In this document: one piece after another, positions 1 to 64,000 of the stretch
How the letters are laid out: the number at the start of each line of letters is the position of its first letter
Numbering within the stretch: position 1 is the first letter of the stretch
Assembly (NCBI GenBank): GCA_017443945.1
Contig: JAFSXS010000052.1
Coordinates: 11,160-75,159 of the forward strand
Length of the DNA stretch: 64,000 bases
Source of the DNA: Synergistaceae bacterium
GTDB taxonomy: Bacteria; Synergistota; Synergistia; Synergistales; Aminobacteriaceae
Direction of reading: 5' to 3'
Notes under the pieces: model-generated
Told to the model about the DNA's origin: nothing
Database searches by the model: none
Seen by the model: the letters and a program-made list of their open reading frames with translations, nothing else
Position numbers and translations under genes: made by a program

Positions 1-1
1 A

Positions 2-925
2 GATACCGGTCCGACAAAGCATATTACTACAGCATGGGCAGCAAATATTTTCAGGGCAGCCAGAAATGAAAGTTTGTTCAGAGTCGGATTTTACACGACT
101 GATAATAACGTGCAGTACAAAATTTTCGTGAACAATTTCGGCAAGGACAAACCCACAGATCCCGGTGAAGCAGAAGTATATTCAGCAGCTGGTAATTTCT
201 CAAACGCAGGCTATCACACAGTAAATTTAACTGATACTATGAAGCTCAACAGCGGCGATTATTATGCAGTAATCGTGAAAATGACTCTAAGCTCCACTTA
301 TAAATATTCAACAGCTGTAGCAGCATTCGTCGATAAATACGCAAGCCCTGACGTTAAACCGGGAGAAAGTTATTTTTCTGATGGTGAACCGGTGCCTTCA
401 GTGTGGCAGGACGGGACAACGATAGAAGGAGGCCCCTATAATGCATGCATAGAAGCTCATACGGTTTTGATAAAGATTAACGAATCAAGCCCGGTTATAA
501 CGACTGATTCACTTCCTGACGCTACAGCAGGCCAGCAATATAATTTCACACTTAATGCTACAGGTACAGGAAAAATCGAATGGAGAAGCGGCAATATTCC
601 CGCAGGACTCGCCTTAAGCCGTGAGGGAGTTATTACGGGAGTTCCTGAGGACTCAGGAGAATACAGCATAAACTTTACAGCTATTAACAGTGCAGGACAG
701 GCAGAGAAAATTTTGACTCTCAACGTAGCAGAGAATCAAAATCCTTCAGAACCTGTAAATCCCGTCAATCCCCCTGCGGATCCTGTCGACCCTGTTAATC
801 CTGATGACGAGCCTCAAAGTTTACCGATGGGCAGCAGCGGAGGCTGTGAGTCGGGCTTTGGTGCGTTATCAATTGTTGTAATTCTTGCTTTGTTCTCTAA
901 GCGCAGGGATATTGCGGAAAAATAA
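2..925 (+). CDS. cell-surface protein, 5' end cut by the window edge; beta-sandwich-like region, one He_PIG-type Ig-like repeat, Pro-rich stalk, Synerg-CTERM-like sorting tail
   Basis: The frame is open from nt 2, with no stop before the track's TTG at 74. The repeat ITTDSLPDATAGQQYNFTLNATGTG...GLALSREGVITGVP fits the putative-Ig (He_PIG) pattern. The C-terminus SSGGCESGFGALSIVVILALFSKRR is a GGC motif plus hydrophobic helix plus basic cluster. Confidence 0.6.
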   Translation, partial: DTGPTKHITTAWAANIFRAARNESLFRVGFYTTDNNVQYKIFVNNFGKDKPTDPGEAEVYSAAGNFSNAGYHTVNLTDTMKLNSGDYYAVIVKMTLSSTYKYSTAVAAFVDKYASPDVKPGESYFSDGEPVPSVWQDGTTIEGGPYNACIEAHTVLIKINESSPVITTDSLPDATAGQQYNFTLNATGTGKIEWRSGNIPAGLALSREGVITGVPEDSGEYSINFTAINSAGQAEKILTLNVAENQNPSEPVNPVNPPADPVDPVNPDDEPQSLPMGSSGGCESGFGALSIVVILALFSKRRDIAEK

Positions 926-945
926 ATTTTCAAGGAGGTTTTATC

Positions 946-3900
946 ATGCGCAGTAAAAGATTTGCAAGTTTGTTTATTATCGCGTTTATTGCAGTATTTA
1001 TATTCGCGGGTAATGCGTTTGCTGACATTGTTGACAGTAGCTCGCCCTATCACGTGTCAAAATGGACATCGTATCGGTATGTTAGTATCGGCTCGGTGTT
1101 TAGTGATTGGAATTCAGGAACTTTCGGCGGAAATTGTTTTATGTTTGCAAGGCTGGTAACTAATAGGCTCAAGAACGTAGATTTTAATCTTCAAGTTAAT
1201 GGAATGCGTGCTATAAGTAATATTAAAGGTGTCGGCCCTCTTGCAGGTAAGTCTGTAAGCAGTATATCTAGACTCATAGCACAACATTTTTACGATGTCA
1301 GCGGAAGTATTACAGAGCAGCAGGTGAAAAATGCTTTTGCCAATGCTAAGGAGGGTGATGTAGTTCAATTTAGGCGCAATTCAAACGCAGGCCAGCACAC
1401 ATTAATAATAGCTAAAGTATACAGCGACGGATTTACGACTCTTGAAGCAAATTCACCCTATGCAGGTACTATCAGCAATCAGGCCAGATATTATAAAGAT
1501 TTCGCTAAACAAATAAATCAAGCTAAAAATTTGGGCGGATTCTCTATTTACAGATTCGGAGTCGATGAAGTTGTACGGCCAAGCATTAAAACCGCTCCGT
1601 GGGGTGATAGAGTTTATGCAGGATATTATTACAGCTTTAAACCTACTGCAACGGGTTCAAATTTAACATGGAGCATTTCGAGCGGCAGTCTTCCGCCGGG
1701 ATTCTCGATTAATTCATCAACAGGCGAAATAAGCGGCACTGCTTCACACACTGCAAGCGGTAAATCCTCGAATATGTGGATAAGTTATATTTTCAATATT
1801 AAAGCGTCAAATTCCGCAGGAGAATCCGTAAAAGAAGCTTGGTTACCTGTGTGGGAGCCGCCTGTAATTGTAACGAATTCACCACTTCCAAACGGTACAC
1901 AGGGACAGTCTTACAGACAAGAAGTCAAAGCAGATGGCACAGCAATGAGTATGACATGGAGAGTCAAAAGCGGTTCTCTTCCTCCCGGACTTACACTTGG
2001 TAAAAGAAATTCTAATTTAGTTGCAGACCGCCGCTATGCTGTAATATCAGGAACACCTACACAGCCCGGTACTTATTCATTTGAGTTAGAATGTGATAAC
2101 GGCAATGGGTTTTATCCTAGAGGCATAGATACTAAGTGGTTTACAATTACTATCAAGGGTACGGAGCCTCCATATGACTCAAGTATCAACATAAATTATA
2201 CCTTCAAGACTCCTTGGTCGCGCGGGGTGTATTATTCTGACTGGGTCAAGACAAATGTTGACAACTATACATGGTTCCAGAATTTTGGCGAACTTCCTCC
2301 AGGTTTGAATATTAGTCGTTCAGGCAAGTATATTTATCTAAGAGGTACACCGACAAAGGCAGGCACTTACAATTTTGCGATAACTATATATAAAATCGCT
2401 AATGGCTGGTATTCAGGTCAAAGGTCGTTCTCATACACAGTTACAATCACAGATTCGAGCAATAATAGTGAATGGCGTTCTTCTGCTATGTCTACAACAT
2501 TTAATTATTTACCAGGCAAAATAGGCACGTCATACAATGATTATATACTCGTCAACGGCGGGGTCGCTCCATACACGGCAAGAATCGTCAGCGGTACAGC
2601 TCCATCAGGGCTAAAACTTTCAACATCAGGACGCTATATAAAATTCACAGGCACACCCAGAGGCCAATGGGGTAATTTCTCGTTTATATTGCGCATAGTT
2701 GGAGCAAATAAAGGCTATGTCGAAAAAAGGTGTTCAATTTACATAAATTATAACCCTGCTTATCCGGCCGGAGACAACGAGGAGGAAAGCCTGACAAAAC
2801 CTAAGATTATAACAAGCTCCCTTATTGACGCAAATGTAAACGCAGAATATTCCGCAGCAATCGAGGCAACCGGAGCAACGCCTATAACTTGGACTCTCAT
2901 AAACAGCAATTTACCGGAAGGCGTGAGCTTTGACGCAAACGAAGGCACAGTAACAGGCATTTTCACGGAAGCAGGCAAATATTCACTCACAGTCAAGGCT
3001 GATAACCCGGTAGGTTCAAAGACTAAGACCGTAAAAATTAAAGTCTTGCCAGCAAAACCGTTAATCATCACTGAAGAATTGCCTATGGGAGTATTGCGTG
3101 AAGAATATAATATCCCAATCGAGGCAGAAGGCACAGATCTTAAATTCTCTAAGAGCGGCAGTTTCCCAAGTGGACTTAAACTCGACAAGAAAACGGGATT
3201 AATTTACGGCACACCTAAGAGAGCAGGCACTTACACATTCACAATTACGGCCAAGAATAAAGCAGGCTCTGACTCGAAAGAATTTACGCTTGAGATTAAC
3301 CCTGGCGACCCGCCTTCTATTGATATTACGAGCTTACCCGATGGAACTGTGAAGACTTATTACGAGACTACGATTACAACATCAGGATCAAGCCCGATAA
3401 AATGGACTAAGAACGGGACTCTTCCTTCAGGACTCAAGCTCAACAAAAAAACGGGCATTTTGTCAGGTACACCTAGGAAGGCAGGCACTTATACATTCTC
3501 GATAACTGCAACGAATGACGCAGGCAGCGACACAAAAGAATTTGAACTCGTAATCAAGAATAATGCAGGAGGCAGCAATAATACGACCTCAAGCAATAAA
3601 GACGAAAGCGAGTCTAATTCCGGTAGCTATGGAGAAAACCGCCCGGTCGTCGAACTTGAAGCAAACGAAGACATCACCGGCAATTCAGGCAGCATTCAGA
3701 CTCATTTATATCTAGTCAGCGATGATGAAGACATAGAAGGATCTATCACTGTCGAACCCGATAAGGCTTTAACGTTCAAAATAGGCGAATGGGTCAATAG
3801 TTCCGGCGTTGCTGCAGAAGTATCTGACGTGAAAATCTTTATTGACTCTGAAGAAATTTCAAGCGATATAGTAATTTCTGATGATGAGTCTTTCGTTTTG

Positions 3901-4149
3901 CCGAGTGAGCTTGTAACGGGAGAATTTACAATTTATGCAAAGGCTCTCGCAGGAAGTCTCGAACTCACGACCAGAGAAATTAATATTATTGCAAATGACG
4001 ATGATATTAATAACGGTCAGAGTATAACAGCATCACAAAGCGGGAACACTGACGAAAACGGCACACTGAGCGCAGGGGGATGTAACATCAGCTTTGCAGG
4101 AGTTGTTTTACTCGTTTTGTGCGGCACTATGATATTCAGGAAGAAATAA
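946..4149 (+). CDS. 1067-aa surface protein: signal peptide, N-terminal papain-fold (CHAP/NlpC-P60-like) domain, about 9 He_PIG Ig-like repeats, acidic region, Synerg-CTERM-like tail
   Basis: SD aaggagg lies upstream of the ATG. The signal peptide is MRSKRFASLFIIAFIAVFIFAGNAFA. A Cys...His pair (GGNCFMFAR ... GQHTLIIAKV) resembles CHAP/NlpC-P60. Repeats carry LP.G..Y...I.A.G...I.W....LP.GL.L....G.I.GTP..AGTY.F. The C-terminus is SAGGCNISFAGVVLLVLCGTMIFRKK. Confidence 0.75.
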   Translation: MRSKRFASLFIIAFIAVFIFAGNAFADIVDSSSPYHVSKWTSYRYVSIGSVFSDWNSGTFGGNCFMFARLVTNRLKNVDFNLQVNGMRAISNIKGVGPLAGKSVSSISRLIAQHFYDVSGSITEQQVKNAFANAKEGDVVQFRRNSNAGQHTLIIAKVYSDGFTTLEANSPYAGTISNQARYYKDFAKQINQAKNLGGFSIYRFGVDEVVRPSIKTAPWGDRVYAGYYYSFKPTATGSNLTWSISSGSLPPGFSINSSTGEISGTASHTASGKSSNMWISYIFNIKASNSAGESVKEAWLPVWEPPVIVTNSPLPNGTQGQSYRQEVKADGTAMSMTWRVKSGSLPPGLTLGKRNSNLVADRRYAVISGTPTQPGTYSFELECDNGNGFYPRGIDTKWFTITIKGTEPPYDSSININYTFKTPWSRGVYYSDWVKTNVDNYTWFQNFGELPPGLNISRSGKYIYLRGTPTKAGTYNFAITIYKIANGWYSGQRSFSYTVTITDSSNNSEWRSSAMSTTFNYLPGKIGTSYNDYILVNGGVAPYTARIVSGTAPSGLKLSTSGRYIKFTGTPRGQWGNFSFILRIVGANKGYVEKRCSIYINYNPAYPAGDNEEESLTKPKIITSSLIDANVNAEYSAAIEATGATPITWTLINSNLPEGVSFDANEGTVTGIFTEAGKYSLTVKADNPVGSKTKTVKIKVLPAKPLIITEELPMGVLREEYNIPIEAEGTDLKFSKSGSFPSGLKLDKKTGLIYGTPKRAGTYTFTITAKNKAGSDSKEFTLEINPGDPPSIDITSLPDGTVKTYYETTITTSGSSPIKWTKNGTLPSGLKLNKKTGILSGTPRKAGTYTFSITATNDAGSDTKEFELVIKNNAGGSNNTTSSNKDESESNSGSYGENRPVVELEANEDITGNSGSIQTHLYLVSDDEDIEGSITVEPDKALTFKIGEWVNSSGVAAEVSDVKIFIDSEEISSDIVISDDESFVLPSELVTGEFTIYAKALAGSLELTTREINIIANDDDINNGQSITASQSGNTDENGTLSAGGCNISFAGVVLLVLCGTMIFRKK

Positions 4150-4162
4150 TTTATTTTGCTTT

Positions 4163-4194
4163 TCCCCCTTGTTAACGCGAGGGGGATTTTTTTT
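4163..4194 (+). terminator. intrinsic terminator after the surface-protein gene
   Basis: Stem TCCCCCT (4163-4169) pairs with AGGGGGA (4180-4186), followed by a T8 run. Confidence 0.7.
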
Positions 4195-4233
4195 GCGGTT
4201 ATAATATATATAAATTTTAGGGAGGCTATAATC

Positions 4234-4713
4234 TTGCAGGAAGTCTTGAATAAATTAAACGAGCTTGGCATTAATTACGAACTCGAAGAACATGAAGCAG
4301 TCTTTACAATCGAGGCAATTATAAAACTTGGCCTGAACAAACGCGGAATGATTCCAGTAAATTTATTTTTGCGCGACGCTAACGGGAAGAGACATTTTTT
4401 AGTGATCCATGACGGCGAGAAACAAACTGACCTCAAAAAATTGCGTGAACAAATTATTTGCTCGCGTTTGAGCTTTGGCTCTGAAGAAAGATTATATAAA
4501 CATTTAGGACTCACAAAAGGTTCCGTGTCTCCGTTCGGGCTGATAAATAATATAAATAATGACGTAGAATTAATCATTGACTCAAGCATAAGAAATCAGC
4601 CGCTTTTAGGTTTTCACCCGAATATAAATACTGCGACTGTTTGGCTTAGTTATCAGGATTTCATGAAATTTGTTAATGCCTGCGGGAATCCTGTAAAATT
4701 TGTTGACTGCTAG
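4234..4713 (+). CDS. YbaK/ProX-type aminoacyl-tRNA deacylase domain protein
   Basis: The track ORF starts at 4156 inside the upstream terminator. An in-frame TTG at 4234 is preceded by GGAGG (4221-4225). The sequence ...GSVSPFGLINN...ELIIDSS... fits the YbaK/aaRS-associated editing domain. Confidence 0.65.
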   Translation: MQEVLNKLNELGINYELEEHEAVFTIEAIIKLGLNKRGMIPVNLFLRDANGKRHFLVIHDGEKQTDLKKLREQIICSRLSFGSEERLYKHLGLTKGSVSPFGLINNINNDVELIIDSSIRNQPLLGFHPNINTATVWLSYQDFMKFVNACGNPVKFVDC

Positions 4714-5820
4714 TTATTTTAAGCCGTTAACATAAATTATATTGCTCCCTGTGTTAATATTCTTGAGCGTTCGGCCTGAAAGACTCTCAACTTTTGCGAA
4801 TAATTCCGGCTGAGTCTCTTCACTTTGCGAGATTTCATAATTAGGAATCGGGATTCTTTCTCCGTCTTCATTGAGCGCGATTACTCCTTGATTCTGGATT
4901 CTGTCATAGACTTCACCGCCGTGTAAAAAATAACTCGGTTCATTAGGTGCATTCAGTGAAGGAACTATTATATTTGCTGGTCTTGCAAGTTCGTCAAGGA
5001 AATTAAACGCTTCCATCAAAATCGAGTCAATTTTATCCGTATCTCCGGCAGCTTCTGAAATTTTTTGCGGCAATTCGTCGCGCCATTCCTGAATTTTATT
5101 AATTTGCTGCTGTATTAATTGCGAGCTTTTTTCGGCCGATTCTGAGTCCATCACTAAATATTGCGTTAAATTTTCGAGTCTCTCTCTAACTGTAGGGACG
5201 CTCTTGTCTGTCTGCACGATTTCGCTCGTTAAAGTTGACTGCGATTTTATTTTTACGTCATCGCTTACAGTGTACCAGCCGGGGGAGCTTATCTCGTAAA
5301 ATTCTGCGCCGTTTTCGTCATGTTTGACTCTTACTTCCATATTAGGCTGCCAGACTTCCCGAACGTTCCATTTTTCGCCGCTGCTGATTCGAGTTCTCAT
5401 GCGTTCAAGAATGCTAGACATTTGCGAGTCCTGCCAGTTTTCGGTCTGTTCGCGTGAAAGATTTTGCGACATTCTTAAATTTCCCGGTATCATGAACAAA
5501 TTATCATTTAAATCAGCAAGTTCAATCTGAATTTCGACTCTATCAAGATCGTCGAGACTTTTATCTTGTGCAAGTGTAGCTAAATCATGCATTTTTTCGA
5601 GAATATTCTGCGCTTTCTTCATGGCCTCGTCCATTTTCTTAGTGGCCGGGTCATATTTCACGATATTTTCTGCTTTGTTAGTGCCTTGCGATTTCTGCAG
5701 CCCTGACTCGGACAATCTCACAGAGTCATTATTTTTCTGCAAATTAACTTGAGGCAGGACACTTTTATTTTGCCTTAACGTGTTAAAGTTTGAGAGTAAA
5801 TTTATTGCTTGAATCCTCAT
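4714..5820 (-). CDS. hypothetical protein; the N-terminal helices weakly resemble the flagellin N-domain
   Basis: 368-aa ORF whose start lies 2 nt after the pepP-like stop. MRIQAINLL...DRVEIQIELADLNDNL resembles the flagellin/HAP N-terminal helix. There is no flagellin C-terminus and no LSSG.RIN motif. Confidence 0.4.
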   Translation of the reverse strand: MRIQAINLLSNFNTLRQNKSVLPQVNLQKNNDSVRLSESGLQKSQGTNKAENIVKYDPATKKMDEAMKKAQNILEKMHDLATLAQDKSLDDLDRVEIQIELADLNDNLFMIPGNLRMSQNLSREQTENWQDSQMSSILERMRTRISSGEKWNVREVWQPNMEVRVKHDENGAEFYEISSPGWYTVSDDVKIKSQSTLTSEIVQTDKSVPTVRERLENLTQYLVMDSESAEKSSQLIQQQINKIQEWRDELPQKISEAAGDTDKIDSILMEAFNFLDELARPANIIVPSLNAPNEPSYFLHGGEVYDRIQNQGVIALNEDGERIPIPNYEISQSEETQPELFAKVESLSGRTLKNINTGSNIIYVNGLK

Positions 5821-5822
5821 GA

Positions 5823-6911
5823 TTATATCACCTCAATACTTTGATTATCGTTAATAGTCAGACATTCGCAGCCGTCTTCAGTGATTAAATAGTCGTCTTC
5901 AATTCGCAGGCCGCCCCAGCCTTCTATGTAAATTCCCGGCTCAATTGTAACGACATCACCGGCTCGTAAAATGTCCTTTGAGGTACGCGACAATCTCGGC
6001 GACTCGTGAACTTCCAAGCCCAGCCCATGACCAAGTCCATGCAAAAAATTTTTCCCGTAGCCTGCATTCTCTATAACTTTACGCGCAATTAAATCAACGT
6101 CAAAACCTGATACGCCCGGACGAAGTGCTTTTGCTGCCTGATTATGAGCGTCTAACAAAATATTATTTATTTCTCGTGCCTTGTCGCTTAAATGAGTCAA
6201 TGCAAAATTTCTTGTAATATCACTCATATAGCCGTTCACCATTGCGCCGTAATCGACTGTAACAATATCGCCTTCAGCAAATTTTTTATCAGTTGCCGGA
6301 GCATGACACATCGCCGTTCTTTCACCTGAAGCGACAATAAAATCATCGTGTGCCCAGCCTTTTTCTGCGCCTAATAATTTAATTTGTTCGTTGAGCTTTA
6401 TATCAAATTCTATTTCAGTCATTCCGGGGCGGGTTTGCTTTAAAACGTTTGCAAGAGCTTGACGGCCGATTTTCGCAGCTTGTTTGATGTACTCGATTTC
6501 TTGAGAGTCTTTGCAGCGTCTTAGAGTCAATATTAAGTCCGACGAGTCAACCCAGTTAGCTTTTACGGGAACAAAATATTTTATGTAATCGGCGTGAGAA
6601 ATTTTTTCTGCCTCGAAACCTACATTAACCCAGTCAGAATCTTTTACGGCGTTTGCAATGTATTCATAGACAGAAATTTTTGATTGAATGATGATATTAT
6701 AATTACTCTGCAATTTTGCCTGTGTCGTATAGCGTCCGTCGGTGATTAATATTGCGTCGTTGTGAGTTATTATCAGTCCGGCCGAACTCCCGCGAAAACC
6801 TGAAATATAATGACAACTTTCTGAATTTGCGCGTTCATCTACTATTAAGACAAAGGAGTCTAATTTTCTTTCATGCATTAAAGCGCGTAATTTTTCGAGT
6901 CTAGCGTTCAT
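5823..6911 (-). CDS. M24-family Xaa-Pro aminopeptidase/dipeptidase
   Basis: Creatinase-like N-domain followed by the M24 metal-ligand pattern (DYGAMVNGYMSDITR, HGLGHGLGLEVHE, IEPGIY, LRIEDD). Confidence 0.9.
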   Translation of the reverse strand: MNARLEKLRALMHERKLDSFVLIVDERANSESCHYISGFRGSSAGLIITHNDAILITDGRYTTQAKLQSNYNIIIQSKISVYEYIANAVKDSDWVNVGFEAEKISHADYIKYFVPVKANWVDSSDLILTLRRCKDSQEIEYIKQAAKIGRQALANVLKQTRPGMTEIEFDIKLNEQIKLLGAEKGWAHDDFIVASGERTAMCHAPATDKKFAEGDIVTVDYGAMVNGYMSDITRNFALTHLSDKAREINNILLDAHNQAAKALRPGVSGFDVDLIARKVIENAGYGKNFLHGLGHGLGLEVHESPRLSRTSKDILRAGDVVTIEPGIYIEGWGGLRIEDDYLITEDGCECLTINDNQSIEVI

Positions 6912-6917
6912 TGAGTA

Positions 6918-7715
6918 TCACTCCTGAAAAAATTTCATGATTCGTTCTTTATAGTCGGGTGCCTCGTCATAAGCTGCATGGCCGTAATTCTCGTAAATAT
7001 ATAATTGAGCACCGATTTTATTTGCTGTCTCACGTGAATAATCAGCCCCGAAAATTTTATCAAGTTCAGCACCGATTACAAGAACGGGAGATTTTATCTT
7101 GTCTAGCTGGTCATAAATATCAAAGTCTCTAACTGCTTTAGTAAGAATTATAAATCTTTCAAGCTCTGAGTCGCTCAAATTTTTATTTGCGTCAAGAATT
7201 GCATCACGATATTTTGCGAAAAATTCCGGCGTATAAACATTTTCGGAGAATGCTAGATTTACGGCGTTAATATTTTTCTCGCGGGCAAGAGTCAATAAAT
7301 CATTCCAAAATTTTACTGTTCTAGGCTTTGCACGTGAGAGAGTAGAGCCTAATACAATTTTTCGAGTCAAATCCGGCCGATTCACAGCTAAAGACTGCGC
7401 AATCATTCCGCCCATTGACACGCCTAAAATGTCAGCATTCTTTATCCCTAGCGAGTCAAGAGAGTCGGCCAAGTCCTGCGCTAAATTTGAGATATTATAA
7501 TTTTCCGGTAAATCATCGCGGACATCGAACAAGAATACTTCATAATCGCGCGAAAAAATTTTATATGCTTCTGCGACTGAATCAGCGTAATTCATTACAC
7601 TTTTTAAGCTCATACCGGGAATTATCACGAACTTATTTTGACTCGCTTTATTGCCGAACCTGAAAAATTTTAACGCAAATCTTTCTGTCTTGAGTGACTC
7701 TATTTTTATGGGCAT
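6918..7715 (-). CDS. alpha/beta-fold hydrolase
   Basis: Nucleophile elbow GVSMGGMIAQ and a C-terminal His (YGHAAY). I prefer the ATG at 7715 (MPIKIE...) with AAGGAG upstream. The track start at 7817 would overlap the upstream gene. Confidence 0.8.
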   Translation of the reverse strand: MPIKIESLKTERFALKFFRFGNKASQNKFVIIPGMSLKSVMNYADSVAEAYKIFSRDYEVFLFDVRDDLPENYNISNLAQDLADSLDSLGIKNADILGVSMGGMIAQSLAVNRPDLTRKIVLGSTLSRAKPRTVKFWNDLLTLAREKNINAVNLAFSENVYTPEFFAKYRDAILDANKNLSDSELERFIILTKAVRDFDIYDQLDKIKSPVLVIGAELDKIFGADYSRETANKIGAQLYIYENYGHAAYDEAPDYKERIMKFFQE

Positions 7716-7731
7716 GATTGACTCCTTCGCG

Positions 7732-9768
7732 TTAGTCCTGCTGATAATTATATGACTGCATAATAATATACATGACATTATCAATATCAGATAGTTTTTC
7801 CATATAAATTTCAACATCGCCGTTTCCCCACTTTCTTTGTCCTGTTGTATCTTTGCAAATGCCTTCAGGGTCGTTTATGTCTGCAAATTTCATGTTAATA
7901 GCGATTCTAAGCCTCTGACTCTGAAAGAAGACATCAGCAAAATTTGTATCGAGCTTATAAGCAATATATAATTTCTTGAATTCACGCCTTACATATGACG
8001 AAATATTTTGAATGCGCGAGTCCAGCAAATTAAATAATTCCATCGTGTGAGCATTAGTACTGTAACTTGCCATGCTGTAACGCTCTTCCTGCCCCTGATA
8101 TTTAGCGAGTTCTTCAGGTGTCATGCTAGGAAATTCCCATATTTTGACTGCCTTAGACGCTAATAAATTCGCGCGGTTAATAATATTTTGCTCGTTCCAT
8201 TCCGTTAAAGCTATAATATCAGAATTAAGACGTAAAGCACTTTGCTTAAATCCGCCTGTTATATTCATTTTTTCAGTGAATGAGCTGTTACTCATTTCAG
8301 AATTATAAGCAGTCAGAGTCAAATTTCCGATCGTGTGCAAATATTTTTTCTGAATTTCGCGCCAGTTATCACCGAGCATTTTTTGCCATTCCTGAGTCAA
8401 AGTCTGCGGCATTATGTGCTCAATAGTATAATTTGCCATGTTTATGGGAGCTTTATTATCAAAATTTTCGAGTCGGCTCAATATAAATTTATGAGTCTGC
8501 ATTGTATAAATATCACGATTCACAAACGCAGCAATAAATTTATCATCATCAGGAAATTCACGATAACCGCTGCACATGAGAAAAAATGCTTTGATAGAGT
8601 TTACATAATCATCGGGTTTTATTGCATTTCTCAAAGTCGCAAAAGTTTTATTCAATGAATTTGTCGGGAAATCGCATATACTTCGGCGGAAGACATAACT
8701 AATACAGAGCCTCAAAACTTGTTTAAATTCTGAATCACTGATAATTTTTTTCTCGTAATCATCACGGACTCTGAGCAAAAACGGATAAGATATGCTCATT
8801 CTAAGCTCGTTAATGTCCTCATAGAGATATTTAATTTCTGAGTCAGTGCTCCTCATGAAAATTATATCAGTGTAATAGACGGCATATTTATATAAATCGG
8901 CGCATAAATCGCGGGCTGATGCAAATTCTGAATTTATGCTGTAATGTTTAAATTCTTCGTAAGTGCGGTTCTTGTTGGGTATCCGGGCAAGTTTCATAGT
9001 TATATAATCGCGAAAGAAATCATCCATACTAGCGATACCAAAAAGTTTTTCCATTGGTCTCCATGAATGTTCATAAATATACGTCTGCTCGTCTGAATCA
9101 AGTCCCATCAGCAAATAATTTCGTATTAAGTCAGACTCTGATAATTCTTTGCCGGTTGAGTTCAAACTCTCAAAAATTGCCTGCGCGTCATCGTCTGAAC
9201 GGTCGAGAGTTATATTTACAATTTGGAGTTTACCTATAGACTCGTATATTTCTAATGGCTGCAAGACTTTATCATTAATTTTGTCGGCAAAAAATTTATA
9301 ATTCTCCAGCAGTCTTGATTTAGTGCCATTATTTATGGGCTTATGCTCAACGAGACTAATAAAAATTTCGCGGTCTGAGTCAGTCAACAGCAATTTATAA
9401 CGCTCGTAACCGTCAACATATTCATTTTTCAGAAATGTATTGTCAATACGACGTGTATTAATATTATTATCCTGCGTTTTTTCGGCATAATCGCGAAGGG
9501 CAGTCAGCAATAATAAAATTGTAGTGATTCGCTGTTGTCCGTCGATAATTAAAAATTTTTCAACGCCCGTTGCCGATGCATGTTCAACAACATTTACAAT
9601 AGAGCCGATGAAATGAGCTTTTCTCCCGTTTTTCTGCATTGAGACAATATCATTATATAACTGCCTGCACTGCTCAATATCCCAGCTGTAAAATCTCTGA
9701 TAAATCGGGATTATAAATTGCTTCTCACCGTTTAACATCGTATTTATATTACTTTTTTGCGCGTACAT
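7732..9768 (-). CDS. GmrSD-like type IV restriction endonuclease (DUF262 + DUF1524) with an extra C-terminal domain
   Basis: DUF262 motifs are QRFYSWD and IDGQQRITT. The DUF1524 His-Me finger pattern is YTIEHIMPQ...HTIGNLTLTAYNSEMSN. About 120 extra aa follow. The start is set at ATG 9768 (MYAQKS...), preceded by GGGAG. Confidence 0.8.
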   Translation of the reverse strand: MYAQKSNINTMLNGEKQFIIPIYQRFYSWDIEQCRQLYNDIVSMQKNGRKAHFIGSIVNVVEHASATGVEKFLIIDGQQRITTILLLLTALRDYAEKTQDNNINTRRIDNTFLKNEYVDGYERYKLLLTDSDREIFISLVEHKPINNGTKSRLLENYKFFADKINDKVLQPLEIYESIGKLQIVNITLDRSDDDAQAIFESLNSTGKELSESDLIRNYLLMGLDSDEQTYIYEHSWRPMEKLFGIASMDDFFRDYITMKLARIPNKNRTYEEFKHYSINSEFASARDLCADLYKYAVYYTDIIFMRSTDSEIKYLYEDINELRMSISYPFLLRVRDDYEKKIISDSEFKQVLRLCISYVFRRSICDFPTNSLNKTFATLRNAIKPDDYVNSIKAFFLMCSGYREFPDDDKFIAAFVNRDIYTMQTHKFILSRLENFDNKAPINMANYTIEHIMPQTLTQEWQKMLGDNWREIQKKYLHTIGNLTLTAYNSEMSNSSFTEKMNITGGFKQSALRLNSDIIALTEWNEQNIINRANLLASKAVKIWEFPSMTPEELAKYQGQEERYSMASYSTNAHTMELFNLLDSRIQNISSYVRREFKKLYIAYKLDTNFADVFFQSQRLRIAINMKFADINDPEGICKDTTGQRKWGNGDVEIYMEKLSDIDNVMYIIMQSYNYQQD

Positions 9769-9882
9769 GTTATATTTCTCCCTGTCATAATAATAATAAA
9801 GCAAAGTCAAAGGCTTAAAACCTTTTTTTTGCACCGGTGCGGGGCGATAGCTACTCTCGTTGGTCGCAGCAAAAAATTTTTA

Positions 9883-11247
9883 TCATTTCTCCATAACTGC
9901 GACGCTTTCAACGTGTGCCGTCTGAGGAAACATGTCAAACGCTTTTATACTCACGAGCCTATAATCATGAGACGCTAAAATCTTGCAGTCCCTCGCCAAA
10001 GTCGCCGGGTTGCACGAGACATAAATAATTTTTCTGACTCCGAAATCATTTATAGCCTCAATCACGCGTCTTTCGCAGCCATCACGGGGAGGATCTAACA
10101 CTACTGAATCATAAGAGTCACGTAATTCACTTATAATTTCTTCTGCACGCCCGCAAAGTGCTTGAACATTATCGAAATTATTAGCATGCAAATTTTTTAC
10201 GGCCATTTTCACAGCTCCGCGCCATTCTTCGACAGTTGTTAAATTCTTCGCGTTCTCTGCAAGATAGCAGGTTAATGATCCTGTGCCGCTGTAGAGTTCG
10301 AGCAAATTTTTTGAATCTCCTGCAAGTGAGCTCACATAACTAAATAATTTCTCTGCCTGGCCGGTGTTGACCTGAAAGAATGACGCTGTGTCAAAGAATA
10401 ATTTATATTTTCCGAGAGTCTCGCAAATTAAGCCCGACCCCGTCAAATTTTCCGTGTAAGTCCCTAATATGACATTGCCCGGTTTTGAATTATGATTCAT
10501 TGTCAAAGTGTCCGGCCTCGCTTGATTGCCCAGTGATACAAGAGCTTTCACGCTTTTTGCTGACAATTTGCCGTTGATTACGAACGATAAAAGACTCTCG
10601 CCCGTGTTAATTCCTGTACGTGCTATTATGTGCCGCAATTTTCCGGAGCCGTTAAGCTCATTATAACCGTCAAAAGGATATTTTGTCGTGTCAAGCGAGT
10701 CTAAAATTTTGCCGTAGATTTCATTCAAACGCTTTGCATTCACGGGACATTGACGAATCAATTCAAGCCTGTGAGTCCCTGCCCTGTAGAAGCCCGTTAT
10801 AATTTTTCCGCGCAAATCCTGAACTGGGAAAGCTGCTTTATTGCGATAATTCCATGACGACGGCGACTCTTCACATGTTAAATCAGCAAAATTTTTCGAG
10901 TCAAAACCTCCGATTCTTGTCATTGCATCGCGCACTAATCCGGCCTTGAGCATTAATTGCAGGCTGTAATCTGCGTGTTGTAATTGGCACCCTCCGCACC
11001 TGCCGTAATATTTGCATTTGGGAATTATCCTATTTTGACTCGCTTCTATAATCGAAAGTGTATCGGCGACGCTGAAATCTTTTTTTCTCGCTACAATCTC
11101 AGCATTGACAATTTCACCTGGTAAAGCTCCATGAACAAATATAACGCCTCTGTCAGTTCGTGCGATTCCGGCTCCTTCGCTTGACAGTGCAGAAATTTCG
11201 AGCGTGAGAGATTCTTTATCTCTATTGTTAGACCATTTTTTCAGGAT
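9883..11247 (-). CDS. rlmD: 23S rRNA (uracil-C5)-methyltransferase, RumA/RlmD family (TRAM + 4Fe-4S + SAM MTase); start codon uncertain
   Basis: The track ORF begins at an internal Met (10953). The frame stays open to 11268 and encodes a TRAM-like segment (LEISALSSEGAGIARTDRGVIFVHGALPGEIV) and the Fe-S motif CKYYGRCGGCQLQH. The C-terminus has the MTase motifs LELYSGTGS, DPPRDG and SCNPATL. No ATG, GTG or TTG is present upstream. Confidence 0.75.
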   Translation of the reverse strand: MLKKWSNNRDKESLTLEISALSSEGAGIARTDRGVIFVHGALPGEIVNAEIVARKKDFSVADTLSIIEASQNRIIPKCKYYGRCGGCQLQHADYSLQLMLKAGLVRDAMTRIGGFDSKNFADLTCEESPSSWNYRNKAAFPVQDLRGKIITGFYRAGTHRLELIRQCPVNAKRLNEIYGKILDSLDTTKYPFDGYNELNGSGKLRHIIARTGINTGESLLSFVINGKLSAKSVKALVSLGNQARPDTLTMNHNSKPGNVILGTYTENLTGSGLICETLGKYKLFFDTASFFQVNTGQAEKLFSYVSSLAGDSKNLLELYSGTGSLTCYLAENAKNLTTVEEWRGAVKMAVKNLHANNFDNVQALCGRAEEIISELRDSYDSVVLDPPRDGCERRVIEAINDFGVRKIIYVSCNPATLARDCKILASHDYRLVSIKAFDMFPQTAHVESVAVMEK

Positions 11248-12604
11248 TGACGACCTCCTTAAATTTTTCAGGACTCAATAAATCAAGCTCTGTACATGCT
11301 TCCTTGAGTGAAATATTTTTACTATGAGCTAATTTTGCGACTTTTGCGGCGTTCTCGTAGCCTATTACGGGATTTAGTGATGTAACAAGCATGAGGGATT
11401 TGTCAAGATTTTCACGCATTTTGTCTCGGTTGGCCTTGATTCCTGACGCGCAATTTTTGTTGAATGAATTTATTGACTCGCTTAATATTCTCACTGACTG
11501 CAAAAAATTATAAGCGCATACCGGCATAAATACATTTAATTCAAAATTTCCCTGACTCGCCGCAAATCCTATTGTTGAATCATTGCCCATTATTTGAGCA
11601 GCTATCATTGTAACCTGTTCGCACTGAGTCGGATTAACTTTTCCGGGCATTATTGAGCTTCCCGGCTCATTTTCGGGGATAAAAATTTCTCCATAACCGC
11701 AGCGGGGCCCCGACGCAAGAAATCTCACATCATTAGCTATTTTCATCATGTCGGCGGCAAGTGATTTTACTGCACCATGAGCAAAAACTATTTCACTTTT
11801 CGACGTGAGAGCATGAAATTTATTTTGTGCAGGAGTGAATCTAATTCCCGTTAAACTTGTAAGAGCGCGCGTTACTTCGACATCAAAATTTTTCGGAGCA
11901 TTTAAGCCAGTCCCGACAGCTGTTCCGCCGATTGCAAGACGAGACAAAAATTTTTGCGATTCATTCAAGTATTCTAACGCACATTCTAAACTGTTACGCC
12001 AGCCCGAAATCTCCTGCGAAAATCTTATCGGTGCAGCGTCCTGCAAGTGAGTCCGGCCCGTCTTGATTATGTCAATATTTTCTGACTCTAAACGCTTGAA
12101 AGTTGCGATTAATTCATTTACGGCAGGAATTAATTTTTTCTCGACCGACAAGACTCCGGCGATATACATAGCTGCTGGAAAAGTATCATTTGAGGACTGC
12201 GACATATTTACGTCATCATTAGGGTGTAATAATTTTTTCGCGCTTAATTCGTTGCCCCGATTAGCAATTACTTCATTTACATTCATGTTTGACTGAGTGC
12301 CTGAACCTGTCTGCCATACAACTAAAGGAAAATGAGAGTCCAATTTGCCGGCAATAATTTCATCAGTTACGAGCGAAATAAACTGCAATTTTTCAGGAGT
12401 CATTTTTTCCGGCAGTAAAATATTATTCGCGATCGCACAAGCCTTCTTTAAGTACGCAAACGCATTTATTATTTCACTGGGCATTGTTTCAAGTCCTACA
12501 CCTATTTGGAAATTCTGACGGCTTCTTTCTGTCTGTGCTCCCCAGTATTTATCGGCGGGGACTCTGATTTCTCCCATTGTGTCATGTTCTGTTCTGTATT
12601 GCAT
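11228..12604 (-). CDS. fumC: class II fumarate hydratase
   Basis: 458 aa with the signature GSSIMPGKVNPTQCE and a typical N-terminus MQYRTEHDTMGEIRVPADKYWGAQT. Confidence 0.95.
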   Translation of the reverse strand: MQYRTEHDTMGEIRVPADKYWGAQTERSRQNFQIGVGLETMPSEIINAFAYLKKACAIANNILLPEKMTPEKLQFISLVTDEIIAGKLDSHFPLVVWQTGSGTQSNMNVNEVIANRGNELSAKKLLHPNDDVNMSQSSNDTFPAAMYIAGVLSVEKKLIPAVNELIATFKRLESENIDIIKTGRTHLQDAAPIRFSQEISGWRNSLECALEYLNESQKFLSRLAIGGTAVGTGLNAPKNFDVEVTRALTSLTGIRFTPAQNKFHALTSKSEIVFAHGAVKSLAADMMKIANDVRFLASGPRCGYGEIFIPENEPGSSIMPGKVNPTQCEQVTMIAAQIMGNDSTIGFAASQGNFELNVFMPVCAYNFLQSVRILSESINSFNKNCASGIKANRDKMRENLDKSLMLVTSLNPVIGYENAAKVAKLAHSKNISLKEACTELDLLSPEKFKEVVNPEKMV

Positions 12605-13342
12605 TTAAGATTTGTGCGCTCCTTCCCACTCAAAATTTTCACCGAGATAGAATTTTCGCGCGAGTTCATTTCCGGCGACTTCTTCAGGAGATCCCGCTAA
12701 AAATATTGTCCCGTCGTGAATTAAATATGTCCTGTCAGTAATTGAAAGCGTTTCTCTTACGTTGTGATCTGTTATTAATATCCCGTAGCCCTGCGCTTTT
12801 AACTCGTGAATCATTGATTGAATATCAGCTACTGCAATAGGGTCTATTCCGCTAAAAGGTTCATCGAGCAAAATAAATTTCGGCTTAAGTGTCAAAGCTC
12901 TTGCGATTTCGACTCGCCGGCGTTCTCCTCCTGACAAAGCATAGCCGTTAGTGTCTGCAATGTGAGTTATCTTAAATTGTTCGAGCAGCTCATCTGTTAA
13001 TTCTTTGGACTGTTTGCGCTTGCCGGTTTCTTCCCATACGAGATTAATATTTTCGCGGACTGTGAGATTTCTAAAAATTGATGCTTCCTGCGGTAAATAT
13101 CCGATTCCAGCACGTGCACGCATAAAAACGGGAAGACTCGTAACTTCTGTATCATCGATCATGACAGTTCCAGAGTCCGGCCTTATTAATCCTACAATCA
13201 TATAGAATGAAGTAGTTTTTCCCGCACCGTTAGGCCCTAAGAGCCCGACAACTTCACCGGGGTTAACGTTAATGCTGACTCCTCCGACTACAAGACGATT
13301 ATTATAACTTTTTCGCAAATCTGAAGCTGTTAGACCTGTCAT
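12605..13342 (-). CDS. lptB: LPS export ABC transporter ATP-binding protein
   Basis: Walker A GPNGAGKTT, ABC signature LSGGERRRVEIAR, Walker B ILLDEP. The 245-aa length is typical of LptB. It sits next to an OstA-like gene. Confidence 0.85.
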   Translation of the reverse strand: MTGLTASDLRKSYNNRLVVGGVSINVNPGEVVGLLGPNGAGKTTSFYMIVGLIRPDSGTVMIDDTEVTSLPVFMRARAGIGYLPQEASIFRNLTVRENINLVWEETGKRKQSKELTDELLEQFKITHIADTNGYALSGGERRRVEIARALTLKPKFILLDEPFSGIDPIAVADIQSMIHELKAQGYGILITDHNVRETLSITDRTYLIHDGTIFLAGSPEEVAGNELARKFYLGENFEWEGAHKS

Positions 13343-14238
13343 TTTCTGCGTGTTCTCCTTTGCGGCTGAGGTTTATTATTATCTGGCTTAGGTGCTGGCG
13401 GGTTATTTCTGCGTTCACGAGTCAAATCTATAGTAATTTCTGCGCGGTCAGTGCTGACTCCTCCATCGCGCTGTCGTGTTATGCCTCCGAGAGCCTCGAC
13501 TCTATTTTGATCGGGAAAATAAACGATTGAGTCAGATTTTAGAGTCCTCCCTCCCTGAACTGCTACAACGTGGCCGCTTACGACGACACTTCCTCGTGTG
13601 AGCGAATAAACTGCGCTGTCTCCTTTAAGATTCACTGCGTCGCCTCTTGCTTTAGGTTTGCCGCGAATCCACACGCCTTTTTTCGCTGTCATCTCGAATA
13701 AATCACCGTTTCTGATTATGCCCTCTACTGTCTCAGCACCGAACGAGAAACCTTTAGATCTGTCCTCAAGATTTCTAACTTTAGTGAGCCAAAATTTTGT
13801 CTGCCTGTCCGTTGCTGTAGGGTCAGATATTCCGCCTAAACCTGTCAGAGTCAATCTATCTGCGTCAATGTGCATAGAACCGTAACCGCCTTTGACTCCG
13901 TTAAGAAATTTGCACGTAGGAATTTCCGCGAATGTGAGTAATAATTTCCCGGCGTTCAAGTCAATTTTTGCTGCGTTCCACCTGCCTGCTGCTGTTATGC
14001 CCTTGTCAAAATTTACTTCTTTGCGACCTGTGTTGCCTGTTGCTGTAGGTGCTTTGACGTTGAAATCTCCCGCGTTGATTGTAACATTCCCGTCCGCAAG
14101 AAAATCACCCGTGTAAGCGTCGAATCTCATTCTATTAGCTGAAAGAGTCGCTTTGTCCGGCAGCGCATTAGAATCAAGAGCGAGAACAGGTGCAGCAAAC
14201 AAAAGAATCAGCAGACATACTGTAAAATTTCGCTTCAT
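13339..14238 (-). CDS. LptA/OstA-N family periplasmic LPS transport protein with a basic Pro-rich tail
   Basis: Signal peptide MKRNFTVCLLILLFAAPVLA. Repetitive beta-jellyroll-like sequence (A..M.FD...G....GNV.I...). It overlaps the lptB start by 4 nt. Confidence 0.65.
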   Translation of the reverse strand: MKRNFTVCLLILLFAAPVLALDSNALPDKATLSANRMRFDAYTGDFLADGNVTINAGDFNVKAPTATGNTGRKEVNFDKGITAAGRWNAAKIDLNAGKLLLTFAEIPTCKFLNGVKGGYGSMHIDADRLTLTGLGGISDPTATDRQTKFWLTKVRNLEDRSKGFSFGAETVEGIIRNGDLFEMTAKKGVWIRGKPKARGDAVNLKGDSAVYSLTRGSVVVSGHVVAVQGGRTLKSDSIVYFPDQNRVEALGGITRQRDGGVSTDRAEITIDLTRERRNNPPAPKPDNNKPQPQRRTRRK

Positions 14239-14361
14239 TTATTCGTCTCCCTTCACGTAAAAATAATTATGATTTAACAAATTATATTACAGATTCAACG
14301 CGCAAGGGATAAGCAATTTTTCACGTGTAAATGTTTTAATGACGGCTTAAAATTTTGTGAG

Positions 14362-14435
14362 TGGCGGCACCTGGATTCGAACCGGGGACAACGCGGGTAT
14401 GAACCGCGTGCTCTAGCCAACTGAGCTATACCGCC
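14362..14435 (-). tRNA. tRNA-Met (CAT), elongator type (tRNA-Ile2/lysidine not excluded)
   Basis: The reverse complement GGCGGTATAGCTCAGTTGGCTAGAGCACGCGGTTCATACCCGCG...GGTTCGAATCCAGGTGCCGCCA folds as a cloverleaf with anticodon CAT. There is one C.A mismatch in the T stem. Confidence 0.8.
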
Positions 14436-14444
14436 TAAAAAAAT

Positions 14445-14521
14445 TGGTGGCGGGGAAAGGATTTGAACCTTTGACCTTCGGGTTATGAGCCCGACGAGCT
14501 TCCAGACTGCTCCACCCCGCG
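14445..14521 (-). tRNA. initiator tRNA-fMet (CAT)
   Basis: The reverse complement begins CGCGGGG with a 1:72 mismatch. The anticodon stem (TCGGGCTCATAACCCGA) has three G-C pairs. CCA is encoded. Confidence 0.9.
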
Positions 14522-14537
14522 ATTTGGCTTTAACGAA

Positions 14538-14624
14538 TGGTGCCGGACGAGGGATTTGAACCCTCACGGACTTTACGCCCTCGGGATTTTAAGTCCCGTG
14601 TGTCTACCATTCCACCAGCCCGGC
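14538..14624 (-). tRNA. tRNA-Leu (TAA)
   Basis: The reverse complement GCCGGGCTGGTGGAATGGTAGACACACGGGACTTAAAATCCCG has a long variable arm, a GGTTCAAATCC T arm, and an encoded CCA. Confidence 0.9.
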
Positions 14625-14738
14625 AACACAACGGCTATTTTATAATAAATATCGCTTTTATGCAAATATAAAGTTTTCTCATGCTGATATAATACACATT
14701 TATATAATGTCAGAAAATTTTTATAGGAGGCTATTAAA

Positions 14739-16118
14739 TTGGCAGCAAAAGAGAGAGAGACATTTGGCAGCAGACTCGGATTTATTTTCTTGTCAGCAGG
14801 CTGTGCAATTGGACTCGGTAATGTTTGGAGATTCCCGTTTATTACAGGTCAATACGGCGGGGCAGCTTTCGTTCTTATCTATGTAGCGTTTCTGCTGTTT
14901 CTTGCAATGCCCATTATGGTAATGGAATTTTCTGTAGGGCGCGCGTCGAGATTAAGTCCTTCGCGATCATTTGAAGTTCTTTGTCCTGAACATAAAGTCT
15001 GGTCGTTATGGGGTTATGCTGCATGGATAGGAAATTGTTTATTGATGATGTTCTACACGACAATAACGGGCTGGATGCTGGCATACACTTATAATTCAGC
15101 TGCGGGAACTTTTGCGGGATTGAACACTGACGCAGTAGGACAATTTTTCGGCAAATTTCTTGAATCACCGACTCAAATGGTAGGCTGGATGACTCTAGCA
15201 GTCTTTATCGGTGCAGTTGTTTGCTTCTCAGGACTTCAAAGAGGAGTCGAGCGCGTTACAAAAATTATGATGTGCGGTTTGCTCTTAATCATGATTACTC
15301 TTGCTGTAAGATCTGTAACTTTGCCGGGAGCTGATAAAGGACTCGAATTTTACCTCAAGCCCGATTTCAATAAATTAATTTCGTCAGGTTTAGGCACGAC
15401 TTTATATGCTGCATTAGGCCAAGCGTTTTTCACGTTGAGTCTAGGTATTGGATCAATGGCGATTTTCGGAAGCTACATCGAGAAAGATAGATCTTTATTC
15501 GGTGAAAGTTTAATAGTTACCGGTCTTGATACGTTTGTAGCACTGACAGCAGGATTAATAATTTTCCCGGCTTGCTTTGCTTATGGAATCAACCCCGGCG
15601 CGGGCCCAGGTTTAATTTTTGTTACACTTCCGAATATGTTTAACTCAATGCCGAACGGTCAAATCTGGGGAACATTATTTTTCTTGTTCATGAGCTTTGC
15701 TGCGCTTTCTACAGTTATTGCAGTCTTTGAAAATATTGTAGCGTGCTTCATGGATAAATTGAACTGGTCGAGGCAGAAATCAACAATTGTAATGGCTCTA
15801 TTAATTTTTGTGTTCTCGATTCCCTGTGCATTAGGCTTTAATTTATGGAAAGATATTCAACCGCTCGGAGCAGGTACAGGAGTCCTCGATCTTGAAGATT
15901 TTATTGTGAGTAATAATTTATTGCCGATCGGATCAATTATTTATTTGCTCTTCTGCGTGAGTCGTTACGGCTGGGGCTGGGATAACTTCATAAAAGAGGC
16001 AGACGAGGGCAAAGGCCTTAAATTCCCGAATTACTTACGAGGCTATTTTACATATATAGTGCCGGTTATCATGCTTATTATTCTAGGAGTCGGCTATTAT
16101 CAGACTTTCGCAAAATAA
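14739..16118 (+). CDS. neurotransmitter:sodium symporter (NSS/SNF) family transporter, paralogue 1
   Basis: N-terminal hallmark [29 protein letters not shown]. 459 aa with multiple TM segments. TTG start preceded by GGAGG. Confidence 0.9.
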   Translation: [459 protein letters not shown]

Positions 16119-16142
16119 TTTAGTTCATGGGAGAAATTATCA

Positions 16143-17522
16143 ATGCAGGATTTAAATACGCGTGAAACTTTAGGGAGCAGATTAGGATTTATATTTTTGT
16201 CGGCCGGTTGTGCGATAGGACTCGGCAACGTTTGGAGATTTCCATTTATTACGGGTCAATACGGCGGGGCAGCATTTGTACTGATTTATATATTCTTTCT
16301 GTTATTTCTTGCTCTGCCGATTCTCGTAATGGAATTTGCTGTAGGCCGTGCGTCGCAAAAAAGTGTGAGTCAATCATTTGAAGTCTTAGCACCGAAAAAT
16401 AAAATTTGGTCATTATGGGGTTATGCGGGCTGGTTCGGCTGTATATTATTAATGATGTATTACACAGTAGTAGCCGGCTGGATGATTGCTTATACAGTTT
16501 ATGCGGGGGCTGGTATTCTTGAAGGCATTACCCCCGATGAGGTCGGAGCAGTTTTCGGCGGTCTCGTGTCAAATCCTGAACGCAGTGCATTATGGCTCTA
16601 TGTTGCTGTATCGATAGGCTTTATAGTTTGTTGTGCAGGTCTGAGAAACGGAGTCGAGCGTGTTACAAAAATTATGATGTGCGGTTTGTTAATTATCATG
16701 GTTGCGCTTGCAGTAAGATCTGTAACTTTGCCGGGATCTGATAAGGGATTGAGCTTTTATTTGAAACCTAGCTTTGAGAATCTCACAGCAAAAGGATTCT
16801 GGACGAGTGTTTATGCAGCATTAGGACAGGCATTTTTTACGCTGGGACTCGGAGTCGGGAGCATGGCAATTTTCGGAAGTTACATCAGCAAAGAAAAATC
16901 TTTAATGGGCGAGAGTTTAATTATCACCTGCCTTGACACTTTTGTAGCGTTGACAGCAGGATTAATAATTTTTCCAGCTTGCTTTGCATATGGAATAAAT
17001 CCGGGTGCGGGGCCGGGCTTAATATTTGTAACACTTCCGAACATGTTTAACTCAATGCCGAACGGTCGAATCTGGGGAACGTTATTTTTCTTGTTCATGA
17101 GCTTTGCTGCTTTATCGACAGTAATTGCAGTCTTTGAAAATATAATTGCGTGCTTCATGGACAAATTTAATATGAAGAGAGTCCCTGCTTCAATAATTAC
17201 GTGCGTAGGAATATTTATTTTGTCTCTGCCGTGTGCGTTCGGGTTTAATATTTGGTCAGGATTCCAGCCTTTGGGAGCGGGTTCAAACGTGTTAGACCTT
17301 GAAGATTTTATATTGAGTAATAATATTTTGCCGATTGGGACGACGATTTATTTATTATTCTGCGTGACTCGATATGGCTGGGGCTGGGACAATTTCATTA
17401 AAGAAGTTGACTCAGGCGACGGACTCAAGTTCCCGAAATTTTTGCGCGGATATTTAACATATGTAGTGCCGGTTATAATGCTGATAATTTTTGTAGTTGG
17501 TTACTGGGAAAAATTTTTCTAG
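16143..17522 (+). CDS. NSS/SNF family transporter, paralogue 2 (tandem duplicate)
   Basis: Same length (459 aa) as paralogue 1, with long stretches identical to it, for example [35 protein letters not shown]. Confidence 0.9.
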   Translation: [459 protein letters not shown]

Positions 17523-17677
17523 CTTTAACGGCTGATTTGTATTAAAATGGTTGTCGAGCAGTTCTCAAAATTTTATGGGAGCTGCTTTATTTTTGCAACT
17601 ACATTTACAACTACAAAAACTCGCAAATTTTTTAGTGTACGCAAATGTTCATGAATAAAAATTTTTTCTTAACGCGA

Positions 17678-18060
17678 TAAATTATGACTCACAAAAAAAC
17701 TTTTTTCCCCACGTGCGACAAATTATGCCGGGCGTAAGAATCTGCACATTTTAGAGTGATATAAAATTTTTTCTCGAATGCGCTAATTTCTGTACAATAA
17801 ATTATGAATCACAAAAAACTTTTTCCCCCACGTGTGGCGAATTATGCCGGGCGTAAGAATCTATACATTTTAGAGTGATATAAAATTTTTTCTCGAATGC
17901 GCTAATTTCTGTACAATAAATTATGAATCACAAAAACTTTTTTCCCCACGTGCGACAAATTATGCCGGGCGTAAGAATCTGCACATTTTAGAGCGATATA
18001 AAATTTTTCTCGAATGCGTTAATTTCTGTGCTATAAATTATGACTCACAAAAACTTTTTC
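17678..18060. repeat. core of a tandem array of ~117-120-bp units (3 near-identical copies plus the start of a fourth); decayed copies extend to about 17655 and 18400
   Basis: The anchor TAAATTATGA(C/A)TCAC recurs at 17678, 17798, 17917 and 18034. Units differ mainly by indels in A/T/C homopolymers. Each unit contains CACGTG and TGATATAAAAT. Confidence 0.9.
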
Positions 18061-18413
18061 CACGTGCGACTTCATTAATCACGCAGAAGAATCTATAAAT
18101 GCGAAAAAATATTTTACAGCCGACCCGCTTGTGCATTATCAGCCGCTCCCGTCTGAAATAATTTCTTGCGCGAATATGCAAAAGTTTTTACAGCTATTCA
18201 ATTACATTTGATACATAAAAATTTTTGTCAATGCGCTCTAGTGAATTATTATAATAGCAAATTTTTACAGATTGGGCCGGTTGTGCGTCATCATCTATTA
18301 CTGTTGCTCACAACATAAATATTTTTTACACGTCATAAAGTGAACAGCTAATAAATTTTTCAAGTATTCATTATGTTATAATTATCGCAAGTTATAGAGG
18401 GAGGTTATTACAA

Positions 18414-18572
18414 ATGAAAAAATACGTTTGCACAGTATGCGGTTACGTTTATGATCCAGCAGTCGGCGACCCTGATAACGGAATAGCACCCGGAACAGCG
18501 TTTGAAGATCTGCCCGACGATTGGACCTGCCCCCCTTGCGGTGTAGGTAAAGACATGTTCGAGCCGGAATAA
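18414..18572 (+). CDS. rubredoxin (52 aa; absent from the ORF track because it is under 60 aa)
   Basis: Translation is [52 protein letters not shown], with the two CxxCG knuckles. SD GAGGGAGG lies 7 nt upstream. TGtTATAAT is at 18374-18382. Confidence 0.92.
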
Positions 18573-18636
18573 ATTAATCATGAAATAAAAATTTTTTCCT
18601 CTGTCATCAACGGCAGGGGATTTTTTTCTCGCAAAT

Positions 18637-18663
18637 TAAAGTTTGAACATTCAGCACCGATAA
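18637..18663 (+). promoter_or_regulatory. sigma-28 (FliA/SigD)-type promoter for the flagellin gene
   Basis: TAAAGTTT (18637-18644), an 11-nt spacer, then ACCGATAA (18656-18663). The consensus is TAAAGTTT-N11-GCCGATAA. It lies about 110 nt upstream of the flagellin ATG. Confidence 0.7.
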
Positions 18664-18774
18664 ATAACGTGTGAGGGCAGGGACGCCTGATAAAATACAA
18701 AGGACTGTAGCACAACGAATTTATAAATAAATTTTGAGAGACGGCTAAAACCGTTTGCAGGAGGCTAATATACA

Positions 18775-21279
18775 ATGAGGATTTATCACAACATACCGGC
18801 ACTCACAGCGTATAACTCGTTAAGCGCGACGAATACAGCTATGGAGAAATCAATTCAGAAGCTCTCAACAGGTTTGAGAATTAACTCGGCAGCAGATGAC
18901 GCAGCAGGATTCGCAATCAGTGAAAAAATGCGTTCACAGATTAACGGACTCAATATCGCAATCAGAAACACTCAGGACGCTACGTCAATGCTTCAGGTCG
19001 CAGAAGGTGCACTCGGCGAGACTAACTCAATGCTTCAGAGAATGCGCGAGCTTTCTGTTCAGGCTTCAAACGATACATTGACATCACAAGACAGAAGTTA
19101 TATACAGCTTGAAATCGATCAGCTTGTCGACCAGATTAACAGAGTCGCAACTACTACACAGTTCAACAAGAAGAGATTACTTGACGGCAGCTCGGCAGGT
19201 ATTACATCATCAAGCAATTTGAGCGTTAAAGCATTCGTTCGCGGTTCACTCAGAGAGATTGACCAGTTCGGACAGAAAAAATCTTTTGAGGGCAACTATA
19301 AAATTAAAGTTACAGTCGATCCTAACCAGACAGGACAAGGACAAGTGCAGAAGTCAGCAATCATGACAATCAAGCACCCGAACGTCATTACAAACGTAGA
19401 GACAAACAGCAATGACGGAATTGTAAAAGTTGCAGTCGATAATTTACCCGCAGCAAATTTTGAAGTAACAGCAGATACAACAGCACCCACAGCAGCAACT
19501 GCTACTATTTCATCATTCTACGGCTTCGGCAATACAAGCGACAACCCTGTAGCTCTTGACGATGTTAATAATTACTTCACAACTACTCCTTCAGCAACAG
19601 CAGATATTAACAACGCAAGCATTTTATTTGAAATTACTTCTACGAGCGAGGACAGCATTACTCTTAAAGCACAGTCAAATATTTTAGGACTCGACGGAAC
19701 AGTAAACAGTGCCGTAATGGAAAATATTATCCTGAAATATGACGGTACAACTCCGCCAACTGTTGACCTTTCTAAACTTGTTGACGCTAAAGACGCAAAC
19801 GGCGCAGCTGTAGAAGGTGCTTTTACGATGTCATTCGGTTCTGGTGTAACAAGTGCTGACGATCTCGCGGTTATGCAGAGAGGAAATAAATTTGTTCTCA
19901 ATGTAAGAGGCTTCAACGGTGCTACAACGACTACTGCTGCTGATATGGCTGTAAATATTGCCGCGACTCAGGATCCCGACTGGCCTTACAACTGGGCAGA
20001 TAATACAGCGGGAGTAAGCGTTTTCGGCGATACAGATCCGGCTAACCCGAATCCTGACAGAACAATATCATATAATTTGAACTCTGCAGCGTGTCAGGAA
20101 AAAGATTTACATTTCCGTAATTATTATCTCGACAGCCAGAGAGGAACTATTTATGACGGCGATGTTATCGTTACAACCGACAGTAAATTTGATGCAGCAA
20201 GTGTGATTCAGAACGGCGACGTTCTCTCGAAATTTACAGCAGCTTACATCGGCAAGACAGCAACAGGAGATACAAAGCTCCGTGATTTAAATACATTCTG
20301 GAACACTTCCGGCGTATTCATGCTTGATAATCCTCAGACTATCACTATCACGCAGGGAGACGGCAAGAAAGCAAGCGTTACCCTTTATGCAACTGATACG
20401 CTTAATGAAGTCCGCGCGAAATTCAACAGCGCAATTGCAAACGATCTCGGCCAATCTCAATATGTAGACGGCGCATACTCTGATTATTTCTGCACATTTG
20501 TAGAAAAAACTCAGGGAGTCGACATGCCCGCGCAGGGTCTCGAAACAGTACCCGGCACGTTTATATTCAGGTCATTGCTTGCGGGGCCTGCAGGTGATTT
20601 GACGTTCAGCGGCGACGAAGATTTAATTAACACTCTTGCATTCAACGTCGTAAAGGACAGCTCCGTTGCAGCCTTCCAAGCATCAATTTATGACGCTCAC
20701 ACAGGTACGCCCATTGCAACAAATGTAAAAGTTTCTGATAATCACTTAATCGGAATCTTGCATGAAAACGTTGACATCGAATTTGACGCTATGGCCGGCG
20801 TTCAAGCAACATGGAGCGAGGCAGAAAGAAACTTCATTCTTACTCCTCAAAGCAGAGGCTATGAAGCAACAGTTCACATCGTCGACAGCTCTACAGTTTT
20901 CCAGATCGGCGCAAATGAGGGCGAAGATATTGCAATCGACATCGGCAACATGTCAGCAGCTTCACTCGGAATCACGAAAGTAAACGTTGCAACACGTGAG
21001 ACAGCAACAAAGGCTATCGGAATCATCGATCACGCAATCATCATGGTATCGAGCCAGCGCGCTAAAATCGGTGCATATCAGAACGCACTTGACTACACAA
21101 GCGAGAACTTGACAACAACAATGACGAACTTGAGCGCAGCAGAGTCCAGAATCAGAGACGCAGACATGGCGCAGGAAATGATGGAGTTCGTAAAACTTCA
21201 GATCCTCAACCAGTCCGGCACATCAATGCTCGCACAGGCAAATCAGCTTCCACAATCAGTGTTAAGTCTGTTACAATAA
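18775..21279 (+). CDS. fliC: flagellin, giant form (834 aa) with a ~560-aa central variable region
   Basis: N-terminus [16 protein letters not shown]...[28 protein letters not shown]-terminus ...[14 protein letters not shown]...[46 protein letters not shown]. Confidence 0.93.
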
Positions 21280-21320
21280 TAAAGTCAAAGGTATTTGTAC
21301 TCATAAAAACTCCAATCTTT

Positions 21321-21351
21321 AGATCCGGAATCAAATCCGGGTCTTTTTTTT
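21321..21351 (+). terminator. intrinsic terminator after flagellin
   Basis: AGATCCGGA pairs with TCCGGGTCT (one G.U pair), followed by T8. Confidence 0.7.
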
Positions 21352-21425
21352 GTGTATGCATGTATATTTTGTTGTATAATAATCCCGATTTCATTTATAT
21401 ATTATTTAGGAGGAAATTTTTTATT

Positions 21426-22442
21426 ATGGCTGTACGAGTTGCAATTAACGGCTTTGGCAGAATCGGAAGACTTGCATTCCGTCAGATGTTCGACGCAGAA
21501 GGATACGAAGTTGTCGCTATCAATGACCTTGTAAAACCCTCAATGCTTGCTCACCTTCTTAAATATGACACGACTCACGGAAGTTACAAGAAAAATAGCA
21601 TTACCGCCGATGACGAGGCCGGAAAAATCACAGTAGACGGCAAAGACATTACTATTTACGCAAAACCCAAAGCAGAAGAACTCCCATGGGGCGAGCTTAA
21701 AATCGATGTAGTTCTTGAGTGCTCCGGATTCTACGCGTCAAAGGAAAAAGCACAGGCCCATATCACAGCAGGCGCACGCAAAGTAGTTATCTCCGCACCC
21801 GCAGGAAATGATTTACCGACAATTGTCTATAACGTCAACCACAAGACACTCAAGGCCAGCGACACAATTATTTCTGCTGCATCATGCACAACTAACTGCC
21901 TTGCACCTATGGCAAAAGCTCTTAACGATTTAGCTCCTATCGTATCAGGCTTCATGACAACAGTACACGCTTATACAGGCGACCAGATGATTCTTGACGG
22001 CCCTCACAGAAAAGGTGATTTACGCCGCGCAAGAGCAGCAGCCTGCAACATCGTCCCGAACTCAACCGGTGCAGCAAAGGCTATCGGACTCGTTATTCCT
22101 GAATTAGCAGGCAAACTTGACGGAGCAGCACAGAGAGTCCCGACTCCTACAGGATCAACAACGATTCTTGACGCAGTTGTCAAAGGCTCATGGACAAAAG
22201 AGCAGGTCAACGAGCAAATGAAGAAAGAAGAAACAGAGTCATTCGAGTACAACACAGATCAGATCGTTTCTTCCGATATTATTGACAGCACAGCAGGCTC
22301 AATCTTTGACGCAACACAGACAAAGTGCAAGCCCGCCGGAGATGATTTAACCCTCGTTCAGGTCGTATCTTGGTATGACAACGAAAATTCATACACAACC
22401 CAGATGGTAAGAACAATTAAATATTTCTCCGAGCTGAAATAA
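21426..22442 (+). CDS. gap: type I glyceraldehyde-3-phosphate dehydrogenase
   Basis: [15 protein letters not shown] and the active site SCTTNCLAP. The ATG at 21426 has AGGAGG upstream. The track start at 21360 is an AT-rich extension. Confidence 0.95.
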
Positions 22443-22468
22443 GCAAATTTTTTAGCATTGATTAAATT

Positions 22469-22502
22469 CTCCTGCCTGAGTCGAATCGGGCGGGAGTTTT
22501 TT
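22469..22502 (+). terminator. intrinsic terminator after gap
   Basis: CTCCTGCC (22469-22476) pairs with GGCGGGAG (22489-22496), followed by T6. Confidence 0.6.
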
Positions 22503-22552
22503 ATTTTGCGCTATAATATTTAAAATTTTTATTGGGAGATGAAAATTTATTC

Positions 22553-23680
22553 ATGAAATTATTTCAGAGTCTGATGGGATTCATTTCGGCTGTAGTGCTT
22601 TGCGTTGTGCTGCATGTCGCAAGTAATATGTTTATTCCGCTTGTTATTGCATGGTTTATTTTACAAATTCTGCGTCCTGTCATAAAAATCGGCAAAACTT
22701 TAAGGCTTAATCCGTGGCTTAATATTACGCTTGTATTTGCGACTCTCACTATTGCGGGACTCGTAGGATTTAAATTTGTTGCTGTTCAGGTTGTCGAGTT
22801 CGGGCGGGTCTATGACGCTTATTCAGATAAATTAATAGAATGGTTCATCAATCTGCTAAAAACTTTGAGTATTCCTCCTGAAGCCGTGAAAAATTTTAAT
22901 TGGATGGGATTATTGCAGGACAACGCTAGAAATATTTCAGAATTAGTTATCGCCCTATCAAGCAAATTTGTATTGACGCTGGTTTTCTTGATGTTCATGA
23001 TGTTAGAGGCTCCATACTTGCAGGAAAAAATAAATAAAGCCTTTGGACGCAATGCAGAGAGAGTCCAGAAAATTTTAAGCACTATTTCAGAACAGGTCAG
23101 CCGTTATTTAGGGACTCTTGCATTAATCAGCTTTGTTACGGGCGTTTGTGCGTGGATTGTCTTAACCGTTCTTGATGTGAGACTTGCTGCGGGCTGGGGT
23201 GTCTTGACGTTTTTGTTAAATTTCATTCCGACAGTAGGTTCAATTATTGCGACGATTCCGCCGGTTGTTATGGCAGTGATTCAATTTTCGCCGGGGTTGT
23301 TCAAGCCTGTATTAGTTCTTGTTTCACTCACAACGATTCAATTGACGATCGGAAATATTATCACACCCAAAGTAATGGGCGACAGGCTCGGAGTTAGTCC
23401 CGTTGTAATATTGCTTTCACTATTATTATGGGGAATGATATGGGGGATTCCGGGTGCTTTATTGTCAACGCCGATAGTCTCAATTATAAAAATTGTCTGC
23501 GAAAATATACCGTCATTGAATTTTATAGCGGTCTTAATCGGCAGCGGAGATTTTGTGAGAAGGAGTCCGGTAATTACTGAGAAAAACTCAAGAGTCCCCG
23601 AAATTACTTCAGCCGTGAAAGAAAAAATTGCCAACGCAGCAAAGAAAATCGGCAGAAAGAGTCAAGAGAAACGCAAATAA
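22553..23680 (+). CDS. AI-2E family (UPF0118/PerM-like) membrane transporter
   Basis: Multi-TM protein with the typical C-terminal core ...FIPTVGSIIATIPPVVMA...VSPVVILLSLLLWGMIWGIPGALLSTPI. The start could be TTG 22532 or ATG 22553. Confidence 0.75.
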   Translation: MKLFQSLMGFISAVVLCVVLHVASNMFIPLVIAWFILQILRPVIKIGKTLRLNPWLNITLVFATLTIAGLVGFKFVAVQVVEFGRVYDAYSDKLIEWFINLLKTLSIPPEAVKNFNWMGLLQDNARNISELVIALSSKFVLTLVFLMFMMLEAPYLQEKINKAFGRNAERVQKILSTISEQVSRYLGTLALISFVTGVCAWIVLTVLDVRLAAGWGVLTFLLNFIPTVGSIIATIPPVVMAVIQFSPGLFKPVLVLVSLTTIQLTIGNIITPKVMGDRLGVSPVVILLSLLLWGMIWGIPGALLSTPIVSIIKIVCENIPSLNFIAVLIGSGDFVRRSPVITEKNSRVPEITSAVKEKIANAAKKIGRKSQEKRK

Positions 23681-23726
23681 AACTTGACTAATTATAAATC
23701 AGTCTCTAAAATATTTCACGGATTGA

Positions 23727-23800
23727 GGCGGTATAGCCAAGCGGTAAGGCAGAGGACTGCAAATCATTTAACCCCTGTTCTATTCTGGGTGCCGCCTCCA
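23727..23800 (+). tRNA. tRNA-Cys (GCA), with one mismatch each in the anticodon and T stems
   Basis: GGCGGTATAGCCAAGCGGTAAGGCAGAGGACTGCAAATCATT...GCCGCCTCCA. It has a U73 discriminator and an encoded CCA. The anticodon loop is CTGCAAA. Confidence 0.7.
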
Positions 23801-23885
23801 GATTTAAATCATTTCACAAATAATAAATTCCAATCTTTATGTTATACTGACTTCACAAATAATTTATCAGGAGGAAAATTTTTAC

Positions 23886-24575
23886 ATGTTAGGCTATGGG
23901 CTTGACCCGACAATAATTATTGTAATACCGGCTTTATTATTATCGATGTGGGCGCAGTCGCGTGTGAGTTCGACATTTAATCAATTCAGCCGCGTACAGG
24001 CTCGCAGCAATGTTACAGCCGACAACGTTGCAAGAATGTTATTAACTCTTTACGGAATGGGAAATATGCCTATAAATCACGTTTCGGGATCTCTAACGGA
24101 TCACTATGACCCACGCAACAGGACTCTAAATCTTTCCGACAGCGTTTATAATTCACGGAGTATAGCGTCAATCGGTGTAGCAGCTCACGAGGTCGGGCAC
24201 GCGATTCAGCATTTAGAGTCATATTCGCCGTTGATATTCAGAAATTCAATAGTTCCCGCCGTAAATCTTGCGTCAAGTGCTTCAATACCGTTATTTATGA
24301 TAGGGCTTATTATGGGCAGCATGACACTTGTAAATATCGGGATAATTTTATTCACGGGGACTCTGATATTTCATCTTGTTACATTGCCGGTGGAGATTAA
24401 CGCGAGTTCGAGAGCATTGAAATTATTAGAGCAGACTCACACGTTAGACTCGCAGGAATTATCGGGCGCAAAAAAAGTATTGACTGCAGCAGCATGGACT
24501 TATATATCGGCGGCTTTGATGTCGGTCTTACAGCTGGTAAGGTTATTGATGATTCGTAATTCACGGAGGCGTTAA
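23886..24575 (+). CDS. YugP-like membrane zinc metallopeptidase (Zn_peptidase_2 family)
   Basis: It aligns with the YugP pattern along its length: HYDPRNRTLNLSDSVY, AAHEVGHAIQH, LPVEINASSRA. Confidence 0.8.
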   Translation: MLGYGLDPTIIIVIPALLLSMWAQSRVSSTFNQFSRVQARSNVTADNVARMLLTLYGMGNMPINHVSGSLTDHYDPRNRTLNLSDSVYNSRSIASIGVAAHEVGHAIQHLESYSPLIFRNSIVPAVNLASSASIPLFMIGLIMGSMTLVNIGIILFTGTLIFHLVTLPVEINASSRALKLLEQTHTLDSQELSGAKKVLTAAAWTYISAALMSVLQLVRLLMIRNSRRR

Positions 24576-24576
24576 T

Positions 24577-25899
24577 TTGCGCGGAATTGAAGCAGCTTTA
24601 AAGATTTTGACGGAAAATAAAGACTCCGGCCCCTTTGCGTCAGAGTCTCTCCGAAAACTTGCAGACCGTGAAAAAATGAAAGCTCCTGATATAACGCTTG
24701 CATCGTCGTTGATTTATATAGTAATGCGCAGGCGTGAGCTATGGGAAAAAATTGCAGATGAATATTTGCGCGCAAAAGAGTCCCTTCCTCCCGAAGTCTA
24801 TATCAGCGTAATAACAGGTGCAGGCGGGATACTTGAGTTACGCAGATTTTCTGAAGGCGTGTTAATTAACGGCATTGTCGAATATCTCAAGCGCAATAAA
24901 AATTTTGTAAAATATTCCGGTCTCGTTAATGCAGTCTTGCACAAGATAAAGGAGTCAGCCTCAGGGAAACCCGAAAAATTCAAGAAATCGCCGAGTCTCG
25001 AAGGCCGCGCGCTTTGGGCTGGTGTTCCGTCGTGGTCATTGCCTGTTTGGATGCGCACATGGTCTCGTCAGGAATTGAACGAATTATTTGCGCTTATGGA
25101 TATGCCGTCGTACTCGTCATTAAGGGTCAAGCCCGGAAAATTTGATGAAGTCATGCAGTTATTATCGAGTCAGGAGATTCAAGCTGTAAAATCTGATATT
25201 TCTGACGCTCTGCACCTTAACGAGTCAATTTTACCGCGAAATTTGCCGGGATTTGCTGAAGGTTTATGCACTGTTCAGTCGGAAGGCTCGATTATTGCTG
25301 CATCGCTCGTGAAAAAATATTATTCGGGTTCTGGAGTGATTCTCGATATGTGCTCAGGACGAGGAGTAAAGGCCGGGCAAATATTACAAGAGTGCGATAA
25401 TGCAAAAATTGAGTGCTGGGAGCTTTCCGGCAATAAGTCAATTAATGCGCAGAATGAATTACAAAGATTAGGAGTCAATGAGCGTGCATTAATGAAGGTC
25501 GGTGATTCTCTCGTTCTTTTGCCTGAAGATATACCGAGCTTTATAATACTTGACTCGCCCTGTTCGTGTTCAGGGACATGGAATCGCAAGCCTGAGTCAA
25601 AATGGCGCATGGACTGGAAAAAATTAGACGGTTTTGCATCAATGCAGAAAAAATTACTAGATCGTGCTATAAATTTATGTGTGTCGGGCGGTTATGTGTT
25701 ATATATTACGTGCAGCCTGTTGAAGCCCGAAAATGAAAATGTTGTTGCTGACGTTCTAGCAAAGCATGATGACTGTATTGAAATTCCGATAGATTTGCGC
25801 GGTCAGGCATTTCATCGTGGCAGACCCTACGGTTTATACATATGGCCGTCTAGTGCATGGCTTGACGGGTTTTACTGCGCGTTAATATTAAAGAGGTAG
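24577..25899 (+). CDS. rsmB: 16S rRNA (cytosine-C5)-methyltransferase RsmB/Sun
   Basis: NusB-like N-domain followed by an MTase core with DMCSGRGVK, LDSPCSCSGTWNRKPE and the catalytic TCSL. TTG start immediately after the yugP-like stop. Confidence 0.8.
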   Translation: MRGIEAALKILTENKDSGPFASESLRKLADREKMKAPDITLASSLIYIVMRRRELWEKIADEYLRAKESLPPEVYISVITGAGGILELRRFSEGVLINGIVEYLKRNKNFVKYSGLVNAVLHKIKESASGKPEKFKKSPSLEGRALWAGVPSWSLPVWMRTWSRQELNELFALMDMPSYSSLRVKPGKFDEVMQLLSSQEIQAVKSDISDALHLNESILPRNLPGFAEGLCTVQSEGSIIAASLVKKYYSGSGVILDMCSGRGVKAGQILQECDNAKIECWELSGNKSINAQNELQRLGVNERALMKVGDSLVLLPEDIPSFIILDSPCSCSGTWNRKPESKWRMDWKKLDGFASMQKKLLDRAINLCVSGGYVLYITCSLLKPENENVVADVLAKHDDCIEIPIDLRGQAFHRGRPYGLYIWPSSAWLDGFYCALILKR

Positions 25900-25914
25900 G
25901 GAGGATTTAATCAC

Positions 25915-27141
25915 TTGGGAAAAATATTAAAAATTGTATTGTTATTCGTCATGATGATTATATTTGCGTCGGGTGGAATAGCTGTCTACACTGTATTTTT
26001 GCGGCCTGAAGTTGAGGGAGTTGTCCCGGATCTGCGCGAACGTTCTATAGTTGACGCTGTTGCAGAGGCTGAGAGACTCGGATTTGTCGTTCAGGTTGAG
26101 TACGCTGCGTCCACTTTGCCGGAGGGCCGAGTCCTTGCACAGTCGCCAAATTCCGGCGTTAAATCGCGTAAAGGTCAAGTCATTGTCTTGCAGGTGAGTC
26201 AAGGAGGCGGAGAACTTCACGCGGTCCCCGATGTCAGAGGCAAGACTTTAGCAGACGCGCAGAATTTAATAAAATCGCAGGGATTCTCATTAGGCGACGT
26301 AATAAGAATCAGAGAACCTAACACCGAAGCAGGAAAAGTAATCGCACAGAGTCCGGCATTTCCCGCAAATATTTCATCAGGGCGAAAAATTGATTTGTTA
26401 GTTCAAGAGGGCAGCGCGTCAAACGGAAATATTACGATTCCAGATGTTAATCGCATGACCGAGAAAGAAGCACGCACAGTTTTAGAGGCCGCCGGAGTAA
26501 AAGTTCAGGGAGTAGACAGAGTTTACAGCCCGTTATTGCCTGAAGGACTCGCAATTGAGACCAAGCCCGCCGCAGGAAGTGCAATAAAAGCAGGTCAAAG
26601 CGTAATATTAAAGCTCGCTACACAAAAACGTCCGGCAGGATTCATGGACTCTGACAGCAATAATCCGAACGTAAGGCGCGTAACTAATCAGCCTCAGAAT
26701 CAGCCCGCACCAGCACCCGCAGCACCAGCCAAGCCCGCAAATAATAATCGAGTCAGCGTTCAAGTTCCAGGCCAAGAAGAAGTCTTTATCGGTGATGACT
26801 ATGTAACGATTCCAGAGCCTGCGCCGTCAAGAACTCAAGCAAATAATAATAATCGCACGCAGACTCAGACTCCAGCACCTTCACAGCCTGCAAGCACACC
26901 CGCACCAGCTCCAGCAAGCACAGGAGGCAGCAAGACAGCTCGAATCCGTTATGTTGTACCGCCCATTGCCAGGCCTATGGACTTGCGAATCGAAATAACA
27001 GATCCGTCCGGAAAGAGAAACGTTTTGAGTCGTCAGGTAAGGAGCGGAGAAAGCATTAACACAACAGCAAGCTATACTAATGAGTGTGTGATAAGCATTT
27101 TCTTGGGCGGCGAGTCAGTTTGGCAGGAAAGGCAGAAATAA
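25915..27141 (+). CDS. membrane-anchored PASTA-domain protein (3 PASTA repeats, Pro/Ala/Gln-rich linker, C-terminal beta domain); no kinase domain
   Basis: N-terminal TM helix followed by three repeats of the form VPD..G......A...L...G........(P.S)....G.V..Q.P..G. Confidence 0.75.
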   Translation: MGKILKIVLLFVMMIIFASGGIAVYTVFLRPEVEGVVPDLRERSIVDAVAEAERLGFVVQVEYAASTLPEGRVLAQSPNSGVKSRKGQVIVLQVSQGGGELHAVPDVRGKTLADAQNLIKSQGFSLGDVIRIREPNTEAGKVIAQSPAFPANISSGRKIDLLVQEGSASNGNITIPDVNRMTEKEARTVLEAAGVKVQGVDRVYSPLLPEGLAIETKPAAGSAIKAGQSVILKLATQKRPAGFMDSDSNNPNVRRVTNQPQNQPAPAPAAPAKPANNNRVSVQVPGQEEVFIGDDYVTIPEPAPSRTQANNNNRTQTQTPAPSQPASTPAPAPASTGGSKTARIRYVVPPIARPMDLRIEITDPSGKRNVLSRQVRSGESINTTASYTNECVISIFLGGESVWQERQK

Positions 27142-27144
27142 ACC

Positions 27145-27810
27145 ATGCGAAAAATTTTATTAGCACCGTCTTTATTAGGAGCAGACCCTTTAAACTTGGC
27201 CGGAGCAGTTGAGTCAATGCGCAATAATTATGACTGGCTTCACTTGGATATAATGGACGGTCATTTTGTGCGAAATTTATCATTTGGACCGGAGACAGCC
27301 GCGGCACTGCGCAAAAGATTCACGGATTCATTTATTGACGTTCATTTAATGATTGACAGACTCGAAGTAATTTTGCCGTTGTTCATTCAAGTAAAGCCAT
27401 CACTAATTACTATACATGCAGAGACAGAATCGCATTTATTGCACGCGTCATTAATGCAGATCAAGAACGCCGGTATCAAATGCGGGATTTCGTTATGTCC
27501 TCCGACACCGGTTAGAAATATTGAGTCAGTGTTAAATATTGCTGATTTAGTGCTTATAATGTCAGTTACACCGGGATTCGGCGGGCAGAAATTGATTGAT
27601 AACAGTCTCGATAAAGTCCGCGAACTTGTGAGTCTCAGAGAAGCAAACAAATTTAATTATTTAATCGAGATTGACGGCGGAGTAAATGAGAATAATATAA
27701 TAGACATTGCGCGGGCCGGCTGTGATGTAATTGTCGCAGGGAGCGCAGTATTTAAGAATCCGGATCCCGGCGCGTGGCTCGCAAAAATAAAGGAGGCAGT
27801 CAAATTTTGA
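27145..27810 (+). CDS. rpe: ribulose-phosphate 3-epimerase
   Basis: LAPSLLGAD...LHLDIMDGHFV.NLSFG, HLM, MSV.PGFGGQ, IEIDGG. Confidence 0.93.
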   Translation: MRKILLAPSLLGADPLNLAGAVESMRNNYDWLHLDIMDGHFVRNLSFGPETAAALRKRFTDSFIDVHLMIDRLEVILPLFIQVKPSLITIHAETESHLLHASLMQIKNAGIKCGISLCPPTPVRNIESVLNIADLVLIMSVTPGFGGQKLIDNSLDKVRELVSLREANKFNYLIEIDGGVNENNIIDIARAGCDVIVAGSAVFKNPDPGAWLAKIKEAVKF

Positions 27811-28688
27811 CAGAAGGTAACAGCGCCTTAGAGGAACTAGGAAGATTAATAACAGAACGCCGCGAAAGTATCGGGATGACTCTTGAAACAGTCTTTGACC
27901 GTACCAAGATTAGACCTGAATATTTGCGCGGTATTGAAGAAGGAAATTATACGAATTTTCCCGAACTCGTTTACACAAAAGGTTTTGTCAGAACGTATTT
28001 AAAGCTGATAAACGCTGAAGATTTGCAGGACGATTTTATGAAGCAGCTTGACCGGGCATTTATACCAAATTCGCGAAAACAGGAATTACAGAGGCAGCGC
28101 GGAATTAATAACATGCTCGGCAACGGTTCATCAGTCCCGAAAGGTTTTAAAGCAGCGTCTCACTTCTGGATATTTCTTGTTTTAGTGCTTGCTCTTGTTG
28201 GAACGGGTGCTTATGTCTGGTACGCCGTTAATTACAGCGGGTTAGACTTGCGGAATCTGAAATTATTTAATTTTTCAGGAAGCAGCAACAACGGATTATT
28301 TGACGTTCCGGACAACTCTTCAAACGATGTAATTACTAATTTAAGCCGTGATGTTGCAGCAAATCCCGTTTCAGTTGATAAAAGAGTCGTCAGCAGTGAA
28401 CCGGTCAAGAAGCCCGAACCTGTGAAGCCTTCATTAGAGATTCGCGCAATAAATGATGTATGGCTTAGTGTTGCATTTGGGAACGCACAGCCCGTTTTTA
28501 GACGTACACTCAGACGCGGGGACTCGATGAAATGGGATTTGAATGCGCCCGCAAGAGTCGTGTTTGGCCGGCCTACTTCAGCACAGGTTATCTTGAACGG
28601 CAAAGATTTAGGCATTGTGAACAGAGCAGCTAAGAAGTCAGAGACTCATATTTATAACCCCGACGGAACTACGCAGAAAATAAAATAA
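27807..28688 (+). CDS. rodZ: RodZ-like cytoskeleton protein (HTH + TM + DUF4115)
   Basis: HTH region LGRLITERRESIGMTLETVFDRTKIRPEYLRGIEEGNY...YTKGFVRTY, a central TM helix, and a C-terminal DUF4115-like beta domain. The TTG at 27807 overlaps the rpe stop (TTGA), with AGGAGG 10 nt upstream. Confidence 0.7.
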   Translation: MTEGNSALEELGRLITERRESIGMTLETVFDRTKIRPEYLRGIEEGNYTNFPELVYTKGFVRTYLKLINAEDLQDDFMKQLDRAFIPNSRKQELQRQRGINNMLGNGSSVPKGFKAASHFWIFLVLVLALVGTGAYVWYAVNYSGLDLRNLKLFNFSGSSNNGLFDVPDNSSNDVITNLSRDVAANPVSVDKRVVSSEPVKKPEPVKPSLEIRAINDVWLSVAFGNAQPVFRRTLRRGDSMKWDLNAPARVVFGRPTSAQVILNGKDLGIVNRAAKKSETHIYNPDGTTQKIK

Positions 28689-28810
28689 ATTTTTCGGCAG
28701 GTTGTTATTATATAATGGCCTGCTGATTTAATTTCTTGCTTGAAAAACTTTTACGCGCTATTATTATTCATTGCAAATTAATAAATCGTTATGGAGGACA
28801 CTTTCAAACA

Positions 28811-29356
28811 ATGGCAGAGGCAGCAGCAAAACCTTGGTGGCGTGAAACAATAGAAACAATTGTATGGGCGTTTATTCTCGCTATGATTATACGCACATTA
28901 ATAGTACAGGCTTTCTGGATTCCGAGCGGCTCAATGATTCCGACTTTAGAAATAGGTGATAGAGTCTTGGTCGCAAAATTTTGGAATTGGATATTTGAGC
29001 CTTCGAGAGGGTCGCTTTACGTGTTCAGATACCCTGTTGACAAAGAACGCGATTTTGTAAAACGTGTTATAGCAGTTCCCGGTGATGTAGTTGACATTAA
29101 AGACGGAATTGTTTTCATCAACGGCAAGCCCACCGAAGAGCCCTACGTAAAGAATCATGACAGGTTTAATTTACGCGCAAATTATATTTTCCCCGAAGTC
29201 CCGTTTACTGTTCCTGAGAAGAAATATTTTATGCTCGGCGACAACAGGTCAAATTCGCAGGACAGCCGTTATTGGGGGTTTGCTTCACTTGATGACATGC
29301 GGGGGCCCGTTTTTTTCCGTTATTGGCCGCTGAATCGAATCGGAATCCCTAAATAA
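28811..29356 (+). CDS. lepB: signal peptidase I
   Basis: IPSGSMIPTL (catalytic Ser), KRVIAVPGD (Lys box), GDNRSNSQDSRYWG. I prefer the ATG at 28811 (MAEAAAKPWW). Confidence 0.9.
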   Translation: MAEAAAKPWWRETIETIVWAFILAMIIRTLIVQAFWIPSGSMIPTLEIGDRVLVAKFWNWIFEPSRGSLYVFRYPVDKERDFVKRVIAVPGDVVDIKDGIVFINGKPTEEPYVKNHDRFNLRANYIFPEVPFTVPEKKYFMLGDNRSNSQDSRYWGFASLDDMRGPVFFRYWPLNRIGIPK

Positions 29357-29359
29357 ATT

Positions 29360-30199
29360 ATGCCCCGTTCTGTATGGTATCCCGGCCACATGGCAAAGGG
29401 AACGCGAAAATTAAATGAATTAGCGTCAAAACTTGATTTAATCGTTGAAGTAAGGGACTCGCGCGCTCCTGTCTCTACTTCATCACCGTTAATTAAAGCA
29501 TTGGCAAGAATCAAGCCCGTTATTCATGTTTTATCGCGTAAAGACTTGGCCGACCCCGAAAAATTAAATCTCTGGCTGAACACGTTTAAGCACGCATTCA
29601 GTGCAGACCTTCGCAAAAAATCGGGTTTAAATGTAATCAAGAAAGCGATATTAAAATTTAAGCCCCCTCACAGAGAAGTAAGACTCGCCGTCGTAGGTAT
29701 TCCAAATGTCGGAAAATCTTTATTGCTTAATTCGTTAATAAATAAATCAAGTGCTTCAGTAGGCAATATCCCCGGCGTTACTAAGTCCGTGAACTGGTAC
29801 AAGAATGAAGGAATGCTAATTGTTGATTCACCCGGTATTCTTGACCCTCACGCAGAGTCCGGCGCGCATTTAATTTTATCGTGGCTGGGATGTGCAAAAG
29901 CTGATGTTGTCGGAGGCTGGGAAAATGCGGCGTTAATGCTCATAAAATTTTTGTGCGCTAAAAATATGCGTGATCTATTGCCGGTTGAATATGTTGACGA
30001 ACCTTCAGAGCTTACACTTGAAAGAATCGGCCGGCGTATGGGCTGCTTAATTTCGGGAGGGCGAGTCAATTACGAACTGGCCGGGCAAAAATTTATTGAG
30101 GCTTTCTCATCAGGCAGACTCGGACTCGTTTGTCTTGAGACCCCTGACTCAGAACTTGCTATAAATTTCAATCATGAGGCAGCTAACGTTGTTCAATGA
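29360..30199 (+). CDS. rbgA: ribosome biogenesis GTPase A (YlqF/RbgA), circularly permuted GTPase
   Basis: N-terminus WYPGHMAKG, the permuted order DARAP-like (VRDSRAP)...NKxD-like (SRKD)...GIPNVGKS, and DSPGIL. Confidence 0.88.
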   Translation: MPRSVWYPGHMAKGTRKLNELASKLDLIVEVRDSRAPVSTSSPLIKALARIKPVIHVLSRKDLADPEKLNLWLNTFKHAFSADLRKKSGLNVIKKAILKFKPPHREVRLAVVGIPNVGKSLLLNSLINKSSASVGNIPGVTKSVNWYKNEGMLIVDSPGILDPHAESGAHLILSWLGCAKADVVGGWENAALMLIKFLCAKNMRDLLPVEYVDEPSELTLERIGRRMGCLISGGRVNYELAGQKFIEAFSSGRLGLVCLETPDSELAINFNHEAANVVQ

Positions 30200-30854
30200 T
30201 TTAATTCTCACGTCGAGAGCAGATCCGGTTGAGGCAGCCGAATCACTTGAAGAGCTTTGCAGACGAGGAGCAGTTATCGGCACTGATGAAGCGGGGCGGG
30301 GAGCTTTGGCCGGACCTGTTGTAGCAGCAGCAGTATATTTGACTCGTGAGCAGGAGAAAATATTATTAAATCGCAAATTGCGCGACTCTAAGCGTTTGAC
30401 TCCTAAGGGACGAGAAAAATTATTTGCTGTAATGAACGAAATCGGCGTGTTATGGCGTGCTTCAATGGGCAGTATCGCACGAATCGAACGAGATAATATT
30501 TTACAGGCTTCATTATGGGCAATGGCTCAGAGCGTCAAGAAATTAGCTGCGAAATTAAATACTTCTCCCGCATGCATAATCGTTGACGGCACAGAGAGAA
30601 TCCCGGATATAAATTTTTCTCAATGGCCGTTGATAAAAGCTGATGACTTAATACCGGTCGTATCGGCTGCTTCGATTGTCGCAAAAGTTATACGAGATAG
30701 ATTAATGGCAAGGCTTGACTCAAAATTTCCCGGTTATAATCTTGCAAAAAATAAAGGTTATCCCACTAGAGAGCATAGAGAACGTGTAAAATTAATCGGA
30801 CTGTCTGATATACATAGAGAGTCATTCTGCCGAAAATTATTAAGTGGAAGGTGA
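30174..30854 (+). CDS. rnhB: ribonuclease HII
   Basis: GTDEAGRGALAGPVVAAAV, DSKRLTP, IVDG, SIVAKV.RD, GYPT..H. Confidence 0.9.
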   Translation: MRQLTLFNDLILTSRADPVEAAESLEELCRRGAVIGTDEAGRGALAGPVVAAAVYLTREQEKILLNRKLRDSKRLTPKGREKLFAVMNEIGVLWRASMGSIARIERDNILQASLWAMAQSVKKLAAKLNTSPACIIVDGTERIPDINFSQWPLIKADDLIPVVSAASIVAKVIRDRLMARLDSKFPGYNLAKNKGYPTREHRERVKLIGLSDIHRESFCRKLLSGR

Positions 30855-30860
30855 TAGAGA

Positions 30861-31973
30861 ATGCCCGAAATAAATAATTTGAATGTAAGCCTAAATCAGA
30901 ATTACAGTCAAGCCCAGCAGAATATAAGCACTCGGCAGGGGCAGATAATTAATCAACCGCAGATTTTACAGCCCGGGCAGTTGACGAAATTTGCCGGAAT
31001 CCGTACAGGAATGCTCATCGAGGGCACTGTTTTATCACAGAACAGCGACGGCACTTATACAGTAAGAGTTGATGTTAATGGCGTAATGCAGGATTTGCGG
31101 GCGCGTGCAACAATTTCACTTATACCGGGCGAAAGATTTAGAGCTGTCTGGGACGCTTCCGGGCCTGATGGAGTACCCGTTTTAAGACTCTCGCAGGGTG
31201 AATTGTCGTTTTTGTCGCAGATTCCCGCACGTGATAGAGAGCTTGCGACGGCCTTATTAGCGCGTGGTCTGCCGTTGTCTAATGAAGTTCTTACAGCAAT
31301 TAAAGACGCTTGGCGCAAAACAGGTTCTAACCCCGGCGAATTGTCTTCATTTATAGAGTTATGGGCGCGCGACGTTCCTATGACGCAGGAAAACGCGTTA
31401 TTATTATCTCAATATGCAGCGATGAATGACTCAGAAATTAACGAGATGTGGAACAGAATCCGCAAAAAATTAAAATCTGACACTTCTGACGGCAAAGACC
31501 CGATTAAATCTCTCAAGGGCATGAAGGAAGGCAACGACGATATTGCACAGTTCTTGCAGGCACAGTCAATTTTGATGAAGTCTCCCCGTCCTGAAGTAAA
31601 CCCGGCGTTATTGGCTGCTCCTTTCTGGCCGTTAGTCGAGAATAATACGCAGAGCATGACAGCAAAAATTTTTGTAGGTCGTTCAACAAATGGCGATGAC
31701 GGTCAAAAATATTGGCAGGTCGGATTTGGCTTAACCGGTAATAATTTAGGCGAGGTGGGCGGACTAGTTGAGAGCGACGGCAAAAGCTGTAATCTGACTC
31801 TCAATGCCGAGAGAGCAGAAACTTGCAGGATAATTGAACGCAGAAGACGTGATTTAAGGCGTGAACTTCAAGGACTCGCGATTCCAGTGAGCTTTATAGG
31901 AATTTCCCAGCGCGCTCCGGAAAATGAACGCGATATTTTGCTTGCAGGACGAGGACTCGATATTACAGTATAG
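30861..31973 (+). CDS. hypothetical protein in the ylqG position; the Gln/Asn-rich N-terminus is reminiscent of hook-length-control (FliK-like) proteins
   Basis: 370-aa ORF between rnhB and the FlhB-C-like gene. No catalytic motif is recognised. The assignment rests on position and composition only. Confidence 0.35.
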   Translation: MPEINNLNVSLNQNYSQAQQNISTRQGQIINQPQILQPGQLTKFAGIRTGMLIEGTVLSQNSDGTYTVRVDVNGVMQDLRARATISLIPGERFRAVWDASGPDGVPVLRLSQGELSFLSQIPARDRELATALLARGLPLSNEVLTAIKDAWRKTGSNPGELSSFIELWARDVPMTQENALLLSQYAAMNDSEINEMWNRIRKKLKSDTSDGKDPIKSLKGMKEGNDDIAQFLQAQSILMKSPRPEVNPALLAAPFWPLVENNTQSMTAKIFVGRSTNGDDGQKYWQVGFGLTGNNLGEVGGLVESDGKSCNLTLNAERAETCRIIERRRRDLRRELQGLAIPVSFIGISQRAPENERDILLAGRGLDITV

Positions 31974-31988
31974 AAGGAAAAATTTATT

Positions 31989-32264
31989 ATGCCCGAACAA
32001 AATAAACGTGATAAGGCTGTAGCAGTCAAATATGATAATAAGAAAATGGCCGCTCCTACTGTTGTAGCAAAGGGAGAAGGCTTTATCGCTCAAAAAATTA
32101 TAGAACGCGCAATTGAAGCAGATGTACCTATTGTTGAAGATGCTGCGCTTGTGTCGGCTTTGATTTCTCTTGAGTTAGGCGAGGAGATTCCAGCAGAGTT
32201 ATACGAGGTCGTCGCAAGAGTCTTAGCATGGGTCTACAAACTTGACAGGGAGTCAGCCAAATAA
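31989..32264 (+). CDS. FlhB C-terminal-domain-like protein (EscU/YscU/HrcU family, YlqH-like)
   Basis: KAVAVKYD...APTVVAKGEGFIAQKIIERAIEADVPIVEDAALVSAL...EIPAELYEVVARVL matches the stand-alone FlhB-C domain. Confidence 0.8.
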   Translation: MPEQNKRDKAVAVKYDNKKMAAPTVVAKGEGFIAQKIIERAIEADVPIVEDAALVSALISLELGEEIPAELYEVVARVLAWVYKLDRESAK

Positions 32265-32657
32265 ATGACTCAAGCTCAAGAGTTAGGCAGATACGCAGAA
32301 GATAAGGCAGCAGAATATATTTTGTCTCTCGGATGGCGCGTAATTGCACGTAATATCAGGAATAAATACGGCGAACTAGATATTATTGCAATAGATAACG
32401 ACAACAACGAAATTGTAATTATTGAAGTCAGGGCGCGCACAATCGGGAAAATTCAATCACCGTTAGACTCGATAGGCTCACGAAAATTAAACGCGTTAAT
32501 CAAGTCCGCACGTGAATTTATCGAGGAAGAACTAAACTGGGACGGTTTCTGGCGGATTGACTTTATTGGCATAACTATAACTCACAAAAATGAGCCTGAT
32601 AATTGGACTCTTGAACACATAAGCGACATTACAGCAGGGATGAATATAATTTCATAA
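32265..32657 (+). CDS. YraN family (UPF0102) endonuclease-like protein
   Basis: GRYAEDKAAEYL...GWRVIARN.R...GELDIIA....EIVIIEVRAR is the typical YraN pattern. Confidence 0.8.
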   Translation: MTQAQELGRYAEDKAAEYILSLGWRVIARNIRNKYGELDIIAIDNDNNEIVIIEVRARTIGKIQSPLDSIGSRKLNALIKSAREFIEEELNWDGFWRIDFIGITITHKNEPDNWTLEHISDITAGMNIIS

Positions 32658-32709
32658 TTGATTTTATCATTCGCGTAAAATAAAATTTGACTGATAAAAT
32701 TTTTACAGA

Positions 32710-35070
32710 ATGGAGAATCATAATTTGACGCTCGCAGAACTTGAATCAGGAAAAAGCGCAGTTATTACAACCGTCGGAGGCTCAGGAAGTTTACGCCAGC
32801 ATTTATTAGATATGGGAATAATCCCCGGCGCACTCGTAAAAATGGTAAAGTCCGCACCTTTAGGAGATCCCCTCGAAATTAGAATCCATGATTACGAGCT
32901 GACACTAAGACTCGCCGACGCAAAAAAAATAGAAATCAAACTTTCACAAGATACACAGCAGGCCGAAAAATTTATTGAAGCATTTAACAGCTTAAATCAA
33001 GTAGAACACCCCGGACTCGGTGAAGAAGGCAAATATCACGTCAATGACAAAAACGAGCCTTTACCCGATGGAACGTTATTAACTTTTGCGCTTGCAGGGA
33101 ATCAGAACTCAGGCAAGACGACATTATTTAACCAACTAACCGGCGCAAAACAGAGAATCGGAAATTTCCCCGGCGTTACAGTTGACCGCAAAGACGGAGC
33201 AATCAAGGGACATTCAGACACTTTGATAACAGATTTACCCGGCATTTATTCAATGTCCCCATACAGCGGTGAAGAAATTGTCGCAAGAAATTTTATTCTC
33301 GGCGAGAAACCTAAAGCAATAATTAACATAATCGACGCTACTAATATCGAACGAAATTTATATTTGACTGAGCAGTTAATGGAAATGCAAATTCCTATGG
33401 TGGCAGCTCTTAACATGATGGACGAGTTAAGCGGCAACGGAGGCACTATCGATATTAACAGAATGGAGTCGCTTTTAGGGATTCCAGTTATACCAATTTC
33501 AGCACTCAAGAATGAAGGCATAGAAGAACTCGTAAATCACGCTGTCCACATCGCAAAATTTCAGGAGAAGCCTAAACGTTACGATTTTTGCGGAGAAGAA
33601 GATCACGACGGCGCAGTACATAGATGCATTCACGCAATTACGCATTTGATTCAGGATCACGCAGAACGGGCCGGCCTTCCTCTAAGATTTGCAGCAACTA
33701 AAGTAATCGAGAATGACGCGCTGATAATTCATAAACTCAAACTCGAACAGAACGAGCGCGAAATGTTAGAACATATAATTTTGCAAATGGAAAAGGAGCG
33801 GGGACTCGATAGAAATGCTGCAATTGCTGATATGAGATTCAATTTTATTCACAAAGTCTGCTCACAATGCGTCGTCAAACCTGCACAAAGCCGCGAACAT
33901 TTACGAAGTCAGAAGCTCGACAAAATTTTAACAGGCCGTTATACTGCTATTCCTGTTTTTATTGCTGTAATGGCTGCTATTTTCTATCTCACATTTGAAG
34001 TAATCGGCGCATATTTTCAAGATTTATTAGCAAGCTGGATTGACTCATTTACGGAAATTGCGGACTCTTACATGTCATCAATCGGCGTTAATGAGATCGT
34101 GCACAAATTTATAATTGACGGCGTTTTTGCAGGACTCGGCAGCGTCTTAAGTTTCATACCGATAATAATCACGTTATTTTTCTTTCTCTCGATTCTTGAG
34201 GACACCGGCTATACTGCAAGAGTAGCGTTTTTCATGGATAAATTATTGCGTAAAATAGGCTTGTCAGGCCGCAGCATTGTCCCGATGTTAATAGGTTTTG
34301 GCTGTACTGTTCCTGCTGTAATGTCGACCCGTACTCTTCCCAGTGAGCGCGATAGAAAAATGACGATTTTATTGACTCCATTTATGAGCTGTACAGCAAA
34401 ATTGCCGATTTACGCGTTTTTTGTAAATGCGTTCTTCCCTGATAAACGAGGCTTAATAATGACCGGTTTATATGTTTTGGGAATCGTCGCCGGGATTCTT
34501 GCAGCGTTATTATACAAGGAGACATTATTCAGGGGTGAAGCTGTACCGTTTGTGATGGAGCTGCCGAATTATAGAATGCCTGCTGCAAAAAATGTTATAT
34601 TCTTAATGTGGGAGAAAGCGAAGGACTTTTTACAGCGCGCATTTACTGTAATATTTCTTGCTACGGTTATTATATGGTTTCTGCAAAGTTTTGACCTGCA
34701 ATTTAATTTTACGACTCAATCAGATAAAAGCATTCTCGCCGCGATTTCTGGTTTATTAGTGCCGTTATTTGCGCCTTTAGGATTAGGAGACTGGCGGATT
34801 TGCACATCATTAATAAGCGGTTTTCTCGCAAAAGAAAGTGTTGTGTCGAGTCTTGGAGTCTTGTTCGGCGAAAATGTTAATGCATTCTTGTCAAGTGCGT
34901 CTGCGGGTGCTTTGCTGGTATTCAGTTTGTTATACACACCTTGTGCGGCGGCAGTTGCTTCGATAAAACGCGAACTCGGAGGCGGCTGGGCATTAGGCGT
35001 TGTGATTTGGCAATGCGTTATCGCGTGGGCTGCGGCAATGATCACGAGAATTATTATTCTTGCAATATAA
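32710..35070 (+). CDS. feoB: ferrous iron transporter FeoB with an N-terminal FeoA domain fused
   Basis: The FeoA-like SH3 segment is residues ~1-78 (LAELESGKSAVITTV..LLDMGIIPGALVKMV..APLGDPLEIRI). The G domain follows (ALAGNQNSGKTTLFNQLTG, DLPGIYS, NMMDE), then the polytopic permease. Confidence 0.92.
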   Translation: MENHNLTLAELESGKSAVITTVGGSGSLRQHLLDMGIIPGALVKMVKSAPLGDPLEIRIHDYELTLRLADAKKIEIKLSQDTQQAEKFIEAFNSLNQVEHPGLGEEGKYHVNDKNEPLPDGTLLTFALAGNQNSGKTTLFNQLTGAKQRIGNFPGVTVDRKDGAIKGHSDTLITDLPGIYSMSPYSGEEIVARNFILGEKPKAIINIIDATNIERNLYLTEQLMEMQIPMVAALNMMDELSGNGGTIDINRMESLLGIPVIPISALKNEGIEELVNHAVHIAKFQEKPKRYDFCGEEDHDGAVHRCIHAITHLIQDHAERAGLPLRFAATKVIENDALIIHKLKLEQNEREMLEHIILQMEKERGLDRNAAIADMRFNFIHKVCSQCVVKPAQSREHLRSQKLDKILTGRYTAIPVFIAVMAAIFYLTFEVIGAYFQDLLASWIDSFTEIADSYMSSIGVNEIVHKFIIDGVFAGLGSVLSFIPIIITLFFFLSILEDTGYTARVAFFMDKLLRKIGLSGRSIVPMLIGFGCTVPAVMSTRTLPSERDRKMTILLTPFMSCTAKLPIYAFFVNAFFPDKRGLIMTGLYVLGIVAGILAALLYKETLFRGEAVPFVMELPNYRMPAAKNVIFLMWEKAKDFLQRAFTVIFLATVIIWFLQSFDLQFNFTTQSDKSILAAISGLLVPLFAPLGLGDWRICTSLISGFLAKESVVSSLGVLFGENVNAFLSSASAGALLVFSLLYTPCAAAVASIKRELGGGWALGVVIWQCVIAWAAAMITRIIILAI

Positions 35071-35109
35071 TATAATAATCACGAGTAATTTATAAGGAGG
35101 CAGATTTTT

Positions 35110-35457
35110 TTGCGAGTTGCTGTAACTTACGAGAACGGGAATATATTTCAGCATTTCGGCAAGACTGAAAATTTCAAGCTCTATGACATCGAGAATAAAT
35201 CAATCACTCGCAACGAAGTTATTAGCACTAACGGCCAAGCTCATGGGATTCTAGCAGGATTCTTGAAAGCTCAGGGAGTCGACGTATTAATTTGCGGCGG
35301 TATAGGTTCGGGAGCGCAGGAAGCTCTTAATACTGTAGGAATAAAATTTTTCGCAGGAGTCAATGGCAGTGCGGACGAGGCTGTGAAAAAATTTCTTGAC
35401 GGCAGACTTGAATTTGACTCGAATCCTAAATGCGATAATCACACTTGCAAGGAGTGA
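35110..35457 (+). CDS. NifB/NifX-family (dinitrogenase FeMo-cofactor-binding fold) small protein
   Basis: MRVAVTYENGNIFQHFGKTENFKLYDI...VDVLICGGIGSGAQEAL...GIKFFAG. TTG start with AAGGAGG upstream. Confidence 0.7.
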   Translation: MRVAVTYENGNIFQHFGKTENFKLYDIENKSITRNEVISTNGQAHGILAGFLKAQGVDVLICGGIGSGAQEALNTVGIKFFAGVNGSADEAVKKFLDGRLEFDSNPKCDNHTCKE

Positions 35458-35466
35458 ATTTATATA

Positions 35467-36276
35467 ATGCCAGCATGTAATCATAATTGCGAAAACTGCG
35501 GCGCAAATTGTTCAGAACGCGATAATACAGCCGCAAAATTTCAGACTGACAGCGTGATAAAAAACGTTATCGGCATAGTCAGCGGCAAGGGAGGTGTCGG
35601 GAAATCCTTAATTACCGGCTTGCTTGCGTCTGGAATGAACAAGAAAAATTTTAACACGGCGATTTTAGACGCTGATATAACGGGGCCGTCAATTCCCAAA
35701 ATGTTTGGTATTCATGACGGTTTATTATCTGACGGACATTTTATACAGCCTGCAATCAGTAAGAACGGAACAAAAATTATTTCGATGAATTTATGTTTAC
35801 CAGATGAGTCAGATCCTGTAGTATGGCGGGGGCCTGTCTTAATGGGAGTGTTGCAGCAATTTTTTGAAGAAGTTGACTGGGGATTTACTGATTATATGTT
35901 TGTCGATATGCCGCCCGGTACAGGTGATGTGCCGTTGACAGTGTTTCAGTCATTGCCTATCAAGGGAATTATTATAGTTACGACACCTCAGGAACTTGTA
36001 AGTATGATAGTAAGCAAAGCTCTTAGGATGGCCGAAATTATGAATATTCCCGTGCTGGGTCTCGTTGAGAATATGAGCTATTTTCTTTGCCCTGACTGCG
36101 GGAAAAAGCATTATATATTTGGTAACAGTCATATTGAAGAGTTTGCGTTGTCTCACGGGATAAAAAATTTTGCGCAGCTTCCTATTTTGCCGGAATTTGC
36201 GACACTTTGTGATTCTGGAAAAATTGAAGACTTTGACGCGGGGAAATATTTAGACTCAATCATGAAAAATTTATAG
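35467..36276 (+). CDS. Mrp/NBP35-family Fe-S cluster carrier ATPase with a Cys-rich N-terminus
   Basis: Deviant Walker A SGKGGVGKS, DADITGPS, DMPPGTGD, and the CPDCG motif. The N-terminus is CNHNCENCGANC. Confidence 0.85.
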   Translation: MPACNHNCENCGANCSERDNTAAKFQTDSVIKNVIGIVSGKGGVGKSLITGLLASGMNKKNFNTAILDADITGPSIPKMFGIHDGLLSDGHFIQPAISKNGTKIISMNLCLPDESDPVVWRGPVLMGVLQQFFEEVDWGFTDYMFVDMPPGTGDVPLTVFQSLPIKGIIIVTTPQELVSMIVSKALRMAEIMNIPVLGLVENMSYFLCPDCGKKHYIFGNSHIEEFALSHGIKNFAQLPILPEFATLCDSGKIEDFDAGKYLDSIMKNL

Positions 36277-36413
36277 AGTAAATAAAATTTATGCCGATGA
36301 GCGCTTTAACACTTGTCGGCAGCTTTTATACTTTCATGCACATTCAGTCCCCCTCCCAAAAAATTTATTTCTTGCCTTATAATATACTTGTAAAATTTTA
36401 TTTATCGAGGTGT

Positions 36414-37241
36414 ATGTTTATGTGTAAAAAATTTTTTGCGCTTGCTTTGTGCATAATGATTCTCGCGTGTTCTTGTGCGGCAAATGCTGAAGGACTCAAA
36501 ATCGGCATTCTTGCAAAATCTGAGACTGGCCCGACATTTAACACTAAATCGAGTCTTGAATCTTCCTGGCTATGGTCATTAATGGGACACGGACACGGCG
36601 AAAATGACGAATATATTTCATTTGAAGATTTACCAAGCATGATAATGGCATTAGAGTCCGGCAAAGTTGACGAGCTTGACTTACCGCAAATCGTCGGCGA
36701 ATACATCATGGCACAGAATCCAAATTATAAAGTCTCCTGCGTAATGCGTCCTGAAAATGTATATTTTGCGTTCGGCTTCCTGAAGGAGAAAAATGTTATT
36801 CTCTGGCAAAATTTTAATTACGCTTTGAGACTCATGCGCAGAAACGGAACACTTCAAGACTTGCAGGCAAAATATTTATACAACCCCGGCAAAATTGAGC
36901 CTGAACCAGTAAAATTTGATTTATTCCCGAATGCCCAGAAAGTAAAATTTGCTGTAACCGGCGACATTCCCCCGATTGATTACACAGCACCCGACGGCAC
37001 GCCAGCAGGCTTTAACGCAGCACTTCTCGCAGAAATCGGCCGACTCCTGAAAATTAATATTGAGATCATAAACGTTACTTCAGGTGCAAAGACAGCAGCT
37101 CTCACATCGGGACGCGCTGACGGCGTTTTCTGGTACGTTGTAAGCACTAATAAAGATATTATTCTCGTTGATAATGATATTTTATTAACGTCAGATCCGT
37201 ATTACACGTTTAATATTTATATGCACATACGCAAAAAGTAG
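36414..37241 (+). CDS. solute-binding protein, family-3 (PBP type II) related, paralogue 1 of 6; probable lipoprotein
   Basis: Signal/lipobox-like MFMCKKFFALALCIMILACSCAA. The conserved block is VTGDIPPIDYTAPDGTPAGFNAALLAEIGRLL.INIE....GA.TAALTSGRADGVFW...DPYY. ATG 36414 (or 36420) is preferred over the track start at 36291. Confidence 0.8.
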   Translation: MFMCKKFFALALCIMILACSCAANAEGLKIGILAKSETGPTFNTKSSLESSWLWSLMGHGHGENDEYISFEDLPSMIMALESGKVDELDLPQIVGEYIMAQNPNYKVSCVMRPENVYFAFGFLKEKNVILWQNFNYALRLMRRNGTLQDLQAKYLYNPGKIEPEPVKFDLFPNAQKVKFAVTGDIPPIDYTAPDGTPAGFNAALLAEIGRLLKINIEIINVTSGAKTAALTSGRADGVFWYVVSTNKDIILVDNDILLTSDPYYTFNIYMHIRKK

Positions 37242-37253
37242 GGGGTATTATTT

Positions 37254-38057
37254 ATGAATAAAAAATTTTGTGCGTTTATTGCAATTATAATAATTCTTGC
37301 GTGTTCATGTGCGGCAGGTGCTGAGGGACTCAAAATCGGCATTCTTGCAAATCCTGAGAACGGTCTGTCATTCAACACAAAACAGTATCTTGAATCGACT
37401 TGGCTATGGTCATTAATTGGACACGGACACGGCGAAAATGATGAGTATATTTTATTTGATGACCTGCCCAGCATGATAACGGCATTAGAATCCGGAAAAA
37501 TTGACGAGGCCGACCTGCCTCAAATTGTCGCTGAATATGTCATGTCGCAGAATAATAATTATAAAATATCGTGCGTAATGCGTTCACAGCCCATGAATCT
37601 TGTGTTCGGGTTCATGAAGGACAAAAACGTGATTCTATGGCAAAATTTTAATTACGCCTTGGGACTCATGAGCAGAAACGGCACTCTTCAAGCTCTTAGA
37701 GAAAAATATTTATCCAATCCCGGCAAAAATACGCCTGAAGAAATAAAATTTGACTCCTTCCCGAACGCAGAAAAAATAAAAATTGCTGTAACCGGAGATA
37801 TTCCCCCGATTGATTACACAGCACCCGACGGCACGCCAGCAGGTTTTAACGCAGCACTTCTCGCGGAAATAGGCCGACTCCTGAAAATTAATATTGAAAT
37901 CGTCAATACTAATGCAGGGGCAAGAATTGCAGTTCTCACATCAGGACGTGCTGACGGCGTTTTTTGGATCGACAGTGAAAATAAATTGTCGGAAAATATA
38001 TTAATCTCTGACCCCTATTACACGTTTAATATTTTCTTGCAGTTACGGAAAAAATAA
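37254..38057 (+). CDS. solute-binding protein paralogue 2
   Basis: Same architecture as paralogue 1, with a ~117-nt near-identical DNA tract shared with it. Confidence 0.8.
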   Translation: MNKKFCAFIAIIIILACSCAAGAEGLKIGILANPENGLSFNTKQYLESTWLWSLIGHGHGENDEYILFDDLPSMITALESGKIDEADLPQIVAEYVMSQNNNYKISCVMRSQPMNLVFGFMKDKNVILWQNFNYALGLMSRNGTLQALREKYLSNPGKNTPEEIKFDSFPNAEKIKIAVTGDIPPIDYTAPDGTPAGFNAALLAEIGRLLKINIEIVNTNAGARIAVLTSGRADGVFWIDSENKLSENILISDPYYTFNIFLQLRKK

Positions 38058-38069
38058 GGAGTGTTATTC

Positions 38070-38891
38070 ATGAACAAAAAATTTTGTGCATTTATCGCGT
38101 GTGTAATAATTCTTGCGTGTTCGTGTGCGGCAGGTGCTGAAGGACGCAAACTCGGATTATTGCAGAATGCCGGAATGTCTGAAAAAGGCTTCAACGATTT
38201 ATCAACAGTAAATTCAATATGGAAATGGGAAATTTCAGGCGCAAAATATTCGTCCTACCATTTTTACGATGATTTAAACACTATGTTAATGGCCTTGAAT
38301 GCCGGCAATATTGACGATTTAGAGCTTCCTCAGCCCGCAGCAGAATATATTTTATCCGTCAATCCAAATTATAAAATTTCCGGCGTATCATGTTCAACGG
38401 GTGCAAATTTAGTGTTCGGTTTCCTTGCGGGTAAGGGGGTAATCATGCAGAAAAATTTTAATTATGCACTTGGCCTCATGCGCAGAGATGGGACACTTCA
38501 AGATTTACAGACAAAATATTTAGCTAACCCCGGCAAAAATGAACCTGAGTCCGTAAAATTTGAGTCTTTCCCGAACGCAGAAAAAATAAAAATTGCTGTA
38601 ACCGGAGATATTCCCCCGATTGATTACACTTCACACGACGGCAAAGCAGCAGGTTTCAACGCAGCAGTAATCGCAGAAATTGCAAAGCGTCTCCAAATAA
38701 ACGTTGAAATCTTTGACATCAATACAAACGCAAGGACAGCCGCATTAACTTCAGGACGTGCAGACGCGGTTTTCTGGTATGAACTTATTGACGGAGTAGG
38801 GACTCAATATGATGCACCGGAAGGGGTAATTTTCTCGGATCCCTATTACAGATTTGATTTATTCGTTCGTATTGGCTTGCGAAAAAATTAA
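38070..38891 (+). CDS. solute-binding protein paralogue 3
   Basis: MNKKFCAFIACVIILACSCAAGAEG. ATG 38070 has AAGGAG upstream. A 62-nt tract is identical by eye to paralogue 2. Confidence 0.8.
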   Translation: MNKKFCAFIACVIILACSCAAGAEGRKLGLLQNAGMSEKGFNDLSTVNSIWKWEISGAKYSSYHFYDDLNTMLMALNAGNIDDLELPQPAAEYILSVNPNYKISGVSCSTGANLVFGFLAGKGVIMQKNFNYALGLMRRDGTLQDLQTKYLANPGKNEPESVKFESFPNAEKIKIAVTGDIPPIDYTSHDGKAAGFNAAVIAEIAKRLQINVEIFDINTNARTAALTSGRADAVFWYELIDGVGTQYDAPEGVIFSDPYYRFDLFVRIGLRKN

Positions 38892-38916
38892 TCATGCGCT
38901 AGAATGCTAAATTATT

Positions 38917-38991
38917 GCGGATGTAGTTCAACGGTAGAGCGTCAGCTTCCCAAGCTGAATGTTGCGGGTTCGAATCCCGTCGTCCGCTCCA
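38917..38991 (+). tRNA. tRNA-Gly (CCC)
   Basis: GCGGATGTAGTTCAACGGTAGAGCGTCAGCTTCCCAAGCTGA...GGGTTCGAATCCCGTCGTCCGCTCCA. The anticodon loop is TTCCCAA. It has U73 and an encoded CCA. Confidence 0.9.
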
Positions 38992-39014
38992 ATTTTTTTG
39001 TTTGTGATGATAAC

Positions 39015-39047
39015 AGGTCTTGTGATTCGTTCATGAGGCCTTTTTTG
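39015..39047 (+). terminator. intrinsic terminator; its stem is a near-copy of the one at 57341-57376
   Basis: AGGTCTTGTGA pairs with TCATGAGGCCT (with G.U pairs), followed by T6. Confidence 0.6.
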
Positions 39048-39117
39048 TTGTAAAATATTCCCGCGTTGTATTATACTAATTCGCAAGTTTTATATTTATT
39101 CAGGAGGAAAATTTTTT

Positions 39118-39339
39118 ATGCGCACATTTTTGGCAGTTATTCATATTATAGTCGCAATATTAATGATGATAGTTGTTCTCGCTCAGCAGCGCAAACAAGG
39201 CGGATTTGCAGGAATTTTCGGCGGCGGTACACAACCGGACTCGGGACAGTGGCAGAGATTTACACCTCTTACGAAAATTACGATTGTGTTAGCTTCAATT
39301 TTCATGATAACTTCATTCTTGATCGTGTACATTAACTAA
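39118..39339 (+). CDS. secG: preprotein translocase subunit SecG
   Basis: 73 aa with two TM helices and the characteristic Gly-rich loop LAQQRKQGGFAGIFGGG. AGGAGG lies upstream. Confidence 0.85.
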   Translation: MRTFLAVIHIIVAILMMIVVLAQQRKQGGFAGIFGGGTQPDSGQWQRFTPLTKITIVLASIFMITSFLIVYIN

Positions 39340-39358
39340 GCAAGGGAGAAATAATAAA

Positions 39359-40387
39359 GTGTTGAACTTTCTCAAGGACTCAGAAGCCCTGAAGGTCAAT
39401 CCCGACAGATTTTACAGCGCAACCCATGACGAAATCAAATCAGGTGCTACGACGGATATTTATTTTATTAACACTCGTGATATTCTTGCGTCAATGAATT
39501 TGCTTGATACGCCCGTTACAGCAGAAATTTTCACGCGTTCAACAGGAATGTTTGCGGGTCTTGCTGAAGTATTAGAACTCTTGAAAGATTCTCCCGTTCA
39601 AATCGAAGCATTACCCGAAGGCGAATATTTTACCCCGAAAGAAGTTGTAATGCGTATAAAAGGTTCTTACGGCGCATTTGGTATTCACGAGACAAATTTA
39701 CTCGGCATTCTTTCGAGTTCGTGTGCATGGGCGACGGCGGCTCGTGAGTGCGTCGAAGCTGCAGAGGGCAAACCGGTTTTATCGTTCGGAGCCAGGCATT
39801 TACACCCGGCAATTTCGCCAGTTATGGAAGCTATAGCAGTAAAATTCGGAGGCTGTACGGGTGCGAGCTGCGTATTAGGCGCGAAACTTTGCGGACGCGA
39901 ACCGATGGGCACGATTCCTCATGCTGCGATTTTAATCACCGGCGACACTGTTAAACTTGCTGAAGCGTATGACTCTGTATTGCCTGATTATGTCGGCAGA
40001 ACTTTTTTAGTTGACACGTTTAAAGACGAGTGCGAGGAGGCTTTAAGGCTTGCTCATGCTTTAGGCGATAGACTCGGTGCTGTAAGGCTCGATACTCCCA
40101 GTGAAAGAGGCGGCGTTACAGCTGAATTAGTACGTGAAATGCGTTATAGATTGAATCAAGAAGGTTTTAACCGCGTAAAAATTGTAGTTTCCGGCGGTCT
40201 CAATCCTGCAAGAATCAAAGAATTATCAAGCGCAGGAGCAGACATTTTCGGAGTCGGGAGCTATATTGCTCATGCTGTGCCTATGGATATGACAATGGAT
40301 CTAAAAGAGGTCAACGGCAAACCCATAGCAAAGCGCGGAAGATTACCCGGTATACTTGAAAATAAGCGCCTTGTTAAGATAAAATAA
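39359..40387 (+). CDS. nicotinate phosphoribosyltransferase family protein (short, archaeal-like type)
   Basis: TTDIYF..T..IL, GTIPHA.IL, LDT....GG, SGG.... The pattern matches type II PRTases. GTG start preceded by AGGGAG. Confidence 0.65.
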   Translation: MLNFLKDSEALKVNPDRFYSATHDEIKSGATTDIYFINTRDILASMNLLDTPVTAEIFTRSTGMFAGLAEVLELLKDSPVQIEALPEGEYFTPKEVVMRIKGSYGAFGIHETNLLGILSSSCAWATAARECVEAAEGKPVLSFGARHLHPAISPVMEAIAVKFGGCTGASCVLGAKLCGREPMGTIPHAAILITGDTVKLAEAYDSVLPDYVGRTFLVDTFKDECEEALRLAHALGDRLGAVRLDTPSERGGVTAELVREMRYRLNQEGFNRVKIVVSGGLNPARIKELSSAGADIFGVGSYIAHAVPMDMTMDLKEVNGKPIAKRGRLPGILENKRLVKIK

Positions 40388-40460
40388 TTTGACGTGAACA
40401 AGCCCCCGTTCACAGAGATTTATTATAGATTTATAAAATTTGCAGGAGGAATATTTATAA

Positions 40461-40892
40461 ATGACGGGCAGCAGCTCATATTTGGCAAAACCAGGCCAAA
40501 TAAAACGAAAATGGTACGTTATTGACGCGTCAGACAGATCAATAGGCCGTCTGGCAGCAGTAATTTCACGAATATTAACGGGCAAGAATAAGCCGACTTA
40601 CACGCCTCATGTTGATACGGGCGATTATGTTATTGTCATCAACGCAGAAAAAGTGAAGCTCACCGGCAATAAAGCATCGCAGTCAACTTGGCACTATCAC
40701 ACAGGACATCCGGGCGGTTATCGTGCTACAAACTGGGGAGTCCTGCTCAAGACAAAACCGGCGGCACTCTTTCATCACGTTGTAAAAGGAATGCTCCCGC
40801 GAAATAGACTCAAATACGCAAGCAAGCTGAAAGTTTATGCAGGGCCTTCACATCCTCACGAAGCACAGAACCCTGAAGCACTCGAAATCTAA
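40461..40892 (+). CDS. rplM: 50S ribosomal protein L13
   Basis: KRKWYVIDASDRSIGRLAAVISRILTGKNKPTYTPHVDTGDYVIVINAEKV. Confidence 0.97.
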   Translation: MTGSSSYLAKPGQIKRKWYVIDASDRSIGRLAAVISRILTGKNKPTYTPHVDTGDYVIVINAEKVKLTGNKASQSTWHYHTGHPGGYRATNWGVLLKTKPAALFHHVVKGMLPRNRLKYASKLKVYAGPSHPHEAQNPEALEI

Positions 40893-40911
40893 ACAGGAGG
40901 AGAATATATAA

Positions 40912-41307
40912 ATGTCAGACGATAAATATATATGGGGAACAGGCCGGCGCAAAAACGCTCTTGCAAGAGTCAGAATTTGTTCAGGCACTGGCGAAATAAA
41001 GATTAATAATCGCAGCGTAGAAGAATATTTCCCGCGCTTAATGTGGCAGTCGCAGGTCTATCAGTCATTGAAAACGGCCGGAGTTGAAGGCAGAGTCGAT
41101 GTATTTGTAAATGCTTCCGGCGGCGGCTTAACTGGTCAGGCAGGTGCAGTAAAATTAGGTATTGCACGCGCATTAATCAAGATGAATCCTGATTACAGAC
41201 CGGCACTCAAGAAAGAAGGACTCTTAACGAGAGATCCGAGAATGGTCGAGCGTAAAAAGTTCGGTCAAAAAGGTGCAAGAGGAAAGAGACAGTACTCGAA
41301 GCGTTAA
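40912..41307 (+). CDS. rpsI: 30S ribosomal protein S9
   Basis: GTGRRKNALARVR...GGGLTGQAGAVKLGIARAL...LTRDPRMVERKKFGQKGARGKRQYSKR. Confidence 0.97.
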   Translation: MSDDKYIWGTGRRKNALARVRICSGTGEIKINNRSVEEYFPRLMWQSQVYQSLKTAGVEGRVDVFVNASGGGLTGQAGAVKLGIARALIKMNPDYRPALKKEGLLTRDPRMVERKKFGQKGARGKRQYSKR

Positions 41308-41355
41308 AATATTTTCCCCCCGTCAAGATGCAGGCGAGGGGATTTTTTTGCGCGT

Positions 41356-42006
41356 TTAATTGCTTATGTGTGCGTCTAACGGGATTGCTTTATTTTGTTC
41401 AGCTAGTGAAGGCGCTGCATTGTCCGTGAAAATTATTTCTGCTTGGACACCTGTAGAGGCTGCTACTGACGTTAAAATTTTTCTTGCGTTCTCGTCCGAG
41501 TGTGCCAAGATTCCCCGTTCGATTTCGTGAGCTTTTACTTTGTTGAGGTCGGACAAAATTTCGCGGTTCTGATCCTCAAGTTTTATAGATGTAAATATTC
41601 CCGCGTGCTGGTCATAGACTTCAAGAGACTGCATATCGGCGTAAATGTCAGTAATTTCACTGTGAGGGAGCGAGATAATTACTTTGTTGTCAAATTTTTC
41701 TGAGACTTGAGCTTTTGACAAATCGCACCCGCATACTATTGTGCCGTTATATTTGAGCATAAATTTTCGAGTTGTGCCCGGTATATTTGCGTCAATGAAG
41801 GGAATTTTTACGCCCTCAGAAAATGTTACGATTGATTGAAAACTTTCGCGCACCGTTGCAAGCTCGCTGACGTTCTGAATCCCCGCAAGTATAGTAGACC
41901 TCACAGAAATATTTTGCGGCTTCTTACCTTTTTTGCGCGTGAACATCAAGACATTTATTGCAATCGAGGCGGCAAGAGCTAATACTATAACAATTGTAGC
42001 TGTCAA
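41356..42006 (-). CDS. DUF4230 domain membrane-anchored protein
   Basis: N-terminal TM helix, then the DUF4230-like pattern VSELATVRESFQSIVTF...KYNGTIVCGCDLSKAQV...ISLPHSEI...GILAHSDENARKIL. Confidence 0.65.
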   Translation of the reverse strand: MTATIVIVLALAASIAINVLMFTRKKGKKPQNISVRSTILAGIQNVSELATVRESFQSIVTFSEGVKIPFIDANIPGTTRKFMLKYNGTIVCGCDLSKAQVSEKFDNKVIISLPHSEITDIYADMQSLEVYDQHAGIFTSIKLEDQNREILSDLNKVKAHEIERGILAHSDENARKILTSVAASTGVQAEIIFTDNAAPSLAEQNKAIPLDAHISN

Positions 42007-42061
42007 ATTTAGTCCCTCCTGATAAAAAATTTTATTACACGCAATATAATATCAGAAAAAT

Positions 42062-42090
42062 TTGCAGACTTTCCGGCGAGATATTATAAT
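42062..42090 (+). promoter_or_regulatory. sigma-70-like promoter for the phosphoethanolamine-transferase locus
   Basis: TTGCAG (42062-42067), a 17-nt spacer, then TATAAT (42085-42090). Confidence 0.5.
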
Positions 42091-42123
42091 CACTGTAAAT
42101 TATTATACATTGGAGGAGAATCT

Positions 42124-42195
42124 ATGCTCTTGACGGAACGGCACGGAACGGCACGGAACGGCATAGCGTTATTTCGTGGTGTCTTGAGTGGCTGA
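42124..42195 (+). CDS. 23-codon ORF with a strong SD; most simply read as the out-of-frame 5' end of the downstream transferase gene
   Basis: GGAGGAG (42112-42118) lies 5 nt before the ATG. Translation is MLLTERHGTARNGIALFRGVLSG*. The 10-bp x3 repeat sits inside it. Confidence 0.5.
   Translation: MLLTERHGTARNGIALFRGVLSG
42133..42163 (+). repeat. perfect decanucleotide repeat (ACGGAACGGC) x3.1
   Basis: It reads acggaacggc acggaacggc acggaacggc a. The unit length is not a multiple of 3. Confidence 0.95.
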
Positions 42196-42230
42196 ACAGT
42201 GAGAAAAATTTTATTTTCTGGCTAATAGCG

Positions 42231-43835
42231 TTGAATCTTATCACTATAGTCGGAGATTTGAAGGGCAGCAGCAATTTACGAAAAATTTTACATTTTGGGT
42301 GCAGCCTGTCAATTATCTTAATGTATGTAACACTTGCAAGTTTGTTGATATATTTATTTCTTCGCAGATTTAGAGTCGTTCACAAGTTCGTAAAATTTAT
42401 TTTTCTGGCTGTAAATGCGGTATTCTTTGCGTTAGATTTATTCACAGTATATTATTATCACATACGATTTAATATATTAATGCTGAATATTGCTCTAATG
42501 ACAAATTTTCGCGAGGGCAGCGAGTTTTTACAGATGTATCTGTTAAATAAATCTTTCTGGCTGTTCGTTCTTGCTATAATTGCGTTGATATTTATTGCTC
42601 GTAAAGTTTGGCAGATAGCATTTAAACCCGGTAAATTAATTTTGTGTCTGCTCATAATATTTTTATTTGCTGGAATATTCTCATCCGTAAGAGAAATTTC
42701 TATGGGCAACGGCCGAAAAAGAGACATAACAAATTATCTCGGATTCACAAGATTTTGCTGTATGACTGCAAGATATTACAATGCCAGCAGAGAATATAAT
42801 AAAGTTTTAAGCGAGCCTAATGCAGTAATCACAAAAAATTTGAGAAGCATTCCATATATAATATTTATTCTCGGTGAGTCGGCTGCAAGACATCACATGA
42901 GCATTTACGGTTATGATCTGCCTACGAGTCCAAATCTTGAAAAACGTCAAATATATATATTCAATGATGTTGTATGCGCTGAACCACACACTGTAGCTTC
43001 AGTTAGAAAAATGTTTACGTTTCATAATAATGAGCTCCCCGGCCCATGGTATAATTACATGAATTTATTTAGCATTCTTAAAGCAGCAGGTTATTATAAT
43101 ATTTGGCTCTCAAATCAGGAAGTTTATATAGGACTTGACGCTATAAATTTTTATGTGAATATTTGCGATGAAAGACATTTTATCGAGTTTAAATCTTACT
43201 GGGACGGCGGGTCGGCTTATGATGATAGTCTGCTCCCCATACTTGACGAAAAATTAACGCATTCTCGCGAGAAAAATTTTTACATGCTCCACTTGAATGG
43301 CAGTCACGTAGCTTATAAAAATAGATACCCGGCAGAATACGCAAAATTTACGGCCAAAGACGAAATAAGCGGCTATTCCGGTATAACTGAATCAGAAAAA
43401 ATTACCCGCGCAGAATATGATAATACTATATTATATAATGATTATGTCCTGAACGAAATTATTAAACGCTTTGAGGACAAGAACGCAATAATTATTTATA
43501 CTTCGGATCACGGGCAGGAAGTATATGATCTTATTAGCTCGGCTGGACATGGCTGGTTTCAGACGCGCAATGTTGCTGAAGTACCGTTTTTAATTTGGAC
43601 ATCGAGAAAATTTTGCGAGTCATATCCCGATTTAGACGCAAGAATTAAATCAAGCGTTGACCGGCCTTACATGACAGATGATGTTATTCATACAATTTTA
43701 GATATTGCAGGAATAGAGACTCCCGGCTATGATCCCGCAAAAAGTGTAATTAATGCAAAATTCGACTCGTCCCGGCCAAGAATTAATAAAGATTATATTT
43801 ACACTAAGGAGAAAGGTTTAATTGAGGTACAGTAA
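42231..43835 (+). CDS. phosphoethanolamine transferase (EptA/EptB-like; N-terminal TM domain + sulfatase-fold domain); body of a probably phase-variable gene
   Basis: Five or so TM helices, then the sulfatase-type motifs ILGESAARHHMSIYGY, HLNGSH and YTSDHGQ. The track start (TTG 42231) has no SD. The same frame is open back to 42099. Confidence 0.8.
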   Translation: MNLITIVGDLKGSSNLRKILHFGCSLSIILMYVTLASLLIYLFLRRFRVVHKFVKFIFLAVNAVFFALDLFTVYYYHIRFNILMLNIALMTNFREGSEFLQMYLLNKSFWLFVLAIIALIFIARKVWQIAFKPGKLILCLLIIFLFAGIFSSVREISMGNGRKRDITNYLGFTRFCCMTARYYNASREYNKVLSEPNAVITKNLRSIPYIIFILGESAARHHMSIYGYDLPTSPNLEKRQIYIFNDVVCAEPHTVASVRKMFTFHNNELPGPWYNYMNLFSILKAAGYYNIWLSNQEVYIGLDAINFYVNICDERHFIEFKSYWDGGSAYDDSLLPILDEKLTHSREKNFYMLHLNGSHVAYKNRYPAEYAKFTAKDEISGYSGITESEKITRAEYDNTILYNDYVLNEIIKRFEDKNAIIIYTSDHGQEVYDLISSAGHGWFQTRNVAEVPFLIWTSRKFCESYPDLDARIKSSVDRPYMTDDVIHTILDIAGIETPGYDPAKSVINAKFDSSRPRINKDYIYTKEKGLIEVQ

Positions 43836-44157
43836 CATTTTTTCGCGGTTATTCAATGCCTCGCGTTACTCTCTGGAGGGCTTGTATTATGCGTTGACTC
43901 ATGAGCAGGCTTTCCAGTATGAGTTTATCATGCTGATTATAATAATTTTGGCTGGAAAATCTTTATTGCTTGCGGGAGCGTGGCTCATTGTGATGTGTCT
44001 TGAACTTATAAACTCTGCTGTCGAGAAAGCATTTGACTTAATCGATAAAAATTTTAGACACGAGATCAAAGCCGGCAAAGACATGCTCTCATGCGCTATT
44101 TTTCTTGCTGTATGCTTTAATATAATTTTATGGGGGTATGTTATTATAATGCAATAA
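43822..44157 (+). CDS. dgkA: diacylglycerol kinase
   Basis: RYSLEGLYYALTHEQAFQYE...ELINSAVEKAFDLI......AGKDMLSCAIFLAV matches the DgkA pattern. It overlaps the transferase stop by 14 nt. Confidence 0.8.
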   Translation: MRYSNIFSRLFNASRYSLEGLYYALTHEQAFQYEFIMLIIIILAGKSLLLAGAWLIVMCLELINSAVEKAFDLIDKNFRHEIKAGKDMLSCAIFLAVCFNIILWGYVIIMQ

Positions 44158-44208
44158 ATTTTTTGCAGGGAGTGAGAATAAATTAACGCCTCCGAAATTA
44201 TAACAAAC

Positions 44209-45045
44209 TTGAAAATTTTGGGTCTCAGCGCAGGAGCAACCCCAAACGATATTCATGCAGCTTTTAGAAAATTGGCGCGCGAACTTCATCCGGATATAAC
44301 AGGCTCTAAGAGTGATTTTCGATTCAAACAAGTAACTGGGGCATATTCACTCCTGAAAAATTTAGCTCCCGAAGAACTTGCGGCAATTACTCCGGCACAA
44401 ACGCGCGAAAAAGTAATTAACCATGAGACCGGCAAAATTAACGCGATTCTTGACAAGTACAGCCACGAAATAAAAAATTATTACGCGAATCACTCAAGCA
44501 CAGAAGGACTTGACATAAACGCAATTTTATTCAGGCTTAAATCTCATAATCCCAGAATCATAAATATTGCATTGAAGCATTCAGGAAGATTCGCTAATAA
44601 ATTAGAATTTCGGCGCGCATTATGTGAAGTCCTGAAGAGTGATAATTTAAACGAGGAGACAGCAAGACTCGCCGGTTCACTCCCGTTTGATGACAACACA
44701 CGCAGGCAGTTAGCATTTGACTCGGCCTCGAACGCTGCAAATTTTCCCGCAGGTCTGATAATTAATTTAATCGCAAATGATATAGACTTGATGGAAAAAT
44801 TTTTATTGTTCGTGTCGCCTGAAAATGTAAGCGTGATATTAAGACGCTGGCCAAACGGTAAAATCATAAATTCAGGCGTGATACGGCATTTGTTAAGCTC
44901 TGACGACGAAAAAATTTTAGTCCCGTTATTGTCAACTGCAAAAATTAAATTTCCCGGCGCATTATTGCCCCATAAACGAAGACTCGCAGCTCTTGAGACT
45001 CACCCGTCGGCAGCTGTTCGGGCATGGGCGAAAAATTTTGTATAA
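44209..45045 (+). CDS. J-domain (DnaJ-like) protein with a helical-repeat C-terminal region
   Basis: ILGLSAGATPNDIHAAFRKLARELHPDITG contains the HPD motif. No Zn finger or DnaJ C-domain is present. Confidence 0.7.
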   Translation: MKILGLSAGATPNDIHAAFRKLARELHPDITGSKSDFRFKQVTGAYSLLKNLAPEELAAITPAQTREKVINHETGKINAILDKYSHEIKNYYANHSSTEGLDINAILFRLKSHNPRIINIALKHSGRFANKLEFRRALCEVLKSDNLNEETARLAGSLPFDDNTRRQLAFDSASNAANFPAGLIINLIANDIDLMEKFLLFVSPENVSVILRRWPNGKIINSGVIRHLLSSDDEKILVPLLSTAKIKFPGALLPHKRRLAALETHPSAAVRAWAKNFV

Positions 45046-45150
45046 TTAAAAAATTTCCAGTAATCTAATATAATAAGTGCGTTGTTACATAAACGAAGGC
45101 TCGCAGATATTAGGGCAAAAAAATTTGTATAAAGGAGTCAATCACAATAA

Positions 45151-46782
45151 ATGATTAAAGATTTTCCCGCAAAAATTGAATCAATCCCGCAAATAATAGA
45201 TTTCATAGACTCTCACATGAACACCGGCAAGAAATCTCTGCAAACAAAAATATTGACAGAAGAATGTATTAATAAATTGCTCGAACACGCTGACTCCGAC
45301 GCTAAAATTATACGAGTCAGAATAAATAAATTTCTCGGCAATCTTCACATTGATATTTACGTTAATGGCGAAAATTTCGACTTCCGGAAAAATTTAACTC
45401 TCGGCGTTGATTTGGCAAATTCTGATATGTCAATAGAGACATCCGAAGCAATATCTAACTTACTTATAAAATCTCTTGCAGACAAATTAACTTATTCCCA
45501 TCACAACGGCGTAAATAAAATAAGAATCACTATTGCAAATAAATCGCCGTATACAATGCTTTATTACACGTTATTTGCTATTGTTGCTGCGATAATAACG
45601 GGTCTTATCATGAAAAATTTTGCTGATTCTGAGACTTGCAGGAACTTCAACGATTATATTTTATCGCCTGTGCGTGAAATTTTTATGGACGGCCTTAAAT
45701 TATGTTCAGTAGGAATTATATTTTTCTCGATTGCCTCATGTATTACAAATTTGGGCGGAATGTCAGATTTAAAAAAGGTCGGCGGCGTACTAATTATTTG
45801 CTTTATCGTCATGCACATTATATCAGCTTTTGCCGGCGTGGGAGCTTTTTACGCGTTTAAACCGATTACTACAGTTCATGCAGTATCAAATCAGGTCAAT
45901 AATATAAATACTGTGAGTAACAATGCCGAAATTACGCTAATTAATTTTATTGCGAATCTGATTCCTGAAAATATTGTCAGACCGTTTTTAGAGAGTCAAA
46001 TGCTGCAATTAATAGTACTTGGGATTCTAATTGGTTATGCTGCGGGGGCTGCAGGTGCGAGTTTGTTCAGGCAATTTATAGACGAGTGCAATAATATTTT
46101 CATGAAGATTATAGGTATATTCATAAAACTTATTCCTCTGGTCGTGTTCTGCTCGATTACTTCAATGTTTCTGACTATAGGCGGACAAGTAATGATCTCA
46201 TTATTAGGGCTTGTTATCACAAATTTTGCGATTCAAATTATAGTCATGATATTATTCTTTGCTGTTGTAGTTATTACGTGCCGTCTTAACCCTGCAAAAA
46301 TTTTCGTGAAGTCGCTTCAAATGTTGATAACTGCATTCACTACCTGTTCGACAAATGCATCTATACCAGAAAGCATTACAGCCGCTCAAAAAATGGGAGT
46401 TGACTCAAAAATTTATTCGTTCTCGATTCCATTAAGCACTGCACTAAACAAAGCTGGCGTTACTCTTGAACTGCTTCTGAATACTATTGCAATTTCTTAT
46501 ATGTTCGGTGTAGATGTTTCATTTCACAAGATGTTATCTATGATTTTACCGGCGATTATATTCAATATTGCGTCTCCCGGTATTGCTGGCGGTGTAACTA
46601 TTACATTTGCTGCCCTTATTGCTATGCTTGGCGCGCCGTCTGATTCAATAGCACTCTATATAGCAATGGATCCGATTATTGATATGTTTGTGACTCCGGT
46701 TATATGTTTTGGCAATATTTTAGTGACTCTATTTACGGCGAGTCATACAGGAATGATTGACAGAAAAATTTTTAATTCGTGA
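45151..46782 (+). CDS. dicarboxylate/amino acid:cation symporter (DAACS) with a ~130-aa N-terminal anti-sigma-factor/HATPase_c_2-like extension
   Basis: The C-terminal ~400 aa carry DAACS features (CSTNASIPES, SPGIAGGV, MDPIIDMFVTPVICFGNI). The N-terminus KILTEECINKLLEHADSDAKIIRVRINKFLGNLHIDIYVNGENFDF resembles RsbW/SpoIIAB-type modules. Confidence 0.7.
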   Translation: MIKDFPAKIESIPQIIDFIDSHMNTGKKSLQTKILTEECINKLLEHADSDAKIIRVRINKFLGNLHIDIYVNGENFDFRKNLTLGVDLANSDMSIETSEAISNLLIKSLADKLTYSHHNGVNKIRITIANKSPYTMLYYTLFAIVAAIITGLIMKNFADSETCRNFNDYILSPVREIFMDGLKLCSVGIIFFSIASCITNLGGMSDLKKVGGVLIICFIVMHIISAFAGVGAFYAFKPITTVHAVSNQVNNINTVSNNAEITLINFIANLIPENIVRPFLESQMLQLIVLGILIGYAAGAAGASLFRQFIDECNNIFMKIIGIFIKLIPLVVFCSITSMFLTIGGQVMISLLGLVITNFAIQIIVMILFFAVVVITCRLNPAKIFVKSLQMLITAFTTCSTNASIPESITAAQKMGVDSKIYSFSIPLSTALNKAGVTLELLLNTIAISYMFGVDVSFHKMLSMILPAIIFNIASPGIAGGVTITFAALIAMLGAPSDSIALYIAMDPIIDMFVTPVICFGNILVTLFTASHTGMIDRKIFNS

Positions 46783-46839
46783 TAAAAAAATTTGCATTTT
46801 TGCGCATGTGATAATATAATAGCCTCTGTTGCTTACGAC

Positions 46840-46912
46840 GAATCGCTAGCTCAGTCGGTAGAGCACCGGACTTTTAATCCGGGTGTCGGGGGTTCAAGTC
46901 CCCCGCGATTCA
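46840..46912 (+). tRNA. tRNA-Lys (TTT)
   Basis: GAATCGCTAGCTCAGTCGGTAGAGCACCGGACTTTTAATCCGGGTGTCGGGGGTTCAAGTCCCCCGCGATTCA. Confidence 0.9.
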
Positions 46913-46929
46913 TCAGCAAAATACTTCTT

Positions 46930-47002
46930 GGTCCCATCGTCTAGAGGCCGAGGACACAGCCCTTTCAAGGCTGCGGCGCGGGTTCGAATCCCGCTGGGAC
47001 CG
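46930..47002 (+). tRNA. tRNA-Glu (TTC)
   Basis: GGTCCCATCGTCTAGAGGCCGAGGACACAGCCCTTTCAAGGCTG...GGGTTCGAATCCCGCTGGGACCG. Confidence 0.9.
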
Positions 47003-47090
47003 TTACAGAATCTCTCACGCAAATTAATTCATTCACGCAATATAATAAATAACCGCTCAATTTCCGCAATCAAGCGGCCATAATCGTGCG

Positions 47091-48581
47091 TTATTTGTTA
47101 AAGTTTAATTTTTCCTTGATGGTCTCGATTAAATTTTTCGTAGTCTCACCAGTTCCGAACTCGTCAAGAATTACACCGAATGCTTTGCGTAATAAACGTT
47201 TGCCGGACGCTGAAAGGGGCTTATCATTTACTGTCGGTTCTTGTGCGGGCTCCTGTTCGATATATTCTGCTACTTCACGCATTATTTCACTGTGAGATTT
47301 ACATTTTTCGATAGCGGCATTGTATTTCTCGATGTCTGATTTTGCATTAAGTATTTCGCCCTCAAGCTGCTGTTTTCGTTCGTCGTCGTGATAGAGTCCC
47401 TCGTCGAGCCTGTATTGATTATCGTCGATTATTTTCTCTGAGTCAGAAATTTTCTTGAGGCTGCTTCTGATTGCGGCGGCCTTCTTGTAGATTCCTGATA
47501 ATTTCGCAAAAATATTCTTCATCGCTGACTCAAATGCTGCACGGGCTGAATTTTCCTTCAGATATTCGCGGCTTGTGTTAGGGATTAACGCTCTTGACAC
47601 GCAGAATAATTCACCGGCGAAATAATGTATTGCTTTCTCTTCGGGAAATAAATTTTGTAAAGTGTCTTCGTCGCCGATTTGTATATTATCTTTACGGAGC
47701 CTGATACTTCGCATTTTGCAGTTTTCCTTGATTACAGCCTTGAATGATGACAAACTGTACCACATCCACGCAAATAAATTATTGTCTTTATCGCGAATGT
47801 CTAAAAATTTTATGCTCCTGATACTGTCATCGCCGTTTGATGTCGTAAATTCAGGCTTGTAGGGCTTGAATAACTGCTCATTGTTCAGGAAAATTTTATA
47901 TACGTCGATTTTGAGTCCGAGTCCCTCCGCGTGCTGGTGGATCTGCGACATGAACGGCGCGAAAGTCTCTGCATACGGTAAAGGCGCAATAAATGCAAGA
48001 TAATTTTTTACCCCGTCAACGTCAAGCAAATAGTTGTGTTCTTCGCTTATTCCGTCAAGTTCTGCGATAAAATAATGTCCGTCTGTATCATCTGTAAAAT
48101 CTTGCGAAAATTTATAAATCTGCTTCAAGACTTCATCAGCCGTCAATTTTTCTGTGCTCGAAGTCAACTCACGCATTAAAGCTGCATCGCAAGTTAAACG
48201 CGAAATCACCTGCTCGCCATTGAACTTGGCCGTAAATGTCAGAGTCTTACAGCAGGAAAGGCCGCAAAGTCTCCCGATACCGCGAAAACCTTTATCAACG
48301 TCTTTATTTTTCTCGGAGGCCGCTATACTTCCAAGAAGGCGCGCGAAATCATCAGCTTTGACTCCTGCTGCGTTGTCCTCAATTTTTATATTGCTGGAGT
48401 CCTTGTCGATAAAAATATTTATGCAGCCTTGATCCCTGCTCGAAAAAATATTTTCCCTGACTGCATTGTCAATCGAGTCGCACGCGTTCTGTATGTACTC
48501 GCGAAAAATTGACCATGAGGTTTTATACAGTGCTTCCGTCAAGCTCTCAAGGGCATTTGCTCCGATAATATAATCGCTCAT
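47091..48581 (-). CDS. Hsp90/GHKL-type (Bergerat-fold) ATPase with an uncharacterised ~300-aa C-terminal region; third gene of the NurA-HerA-GHKL operon
   Basis: It follows HtpG motif by motif: ALYKTSWSIFREYIQNACDSIDN (N box), IKIEDNAAGV (G1, with Ala for the first Gly), LGSIAASEK, GFRGIGRLCG (G2). There is a coiled-coil-like tail. SD AAGGAG lies 9 nt before the ATG. Confidence 0.75.
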   Translation of the reverse strand: MSDYIIGANALESLTEALYKTSWSIFREYIQNACDSIDNAVRENIFSSRDQGCINIFIDKDSSNIKIEDNAAGVKADDFARLLGSIAASEKNKDVDKGFRGIGRLCGLSCCKTLTFTAKFNGEQVISRLTCDAALMRELTSSTEKLTADEVLKQIYKFSQDFTDDTDGHYFIAELDGISEEHNYLLDVDGVKNYLAFIAPLPYAETFAPFMSQIHQHAEGLGLKIDVYKIFLNNEQLFKPYKPEFTTSNGDDSIRSIKFLDIRDKDNNLFAWMWYSLSSFKAVIKENCKMRSIRLRKDNIQIGDEDTLQNLFPEEKAIHYFAGELFCVSRALIPNTSREYLKENSARAAFESAMKNIFAKLSGIYKKAAAIRSSLKKISDSEKIIDDNQYRLDEGLYHDDERKQQLEGEILNAKSDIEKYNAAIEKCKSHSEIMREVAEYIEQEPAQEPTVNDKPLSASGKRLLRKAFGVILDEFGTGETTKNLIETIKEKLNFNK

Positions 48582-48602
48582 AAAAAATTTCTCCTTCCTG
48601 AT

Positions 48603-50252
48603 TTAATCATTAAATTGCTTATAAACCGGTTTCGGAAATCTCACGCGCAAAAGAGTCCTAAAAATTGGATTCTGTATCAAGTACTCGCCCTGTTCAAGAC
48701 GCGTTAAAATATTCTTGTAGGTGCTTGGGAAATTGCTGTAGTCATGATTTCCGGCTTCGAGCGCATTACTTCGGCCATAAGCATTTGTCGCGCAGTTTCC
48801 TGTTACTCGCGGATGAATCGCAGATCTAAATTGTTCAGCACCGAATAAAATTACTCCCATAGATCTCCCGCGTTCGGCAACGTCTAAAAGCTCGTGCAAA
48901 ATGGGTGAACTTCTTGCAACATCTTTCGAGGCATATTTATTAAGCTCGTCAATGAAGATTATTATTTTTTCGGGAGGATTCAAACCTTCATAGCTGCCCA
49001 GTTTTAAATTATAAATTGTCTTTAGTGCATCGCCGAAAACAAATGCCTGTTTGCTGCTGTCAAGTTTGGAAATGTCTATTACTTTGACTTCTCCGGGCTG
49101 TATCTGCCTTAACTCTTCAGAAAGCCTGCATTCATCTTTTGCGCTTGAACGCCTTGACTCAGATTTAAACATTTCATCATATTTTATAAACGTGTTAATG
49201 AGCCTGTAAAATTTTTGCCAGCTTACAGTTTTGATTCCTCCGTCAGCTTTTGTGGCACCTATCGAGAAATCATGTATAGTTTTAAGCAGCTGATCCCATG
49301 TTCTTACGCCTCTAAAATCGGGGTCTTCGTCGTCCATTATCTTGCTTATAATAGACTCCGTTGTCTGGTAAGAGTCATCTATGTCAGCAAATAGCATTTC
49401 TATACGTCCGCGATCATATTCGTATAAATATTTAAATTTTTTGAGCTTCTTATCTGCAATATACCGCTTTATATCATCATCAGGCAAATACGAGCTTGAT
49501 TTACTTTCTCTGTATGGGATGTAATAGCTGACGTTTGTGAAGGGCTTTGCTGTTAGTCCGATAGTTTCATATTCTTTGCGCTCACTCTCTGTTAAATCGT
49601 CGTTGGGCTGGTCTATTGCCATTAAATCGCGTCCCTTAACGTTAAATATTACAAATGAGACGTTATCGCCGTTCAACTGCTCTTGAATCGCCTTCAATAA
49701 GAACATTGAGTAAGAAGTCTTTGCAGCGAGTCCCGAAATTCCCGAAATATTCAAGTGCGCGCCATCAGGGCCGAGAACAAATTTTGAATCCAGATTTACA
49801 GGTAAAGAAAGCTCGCTTTTAGTCCCCGCATACATTGTGATATAACCGCATGTTAAAGGCTTCTGAATCTTATCGAGTCCAAGCGCAGTATTAATTTCTT
49901 CGGCTGAAGCAAGATAAACGGGCGCATTATTCCGGACTGGGGTATAAAATTTTCGAGTGTTCATTATTACATTTGCTGTGATGCAGTTCATTTCGACTCG
50001 TTCTGTCGGTGCCTCTGCTTTGAGATTCCCGAAATCGTTAGAAATATAACCCGTCAAAAAACTTGATGAGTCAGTTATGTGCGAAATATTTTCTATGCTC
50101 CCGTAAGTGTAAGACCCGCCGATATGTTCAACTTTTATAATATCGAATGCATGAATAGGAAGTGTTGAGCTTGTCCAGAAAATAAATTTGTCCATCGTTG
50201 TAGGGCTGGACTCTGTTGCTATTACCCTGCCGATAATACTTTTTGCTGCCAA
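48603..50252 (-). CDS. HerA/FtsK-superfamily ATPase (HAS-barrel + RecA-like core) with a deviant P-loop
   Basis: IGRVIATESSP...FDIIKVEH (HAS-barrel-like), HLNISGISGLAAKTSY (P-loop position), VKVIDISKL...FVFGDALKTIY, Walker B IIIFIDELNKY, GVILFGAEQFRSAIHPRV. TTG start with GGAGG 9 nt upstream. Confidence 0.75.
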   Translation of the reverse strand: MAAKSIIGRVIATESSPTTMDKFIFWTSSTLPIHAFDIIKVEHIGGSYTYGSIENISHITDSSSFLTGYISNDFGNLKAEAPTERVEMNCITANVIMNTRKFYTPVRNNAPVYLASAEEINTALGLDKIQKPLTCGYITMYAGTKSELSLPVNLDSKFVLGPDGAHLNISGISGLAAKTSYSMFLLKAIQEQLNGDNVSFVIFNVKGRDLMAIDQPNDDLTESERKEYETIGLTAKPFTNVSYYIPYRESKSSSYLPDDDIKRYIADKKLKKFKYLYEYDRGRIEMLFADIDDSYQTTESIISKIMDDEDPDFRGVRTWDQLLKTIHDFSIGATKADGGIKTVSWQKFYRLINTFIKYDEMFKSESRRSSAKDECRLSEELRQIQPGEVKVIDISKLDSSKQAFVFGDALKTIYNLKLGSYEGLNPPEKIIIFIDELNKYASKDVARSSPILHELLDVAERGRSMGVILFGAEQFRSAIHPRVTGNCATNAYGRSNALEAGNHDYSNFPSTYKNILTRLEQGEYLIQNPIFRTLLRVRFPKPVYKQFND

Positions 50253-50278
50253 TGCAAATTACCTCCTGTTAAAAATTT

Positions 50279-51388
50279 TTAGAATATCTGCAAGAAAGTT
50301 TTTGCGCTGATATATTTTGATTTAATATACTGTTCTGTCAAATATGACGGATAAATATAATTTGCCCAGTTCGAGTCTTTGCCCATACAGACGGGGCTGC
50401 GTTCGTTGAGCATAAATGCGCTTAATTTGTTAATTTCTTGAGTCGTTATAGATTCAGTGTCGGACGATAAAATTTTTTCGAGCTTTATTACTCCGTCAAA
50501 TACTGAATGAGTGCGCCTCTTGTCATGCATTCTCAAGTACCAGACAATAATTTTTTTGTCGCCTAAGATTTCGGGATTCGTGAATAATGCCGCCTGAGTC
50601 CTGTTATATAAGGGCAATTCAGCAATATAAAGCGGGTCGGGCTGTCCGTGAGAATTTATGCAGATTTCGGGATTAAAATTTTTCACGACTCCCAGAACGT
50701 AATTATAATTGTTAGAGTCAACATCTTTTGCGTAAAGGCTTTCGAGAGTCCCGTCTTTGACTAAATAATTTGTGTCTGATAATAAATTTTTTTCCGTGAG
50801 ATATTCTATTAATTTGATCTCGTAGCTTCTTGAACGCGATAAAATTTTATCTCTTGCTCGATCGTCTAATAATTTTGTTCCAGCGTCTAAAGTCGAATAA
50901 TTCAGCACGACAGAAATTTTTAAATCGCCGGATAATGAGTCATTTAATTTTTGCTTGAGTTCCGAGAAAAATTTTTTCTGCCCGTCAAAATTTGCTACGT
51001 CTGGAAGAGCTATTACTATTTCATGTTGATATATGAAGGGTAATAATTTTTTTGCTGTTCTTTTGCAGCAGGCGACTCCGATTTGGCCGGCTATTATGGG
51101 ATAAATTTTTTGTGAGTAAACAATGTCGTCAACTTTGTAATTTTGTCTTGCGCTGTCGATGAAATAATTTAAAATCTGCTTGTCTGAACGTGATAATTTT
51201 TCGCTTTCTGACTTAATGTCTATATATTTTGTGTCTGTTGAAGATTCTGCGTTCCTGAGCCAAACGCCGCCGGAGGAGTCTTCGTTTTCTTGTTCATGCT
51301 CTAATGAGTCAGCGCTAATTTTTTCGACTCTGTAGCTTGAGCCGTGAGTCTCACGTTCTATAATGTCAATTAATCCGCTGTGAGTCAT
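50279..51388 (-). CDS. NurA-like (RNase-H-fold) nuclease candidate; first gene of the operon
   Basis: The motifs occur in NurA order: SYEIKLIEY, then about 20 aa, then YLVKDGTLE, VLGVVKNF, IIVWYLRMH...GVIKLE, NYIYPSYLTEQY. The first catalytic Asp is not confidently placed. SD GGAG lies upstream of the ATG. Confidence 0.5.
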   Translation of the reverse strand: MTHSGLIDIIERETHGSSYRVEKISADSLEHEQENEDSSGGVWLRNAESSTDTKYIDIKSESEKLSRSDKQILNYFIDSARQNYKVDDIVYSQKIYPIIAGQIGVACCKRTAKKLLPFIYQHEIVIALPDVANFDGQKKFFSELKQKLNDSLSGDLKISVVLNYSTLDAGTKLLDDRARDKILSRSRSYEIKLIEYLTEKNLLSDTNYLVKDGTLESLYAKDVDSNNYNYVLGVVKNFNPEICINSHGQPDPLYIAELPLYNRTQAALFTNPEILGDKKIIVWYLRMHDKRRTHSVFDGVIKLEKILSSDTESITTQEINKLSAFMLNERSPVCMGKDSNWANYIYPSYLTEQYIKSKYISAKTFLQIF

Positions 51389-51670
51389 GAAATTTTCTCC
51401 TGTTTTGATTTCGATAGGATTAAATTATTATAACATAGAAATTTTTAGTGATATAATAATTCGCAACTTCCCATAAACTTTATGAATCAAAGAAAAATAT
51501 TTTACTAATACTTTTGCTAATACAAAAAATTTAAATTTTTATGGTTGCAGCAAATATTTACGCTGGAAAAAATTTTTATAACGTGCGAAAAAATTTACGC
51601 GGCTGTATGTTCGATACATTTAAATATTCTGTAAAAACTTTTGCATAAACGCGACTCCAGACTATAAACC

Positions 51671-51685
51671 GGGTGGGTGGGTGGG
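51671..51685 (+). other. canonical G-quadruplex motif GGGTGGGTGGGTGGG
   Basis: Read directly. It lies in the 512-bp gap between clpB and the NurA-like gene. A second copy is at 61724-61739. Confidence 0.85.
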
Positions 51686-51841
51686 ATTAACCAATTAAAA
51701 CTCGGACTCAGAATCCTCTGTGAAGTTACGAAATATGAGAAAATGTTTTCTTGCTACGACCAATCGGCACTGTTTGCAAAAAAGGTTTTCGCTTTTGCCT
51801 TTGCCTGTATAGATTTAAAGTGTTTTCAGTATAATTATGCG

Positions 51842-51871
51842 CAAAAAATAGGGAAGGACTCAATCCCTCCC
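51842..51871 (-). terminator. intrinsic terminator of clpB
   Basis: On the minus strand, GGGAGGG pairs with CCTTCCC (one G.U pair), followed by TATTTTTT. Confidence 0.65.
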
Positions 51872-51900
51872 TTAAAGTATCGCATAAAAATTTTATTCAT

Positions 51901-54507
51901 TTATTCGAACGAGAAAATTAATTCTCCTGCTTTAACGTCAATATTTACACGAGTCTTTTCTCGGATTCCTCCGGCAATTAATGCACGCGCTAATTTCGTT
52001 TCTACATTGTGAGTGATATAACGCTTCAACGGCCTTGCACCGTAAACAGGATCATAACCTGCCGACGCGATAAAGGCCAATGCTTCATCAGAAAAATTTA
52101 ATTCGATCTGACGTTCTGCGAGCCTCTCTGACAAACGGGAAAGCAAAATTTTCACGATTGATTTCACTTCATCCTGCGTCAATGGCTTAAAGAATACTAT
52201 ATCATCAACTCTATTCAGAAATTCCGGCCTAAAATGTTCCCTCAATGCCTGCATAACTTCCTCGCGCGCTGATAATGCAATAGTATCGCCTACAATATTA
52301 TCAAGCAAAATCTGCGAGCCTATATTACTTGTCATGATAATAACTGTATTCTTGAAGTCTACTAAATGGCCGTGAGAGTCTGTTATTCTGCCGTCGTCCA
52401 AAACTTGCAGCAAAATATTAAACACGTCCGGATGAGCCTTCTCGATCTCGTCAAATAATATAACGCTGTAGGGTCTGCGCCTGACTGCTTCTGTTAATTG
52501 TCCGCCCTCGTCGTAACCTACATAGCCGGGGGGTGCTCCTACTAAACGCGAGACAGAATGTTTCTCCATATATTCGCTCATATCGATACGAATCATATTT
52601 TCTTCGCTGTCAAAGAGTGCTTCTGCGAGAGTCCTTGCGAGTTCAGTTTTTCCGACTCCTGTTGGCCCTAAGAATATAAATGAACCGATCGGGCGCTTTG
52701 GATCCTTTATTCCGCTTCGTGCGCGCAAAACTGCATCGGCTACGAGATTTACAGCTTCGTTTTGACCCACGACTCTTTTGTGTAAAATTTCGTCGAGCTT
52801 TAATAATTTTTCGCGTTCACCCTCTAATAACCGCGTTACAGGAATACCAGTCCAGCGGCTTACGATGTCGGCGATTTCGTCTTCTGTTACTTCTTCACGT
52901 AATAATTTCTTGCTGTCTGAGTCTGATTCTGATTTAACTTTCTCGGCAGCCTTTAATGACTCTTCTAATTCGCGCAATTTTCCATAACGTAATTCAGCAG
53001 CTTTGTTCAAATTATATTCACGTTCGGCGCGTTCGATTTCTGATTTAACGTTTTCGATCTGCGAGCGTAAATCCCTGATTCCGGAAATAGATTTTTTCTC
53101 GGCCTCATATTTTGCGCGTAAAGTATCAGCCTGCGTGCGTGCCTCCTGTAATTCTTCCTGCAATTTTTCGAGTCTTTCTTTGGAAGCGTCGTCGCTCTCG
53201 TGCTTTAATGCTGTCTCCTCGATTTCTAACTGCATAACTTTTCTTGATGCTGCGTCGAGTTCTGAAGGCTGCGAGTCAATTTCCGTGCGCAACATTGCAC
53301 ATGCTTCATCGACTAAATCAATTGCTTTATCTGGCAAAAATCTATTTGTTATATAACGATTCGAGAGTACAGCCGCACTCACAAGCGCATTATCACGAAT
53401 TACGACTCCGTGATGAACTTGCAATTTTTCACGAATCCCGCGCAAAATTGAAATTGTATCCTCGACTGAAGGCTGTTCAACGTCAACAGGCTGGAATCTT
53501 CGGGCAAGTGCTGCGTCTTTCTCGATATATTTGCGATATTCATCAACTGTAGTTGCGCCTATACAGTGAAGTTCACCGCGTGCGAGCATAGGTTTTAACA
53601 TGTTGCCTGCGTCGACTGCTCCTTCTGCTGCACCTGCTCCGACTATAGTGTGAAGTTCATCGATAAATAATAAGATTCGTCCGTCAGAGTTCTTTATCTC
53701 GTTTAGTACGGCTTTGAGTCGTTCTTCAAATTCACCGCGATATTTTGCACCCGCAATTAATGACCCCATATCAAGAGCAAAAACTGTACGATCCTTCAAG
53801 CCTTCGGGAACATCACCGCGCACGATTCTTTGTGCAAGACCTTCAACTATTGCTGTTTTACCGACTCCGGGATCGCCGATTAAGACGGGATTATTTTTTG
53901 TTTTGCGCGATAAAATTCTGATTACGCGTCTAATTTCGTCATCACGTCCGATAACGGGATCTAATTTTCCGTTTTTAGCAGCTTCTACTAAATCGCGGCC
54001 GTATTTTTCTAGTGCTTGATATGTTGCTTCAGGGTCTGCGCTTTGGACTCTTTGTGAGCCGCGTACAGAATTTAGAGTCTGTAAAAATTTTTCTTCTGTA
54101 ATGCCCAGCCGTGAAAAGATTCTGCCTGAAGGTGTATTACTGCCTTCACTCAACATAGCTAAAAATATATGTTCGACTGATGTATATTCGTCTTTGAGAG
54201 ATTTTGCGCGTTCGTCTGCACGATTTAATAAACGTTCGAGTCTTTGAGTGATGTAAATTTTTCCTTCCTCGACGCCCGAACCTGTAACTCTAGGCAATTT
54301 CGATAATTCGTCGTCTACAGATTTTGCGAGCGCACTTGTATTCACTCCCATACGCTTTAATAGTTGATTAATCAAGCCTTCTGAATCTTTTAACAATGCT
54401 GCTAATAAATGTTCTGTATCTACCTGCTGATGATTATATTCTGATGCTATTGCGCTTGCCTGCTGTAGTGCTTCTTGACTCTTGCGTGTTAATTTCTCTG
54501 CTGCCAT
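51901..54507 (-). CDS. clpB: ATP-dependent chaperone ClpB
   Basis: 868 aa with two AAA+ modules ([16 protein letters not shown]), a long middle coiled coil, and a Clp N-domain. Confidence 0.97.
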
Positions 54508-54606
54508 AATTTGTTCACTCCTTTAACTTTTACTGACGAAAGATTTTAAGTCAGAGTAAAAATTTTGCATGAGTATTTTGACGGCTTATTTTATCCCTCC
54601 CGCTAA

Positions 54607-54624
54607 CCCCCCCCCCCCCCCCCC
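54607..54624 (+). repeat. homopolymeric C18 tract (G18 on the clpB sense strand) within a wider C-rich block that extends to 54642
   Basis: Read directly: aa C18 gg C6 t CCC aa CCCC ga GGGGGG. It lies in the divergent clpB/flavodoxin intergenic region. Confidence 0.9.
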
Positions 54625-54735
54625 GGCCCCCCTCCCAACCCCGAGGGGGGAGAAAAAATTATTACATTTGCTATAAACTATGCTTGAATGTATATTATTA
54701 TTTACAAAAATTTTATCAGAAGGAGAAATTATCAC

Positions 54736-55209
54736 ATGAGCAACAAATTAGTAGCTTATTTCTCAGCAAGCGGCACAACAGGCAATATCGCAAAAAAATT
54801 AGCTGAATCAATCGGCGCAGACTTATACGAGATCAAACCTGCAGTAAAATATACAAGCGCAGATTTAAACTGGAATAACAGAAGTTCCCGTAGCAGTATC
54901 GAAATGCGCGACAAGTCATCACGTCCCGAACTCGCAGACAAGAACGCAAAAATTTCCGGCCATGATGTTATTTTTCTGGGCTTCCCAATTTGGTGGTACG
55001 TTGCACCGACGATAATTAACACTTTTCTCGAAAGCTACGATTTTACGGGCAAGAAAATTATTTTATTCGCTACATCGGGCGGATCGGGATTCGGTCAGGC
55101 CGTCGCAGGTTTACAGCCAAGCGCACCGGGGGCAAAAATTGTCGAGGGAAAATTATTTAACCGTTCTGTCAGTCCTGATGAGTTAAAGAAGTGGGCAGAA
55201 AGTTTTTAG
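54736..55209 (+). CDS. flavodoxin family protein
   Basis: MSNKLVAYFSASGTTGNIAKKLAE...IFLGFPIWW...ILFATSGGSG. The ATG at 54736 has AAGGAG upstream. Confidence 0.8.
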   Translation: MSNKLVAYFSASGTTGNIAKKLAESIGADLYEIKPAVKYTSADLNWNNRSSRSSIEMRDKSSRPELADKNAKISGHDVIFLGFPIWWYVAPTIINTFLESYDFTGKKIILFATSGGSGFGQAVAGLQPSAPGAKIVEGKLFNRSVSPDELKKWAESF

Positions 55210-55257
55210 AAATTTCTTGCGGGCGTGAGTTCTCTTGCGCTCGTTTTTGTTATTAAC

Positions 55258-55578
55258 ATGAGAACCGGCAATTTATTCACAAAAGTTAACCGCACTAATG
55301 ATGAATTTCTCGAAATACTTTTTTCGGGCAATAGTAATTTCAGAGTCGAGCGCATTGTATCAGAGGGTCATATTTCGCCGCAAAATTTCTGGTACGATCA
55401 AAATGAGTCTGAATTTGTCGCGGTCCTGCAGGGAAATGCAAAATTAGAGTTCGAGAATAAAATTTTAGAGCTTACCCCCGGCGATTGGGTGATAATTCCT
55501 CCTCACGAGAAGCACAGAGTAATTTATACATCGATTGAGCCTGCTTGTGTGTGGCTGGCCGTTTTTGGTGTAGAATAA
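55258..55578 (+). CDS. cupin domain protein
   Basis: GDWVIIPPHEKHRV and a beta-barrel-like sequence. The start could be ATG 55258 or GTG 55225. Confidence 0.6.
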   Translation: MRTGNLFTKVNRTNDEFLEILFSGNSNFRVERIVSEGHISPQNFWYDQNESEFVAVLQGNAKLEFENKILELTPGDWVIIPPHEKHRVIYTSIEPACVWLAVFGVE

Positions 55579-55615
55579 GAATACTAAATTTTTCAACAAA
55601 GGGAGCTGTCATAAC

Positions 55616-56446
55616 ATGAAGAAAAAATTATTTTGCGCGGTTATTATTGCGTTAATTATGGCCGGCTGTGCGTCTAGTGCTGTGATATTCTCAACAAGAA
55701 TCGGCTATTTGACACGATTAAACACTGATGAAGAAAATTTCAGGGGTATTATAACGAATGCTCACAGGACAAGCGACTGGTCAATTTTCACGTCAAATCA
55801 TGAAATGTTCGGAGTAAAATTTTATAATTCACTAATAGCAATGCAAATGGCTCTTGAGGCTAACGAAATTGACGAGATGGCATTACCCGAAATGACAGCA
55901 AGCTATGTAGTTCACATGAATCCCGATTTAGAAGTCTGCTGTGCTGCACATTCGCATATACCGATGAGTCTTGCGTTCGGTTTCATGGAAAAATCTAGGC
56001 CGCTGCTCGAAAAATTCAATAAAGCTATAAGAGACATGGAATTAGATTTTACGCTTGCAAATCTTCAGGGAGAATATATAAATAACTCAGATAATTATAC
56101 GCCCGTAAAATTTGCAAGATTCCCCGGAGCTGACACTATAAGAGTCGCTGTAACGGGTGATTTGCCGCCTGTTGATTTTGTTGCGCCGGACGGTAATCCA
56201 GCAGGATATAATACGGCCTTACTCGCTGAAATAGGCAGACGAATCAAAGCTAATATCGAAATAATTCACGTAGAAGCAGGAAGCAGAACAGTTGCATTAA
56301 CTTCAGGACGCGCAGACGTAGCATTTTGGTACGAGACCACGCAAATTTCTGATATTAAACTTGATGCTCCCGACGGTGTATTATTGTCAGAGCCTTATTA
56401 CAGCTGGAACACGTTTTTACATATACGCAAAAAATTAAGGCGTTAA
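55616..56446 (+). CDS. solute-binding protein paralogue 4 (lipoprotein signal LIMAGC)
   Basis: It shares VAVTGDLPPVDFVAPDGNPAGYNTALLAEIGRRIKANIEIIHVEAGSRTVALTSGRADVAFWY...EPYYSW with the 36-39 kb array. Confidence 0.8.
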   Translation: MKKKLFCAVIIALIMAGCASSAVIFSTRIGYLTRLNTDEENFRGIITNAHRTSDWSIFTSNHEMFGVKFYNSLIAMQMALEANEIDEMALPEMTASYVVHMNPDLEVCCAAHSHIPMSLAFGFMEKSRPLLEKFNKAIRDMELDFTLANLQGEYINNSDNYTPVKFARFPGADTIRVAVTGDLPPVDFVAPDGNPAGYNTALLAEIGRRIKANIEIIHVEAGSRTVALTSGRADVAFWYETTQISDIKLDAPDGVLLSEPYYSWNTFLHIRKKLRR

Positions 56447-56501
56447 TAATGTATAATACTTGCAATTAAATTTATTTATGAAACGAGGTATTTATTTAAC
56501 C

Positions 56502-57320
56502 ATGAAAAAATTATTATGTGCTTTGCTCGCAGTTATGTTGATGGCCAGCTGCGTTTTTGCTGCTGATTTTCTCAGAGTCGGCGAAATCACAAAATTAAAT
56601 ATCACCCCTGAAGATTTTAATAAATTAGTCTATGGGATTCCGACGGCAAAATCTATGGAATTCAGAAATAAACCTGCACCCGACGGAAGAGTTACAAAAT
56701 TTTATGATTCATTAACGACTCTAGTATTAGCACTCAATCGGGGAGAAGTTGATGAAATTCTACTGCCGAAAGATGTAGCTAATTATGTACTTAGAAATAC
56801 TGATAATTTAGAACTCTCAGCGATTAATCACATAATCCCGAATTATTTATCAATGGGCTTCAAAGACGACGAGAACGGACAGAAATTAAAATCTGTGTTC
56901 AATAGTGCGTTAATCAACCTTGAGAATAACGGAAAACTCGCAGCCCTGAAAAATTTATACATCACTGAACCGGGATTCGGCGAACCTGAAAGCGTACAGC
57001 TCGGCAAATTTGACGGTGCGCAAACAATCAAAGTAGCAGTAACAGGAGACTTGCCCCCGATCGATTTTATTGCAGAAGACGGAGTCCCCGCAGGTTTTAA
57101 TACAGCAGTACTCGCAGAAGCCGCAAAAATCGCGAAAATTAATGTTGAACTCGTAAATATTGACTCAACAGCAAGAGCAGCAGCACTCGTATCAGGCCGC
57201 GTTGATGTAGTTTTCTGGTTTCAGTCAATACCGGTCGGAAATGTTGACGTACCTGAGGGAATAATTTTGTCAGAGCCTTATTATACTTGGACAGAAATGT
57301 ATTCGCTCAGGAAAAAATAA
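56502..57320 (+). CDS. solute-binding protein paralogue 5 (lipobox LMASC)
   Basis: Same family as paralogue 4. I prefer the ATG at 56502 (MKKLLCALLAVMLMASC). Confidence 0.8.
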   Translation: MKKLLCALLAVMLMASCVFAADFLRVGEITKLNITPEDFNKLVYGIPTAKSMEFRNKPAPDGRVTKFYDSLTTLVLALNRGEVDEILLPKDVANYVLRNTDNLELSAINHIIPNYLSMGFKDDENGQKLKSVFNSALINLENNGKLAALKNLYITEPGFGEPESVQLGKFDGAQTIKVAVTGDLPPIDFIAEDGVPAGFNTAVLAEAAKIAKINVELVNIDSTARAAALVSGRVDVVFWFQSIPVGNVDVPEGIILSEPYYTWTEMYSLRKK

Positions 57321-57340
57321 AAATTTTATGCAGTTTATCG

Positions 57341-57376
57341 CGGTCTTGTGATTTAATCATGAGGCCGTTTTTTTTT
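57341..57376 (+). terminator. intrinsic terminator; near-copy of the 39015-39047 stem
   Basis: CGGTCTTGTGA pairs with TCATGAGGCCG, followed by T9. Confidence 0.6.
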
Positions 57377-57449
57377 GCGCGCTTATTGAAGTATAATAAT
57401 TGTTGATTATCCATGAGTAATAAATCTTAATGAAGAGAGGTCGTTTGCA

Positions 57450-58277
57450 GTGAAAAAATTATTATGTGCATTGCTTGCAGTTATGTTATTTGCGGGTGCA
57501 GTCTACGCGGAGGGCGGCAAAATCGGCGTTCTTGCAAAATTAAACATGAGTGAGGCAGAATTTAGCAAACTCGTTGAAGAAGGCAGCAAAAACGGAAGAG
57601 CACTAAAATTTTCGTCGGGCGTAGAAATTCCCGGAGAGGCTTATATTTTCTATGACTCGTTAATGTCGCTGTTACTTGCACTCAACGCCGGAGAAGTCAA
57701 CGAGATTCATTTGCCCGAAGACGTTGCAGATTATGTCTTGAACGTTAACGACGCTTACAAAATTTCGAGCATAACTCGCATGACATCAAATTTTTATTTA
57801 TCGTTCGGATTTAGGGCAGGCGATTCACCGGCTCTGCGAAACAGTTTTAACGAGGCTTTAATGTCAATGAAGGCAGACGGCACAATCTCAATACTTCAGA
57901 CAAAATATATTTCAGACGCAGGACTTGACGCTCCCGAACCCGTAAAATTTGAGCATTACGACAACGTAGATAAAACTATAAAAGTAGCAGTAACAGGAGA
58001 CATGCCCCCGATAGATTTTATTGCAGAAGACGGAACCCCGGCAGGCTTTAATACTGCTGTTCTTGCTGAAATCGGAAAGCGTTTAAAGATTAATATCGAG
58101 CTCGTAAATATTGACTCAGGTGCTCGTGCTGCTGCCTTAGCTTCGGGACGTGTTGATGCAGTTTTCTGGTTTATGGCTCTCAAAGGCGCGTCAGTTCATG
58201 CAGATGTCCCGGAAAGTATCACGCTTTCTGAGCCTTATTACAGCTGGAATGAAATTTTATCGCTCGTCAAGAAATAA
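57450..58277 (+). CDS. solute-binding protein paralogue 6 (type I signal peptide, no Cys)
   Basis: Same family as paralogue 4. GTG start after AGAGAGG. Confidence 0.8.
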   Translation: MKKLLCALLAVMLFAGAVYAEGGKIGVLAKLNMSEAEFSKLVEEGSKNGRALKFSSGVEIPGEAYIFYDSLMSLLLALNAGEVNEIHLPEDVADYVLNVNDAYKISSITRMTSNFYLSFGFRAGDSPALRNSFNEALMSMKADGTISILQTKYISDAGLDAPEPVKFEHYDNVDKTIKVAVTGDMPPIDFIAEDGTPAGFNTAVLAEIGKRLKINIELVNIDSGARAAALASGRVDAVFWFMALKGASVHADVPESITLSEPYYSWNEILSLVKK

Positions 58278-58367
58278 ATTATTGACTCGAATATAATTAT
58301 TGCGGCACTGGAATAAAATTTTTCTGGGAGCCGCATTTTTTGTACATTAAGGAGGAATCATAAATTA

Positions 58368-59144
58368 ATGCAGAGACTTTTTTTAACGCCGTCAGAAATC
58401 GCAGACGAAGCAATTAAATCAGGTTACAAGAAGGCAAATTTAACTATCACGAAGCAATTAACGCTCGGAATATTGGCAGGAGCTTTTATCGCATTCGGTG
58501 CGCAGGGTGCAAATATGGCCGTTCACGCGATAAATAATCCGGGACTCGCAAAATTAATCGCGGGTTTAATATTTCCGGCGGGCTTAATAATGGTAGTCAT
58601 TGCGGGTGCTGAATTATTCACGGGAAATTCTTTAATGATTATGGCACTAGCTGACAGGCAGATAACTTTTTTGCAGTTATTGCGTTCATGGGTAGTGGTT
58701 TATGTCGGGAATCTTATCGGAAGTGTATTAATCGCATATTTTGTCGCAAAGTCCGGGCAATTTGATTTTAACGGTGGCCAGCTGGGAAATTTTACAATTA
58801 ACACTGCGCTGGCGAAAATTAATTTATCATTTATGCAGGCATTTATACGCGGTATATTATGCAACTGGCTTGTGTGTCTTGCTGTGTGGATGTCGTACGG
58901 CTCTGATGACTTAACCGGCAAAGTTTTAGTTATATTTTTCCCGATTTTATTATTTGTTGCGTCAGGCTTTGAACACAGTATAGCTAACATGTATTACATT
59001 CCGGCGGGGATATTTGCTGACACTCAAAATATTATAAGCTGGTCTGCAATGTTCACGAAAAATTTAATTCCTGTAACTTTGGGAAATATTGTAGGCGGAG
59101 CGTTTTTTGTCGGGATAATTTACAAGTTTGCATATAACTCATAA
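58368..59144 (+). CDS. formate/nitrite transporter (FNT) family channel
   Basis: GAELFTGN, LCNWLVCLAVW, GFEHSIANMY. Confidence 0.88.
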   Translation: MQRLFLTPSEIADEAIKSGYKKANLTITKQLTLGILAGAFIAFGAQGANMAVHAINNPGLAKLIAGLIFPAGLIMVVIAGAELFTGNSLMIMALADRQITFLQLLRSWVVVYVGNLIGSVLIAYFVAKSGQFDFNGGQLGNFTINTALAKINLSFMQAFIRGILCNWLVCLAVWMSYGSDDLTGKVLVIFFPILLFVASGFEHSIANMYYIPAGIFADTQNIISWSAMFTKNLIPVTLGNIVGGAFFVGIIYKFAYNS

Positions 59145-59192
59145 AAAAATTTTCCCCTGTATGACTCATTCACGCAGGGGAGTTCTTCACAT

Positions 59193-60158
59193 TTAATCAA
59201 ACATATTGCTGATAGATCTTTCTTCGTGGACTCGTTTAATTGCCTCTGCAAATGACGGCGCAATAGAAAGCTGCATTATCTTGCTTGAAAATTTTTCTGG
59301 CGTAATTGGTATAGTGTCCGAGCAGATTAATTTTTCGATTGCTGAAGCGTTAATTCTATCGAGTGCAGGCCCCGACAATACCGCATGAGTCGCACATGCA
59401 TAAATTTTCGAGCTTCCGCGTTCCTTGAGTGCGTCGGCTGCGTGGCATATAGTGCCGGCTGTGTCGATCATGTCATCAACAAGTACAGCAATTCTATCGC
59501 GGATATTTCCGACAATGTCAATAACTTCTGACTTGTTTGCTACGTCATATGAACGTCTTTTATCGACAATTGCAATATCAGTATCAAGCATGACTGCAAA
59601 TCTTCTCGCGCGCGTAACTCCTCCCGTATCAGGCGAGACAACAACGACTCTATTTTCCTTCAGCTCGTCTGCTAGAAAAGTTTTAAAGTGTTCTGCTAAT
59701 AAATTCATTCCCGTTAAGTGATCTACAGGAATATCAAAGAATCCCTGCAATTGTCCCGTATGCAAATCAGCTGTTATGACTCTATCAATACCGCCGTGAG
59801 TCAATAAATTTGCTACAAGTTTTGCAGTAATAGGCTCTCTGGGCTTGGCTTTCCTGTCCTGCCTTGCGTAACCGTAATAGGGGATTACGGCATTTACATA
59901 ATGTGCTGAAGCGCGTTTCATTGCGTCGGCCATAATAAGAAGCTCCATTATATTTTCGTTTGCCGGCGTGCATGTCGGTTGAATGATAAAAACGTCTGCG
60001 CCCCTTACAGGTTCATTGAGGCTGATTCCGATTTCACCGTCAGAAAATCTGTAGCGTTTGATGTCCGATAATGGGACGTTGAGCTCTTTGCTGATTCTCT
60101 CGGCAAATTCTGGGTGCGCTGTGCCGGAAAAAAGTTTAATGCCGTTTCCTCTGGACAA
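59193..60158 (-). CDS. prs: ribose-phosphate pyrophosphokinase
   Basis: KLFSGTAHPEFAE, YARQDRK, VSPDTGG, DDMIDTAGT. Confidence 0.95.
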   Translation of the reverse strand: MSRGNGIKLFSGTAHPEFAERISKELNVPLSDIKRYRFSDGEIGISLNEPVRGADVFIIQPTCTPANENIMELLIMADAMKRASAHYVNAVIPYYGYARQDRKAKPREPITAKLVANLLTHGGIDRVITADLHTGQLQGFFDIPVDHLTGMNLLAEHFKTFLADELKENRVVVVSPDTGGVTRARRFAVMLDTDIAIVDKRRSYDVANKSEVIDIVGNIRDRIAVLVDDMIDTAGTICHAADALKERGSSKIYACATHAVLSGPALDRINASAIEKLICSDTIPITPEKFSSKIMQLSIAPSFAEAIKRVHEERSISNMFD

Positions 60159-60163
60159 GATTA

Positions 60164-61552
60164 TTAACCCCTTTCGGTTTTGTTTTTGTGAAGATGATTC
60201 CTTAATGACCAGTCCGCAATATTAGTTTGTCTTGCGCGTCCGACTCCTAGTGAATTAGCCGGAACTTTTTGTGTTATTACGGAACCTGCCGCAGTCGCTG
60301 CCCCTTCTGAAATTTCAACAGGTGCAACGAACATTGTATCCGAACCGATGAAACAATTATCGCCGATAAAAGTTTTATTCTTGTGTTCGCCGTAGTAATT
60401 GAAAGTAATGCTGCCCGCTCCGATATTTACGTCATGGCCGAGCGTTGCATCTCCCATATATGACAAGTGCGGAACTTTTGAATTTTCCCCTATGTGTGAA
60501 TTTTTCAGCTCTACGAATTTCCCCGCAAATGCTTTACTCTCAAGGCATGAATTTTCGCGTATATAACAAAATGGGCCGGCCTTTGCTGAGTCTTTAAGCT
60601 CGCTGTTCTCGATGAATGCATATGCGATTAATTTCACGTTTTTGCCGAGTCTTGCATTATTTAAAATTGAGCCTGACCCGATATAGCTGCCTTCTTGAAT
60701 CTCACTATTTCCCCAGATTTGAACGTTCGGCATTATTTCGACATCGGGAGCAAGTTTTACATCAACTCCGATATAAACGCTTTCGGGGTCTAAGATTCTT
60801 ACGCCGTTATCGAGCCAGTGATTTAATATTCGCATTCTTAAAGCGCGTGAGACATTTGCGAGTTCGATTTGATTATTTACACCCTGCATTTCTTCTTCGG
60901 GCATTGTGAAAGCTGATGTGCTCATTCCCTGTTTGTTCATGAGAAATAAAGCATCGGGCAAATAATATTCATGTTGGGCGTTATTATTAGTGATTGAGTC
61001 TATAACTTTTTCGAGTGATTTAACCTTGAACGCATAGCAGCCGGCGTTAACTTCTTTAATACTGCGCTGAGATTCGTTTGCGTCTTTATATTCAATTATT
61101 GACACTTGATTATCGACTCTAATAATTCTGCCGTAAGCTCCGGGATTTTGTGCCGTAAAAGTTATAACAGTGCAGTCATGATTTTCACAGCTGGCGATTA
61201 AAGATTTCAGGCTCTCAGGAGTCATCAATGGCAAATCGCCGTTAAGAACTATTAAATTTTCGTATTGGCTCCAGAATTTTTGCGCAGACTTTACCGCGTG
61301 GCCTGTGCCTAATTGTTCATGCTGATATAAAATTTTTACTGGGAATTTATTAGATATGTGAGATTCGACGAGTTCGCCGCCTGCACCTACAAGAACACAA
61401 ATATTTTCTGGGCTTATTCCTGCCGATAAGACATTATTTATTACGTAATCAATAATTGGACGATCTAAAACCGGTTGTAAGACTTTGGGCTTTGCGCTCT
61501 TCATTCGTGTACCTTTACCTGCGGCCATTATGAGAACGCATAAACTATTCAT
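60164..61552 (-). CDS. glmU: bifunctional UDP-N-acetylglucosamine diphosphorylase / glucosamine-1-phosphate N-acetyltransferase
   Basis: LIMAAGKGTRMKS, NGDLPL, and C-terminal left-handed beta-helix hexapeptide repeats. Confidence 0.93.
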   Translation of the reverse strand: MNSLCVLIMAAGKGTRMKSAKPKVLQPVLDRPIIDYVINNVLSAGISPENICVLVGAGGELVESHISNKFPVKILYQHEQLGTGHAVKSAQKFWSQYENLIVLNGDLPLMTPESLKSLIASCENHDCTVITFTAQNPGAYGRIIRVDNQVSIIEYKDANESQRSIKEVNAGCYAFKVKSLEKVIDSITNNNAQHEYYLPDALFLMNKQGMSTSAFTMPEEEMQGVNNQIELANVSRALRMRILNHWLDNGVRILDPESVYIGVDVKLAPDVEIMPNVQIWGNSEIQEGSYIGSGSILNNARLGKNVKLIAYAFIENSELKDSAKAGPFCYIRENSCLESKAFAGKFVELKNSHIGENSKVPHLSYMGDATLGHDVNIGAGSITFNYYGEHKNKTFIGDNCFIGSDTMFVAPVEISEGAATAAGSVITQKVPANSLGVGRARQTNIADWSLRNHLHKNKTERG

Positions 61553-61581
61553 GAATTACATCACCTCGAAAGTTATCGTGC

Positions 61582-61655
61582 TGGCTGGGGAGGCTGGAGT
61601 CGAACCAACATTTACGGATCCAAAGTCCGGCGTCCTGCCATTGGACTACTCCCCA
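61582..61655 (-). tRNA. tRNA-Gln (TTG)
   Basis: The reverse complement TGGGGAGTAGTCCAATGGCAGGACGCCGGACTTTGGATCCG...GGTTCGACTCCAGCCTCCCCAGCCA has a U1-A72 pair, G73, and an encoded CCA. Confidence 0.85.
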
Positions 61656-61713
61656 ACAACGCGCATAATTATTGCTTAAAATTTTATTGCCGTCAAGTGT
61701 TTTATTTTTTTTC

Positions 61714-61753
61714 GCCGCCGAGCGGGGTGGGTGGGTGGGAGCGAGGCGGCGGC
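61714..61753. other. 7-bp GC stem (GCCGCCG/CGGCGGC) enclosing a 26-nt loop that contains GGGGTGGGTGGGTGGG
   Basis: Read directly. It lies 15-54 nt downstream of the ftsH stop and upstream of tRNA-Gln on the minus strand. Confidence 0.8.
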
Positions 61754-61767
61754 TTCGATACAGCTAT

Positions 61768-63696
61768 TTACGCGAGAAAATCATGATTATTACTCGGTGG
61801 AAGTGAGTCGATTCTAATATCCGGCAAATCAGGAGTCTTCGTCTCGTCCACTGTAATATTATTTGAGTCTGACTCTTCTTTCATGAGTTTATCGAGTTCT
61901 TCAGCGTCAATTACTTCACGTTCAAGCAAGACTCCGGCTACTTTGTCCATCAAGGCGCGTTTATCCGTTAAAATTTCTTTAGCTGTCTGATAGCATGAGT
62001 CAATAATTGATTTCACTTCTTTATCGATCTCAAATGCAATTTCCTCGCTGTAATTTCTGTCTTCGGATATGTCGCGGCCTAAGAAAATTTCTTCTCGTTT
62101 ATTTCCGAGCTTGACGAGTCCTAATTTATCGCTCATTCCTAATTGAGTAACCATTTGGCGGGCTGTTTGTGTTGCGCGTTCGAGGTCATTTGCTGCACCG
62201 CTTGTAACGTCATTGAAGACAATTTCTTCTGCTACACGTCCGCTTAATAGAATTGCGATTCTGTTCATCAAGTCCGATTTTGACATCAAAAATTTATCTT
62301 CTTCGGGTAATTGCAGAGTATAACCAAGTGCTGCGCTGCCTCTTGGAATGATTGAGATTTTATGAACTGGATCTGCACCGGGTAAAATTTTTGCGACGAT
62401 TGCGTGTCCTGTCTCGTGATAAGCTACGATTTTTTTCTCGTGATCGCTGATTATTCTGCTTTTGCGTTCAGGGCCGGCCATGACTCTTTCGATTCCTTCT
62501 TCTAAGTCTGACATCTCGATTTTATCTTTTCCCTTGCGTGCGGCGAGTAATGCTGCTTCATTGACTAAATTTGCTAGGTCAGCACCAACGAGTCCCGGAG
62601 TCCTTCGCGCTAAAATGCTTACGTCGACATCATCAGAAAAAGTTTTGTCCTTCATGTGAACGCGTAAAATTTCCTCACGTCCCTTAACGTCAGGTCTATC
62701 AACTACAATATGTCTGTCAAAGCGTCCAGGCCTTAACAAAGCAGGATCTAATATATCAGGTCTATTCGTAGCTGCTATTAAAATTGTGCTGGTCTTATCA
62801 TCAAAGCCGTCAAGTTCTACGAGTAATTGATTTAAAGTTTGTTCGCGTTCATCGTGGCCGCCTCCGAGTCCTGCGCCTCTGTGCCGTCCTACAGCGTCCA
62901 TTTCGTCCATAAAAATTATGCATGGCTGATATTTCTTTGACTGCTCGAATAAATCACGCACTCTAGCAGCACCGACTCCGACAAACATTTCTACAAAGTC
63001 TGAGCCGCTTGTACTGAAAAACGGTACATCAGCTTCACCCGCAGCAGCACGAGCCAATAAAGTTTTACCAGTTCCGGGAGGTCCGACCAGCAAAACGCCT
63101 TTGGGGACTCTTGCGCCGAGTTTCTTAAATTTTTCGGGATCCTTCAAAAAGTGTATAACTTCCTGTAACTCTTCTTTTGATTCTTCACAGCCTGCGACAT
63201 CTTTAAATGTAACTTTGGGCTTATTGTCGAGAAATAATTTAGCTTTGCTCCGGCCGAATGACATAATCCGTCCGCCGCCGCCTTGCATGTTGTAGAGGAA
63301 ATAAACCCAGACTCCGATTAATAATAACGTCGGAAAAAGTGAAGTCATAAGAGTCATCAGCCACGTATTTTTTTGAGGAGCTTCGACGGTTACAATAATT
63401 CCTTTTGCTGCTGCTTTGTCTGCGAGTCCTGCTACATCGAGTCCGTACGTTAAAAATCTTTGTCCGCCGTGTAATTCACCCTGAATGACTGCTGAACTTG
63501 ATTCGCCCTGTACAGTATTATTGCGTATTTGCAAGATTCTAATTTTGCCGTCGTCCATATCCTTTAGAAATTGGCTGTAACTGATTTCGTCGTATTGTTT
63601 CTGAATTTCTTCGGGCGTTAAAAAAGTATTTACCATTGTAACGACCACTAGAACGAGAACGAGATACAAGCCTAAATTTTTTACGATTTTATTCAT
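61768..63696 (-). CDS. ftsH: ATP-dependent zinc metalloprotease FtsH
   Basis: N-terminal TM pair, an AAA module ([13 protein letters not shown]), and the zinc site HETGHAI. Confidence 0.97.
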
Positions 63697-63876
63697 AATG
63701 TGAAATAATTAGCCTCCGTTATATAAATTGCTAAGTTTTATCACGATTATAACAGAGTCAATATAAATTTTAACTGTCAATAGCACAGATTTATATATGC
63801 TGCAAAATTTAATAATTTCTTAATTTCAGCGTGTTATAATGCTGATTAATTACATAACATTTTAGGAGATTCTTGC

Positions 63877-64000
63877 ATGAGCAAAAAAAGTATAGGCATT
63901 CTTTATATATGCACTGAACAATATTGTTTATTCTGGGAAGATTTTCACAAGACATTTGACGAGAAATTTTTACCCGACACAACAAAAAATTATTACGTCT
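63877..64000 (+). CDS. glycosyltransferase family 6-like protein, 3' end cut by the window edge
   Basis: MSKKSIGILYICTEQYCLFWEDFHKTFDEKFLPDTTKNYYV resembles, from memory, the N-terminus of bacterial GT6 enzymes (GILYICTGKY..FW.DF). SD AGGAG lies upstream. Confidence 0.45.
   Translation, partial: MSKKSIGILYICTEQYCLFWEDFHKTFDEKFLPDTTKNYYV

Follow-up and report, generated by a model that had tools for sequence, protein, structure and literature searches.

A decanucleotide repeat behind the start codon of a phosphoethanolamine-transferase gene as a probable phase-variation switch in rumen Synergistaceae

Organization of the Locus

The locus described here lies in a 64,000-nucleotide stretch of DNA from an uncultured rumen bacterium of the Synergistaceae, which is referred to as the window; every feature given below is on the forward strand. 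Transcription signals are found at 42062..42090, where a sigma-70-like promoter is formed by a -35 element TTGCAG (42062-42067), a 17-nt spacer and a -10 element TATAAT (42085-42090). A promoter scan called the same site as TTTGCA-18-TATAAT with 10/12 matches, and an alignment of four diverged loci shows no variation in the TTGCA and TAnAAT columns. A Shine-Dalgarno (SD) sequence, GGAGGAG (42112..42118), lies 5 nt 5' of an ATG at 42124-42126, and a purine-rich SD occupies the equivalent position in the orthologous loci L001, L002, L003, L036 and L045. The ATG, which is the putative true start, opens a conserved leader, ATGCTCTTG (Met-Leu-Leu; 42124..42132), and 9 nt past it begins the proposed switch, a simple sequence repeat of three units, (ACGGAACGGC)x3, at 42133..42162. 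TRF reported ACGGAACGGC x3.1 at 42133-42163 with 100% matches and a score of 62. The unit is 10 bases long and therefore indivisible by 3; the tract is free of stops in all forward frames, encodes the cyclic peptide TERHGTARNG, and as a two-unit 20-mer has no other occurrence in the 64 kb (0 expected from 100 shuffles). The first-pass annotation of this DNA had described this promoter, the consensus SD and the threefold decamer that separates the SD-led ATG from the transferase frame, and the sequence, the promoter scan and TRF agree with it on each.

The phosphoethanolamine (PEtn) transferase gene follows. Its frame is open from 42099, but the first ATG, GTG or TTG in it is TTG 42231, from which 534 aa are encoded; the ORF as called from this TTG (42231..43835) comprises half of the first predicted transmembrane helix (TM1), the predicted helices TM2-5 and a periplasmic sulfatase-fold domain. 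Upstream of it, at 42162..42230, is a conserved N-terminal coding segment of the same frame (HSVISWCLEWLNSEKNFIFWLIAL). This segment, whose protein sequence is identical in L001, carries the LEWLxxExxFIFW family motif and the opening half of TM1; ribosomes that start at ATG 42124 enter it only if the number of repeat units, n, is 1 mod 3. At n=3 the ATG 42124 frame translates to MLLTERHGTARNGIALFRGVLSG and ends at TGA 42193-42195, giving a 23-codon leader ORF (42124..42195) that represents the OFF state. When the tract was rebuilt in silico, n=4 gave a 573-aa ORF from ATG 42124, n=1 gave 563 aa and n=3 gave 23 aa. All tracts with n = 0 mod 3 end at TGA 42193, and reading of the sequence places a stop at TAG 42164-42166 for n = 2 mod 3; OFF products of the window's allele are thus 10-23 codons long, and do not exceed 37 codons in any out-of-frame allele seen. 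Translation and rebuilding reproduce the earlier arithmetic, by which the ATG frame closes after 23 codons, the transferase frame lacks an ATG upstream of TTG 42231, and the gain of one unit (n=4) or loss of two (n=1) restores the frame.

A further possibility is that expression continues at n=3, from TTG 42231, from the later TTG chosen by NCBI, by reinitiation or by programmed frameshifting, with the repeat tuning the level. Only 36 nt separate the leader-ORF stop from TTG 42231, and gene callers list 525-aa or 534-aa products; even so, this reading is judged very unlikely. TTG 42231 lacks an SD, and its counterpart in the nearest relative, L001, whose protein is 91% identical, is TTA; a start at TTG 42231 would lose the family-wide LEWL..FIFW motif, found also in the repeat-less homologues P0006, P0009 and P0014. 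It would also cut through a hydrophobic segment, as had been pointed out before; by hydropathy, TM1 is halved. Neither TTG is conserved and both truncate TM1, and both were rejected as real starts. Programmed -1/+1 frameshifting was likewise rejected: no X XXY YYZ slippery heptamer was noticed on reading 42124-42195, and the OFF alleles of relatives occupy both wrong frames, which one conserved frameshift signal could not rescue. In these comparisons the transferase has no conserved alternative start.

The Transferase and Its Partner Gene

The transferase contains a Pfam Sulfatase domain (PF00884, E=3.8e-49), and its match to EptA_B_N is weak, at 19.6 bits under a cutoff of 22.3. Matches in the PDB are EptC (5zzu, 1.7e-51), NmEptA (5fgn, 1e-22) and MCR-1. 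A phmmer alignment to 5fgn pairs GES with GET (E240), PHT with TST (T280), GSH with GSH (H383) and SDHG with SDHG (D452/H453), so that the catalytic residues are conserved; E240, T280, H383, D452 and H453 of NmEptA are the catalytic Thr nucleophile and the Zn ligands. The alignment to full-length NmEptA spans residues 71-535, and hydropathy places five hydrophobic segments in the ON protein, at residues 33-51, 65-83, 92-110, 143-161 and 174-192. The best NCBIfam match is the CptA subfamily NF007933 (7.1e-70, 236 bits vs a cutoff of 404), and the EptA equivalog models also missed their cutoffs (NF007160, 139 vs 561; NF008619, 112 vs 660). The closest characterized relative is E. coli EptC/CptA, which acts on the LPS core, and not the lipid A enzyme EptA; the window's protein is not an equivalog of either. 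The Sulfatase domain and catalytic residues agree with the PEtn transferase named in the first-pass annotation; as the protein is nearer to EptC/CptA, the polymyxin or lipid A phenotype for which that annotation proposed assays is only one possibility.

Comparison of the window's allele, which is OFF, with that of L001, which is ON, gives a dN/dS of 0.149 at a dS of 0.34, and there are no internal stops. Judged by this ratio, the transferase gene is under purifying selection despite the presence of OFF alleles.

The next gene is dgkA, encoding diacylglycerol kinase (43822..44157; Pfam DAGK_prokar, E=9.9e-20). The two genes share 14 nt where dgkA starts and the transferase stops, and their translation is probably coupled. 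The ept-dgkA overlap or adjacency is kept in L002, L036, L038-L041 and L043-L049, and dgkA follows ept in the 19 related loci with listed gene calls other than L037, whose dgkA interval has no gene call, and L050, whose contig stops short of it. DgkA would recycle the diacylglycerol that remains after removal of PEtn from phosphatidylethanolamine; the link is consistent with phosphatidylethanolamine as the donor, as supportive context and not as a criterion of the family. In the OFF phase, translation of the overlapping dgkA would probably be lowered too.

Repeat Copy Number among Orthologues

In at least five lineages of rumen Synergistaceae this gene begins with a leader of ATGCTYYTG plus decamer, and ATGCTYYTG precedes the decamer in 9 of the 10 other decamer-bearing loci, the exception being L015 with ATGCTATC. 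All evidence from relatives is a comparison of consensus assemblies. Copy numbers of 2, 3, 5, 6, 7, 8 and 10 were seen among orthologues: L001 has n=7 and is ON, L003 has n=10 and is ON, and L045 has n=2 and is OFF. Differences also occur between contigs that are about 98-100% identical in their flanks. Lineage B (97.9% nt identity) contains n=3 ON in L002 and n=5 OFF in L004, and lineage C (98.5-100% nt identity) contains n=6 in L036 and L044, n=2 in L038 and n=8 in L013, all of them OFF. Comparison of orthologous loci had been proposed earlier as a check on the repeat, and the copy-number variation that was predicted, here from 2 to 10, is what was found.

Natural ON alleles are represented by the proteins P0002 (n=7), P0003 (n=3, with a spacer 1 nt longer) and P0004 (n=10), each of which was called at full length with the leader MLLTERHGTARNG... 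followed by the conserved N-terminus. This is the leader that had been predicted for an ON allele of the window. The tract is 100% conserved in nucleotide sequence vs a mean column identity of 65% across four aligned leader regions, and the proteins that carry the decamer leader are only 47-53% identical. OFF alleles account for 15 of the 20 contigs with a complete tract, and for 6 of the 11 distinct lineage/copy-number alleles. This majority would fit random phase or selection for OFF, and would fit recurrent inactivation equally well. A neighbour-joining tree of the protein bodies is star-like and is compatible with one or several origins of the decamer. In L045, the decamer sits on a mosaic gene with a replaced membrane domain.

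Elsewhere, genome and metagenome scans returned matches to the decamer 20-mer in Streptomyces and other GC-rich genomes; they consist of two units only and were judged to be chance. The low-GC contigs L021, L026, L027, L031 and L033 hold 2-3 decamer units with no long ORF nearby, and the decamer occurs in two further contexts, L020/L032 and L029; none of these is related to the ept locus. The window itself also has a poly-C tract at 54607-54625, which may belong to a wider set of contingency loci.

Other orthologues carry a pentamer at the equivalent position and keep the gene order rpsI, DUF4230, ept, dgkA, dnaJ. Within one lineage, GACAC is present ten times in L039 and L040 (OFF) and six times in the gene for P0132 (ON); further repeats are CCACA four times in L041 (ON), GACCA six times in L049 and L050 (OFF), and CACAA twice in L046-L048 (OFF). 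P0134 and P0133, which belong to one 90% cluster, differ by one substitution and by a length gap of 5 residues at an HHTTP repeat, which equals three pentamer units. Together with the decamer ACGGAACGGC, at least five different repeats are thus found 0-9 nt past the start codon of this gene. The chance is about even that ept has long served non-pathogenic rumen Synergistaceae as a contingency locus across the family, with selection acting on switchability itself. If so, the switch cassette would have been re-invented or transferred repeatedly on a surface-modifying enzyme of a gut commensal phylum, and the pressure behind it might be phage or protozoal predation, not host immunity.

State of the Allele in the Window

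The window's own lineage is represented by two sequences, the window and the independent assembly L043, which is 99.86% identical; both have n=3, and no copy-number polymorphism was seen between them. One alternative is assembly error, in which the real allele has four or more units that were collapsed by short-read assembly. Such tracts do disturb assemblies at this locus, as seen from a scaffold N-gap inside the tract of L037 and from the contig of L015, which ends within its tract; the gap and the break are also the sole hints, and indirect ones, of frequent reversible switching within a clone. However, a tract of 30 bases fits within one sequencing read, and the NCBI MAG (protein MBQ7577661.1) and the independent ENA assembly ERZ28019071 both read n=3 and are identical over the whole gene, leaving a collapsed tract highly improbable.

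A biological alternative is that the tract has shrunk to a near-stable three units, making the gene a recently silenced pseudogene whose ancestors and sister lineages switch. In repeat-mediated phase variation, mutation is slower in short tracts than in long ones, and the slippage rate of a tract as short as three units may be low. The n=3 shared with L043 would agree with such a locked gene, as would the identical 534-aa call P0121 on four contigs, all four of which must be out of frame. Against it, the 557 downstream codons are intact, with neither a stop nor a frameshift; dN/dS relative to an ON relative is low and the catalytic residues are retained; and in sister lineage C an allele of n=2 stands alongside those of n=6 and n=8. 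A short tract need not be locked: the pentanucleotide tract of H. influenzae hsdM switches at high rates with four units (PMC2651432). A locked gene is on balance considered unlikely, and ongoing switching in the window's lineage is inferred from its sister lineages. An earlier proviso, that a tract fixed at three copies everywhere would speak against switching, is answered in part: relatives vary from 2 to 10 copies, in favor of a switch, and the window's own lineage has three in both sequences read, which does not favor it.

Proposed Switch Mechanism

The preferred reading, to which we assign a probability of roughly 0.85, is that the locus is a contingency locus in which a simple-sequence-repeat switch controls a PEtn-transferase gene, with n=3 in the window being an OFF state. 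The slipped-strand ON/OFF interpretation offered in the first-pass annotation gains support from the copy-number variation of orthologues, from their ON alleles and from the lack of conservation of TTG 42231. Transcription would begin from the promoter at 42062-42090, and translation would start at the SD-led ATG 42124 and proceed through (ACGGAACGGC)n. Slipped-strand mispairing at replication would gain or lose 10-base units, and because the unit has 10 bases each one would move the frame by one. At n = 1 mod 3 (1, 4, 7, 10) the repeat would be read through as a hydrophilic, probably cytoplasmic N-terminal tail, and ribosomes would continue into the LEWL..FIFW motif, then into the five predicted transmembrane helices and the catalytic domain on the periplasmic side; either of the other phases would lead to an early stop and to no functional enzyme. 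For the n=3 allele of the window, the ON state would need one unit gained or two lost. Such events are presumably replication slippage, frequent and reversible within a clone. Switching would be expected to change a surface structure, be it lipid A, the core of the LPS or some other acceptor in the periplasm, and selection on that structure may fluctuate through phage, cationic peptides, antibody or grazers.

If this reading of the locus is correct, rumen Synergistaceae would switch an envelope-modifying PEtn transferase stochastically, probably together with its partner dgkA; a 10-nt unit would be able to act as a switch, and the repeat itself would be replaced from lineage to lineage at a position that stays the same. 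Automated annotation systematically places the starts of these genes at internal codons (calls of 525, 534, 540, 548 and 550 aa), with the result that contingency genes lying out of frame in a MAG enter the record as truncated proteins. The tract could serve as a ready marker of strain-level heterogeneity in rumen metagenomes, and counts of PEtn-transferase (mcr-like) genes in resistome surveys may include phase-OFF alleles.

Comparison with Known Systems

Repeat-driven phase variation is textbook knowledge in Neisseria, Haemophilus, Campylobacter, Helicobacter and other host-adapted pathogens; to our knowledge there is hardly any record of it in uncultured commensals of the gut or rumen, and the searchable literature yielded nothing on it for the phylum Synergistota. 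E. coli EptC/CptA, the best match in structure and family databases, shares the catalytic residues and the predicted domain order of the window's protein, and we know of no report of its gene, eptC, as phase-variable.

PptA of Neisseria is a member of the PEtn-transferase family. In N. meningitidis, pptA contains a poly-G coding tract and its product places phosphorylcholine on pilin; strain surveys found both in-frame and out-of-frame tract lengths (PMC3656113). The locus in the window resembles pptA in that a phospho-form transferase is switched by a repeat in the coding region, with both frame states among strains. It differs in that the pptA tract lies within the protein body, where even an in-frame 11G inactivates, whereas the repeat described here lies in a tail that would tolerate 1 to 10 units. 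The eptA (lptA) gene of N. gonorrhoeae has a poly-T tract that is ON at T8 and OFF at T9 (Kandler et al. 2014, as summarized in PMC6111236), with a measured switching frequency of about 1e-4. Both genes encode members of the membrane PEtn transferase superfamily, with a sulfatase fold and, as predicted for the window's protein, five TM helices, and both carry a 5' coding repeat; in gonococcal eptA a slipped-strand frameshift truncates the product and the switch acts at translation, as is proposed here. Unlike gonococcal eptA, with its homopolymer and a lipid A EptA product, the window's gene has a 10-nt unit and is nearer to EptC/CptA, and its host is a rumen commensal of the phylum Synergistota, while Neisseria is a human pathogen. 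The Neisseria precedent named in the first-pass annotation, PEtn transferases switched through homopolymer tracts, is correct for both eptA/lptA (poly-T8, PMC6111236) and pptA (poly-G, PMC3656113).

In architecture, the locus is like opa, licA, lgtC and hsdM, in which a multi-base repeat just past the start codon lies in a dispensable N-terminal leader that is open in three frames. Neisseria opa carries (CTCTT)n in the region encoding its signal peptide. In H. influenzae, the corresponding repeats are (CAAT)n in licA, (GACA)n in lgtC and (GACGA)n in hsdM (PMC2651432). Here as there, the frame is set by copy number, counts vary between strains and the genes concern surface structures; the units of those genes are 4-5 nt vs 10 nt in the window, and unlike them the window's orthologues use different units at one position. 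A unit of 10 nt is the upper limit considered in repeat surveys (methods of PMC5231331), and no characterized decanucleotide switch was found in the literature. The locus is a well-supported new case of phase variation by a known mechanism; the phylum is new to it and the repeat unit is unusual.

Leader, repeat and reading frames

The leader of the phosphoethanolamine (PEtn) transferase gene, ept, of an uncultured Synergistaceae bacterium carries on the plus strand a -35 TTGCAG (42062-42067) and, after a 17-nt spacer, a -10 TATAAT (42085-42090), together scoring 10 of 12 matches in a promoter scan; these are followed by an SD GGAGGAG (42112-42118), an ATG at 42124, and the decamer ACGGAACGGC in 3.1 perfect copies (42133-42163; 100% matches in TRF). 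The two-unit 20-mer of this decamer has no other copy in the 64-kb window, with 0 expected in shuffles. Read from the ATG, the frame closes at TGA 42193-42195 after 23 codons, and the long transferase frame is open from 42099 and holds no ATG, GTG or TTG until TTG 42231. The promoter and SD drive translation from ATG 42124 into a stop-free 10-nt repeat whose copy number (n) sets the reading frame. In silico rebuilding of the tract joins the ATG to a 573-aa protein at n=4 and to a 563-aa protein at n=1 (ON), and a TAG at 42164-42166 closes the frame of n = 2 mod 3. The first-pass annotation had described the same elements, the 23-codon frame, the lack of an ATG before TTG 42231 and the restoring effect of four copies or one, all of which were recovered.

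It had also proposed that a start at TTG 42231 would cut a hydrophobic segment, and hydropathy indeed places this codon within the first of five membrane segments of the product; the codon corresponds to TTA in L001, a related locus. Homologues without any repeat (P0006, P0009, P0014) retain the N-terminal motif (C/L)LEWLxxExxFIFW(M)xxLN(L)T, therefore on sequence comparison this motif is part of the mature protein, and any start 3' of it would truncate the enzyme. The protein body is identical to NCBI MBQ7577661.1, which is annotated from a TTG later than 42231. Gene callers start OFF alleles (ATG out of frame) at internal codons, at such a later TTG in NCBI (525 aa) and at or just after the FIFW(M) motif in ENA (534, 540, 548 and 550 aa), so that contingency genes in MAGs enter the databases as proteins with a truncated N-terminus.

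Copy number among related loci

Decamer alleles were collected by retrieving homologue DNA and by scanning public genomes and metagenomes with the two-unit 20-mer. Three proteins from the homologue search, P0002 (91% identical to the window protein; N-terminus MLLTERHGTARNGTERHGTARNGTERHSVISW...), P0003 (51%) and P0004 (47%), start with exactly the leader predicted beforehand. The window allele (n=3, OFF) recurs in L043, an independent assembly 99.86% identical to it (n=3, OFF), while L001, with 91% aa identity, has n=7 and is ON; L045, with a flank 88% identical and a mosaic gene, has n=2 and is OFF. Lineage B includes L002 (n=3, ON, with a spacer 1 nt longer) and L004 (n=5, OFF). Lineage C includes L036 and L044 (both n=6), L038 (n=2) and L013 (n=8), all OFF, and its relative L003 is ON with n=10. 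As flanks are 97.9% identical inside lineage B and 98.5-100% inside lineage C, near-identical strains are set apart by whole repeat units and by their phase. The comparison of orthologous loci suggested as a check supports the proposal, with n ranging from 2 to 10. Of the alleles observed, most are OFF, and their share comes near the two-thirds that random phase would give.

In-frame alleles encode full-length enzymes, in which the N-terminal tail grows by the cyclic peptide TERHGTARNG; this tail is probably cytoplasmic, by analogy with EptA, given five TM segments and a periplasmic catalytic domain. Unit changes would arise from slipped-strand mispairing and would be frequent and reversible. 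In a four-locus alignment the tract is base-perfect against an average column identity of 65%, and all four loci share the -35 TTGCA, the -10 TAnAAT, ATGCT and part of the SD. The hosts of these decamer-bearing ept loci are all rumen/ruminant metagenome bins (goat reticulum, red deer).

In two further loci the assembly is interrupted at the tract: lineage C member L037 has a scaffold N-gap in the tract (L037:1563-1661), and the contig of L015, a red deer MAG, ends 6 nt past three units (L015:3199-3234). These breaks could reflect mixed tract lengths in those samples. The mosaic allele (L045:294-1154 vs window 42222-43037) is 88% identical to the window in the upstream region and leader and 78% in the 3' half of ept and dgkA, with no detectable nucleotide similarity in the membrane-domain half and 48% protein identity overall. 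Behind its conserved leader, the TM domain may thus have been replaced by recombination or have diverged very fast. In L002:1-3481 ept-dgkA lies downstream of an rnf operon, and in L003:1-3382 downstream of SBP_bac_3 genes, with a beta-lactamase-family gene also downstream; as neither follows rpsI-DUF4230, the module or its surroundings moved. Two or three decamer units also occur in unrelated low-GC metagenome contigs without a long ORF nearby: L020/L032, L029, and one context in which L021 (787-816) has three units and its near-identical counterparts L026, L027, L031 and L033 have two.

Selection on the OFF allele

Between the window (OFF) and L001 (ON), dN/dS is 0.149 (dS 0.34) with no internal stop in the 557 codons compared, and the two proteins do not differ from the end of the repeat to TTG 42231. 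This indicates that the gene was kept functional over a divergence that included a change of phase in the tract. Such purifying selection despite the OFF phase is the signature of a contingency gene and not of a decaying pseudogene. Because both readable assemblies of the window lineage (the window and L043) have n=3, a nearly stable, locked-OFF allele in the window strain keeps a small share of the probability; a switching contingency gene is the preferred reading.

Other repeats at the same position

Orthologues that share one gene order (rplM, rpsI, an oppositely oriented DUF4230, ept, dgkA, dnaJ) carry different repeats directly after their start codons. GACAC x10 is present in L039 and L040 (OFF), and P0132, from the same 90% cluster, matches n=6 GACAC (ON). 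CCACA x4 is ON in L041; GACCA x6 in L049 and L050 is OFF and would need 4 or 7 copies to be ON, as is CACAA x2 in L046-L048, which would need 3. P0134 and P0133, of one cluster, differ by one substitution and, at the HHTTP repeat, by five residues in length, equal to three pentamer units. The Synergistaceae contig L042, with a decayed CACAC-type tract, has a tandem pair of ept paralogues flanked by DUF4230 and dgkA (1157-2935 and 3001-4713); the first (P0027) has no repeat, and the second (P0026) has the decayed CACAC/TACAC tract after its ATG.

Transferase product and dgkA

The product contains a Sulfatase domain (E=3.8e-49), matches EptA_B_N weakly, and its best solved-structure relatives are E. 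coli EptC (5zzu, 1.7e-51), Neisseria EptA (5fgn, 1e-22) and MCR-1. Residues aligned to NmEptA E240, T280, H383, D452 and H453 are kept. As the CptA subfamily ranks first in NCBIfam with a score under its cutoff, the product is by homology a PEtn-transferase family member to which family models assign no acceptor. The first-pass annotation was right about the family; the lipid A role behind its suggested assay is one possibility, and the product is closer to core-modifying EptC/CptA than to lipid A EptA. The dgkA gene (diacylglycerol kinase) overlaps the ept stop codon by 14 nt, which fits a transferase consuming phosphatidylethanolamine, and it may be co-regulated with ept via translational coupling. 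The phenotype would lie in whether PEtn decorates LPS or some other target in the envelope.

Other repeats in the window

A run of 19 C at 54607-54625, followed by GGCCCCCCTCCCAACCCC within a wider C-rich stretch to 54643, is intergenic between the divergent clpB (51901-54507, minus strand) and a flavodoxin gene (54688-55209, plus strand); the homopolymer itself is hypermutable and could change promoter spacing for either gene. A 119-bp unit in 3.4 tandem copies (17677-18070; 91% matches) occupies part of a 1.25-kb gap that lacks any ORF of 70 aa or longer; the flanking ORFs end at 17522 and start at 18775. Two separate intergenic (GGGT)x3.8 tracts are present at 51671-51685 and 61725-61739, the latter about 70 nt from a tRNA gene (61585-61655).

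Comparison with known phase-variable systems

Neisseria opa carries a multi-base repeat right after its start codon. Multi-base repeats in this position are classic in Haemophilus (PMC2651432). Searches pairing Synergistetes/Synergistota with phase variation or repeats found no literature matches, and the phylum is therefore counted as new here, as are the decanucleotide unit and the way repeat types replace one another at a conserved position. The closest parallels are the PEtn-family transferases of Neisseria, in which eptA/lptA is phase-variable via poly-T8 at about 1e-4 (PMC6111236) and pptA via poly-G (PMC3656113).

Follow-up and report, generated by a model that had tools for sequence, protein, structure and literature searches.

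The locus lies within a 64,000-nucleotide stretch of Synergistaceae DNA (hereafter the window, i.e., the whole stretch analyzed, at its full length). Three intact ORFs are found there on the minus strand, between clpB and a tRNA-Glu/tRNA-Lys pair, with the following layout:

46840..46912 (+), tRNA-Lys(ttt), conserved downstream flank of the slot
46929..47003 (+), tRNA-Glu(ttc), conserved downstream flank of the slot
47049..47081 (-), terminator-like hairpin just 3' of gene 3, at the position held by a radical-SAM gene in most relatives
47091..48581 (-), gene 3, predicted Hsp90-like GHKL ATPase (ORF call, 496 aa, ATG start)
48603..50252 (-), gene 2, predicted bacterial-type HerA hexameric translocase ATPase (ORF call, 549 aa, TTG start)
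50279..51388 (-), gene 1, predicted NurA-fold (RNase H-like) nuclease (ORF call, 369 aa, ATG start)
51389..51900 (no strand), AT-rich intergenic region of 512 bp 5' of gene 1 (GC ~0.34-0.35)
51427..51435 (-), extended -10-like element TGtTATAAT, candidate operon promoter (direct sequence reading)
51850..51872 (-), clpB intrinsic-terminator-like hairpin (10-bp stem, 5 GC pairs, T-run)
51901..54507 (-), clpB (ORF), upstream flank of the cassette slot, conserved in Synergistaceae

The three genes are spaced by 26 and 21 nt, with an AGGAG-type Shine-Dalgarno sequence (SD) ~9 nt 5' of each start codon; coordinates, lengths, gaps and SDs exactly reproduce the original prediction for this DNA, and every peptide motif quoted there is present in the translations. 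The upstream region is, as had been described, AT-rich relative to the triad genes (GC ~0.34-0.35 vs. ~0.37-0.42); no convincing ORF was found in its 512 bp, and the corresponding clpB-gene 1 spacer measures only ~110-155 nt in relatives (loci L006, L030, and L034). The extended -10 read earlier is present (51435-51427, minus strand), but no -35 was scored by a two-hexamer scan, and because that scan missed the element we regard it as a candidate promoter only. A clpB terminator had also been called, and the hairpin at 51872-51850 bears it out. Downstream, tRNA-Glu lies just 87 nt from gene 3. Neither integrase nor att-like repeats were found flanking the operon (window ORFs and repeat check), in line with the integrase absence noted before, and the window holds no mobile genetic element (MGE) genes around it.

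Sequence searches of gene 1 against Pfam, PADLOC and the PDB gave zero matches, and the Pfam NurA model did not match at E-values up to 1. Its AF2 model (pLDDT 79.7, pTM 0.79) was compared to the PDB with Foldseek, where Deinococcus NurA ranked first (7f6d_G, E 5.6e-13, TM 0.55-0.60) and Sulfolobus NurA second (2ygk_A, E 7.3e-9), the following matches (Ago, EndoV) having E-values above 1e-3. Gene 1 is thus predicted from its model to have a NurA (RNase H-like) fold, as first proposed, and the UniRef label of one homologue (P0111) reads “NurA domain-containing.” Five acidic residues (D78, E216, E304, E329, and E352) do not vary across the family alignment and all are kept in the window, which also has D212, a residue shared by 82 of 85 sequences. 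These are candidate catalytic positions for metal-dependent cleavage. In the KDGS motif, the closest relatives (L006, L010, and L011) have Ser in place of the candidate catalytic Asp.

For gene 2, no significant HerA/DUF87 match was obtained from Pfam and NCBIfam, and PADLOC returned two weak ones (mad8, 5.5e-6; HerA, 7e-3). A phmmer search of the PDB matched Deinococcus HerA alone (7f6d_B, 1.7e-36), over two stretches (residues 99-248 and 388-545). Its motifs include the P-loop GISGLAAKTS, the Walker B FIDELNKY, and FGAEQFRS, with GISGLA[AS]KTS and F[IV]DELNK invariant across 79 homologues, and gene 1 lies directly 5' of it at every intact locus. By homology, gene 2 is a bacterial HerA, as had been suggested.

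Gene 3 matched HATPase_c_3 in Pfam (E 4.3e-11), and its AF2 model (pLDDT 85.6) recovered TRAP1, Hsp90, Grp94 and HtpG with Foldseek (E 5e-14 to 5e-11, TM 0.44-0.48, 400-550 columns), consistent with the Hsp90/GHKL assignment proposed earlier. In the model, a Bergerat N-domain is followed by a middle domain and then by long helices at the C-terminus (residues 345-491), so that the ~300 residues previously called uncharacterized correspond to an Hsp90-like middle domain and helices. The Bergerat motifs EYIQNACD (ExxxNxxD), DN[AG]xG, and GFRGIGR do not vary among 69 sequences. An HtpG/Hsp90 orthologue was considered and rejected: the NCBIfam HtpG model scored 38 bits vs. a cut-off of 371, with residues 11-92 alone matching, and the modeled C-terminus forms long helices with no Hsp90 C-terminal domain. 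Gene 3 is therefore modeled as Hsp90-like in fold (GHKL plus middle domain) and distinct from HtpG; against PADLOC it gave chance-level coiled-coil matches and nothing else.

Co-conservation of the three genes, in the same order, was borne out by a survey of genome loci, but these three are not the natural unit. At 54 of the 63 informative loci, which span many bacterial phyla and a methanogen, a complete in-order cassette of four genes is found: NurA-like nuclease, bacterial HerA ATPase, Hsp90-like GHKL ATPase and, 3' of the latter, a radical-SAM enzyme with a B12-binding domain (~600 aa). This unit was seen in Heliomicrobium, Dehalococcoides, a Methanomicrobiales archaeon, and Synergistaceae. 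The radical-SAM protein has an invariant CxxxCxxC and a B12-like N-domain, and no relative in the PDB by sequence or profile; in an alternative architecture, a distant paralogue from the same family is encoded upstream of the triad. An optional small HTH gene adjoins gene 1 and comes from HTH families unrelated to one another (Xre or excisionase-type in some copies). Because the radical-SAM gene is absent from the window (87-nt gap; no homologue by tblastn over the whole 64 kb), the window operon is a three-gene, reduced derivative of the four-gene unit.

Of 185,579 species genomes, 402 encode a relative of gene 1; they belong to many phyla and include archaea. Cassette proteins of an archaeon and a firmicute are 68-81% identical. 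The cassette has no conserved neighbor (145 flanking ORFs fell into 169 Pfam families), and its loci adjoin recombinases, transposases, and defense genes, the commonest neighbor families being Schlafen/AlbA_2, serine recombinases, ResIII, DUF1016/YhcG and IS21. PADLOC matches among neighbors included pAgo, PDC-S02, PD-DExK, and mad3, three times each (raw counts). Seven IMG/VR predicted viral contigs carry the full cassette beside repressors, integrases, excisionases and methyltransferases, one of them with a T7-like replication module, and most copies occupy a chromosomal setting without phage genes. Overall, the cassette is widespread in anaerobes, horizontally mobile, and apparently unnamed.

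Within Synergistaceae, the slot is fixed (clpB, cassette, tRNAs). At L006, L011, L034 and L030 the cassette sits at the matching place, with ClpB 82-94% identical to that of the window, and the same tRNA-Lys/tRNA-Glu pair lies 3' of it in L006, L030, L034, and L100. The tRNA pair had been taken as a sign of an accessory system; because the tRNAs and clpB are the conserved ancestral flank, it is no evidence of recent insertion. The cassette itself is hyperdivergent relative to these flanks: between the window and four relatives, ClpB is 94, 94, 90, and 82% identical, but NurA is 52, 53, 44, and 44%, HerA 73, 68, 61, and 61%, and GHKL 60, 60, 45, and 47%.

Throughout the Synergistaceae clade of the window, the radical-SAM gene is a pseudogene (stop codon in L010, frameshift in L011, multiple lesions in L030) or deleted (window, L006/L007, L100, L101, and L091). 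Some of these “pseudogene” lesions were read in metagenome assemblies, and misassembly could account for them. The three-gene state persists across lineages 52-73% identical (window vs. L006), and the remaining triad is under purifying selection (dN/dS ~0.06-0.11), as estimated between the window and L101 (0.11, 0.10, and 0.06 for the three genes, from few substitutions, i.e., 4-6 nonsynonymous per gene) and, for gene 3, against L091 (0.078, dS 0.52). In the near-identical strain L100, NurA has a nonsense codon where E352 is otherwise invariant. Considering positions at least 97% conserved (68 NurA, 177 HerA, and 56 GHKL sites), members of the window clade changed at 11-18 NurA and 14-20 HerA sites, vs. 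a median of 0 elsewhere, whereas the shift was smaller in GHKL (3-4 sites).

Among known systems, the Deinococcus radiodurans NurA-HerA pair (DR_0836/DR_0837; PDB 7F6D; PMC9960219) shares the predicted NurA fold of gene 1, a homologous HerA whose P-loop deviates in the same way (NISGISGxAxKTS) and whose Walker B also matches (DELNKYA), and a nurA directly upstream of herA. Unlike in Deinococcus, the pair described here is always linked to an Hsp90-like GHKL gene, and normally also to a B12-type radical SAM; gene 1 is too divergent for detection by the Pfam NurA model, and the cassette is patchy, mobile, and hyperdivergent, whereas Deinococcus-type NurA-HerA is lineage-stable. The anti-phage systems Sir2-HerA and DUF4297-HerA (PMC11291478, PMC11472057, PMC11514289) likewise combine a HerA-family hexameric ATPase with an effector from the same operon, and are likewise mobile and associated with defense islands. 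Their effector is Sir2 or a Cap4-like DUF4297 rather than NurA, gene 2 matches the PADLOC HerA model only marginally (7e-3) and none of their HerAs in the PDB by sequence, and the GHKL and radical-SAM proteins are two components extra.

MORC/paraMORC operons (PMC2292703) also associate a GHKL ATPase bearing a second alpha/beta domain with a DNA motor ATPase and a nuclease, and are laterally mobile; MORC-type GHKL proteins were proposed to act as ATP-driven clamps or as looping engines (Iyer, Abhiman and Aravind, 2008; PMC2292703), in a paper which mentions neither HerA nor radical SAM. However, gene 3 is structurally nearest to Hsp90/TRAP1 rather than MORC or MutL (Foldseek), the motor is a HerA hexamer instead of an SF2 helicase, the nuclease NurA instead of a restriction-endonuclease-fold or HNH protein, and the putative modification enzyme a radical-SAM protein instead of a DNA methylase. 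Finally, in the methylation-associated defense system (MADS), mad8 is the best PADLOC match of gene 2 (5.5e-6), a weak one with partial P-loop similarity (residues 175-482 vs. 43-240 of 314), and mad3 was matched by three flanking ORFs at other cassette loci, but neither gene 1 nor gene 3 has a match among MADS models, and the operon lacks a methyltransferase. The triad matches no named or candidate system among PADLOC-DB v2 models, and we found no paper on a NurA-HerA-GHKL(-radical-SAM) combination, in agreement with the original prediction.

Taken together, the operon is a reduced three-gene derivative of a mobile four-gene cassette, one that somewhat more probably than otherwise constitutes an undescribed, ATP-driven DNA-degrading conflict system. 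Genomic context favors conflict with foreign DNA (phage or plasmid) as the most likely role, ahead of housekeeping repair; the original interpretation is partly supported, and we infer the defense function from that context. Against a conflict role, the closest characterized relatives (Deinococcus and archaeal NurA-HerA) act in DNA repair, and the Synergistaceae position is chromosomal and stable, without integrase or att repeats.

An accessory double-strand-break repair module, resident as a Synergistaceae chromosomal operon, deserves consideration, although we think it unlikely. NurA-HerA would then resect ends as in Deinococcus and archaea, with the MutL/Hsp90-like GHKL protein as a repair clamp and the radical-SAM enzyme of complete cassettes reversing or processing a DNA lesion, as does spore-photoproduct lyase, a radical-SAM enzyme acting on a DNA lesion. 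The repair-type Deinococcus proteins are the sole PDB match of gene 2, down to the unusual P-loop, and the best match of gene 1, and the module is under purifying selection at a clpB/tRNA position stable among Synergistaceae (ClpB 82-94% identical), without integrase or repeats. Yet so few genomes encode a relative of gene 1, scattered over phyla and domains at high identity, and no Mre11/Rad50 or other repair partner accompanies it; flanks are variable and MGE- or defense-rich, the cassette also occurs on prophage-like contigs, some copies have Xre or excisionase-type regulators, and a 44-73% identity of cassette proteins beside such conserved ClpB is atypical of housekeeping repair genes.

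It is slightly less probable still that the triad is a decaying relic, functionless since the radical-SAM loss and heading to pseudogenization. This would fit the loss or decay of that gene in the whole clade, the many substitutions at otherwise invariant NurA and HerA positions, the KDGS Asp to Ser change in three relatives, and the nonsense codon at E352 in L100, but not three intact ORFs each with an SD, the low dN/dS, the persistence in the window of ATPase motifs (genes 2 and 3) and acidic residues (gene 1), or the survival of the three-gene state through such divergence. HerA/FtsK ATPases pump DNA in viruses and during conjugation (PMC4158269), and the cassette might instead process, package or replicate prophage or ICE DNA through a HerA/FtsK-type pump and nuclease, the Synergistaceae copy being a domesticated remnant. 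The viral contigs, notably the one with the T7-like module, point that way, yet we hold this to be quite improbable: on these contigs the cassette lies in a cargo position (repressor, integrase, excisionase) away from structural and packaging genes, most copies are chromosomal, and the window operon has no MGE genes around it.

For the favored conflict system, a mechanism may be proposed. As in the solved complexes of Deinococcus and archaea, a HerA hexamer would dock a NurA dimer and, driven by ATP, thread DNA ends through its pore to feed the NurA active sites, resulting in processive degradation. The GHKL protein, presumably a dimer akin to Hsp90, MutL or MORC, could be an ATP-gated clamp or sensor which licenses or targets this nuclease motor. 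In complete cassettes, the radical-SAM enzyme, whose gene appears translationally coupled to the GHKL gene, may supply a chemical mark or product needed by the system, most plausibly for self/non-self DNA modification. Against this, if the enzyme made a protective self-mark, its loss beside an intact nuclease (D212 kept in the window) would be expected to be toxic. In the lineage of the window, the radical-SAM component has been lost, with NurA and HerA altered afterwards at many otherwise invariant positions, so that the triad probably operates independently of modification and in an altered mode, possibly an attenuated one.

The products of the minus-strand operon between clpB and a tRNA pair are a NurA-fold nuclease, a HerA of Deinococcus type and an Hsp90-like GHKL ATPase, whose genes are inherited together as a block that normally also carries a B12-type radical-SAM gene (the four-gene cassette; the window contains the three-gene triad). 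The three reading frames lie where the original prediction placed them, with intergenic gaps of 26 and 21 nt and an AGGAG-type Shine-Dalgarno sequence ~9 nt before each of the three start codons, and the predicted clpB terminator, tRNA pair, 512-bp AT-rich spacer and TGtTATAAT element are all present:

46840-46912, tRNA-Lys(ttt), downstream of the operon
46929-47003, tRNA-Glu(ttc), downstream of the operon
47081-47049, terminator-like hairpin directly after gene 3
47091-48581, minus strand, gene 3, GHKL (496 aa, ATG start)
48603-50252, minus strand, gene 2, HerA (549 aa, TTG start)
50279-51388, minus strand, gene 1, NurA-fold (369 aa, ATG start)
51435-51427, minus strand, TGtTATAAT, inside the 512-bp spacer
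51872-51850, clpB terminator hairpin
51901-54507, clpB, upstream of the operon

The clpB-gene 1 spacer (51389-51900; GC ~0.34-0.35) measures 512 bp in the window vs. ~110-155 nt at the related Synergistaceae loci L006, L030 and L034, and the extra ~350 AT-rich bases contain no convincing ORF and no Rfam match (across the whole window, Rfam returned tRNAs only). A candidate remnant of an HTH_17-type regulator in this spacer (28% over 35 aa, E 0.04 against the 512-bp database) was non-significant and is not accepted. As predicted, the base composition of the operon is no different from that of its flanks and no integrase was found around it; an att-like repeat was likewise not found there. The adjacent tRNAs, originally taken as a sign of an accessory system, had been over-read, and a tRNA-borne genomic-island insertion is rejected, because the repeats are short AT-rich chance matches, an integrase is absent and relatives share the clpB/tRNA flanks.

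Among the curated profile libraries run on the three proteins (Pfam, NCBIfam, PHROGs and PADLOC), only gene 3 gave a significant match (Pfam HATPase_c_3, E 4.3e-11). Its AlphaFold2 model (40 homologues, pLDDT 85.6) is nearest to TRAP1, Hsp90, Grp94 and HtpG (Foldseek, E down to 5e-14), and since this match extends over >450 aligned columns, the model predicts an Hsp90-like middle domain behind the N-terminal Bergerat domain, followed by long helices (345-491). The ~300 residues originally described as uncharacterised and partly coiled-coil are thus this middle domain plus the helices. The ATP-binding motifs ExxxNxxD, DN[AG]xG and GFRGIGR are invariant across 69 gene 3 homologues. Orthology with HtpG itself was ruled out, as the NCBIfam HtpG model scores 38 bits vs. 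a cut-off of 371, and coiled-coil matches to ZorA, JetC, YceG and dynactin were at chance level.

For gene 2, a phmmer search of all PDB chains returned a sole match, 7f6d_B, the HerA of the Deinococcus radiodurans HerA-NurA complex (E 1.7e-36). The aligned proteins share an unusual P-loop, NISGISG[LV]A[AT]KTS, and the Walker B motif DELNKYA, both of which are invariant across 79 gene 2 homologues. No Pfam-A match was obtained at E up to 1, and NCBIfam helicase_HerA reached just 0.068; the bacterial NurA-linked HerA clade seems to be poorly covered by current profile libraries. Gene 1 had no significant sequence match in Pfam, PADLOC, NCBIfam or the PDB (matches to DUF4306 and TapR were at chance level), and its AlphaFold2 model (pLDDT 79.7, pTM 0.79) matches the NurA of Deinococcus (7f6d_G, Foldseek E 5.6e-13, TM 0.55-0.60) and of Sulfolobus (2ygk, E 7.3e-9), all remaining matches being worse than 1e-3. 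Its invariant acidic residues (D78, E216, E304, E329 and E352, with D212 in 82 of 85 sequences) are compatible with a metal-dependent RNase H-like nuclease, and their placement on the NurA active site is putative. Fold and sequence both place the pair in the bacterial NurA-HerA family, with no sequence match to Pfam NurA. Profile, phmmer and Foldseek matches therefore support the NurA, HerA and Hsp90/GHKL assignments of the original prediction.

The order NurA-HerA-GHKL is common to the gene 1 homologue neighbourhoods of Heliomicrobium modesticaldum, Dehalococcoides mccartyi, a Methanomicrobiales archaeon and a Synergistaceae contig, and all four loci carry a fourth gene of ~600 aa, with its start codon overlapping the GHKL stop or directly adjoining it. 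Its product combines a radical-SAM core, in which CxxxCxxC is invariant, with an N-domain resembling B12-binding domains (Pfam PF04055 ~1e-6 and PF02310 ~1e-4, weak NCBIfam matches to B12-radical-SAM families), and no PDB relative was found by sequence or profile search. This family comprises at least 6,824 clusters at 90% identity, and all source names shown read “hypothetical protein.” The proposal of a three-gene system thus stands as to gene calls and co-conservation, but missed the radical-SAM component.

When one genome per GTDB species was scanned (n = 185,579), gene 1 relatives occurred in 402, and 63 of the 80 loci listed had enough downstream DNA to be judged. All four genes were found in order at 54 of these 63, which bears out the predicted co-conservation of genes 1-3 elsewhere, with a split or partial radical-SAM match at three and variants at six. 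Two variants (L070, a Bacillota MAG, and L075, Paenibacillus solanacearum) have no radical-SAM gene downstream and a 638-aa B12-radical-SAM protein directly upstream of NurA, which hhalign places distantly within the same family (probability 97.8%, E 8e-13). A 440-aa protein without Pfam match also lies upstream of NurA at these loci (L070:6492-9732, L075:6494-9726), and a large serine recombinase lies downstream of NurA-HerA-GHKL. At another variant, L046, the GHKL position is occupied by an unrelated 279-aa ORF (12858-13697; hhalign probability to gene 3, 0.1%), which includes a CxxC...HTHH stretch resembling those of HNH nucleases and is still followed by the radical-SAM gene; at L025 no gene 3 homologue was found by tblastn, and its arrangement is probably the same. 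With the complete loci and these variants taken together, the NurA-HerA module is robustly linked to this radical-SAM family.

Cassette hosts are almost all anaerobes, commonly from gut, rumen and subsurface. They include Lachnospiraceae, Oscillospiraceae, Selenomonadaceae, Desulfosporosinus, Desulfitobacterium, Heliomicrobium, Dehalococcoides, Synergistota, Treponema, Bacteroidota, termite-gut Planctomycetaceae, Desulfovibrionaceae and a methanogen. Protein identities cut across taxonomy: genes 1-3 of the Methanomicrobiales and Heliomicrobium cassettes are 81, 80 and 68% identical, and their radical-SAM proteins 76%. In a MAG binned as Parabacteroides (L015), the four proteins are 95-99% identical to those of H. 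modesticaldum (L001), and this match between Bacteroidota and a firmicute reflects either transfer in the very recent past or an 8-kb contig placed in the wrong bin.

Among 145 ORFs flanking 37 loci (169 Pfam families), no conserved extra neighbor gene was found. The commonest families by raw count were Schlafen/AlbA_2, serine recombinases, ResIII, HATPase_c_4, the DUF1016/YhcG nuclease and IS21 IstB, and PADLOC matched pAgo, PDC-S02, PD-DExK and mad3 in three ORFs each (best pAgo-model match in the flanks of loci L001-L080, E 1e-48). A small HTH gene abuts NurA at about a quarter of loci, of Xre type in some and of HTH_17/excisionase type in others. Gene 1 relatives are also encoded on eight IMG/VR contigs. 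Seven of these have the whole cassette, and the flanking ORFs there include CI-like repressors, integrases, excisionases and DNA methyltransferases. Judged from this context, neighbors and patchy hosts together bear the marks of an accessory conflict module that spreads by lateral transfer.

The window gene 1 is 100% identical to MBQ7577667.1 from a Synergistaceae MAG, and five Synergistaceae genomes have the cassette in the same slot, running from clpB to tRNA-Glu and tRNA-Lys. The slot is conserved and the cassette is not, so that either the cassette evolves much more quickly than its flanks or divergent alleles have been recombined in.

Protein identity of relatives to the window
L006: ClpB 94%, NurA 52%, HerA 73%, GHKL 60%
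L011: ClpB 94%, NurA 53%, HerA 68%, GHKL 60%
L034: ClpB 90%, NurA 44%, HerA 61%, GHKL 45%
L030: ClpB 82%, NurA 44%, HerA 61%, GHKL 47%

Across these relatives, the radical-SAM gene is intact in L034, bears multiple lesions in L030, a stop codon in L010 and a frameshift in the near-identical L011, and is absent from L006/L007, L100, L101, L091 and the window, where no remnant was found. Some single lesions could be errors of metagenome assembly, but the recurrence of the pattern and the clean deletions argue for a real loss. In L006 and L007, the relative nearest in synteny, the tRNA pair and the SDF transporter genes have between them a gene for an AAA_24 (PF13479) ATPase (L006:14670-15539, L007:13813-14682); the window has nothing there.

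At positions at least 97% conserved elsewhere, the radical-SAM-less clade has replaced 11-18 of 68 in NurA (vs. a median of 0) and 14-20 of 177 in HerA, and just 3-4 of 56 in GHKL. The Asp of the NurA KDGS motif is Ser in L006, L010 and L011 and is kept in the window. In the near-identical strain L100 (3224-4360), a GAA-to-TAA change at the invariant E352 (window site 50333-50335) removes the last 18 residues of NurA, and is either a natural null nuclease allele or an assembly error; its ClpB and its gene 2 and gene 3 proteins match those of the window at 100% identity. Radical-SAM loss coincides with a burst of NurA and HerA change, including loss of a probable catalytic Asp in sister lineages and a nonsense allele, as would be expected if an orphaned nuclease motor were attenuated or retuned.

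The triad had been put forward as lacking any existing classification, and this holds: no PADLOC v2 model matches the set beyond the partial likenesses below, and among the openly accessible papers searched in full text, none reports NurA and HerA alongside a GHKL ATPase or a radical-SAM protein. To our knowledge, HerA in defence occurs solely with Sir2 or DUF4297 effectors. The cassette is neither of these, since its effector differs and the PADLOC HerA match of gene 2 is marginal, nor is it MADS, as gene 2 gives only a weak mad8 P-loop match. The combination is also not covered in PMC10853773 or PMC4158269. It extends known kinds, namely HerA-driven nuclease modules and GHKL-containing restriction-modification-like systems, with the window copy as a reduced member. 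The original observation is thus confirmed and its interpretation partly supported.

By analogy with solved NurA-HerA complexes (PMC9960219), a HerA hexamer with a NurA dimer would draw DNA ends through its central channel and feed the strands to the nuclease sites. MORC/paraMORC members of the GHKL superfamily occur in restriction-modification-like operons (PMC2292703), and a GHKL dimer may similarly act as a clamp, gated by ATP, through which the motor is targeted or licensed. More speculatively, the radical-SAM enzyme might supply a DNA mark or a small-molecule product needed for discrimination. A simple “protective methylase” model is not established, given that none of the candidate catalytic residues has been lost from the window NurA.

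Defence is the best-supported hypothesis for the function of the cassette, and its genomic context tips the balance slightly toward it. NurA-HerA is a known repair machine, and the cassette could serve accessory repair; both explanations of its divergence within a conserved slot fit, however, the usual behaviour of immune loci and not that of housekeeping repair genes, and we consider this reading rather unlikely. A decaying relic, to which the radical-SAM lesions and the replacements in NurA and HerA might point, seems a little less probable still: genes 1-3 have dN/dS values of 0.11, 0.10 and 0.06 against the 99%-identical strain L101, from small counts of 4-6 nonsynonymous changes each, and that of gene 3 against L091 (92% identical, also without radical-SAM) is 0.078 at dS 0.52, so that the triad is not freely decaying. 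A function intrinsic to mobile elements, such as those carrying the cassette on IMG/VR contigs, appears improbable.

Under the defence reading, it is tempting to speculate, though we hold this fuller picture only tentatively and think it on balance doubtful, that the complete cassette is an unrecognized anaerobe-specific immune class. A cobalamin-type radical-SAM enzyme would mark self DNA or make an antiviral product, and an Hsp90-like ATP clamp would read that state and license NurA-HerA to degrade invading DNA that lacks the mark. On this view, the window lineage would amount to an experiment performed by nature, with the radical-SAM enzyme gone and the motor readjusted so that it functions, or is tolerated, in its absence.

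The cassette is common and without a name, its mechanism is unusual, and the window contains only its incomplete form. An Hsp90-like ATPase and a B12-type radical-SAM protein fixed to NurA-HerA form a combination absent from PADLOC models and the searched literature. The Synergistaceae slot series, from intact radical-SAM gene through pseudogene to deletion, offers ready natural variants for tests of the fourth component. Were it to act in defence, the cassette would bring an oxygen-sensitive radical enzyme into the chemistry by which self and non-self are told apart, and a prokaryotic relative of Hsp90 would acquire a part in nucleic-acid conflict.
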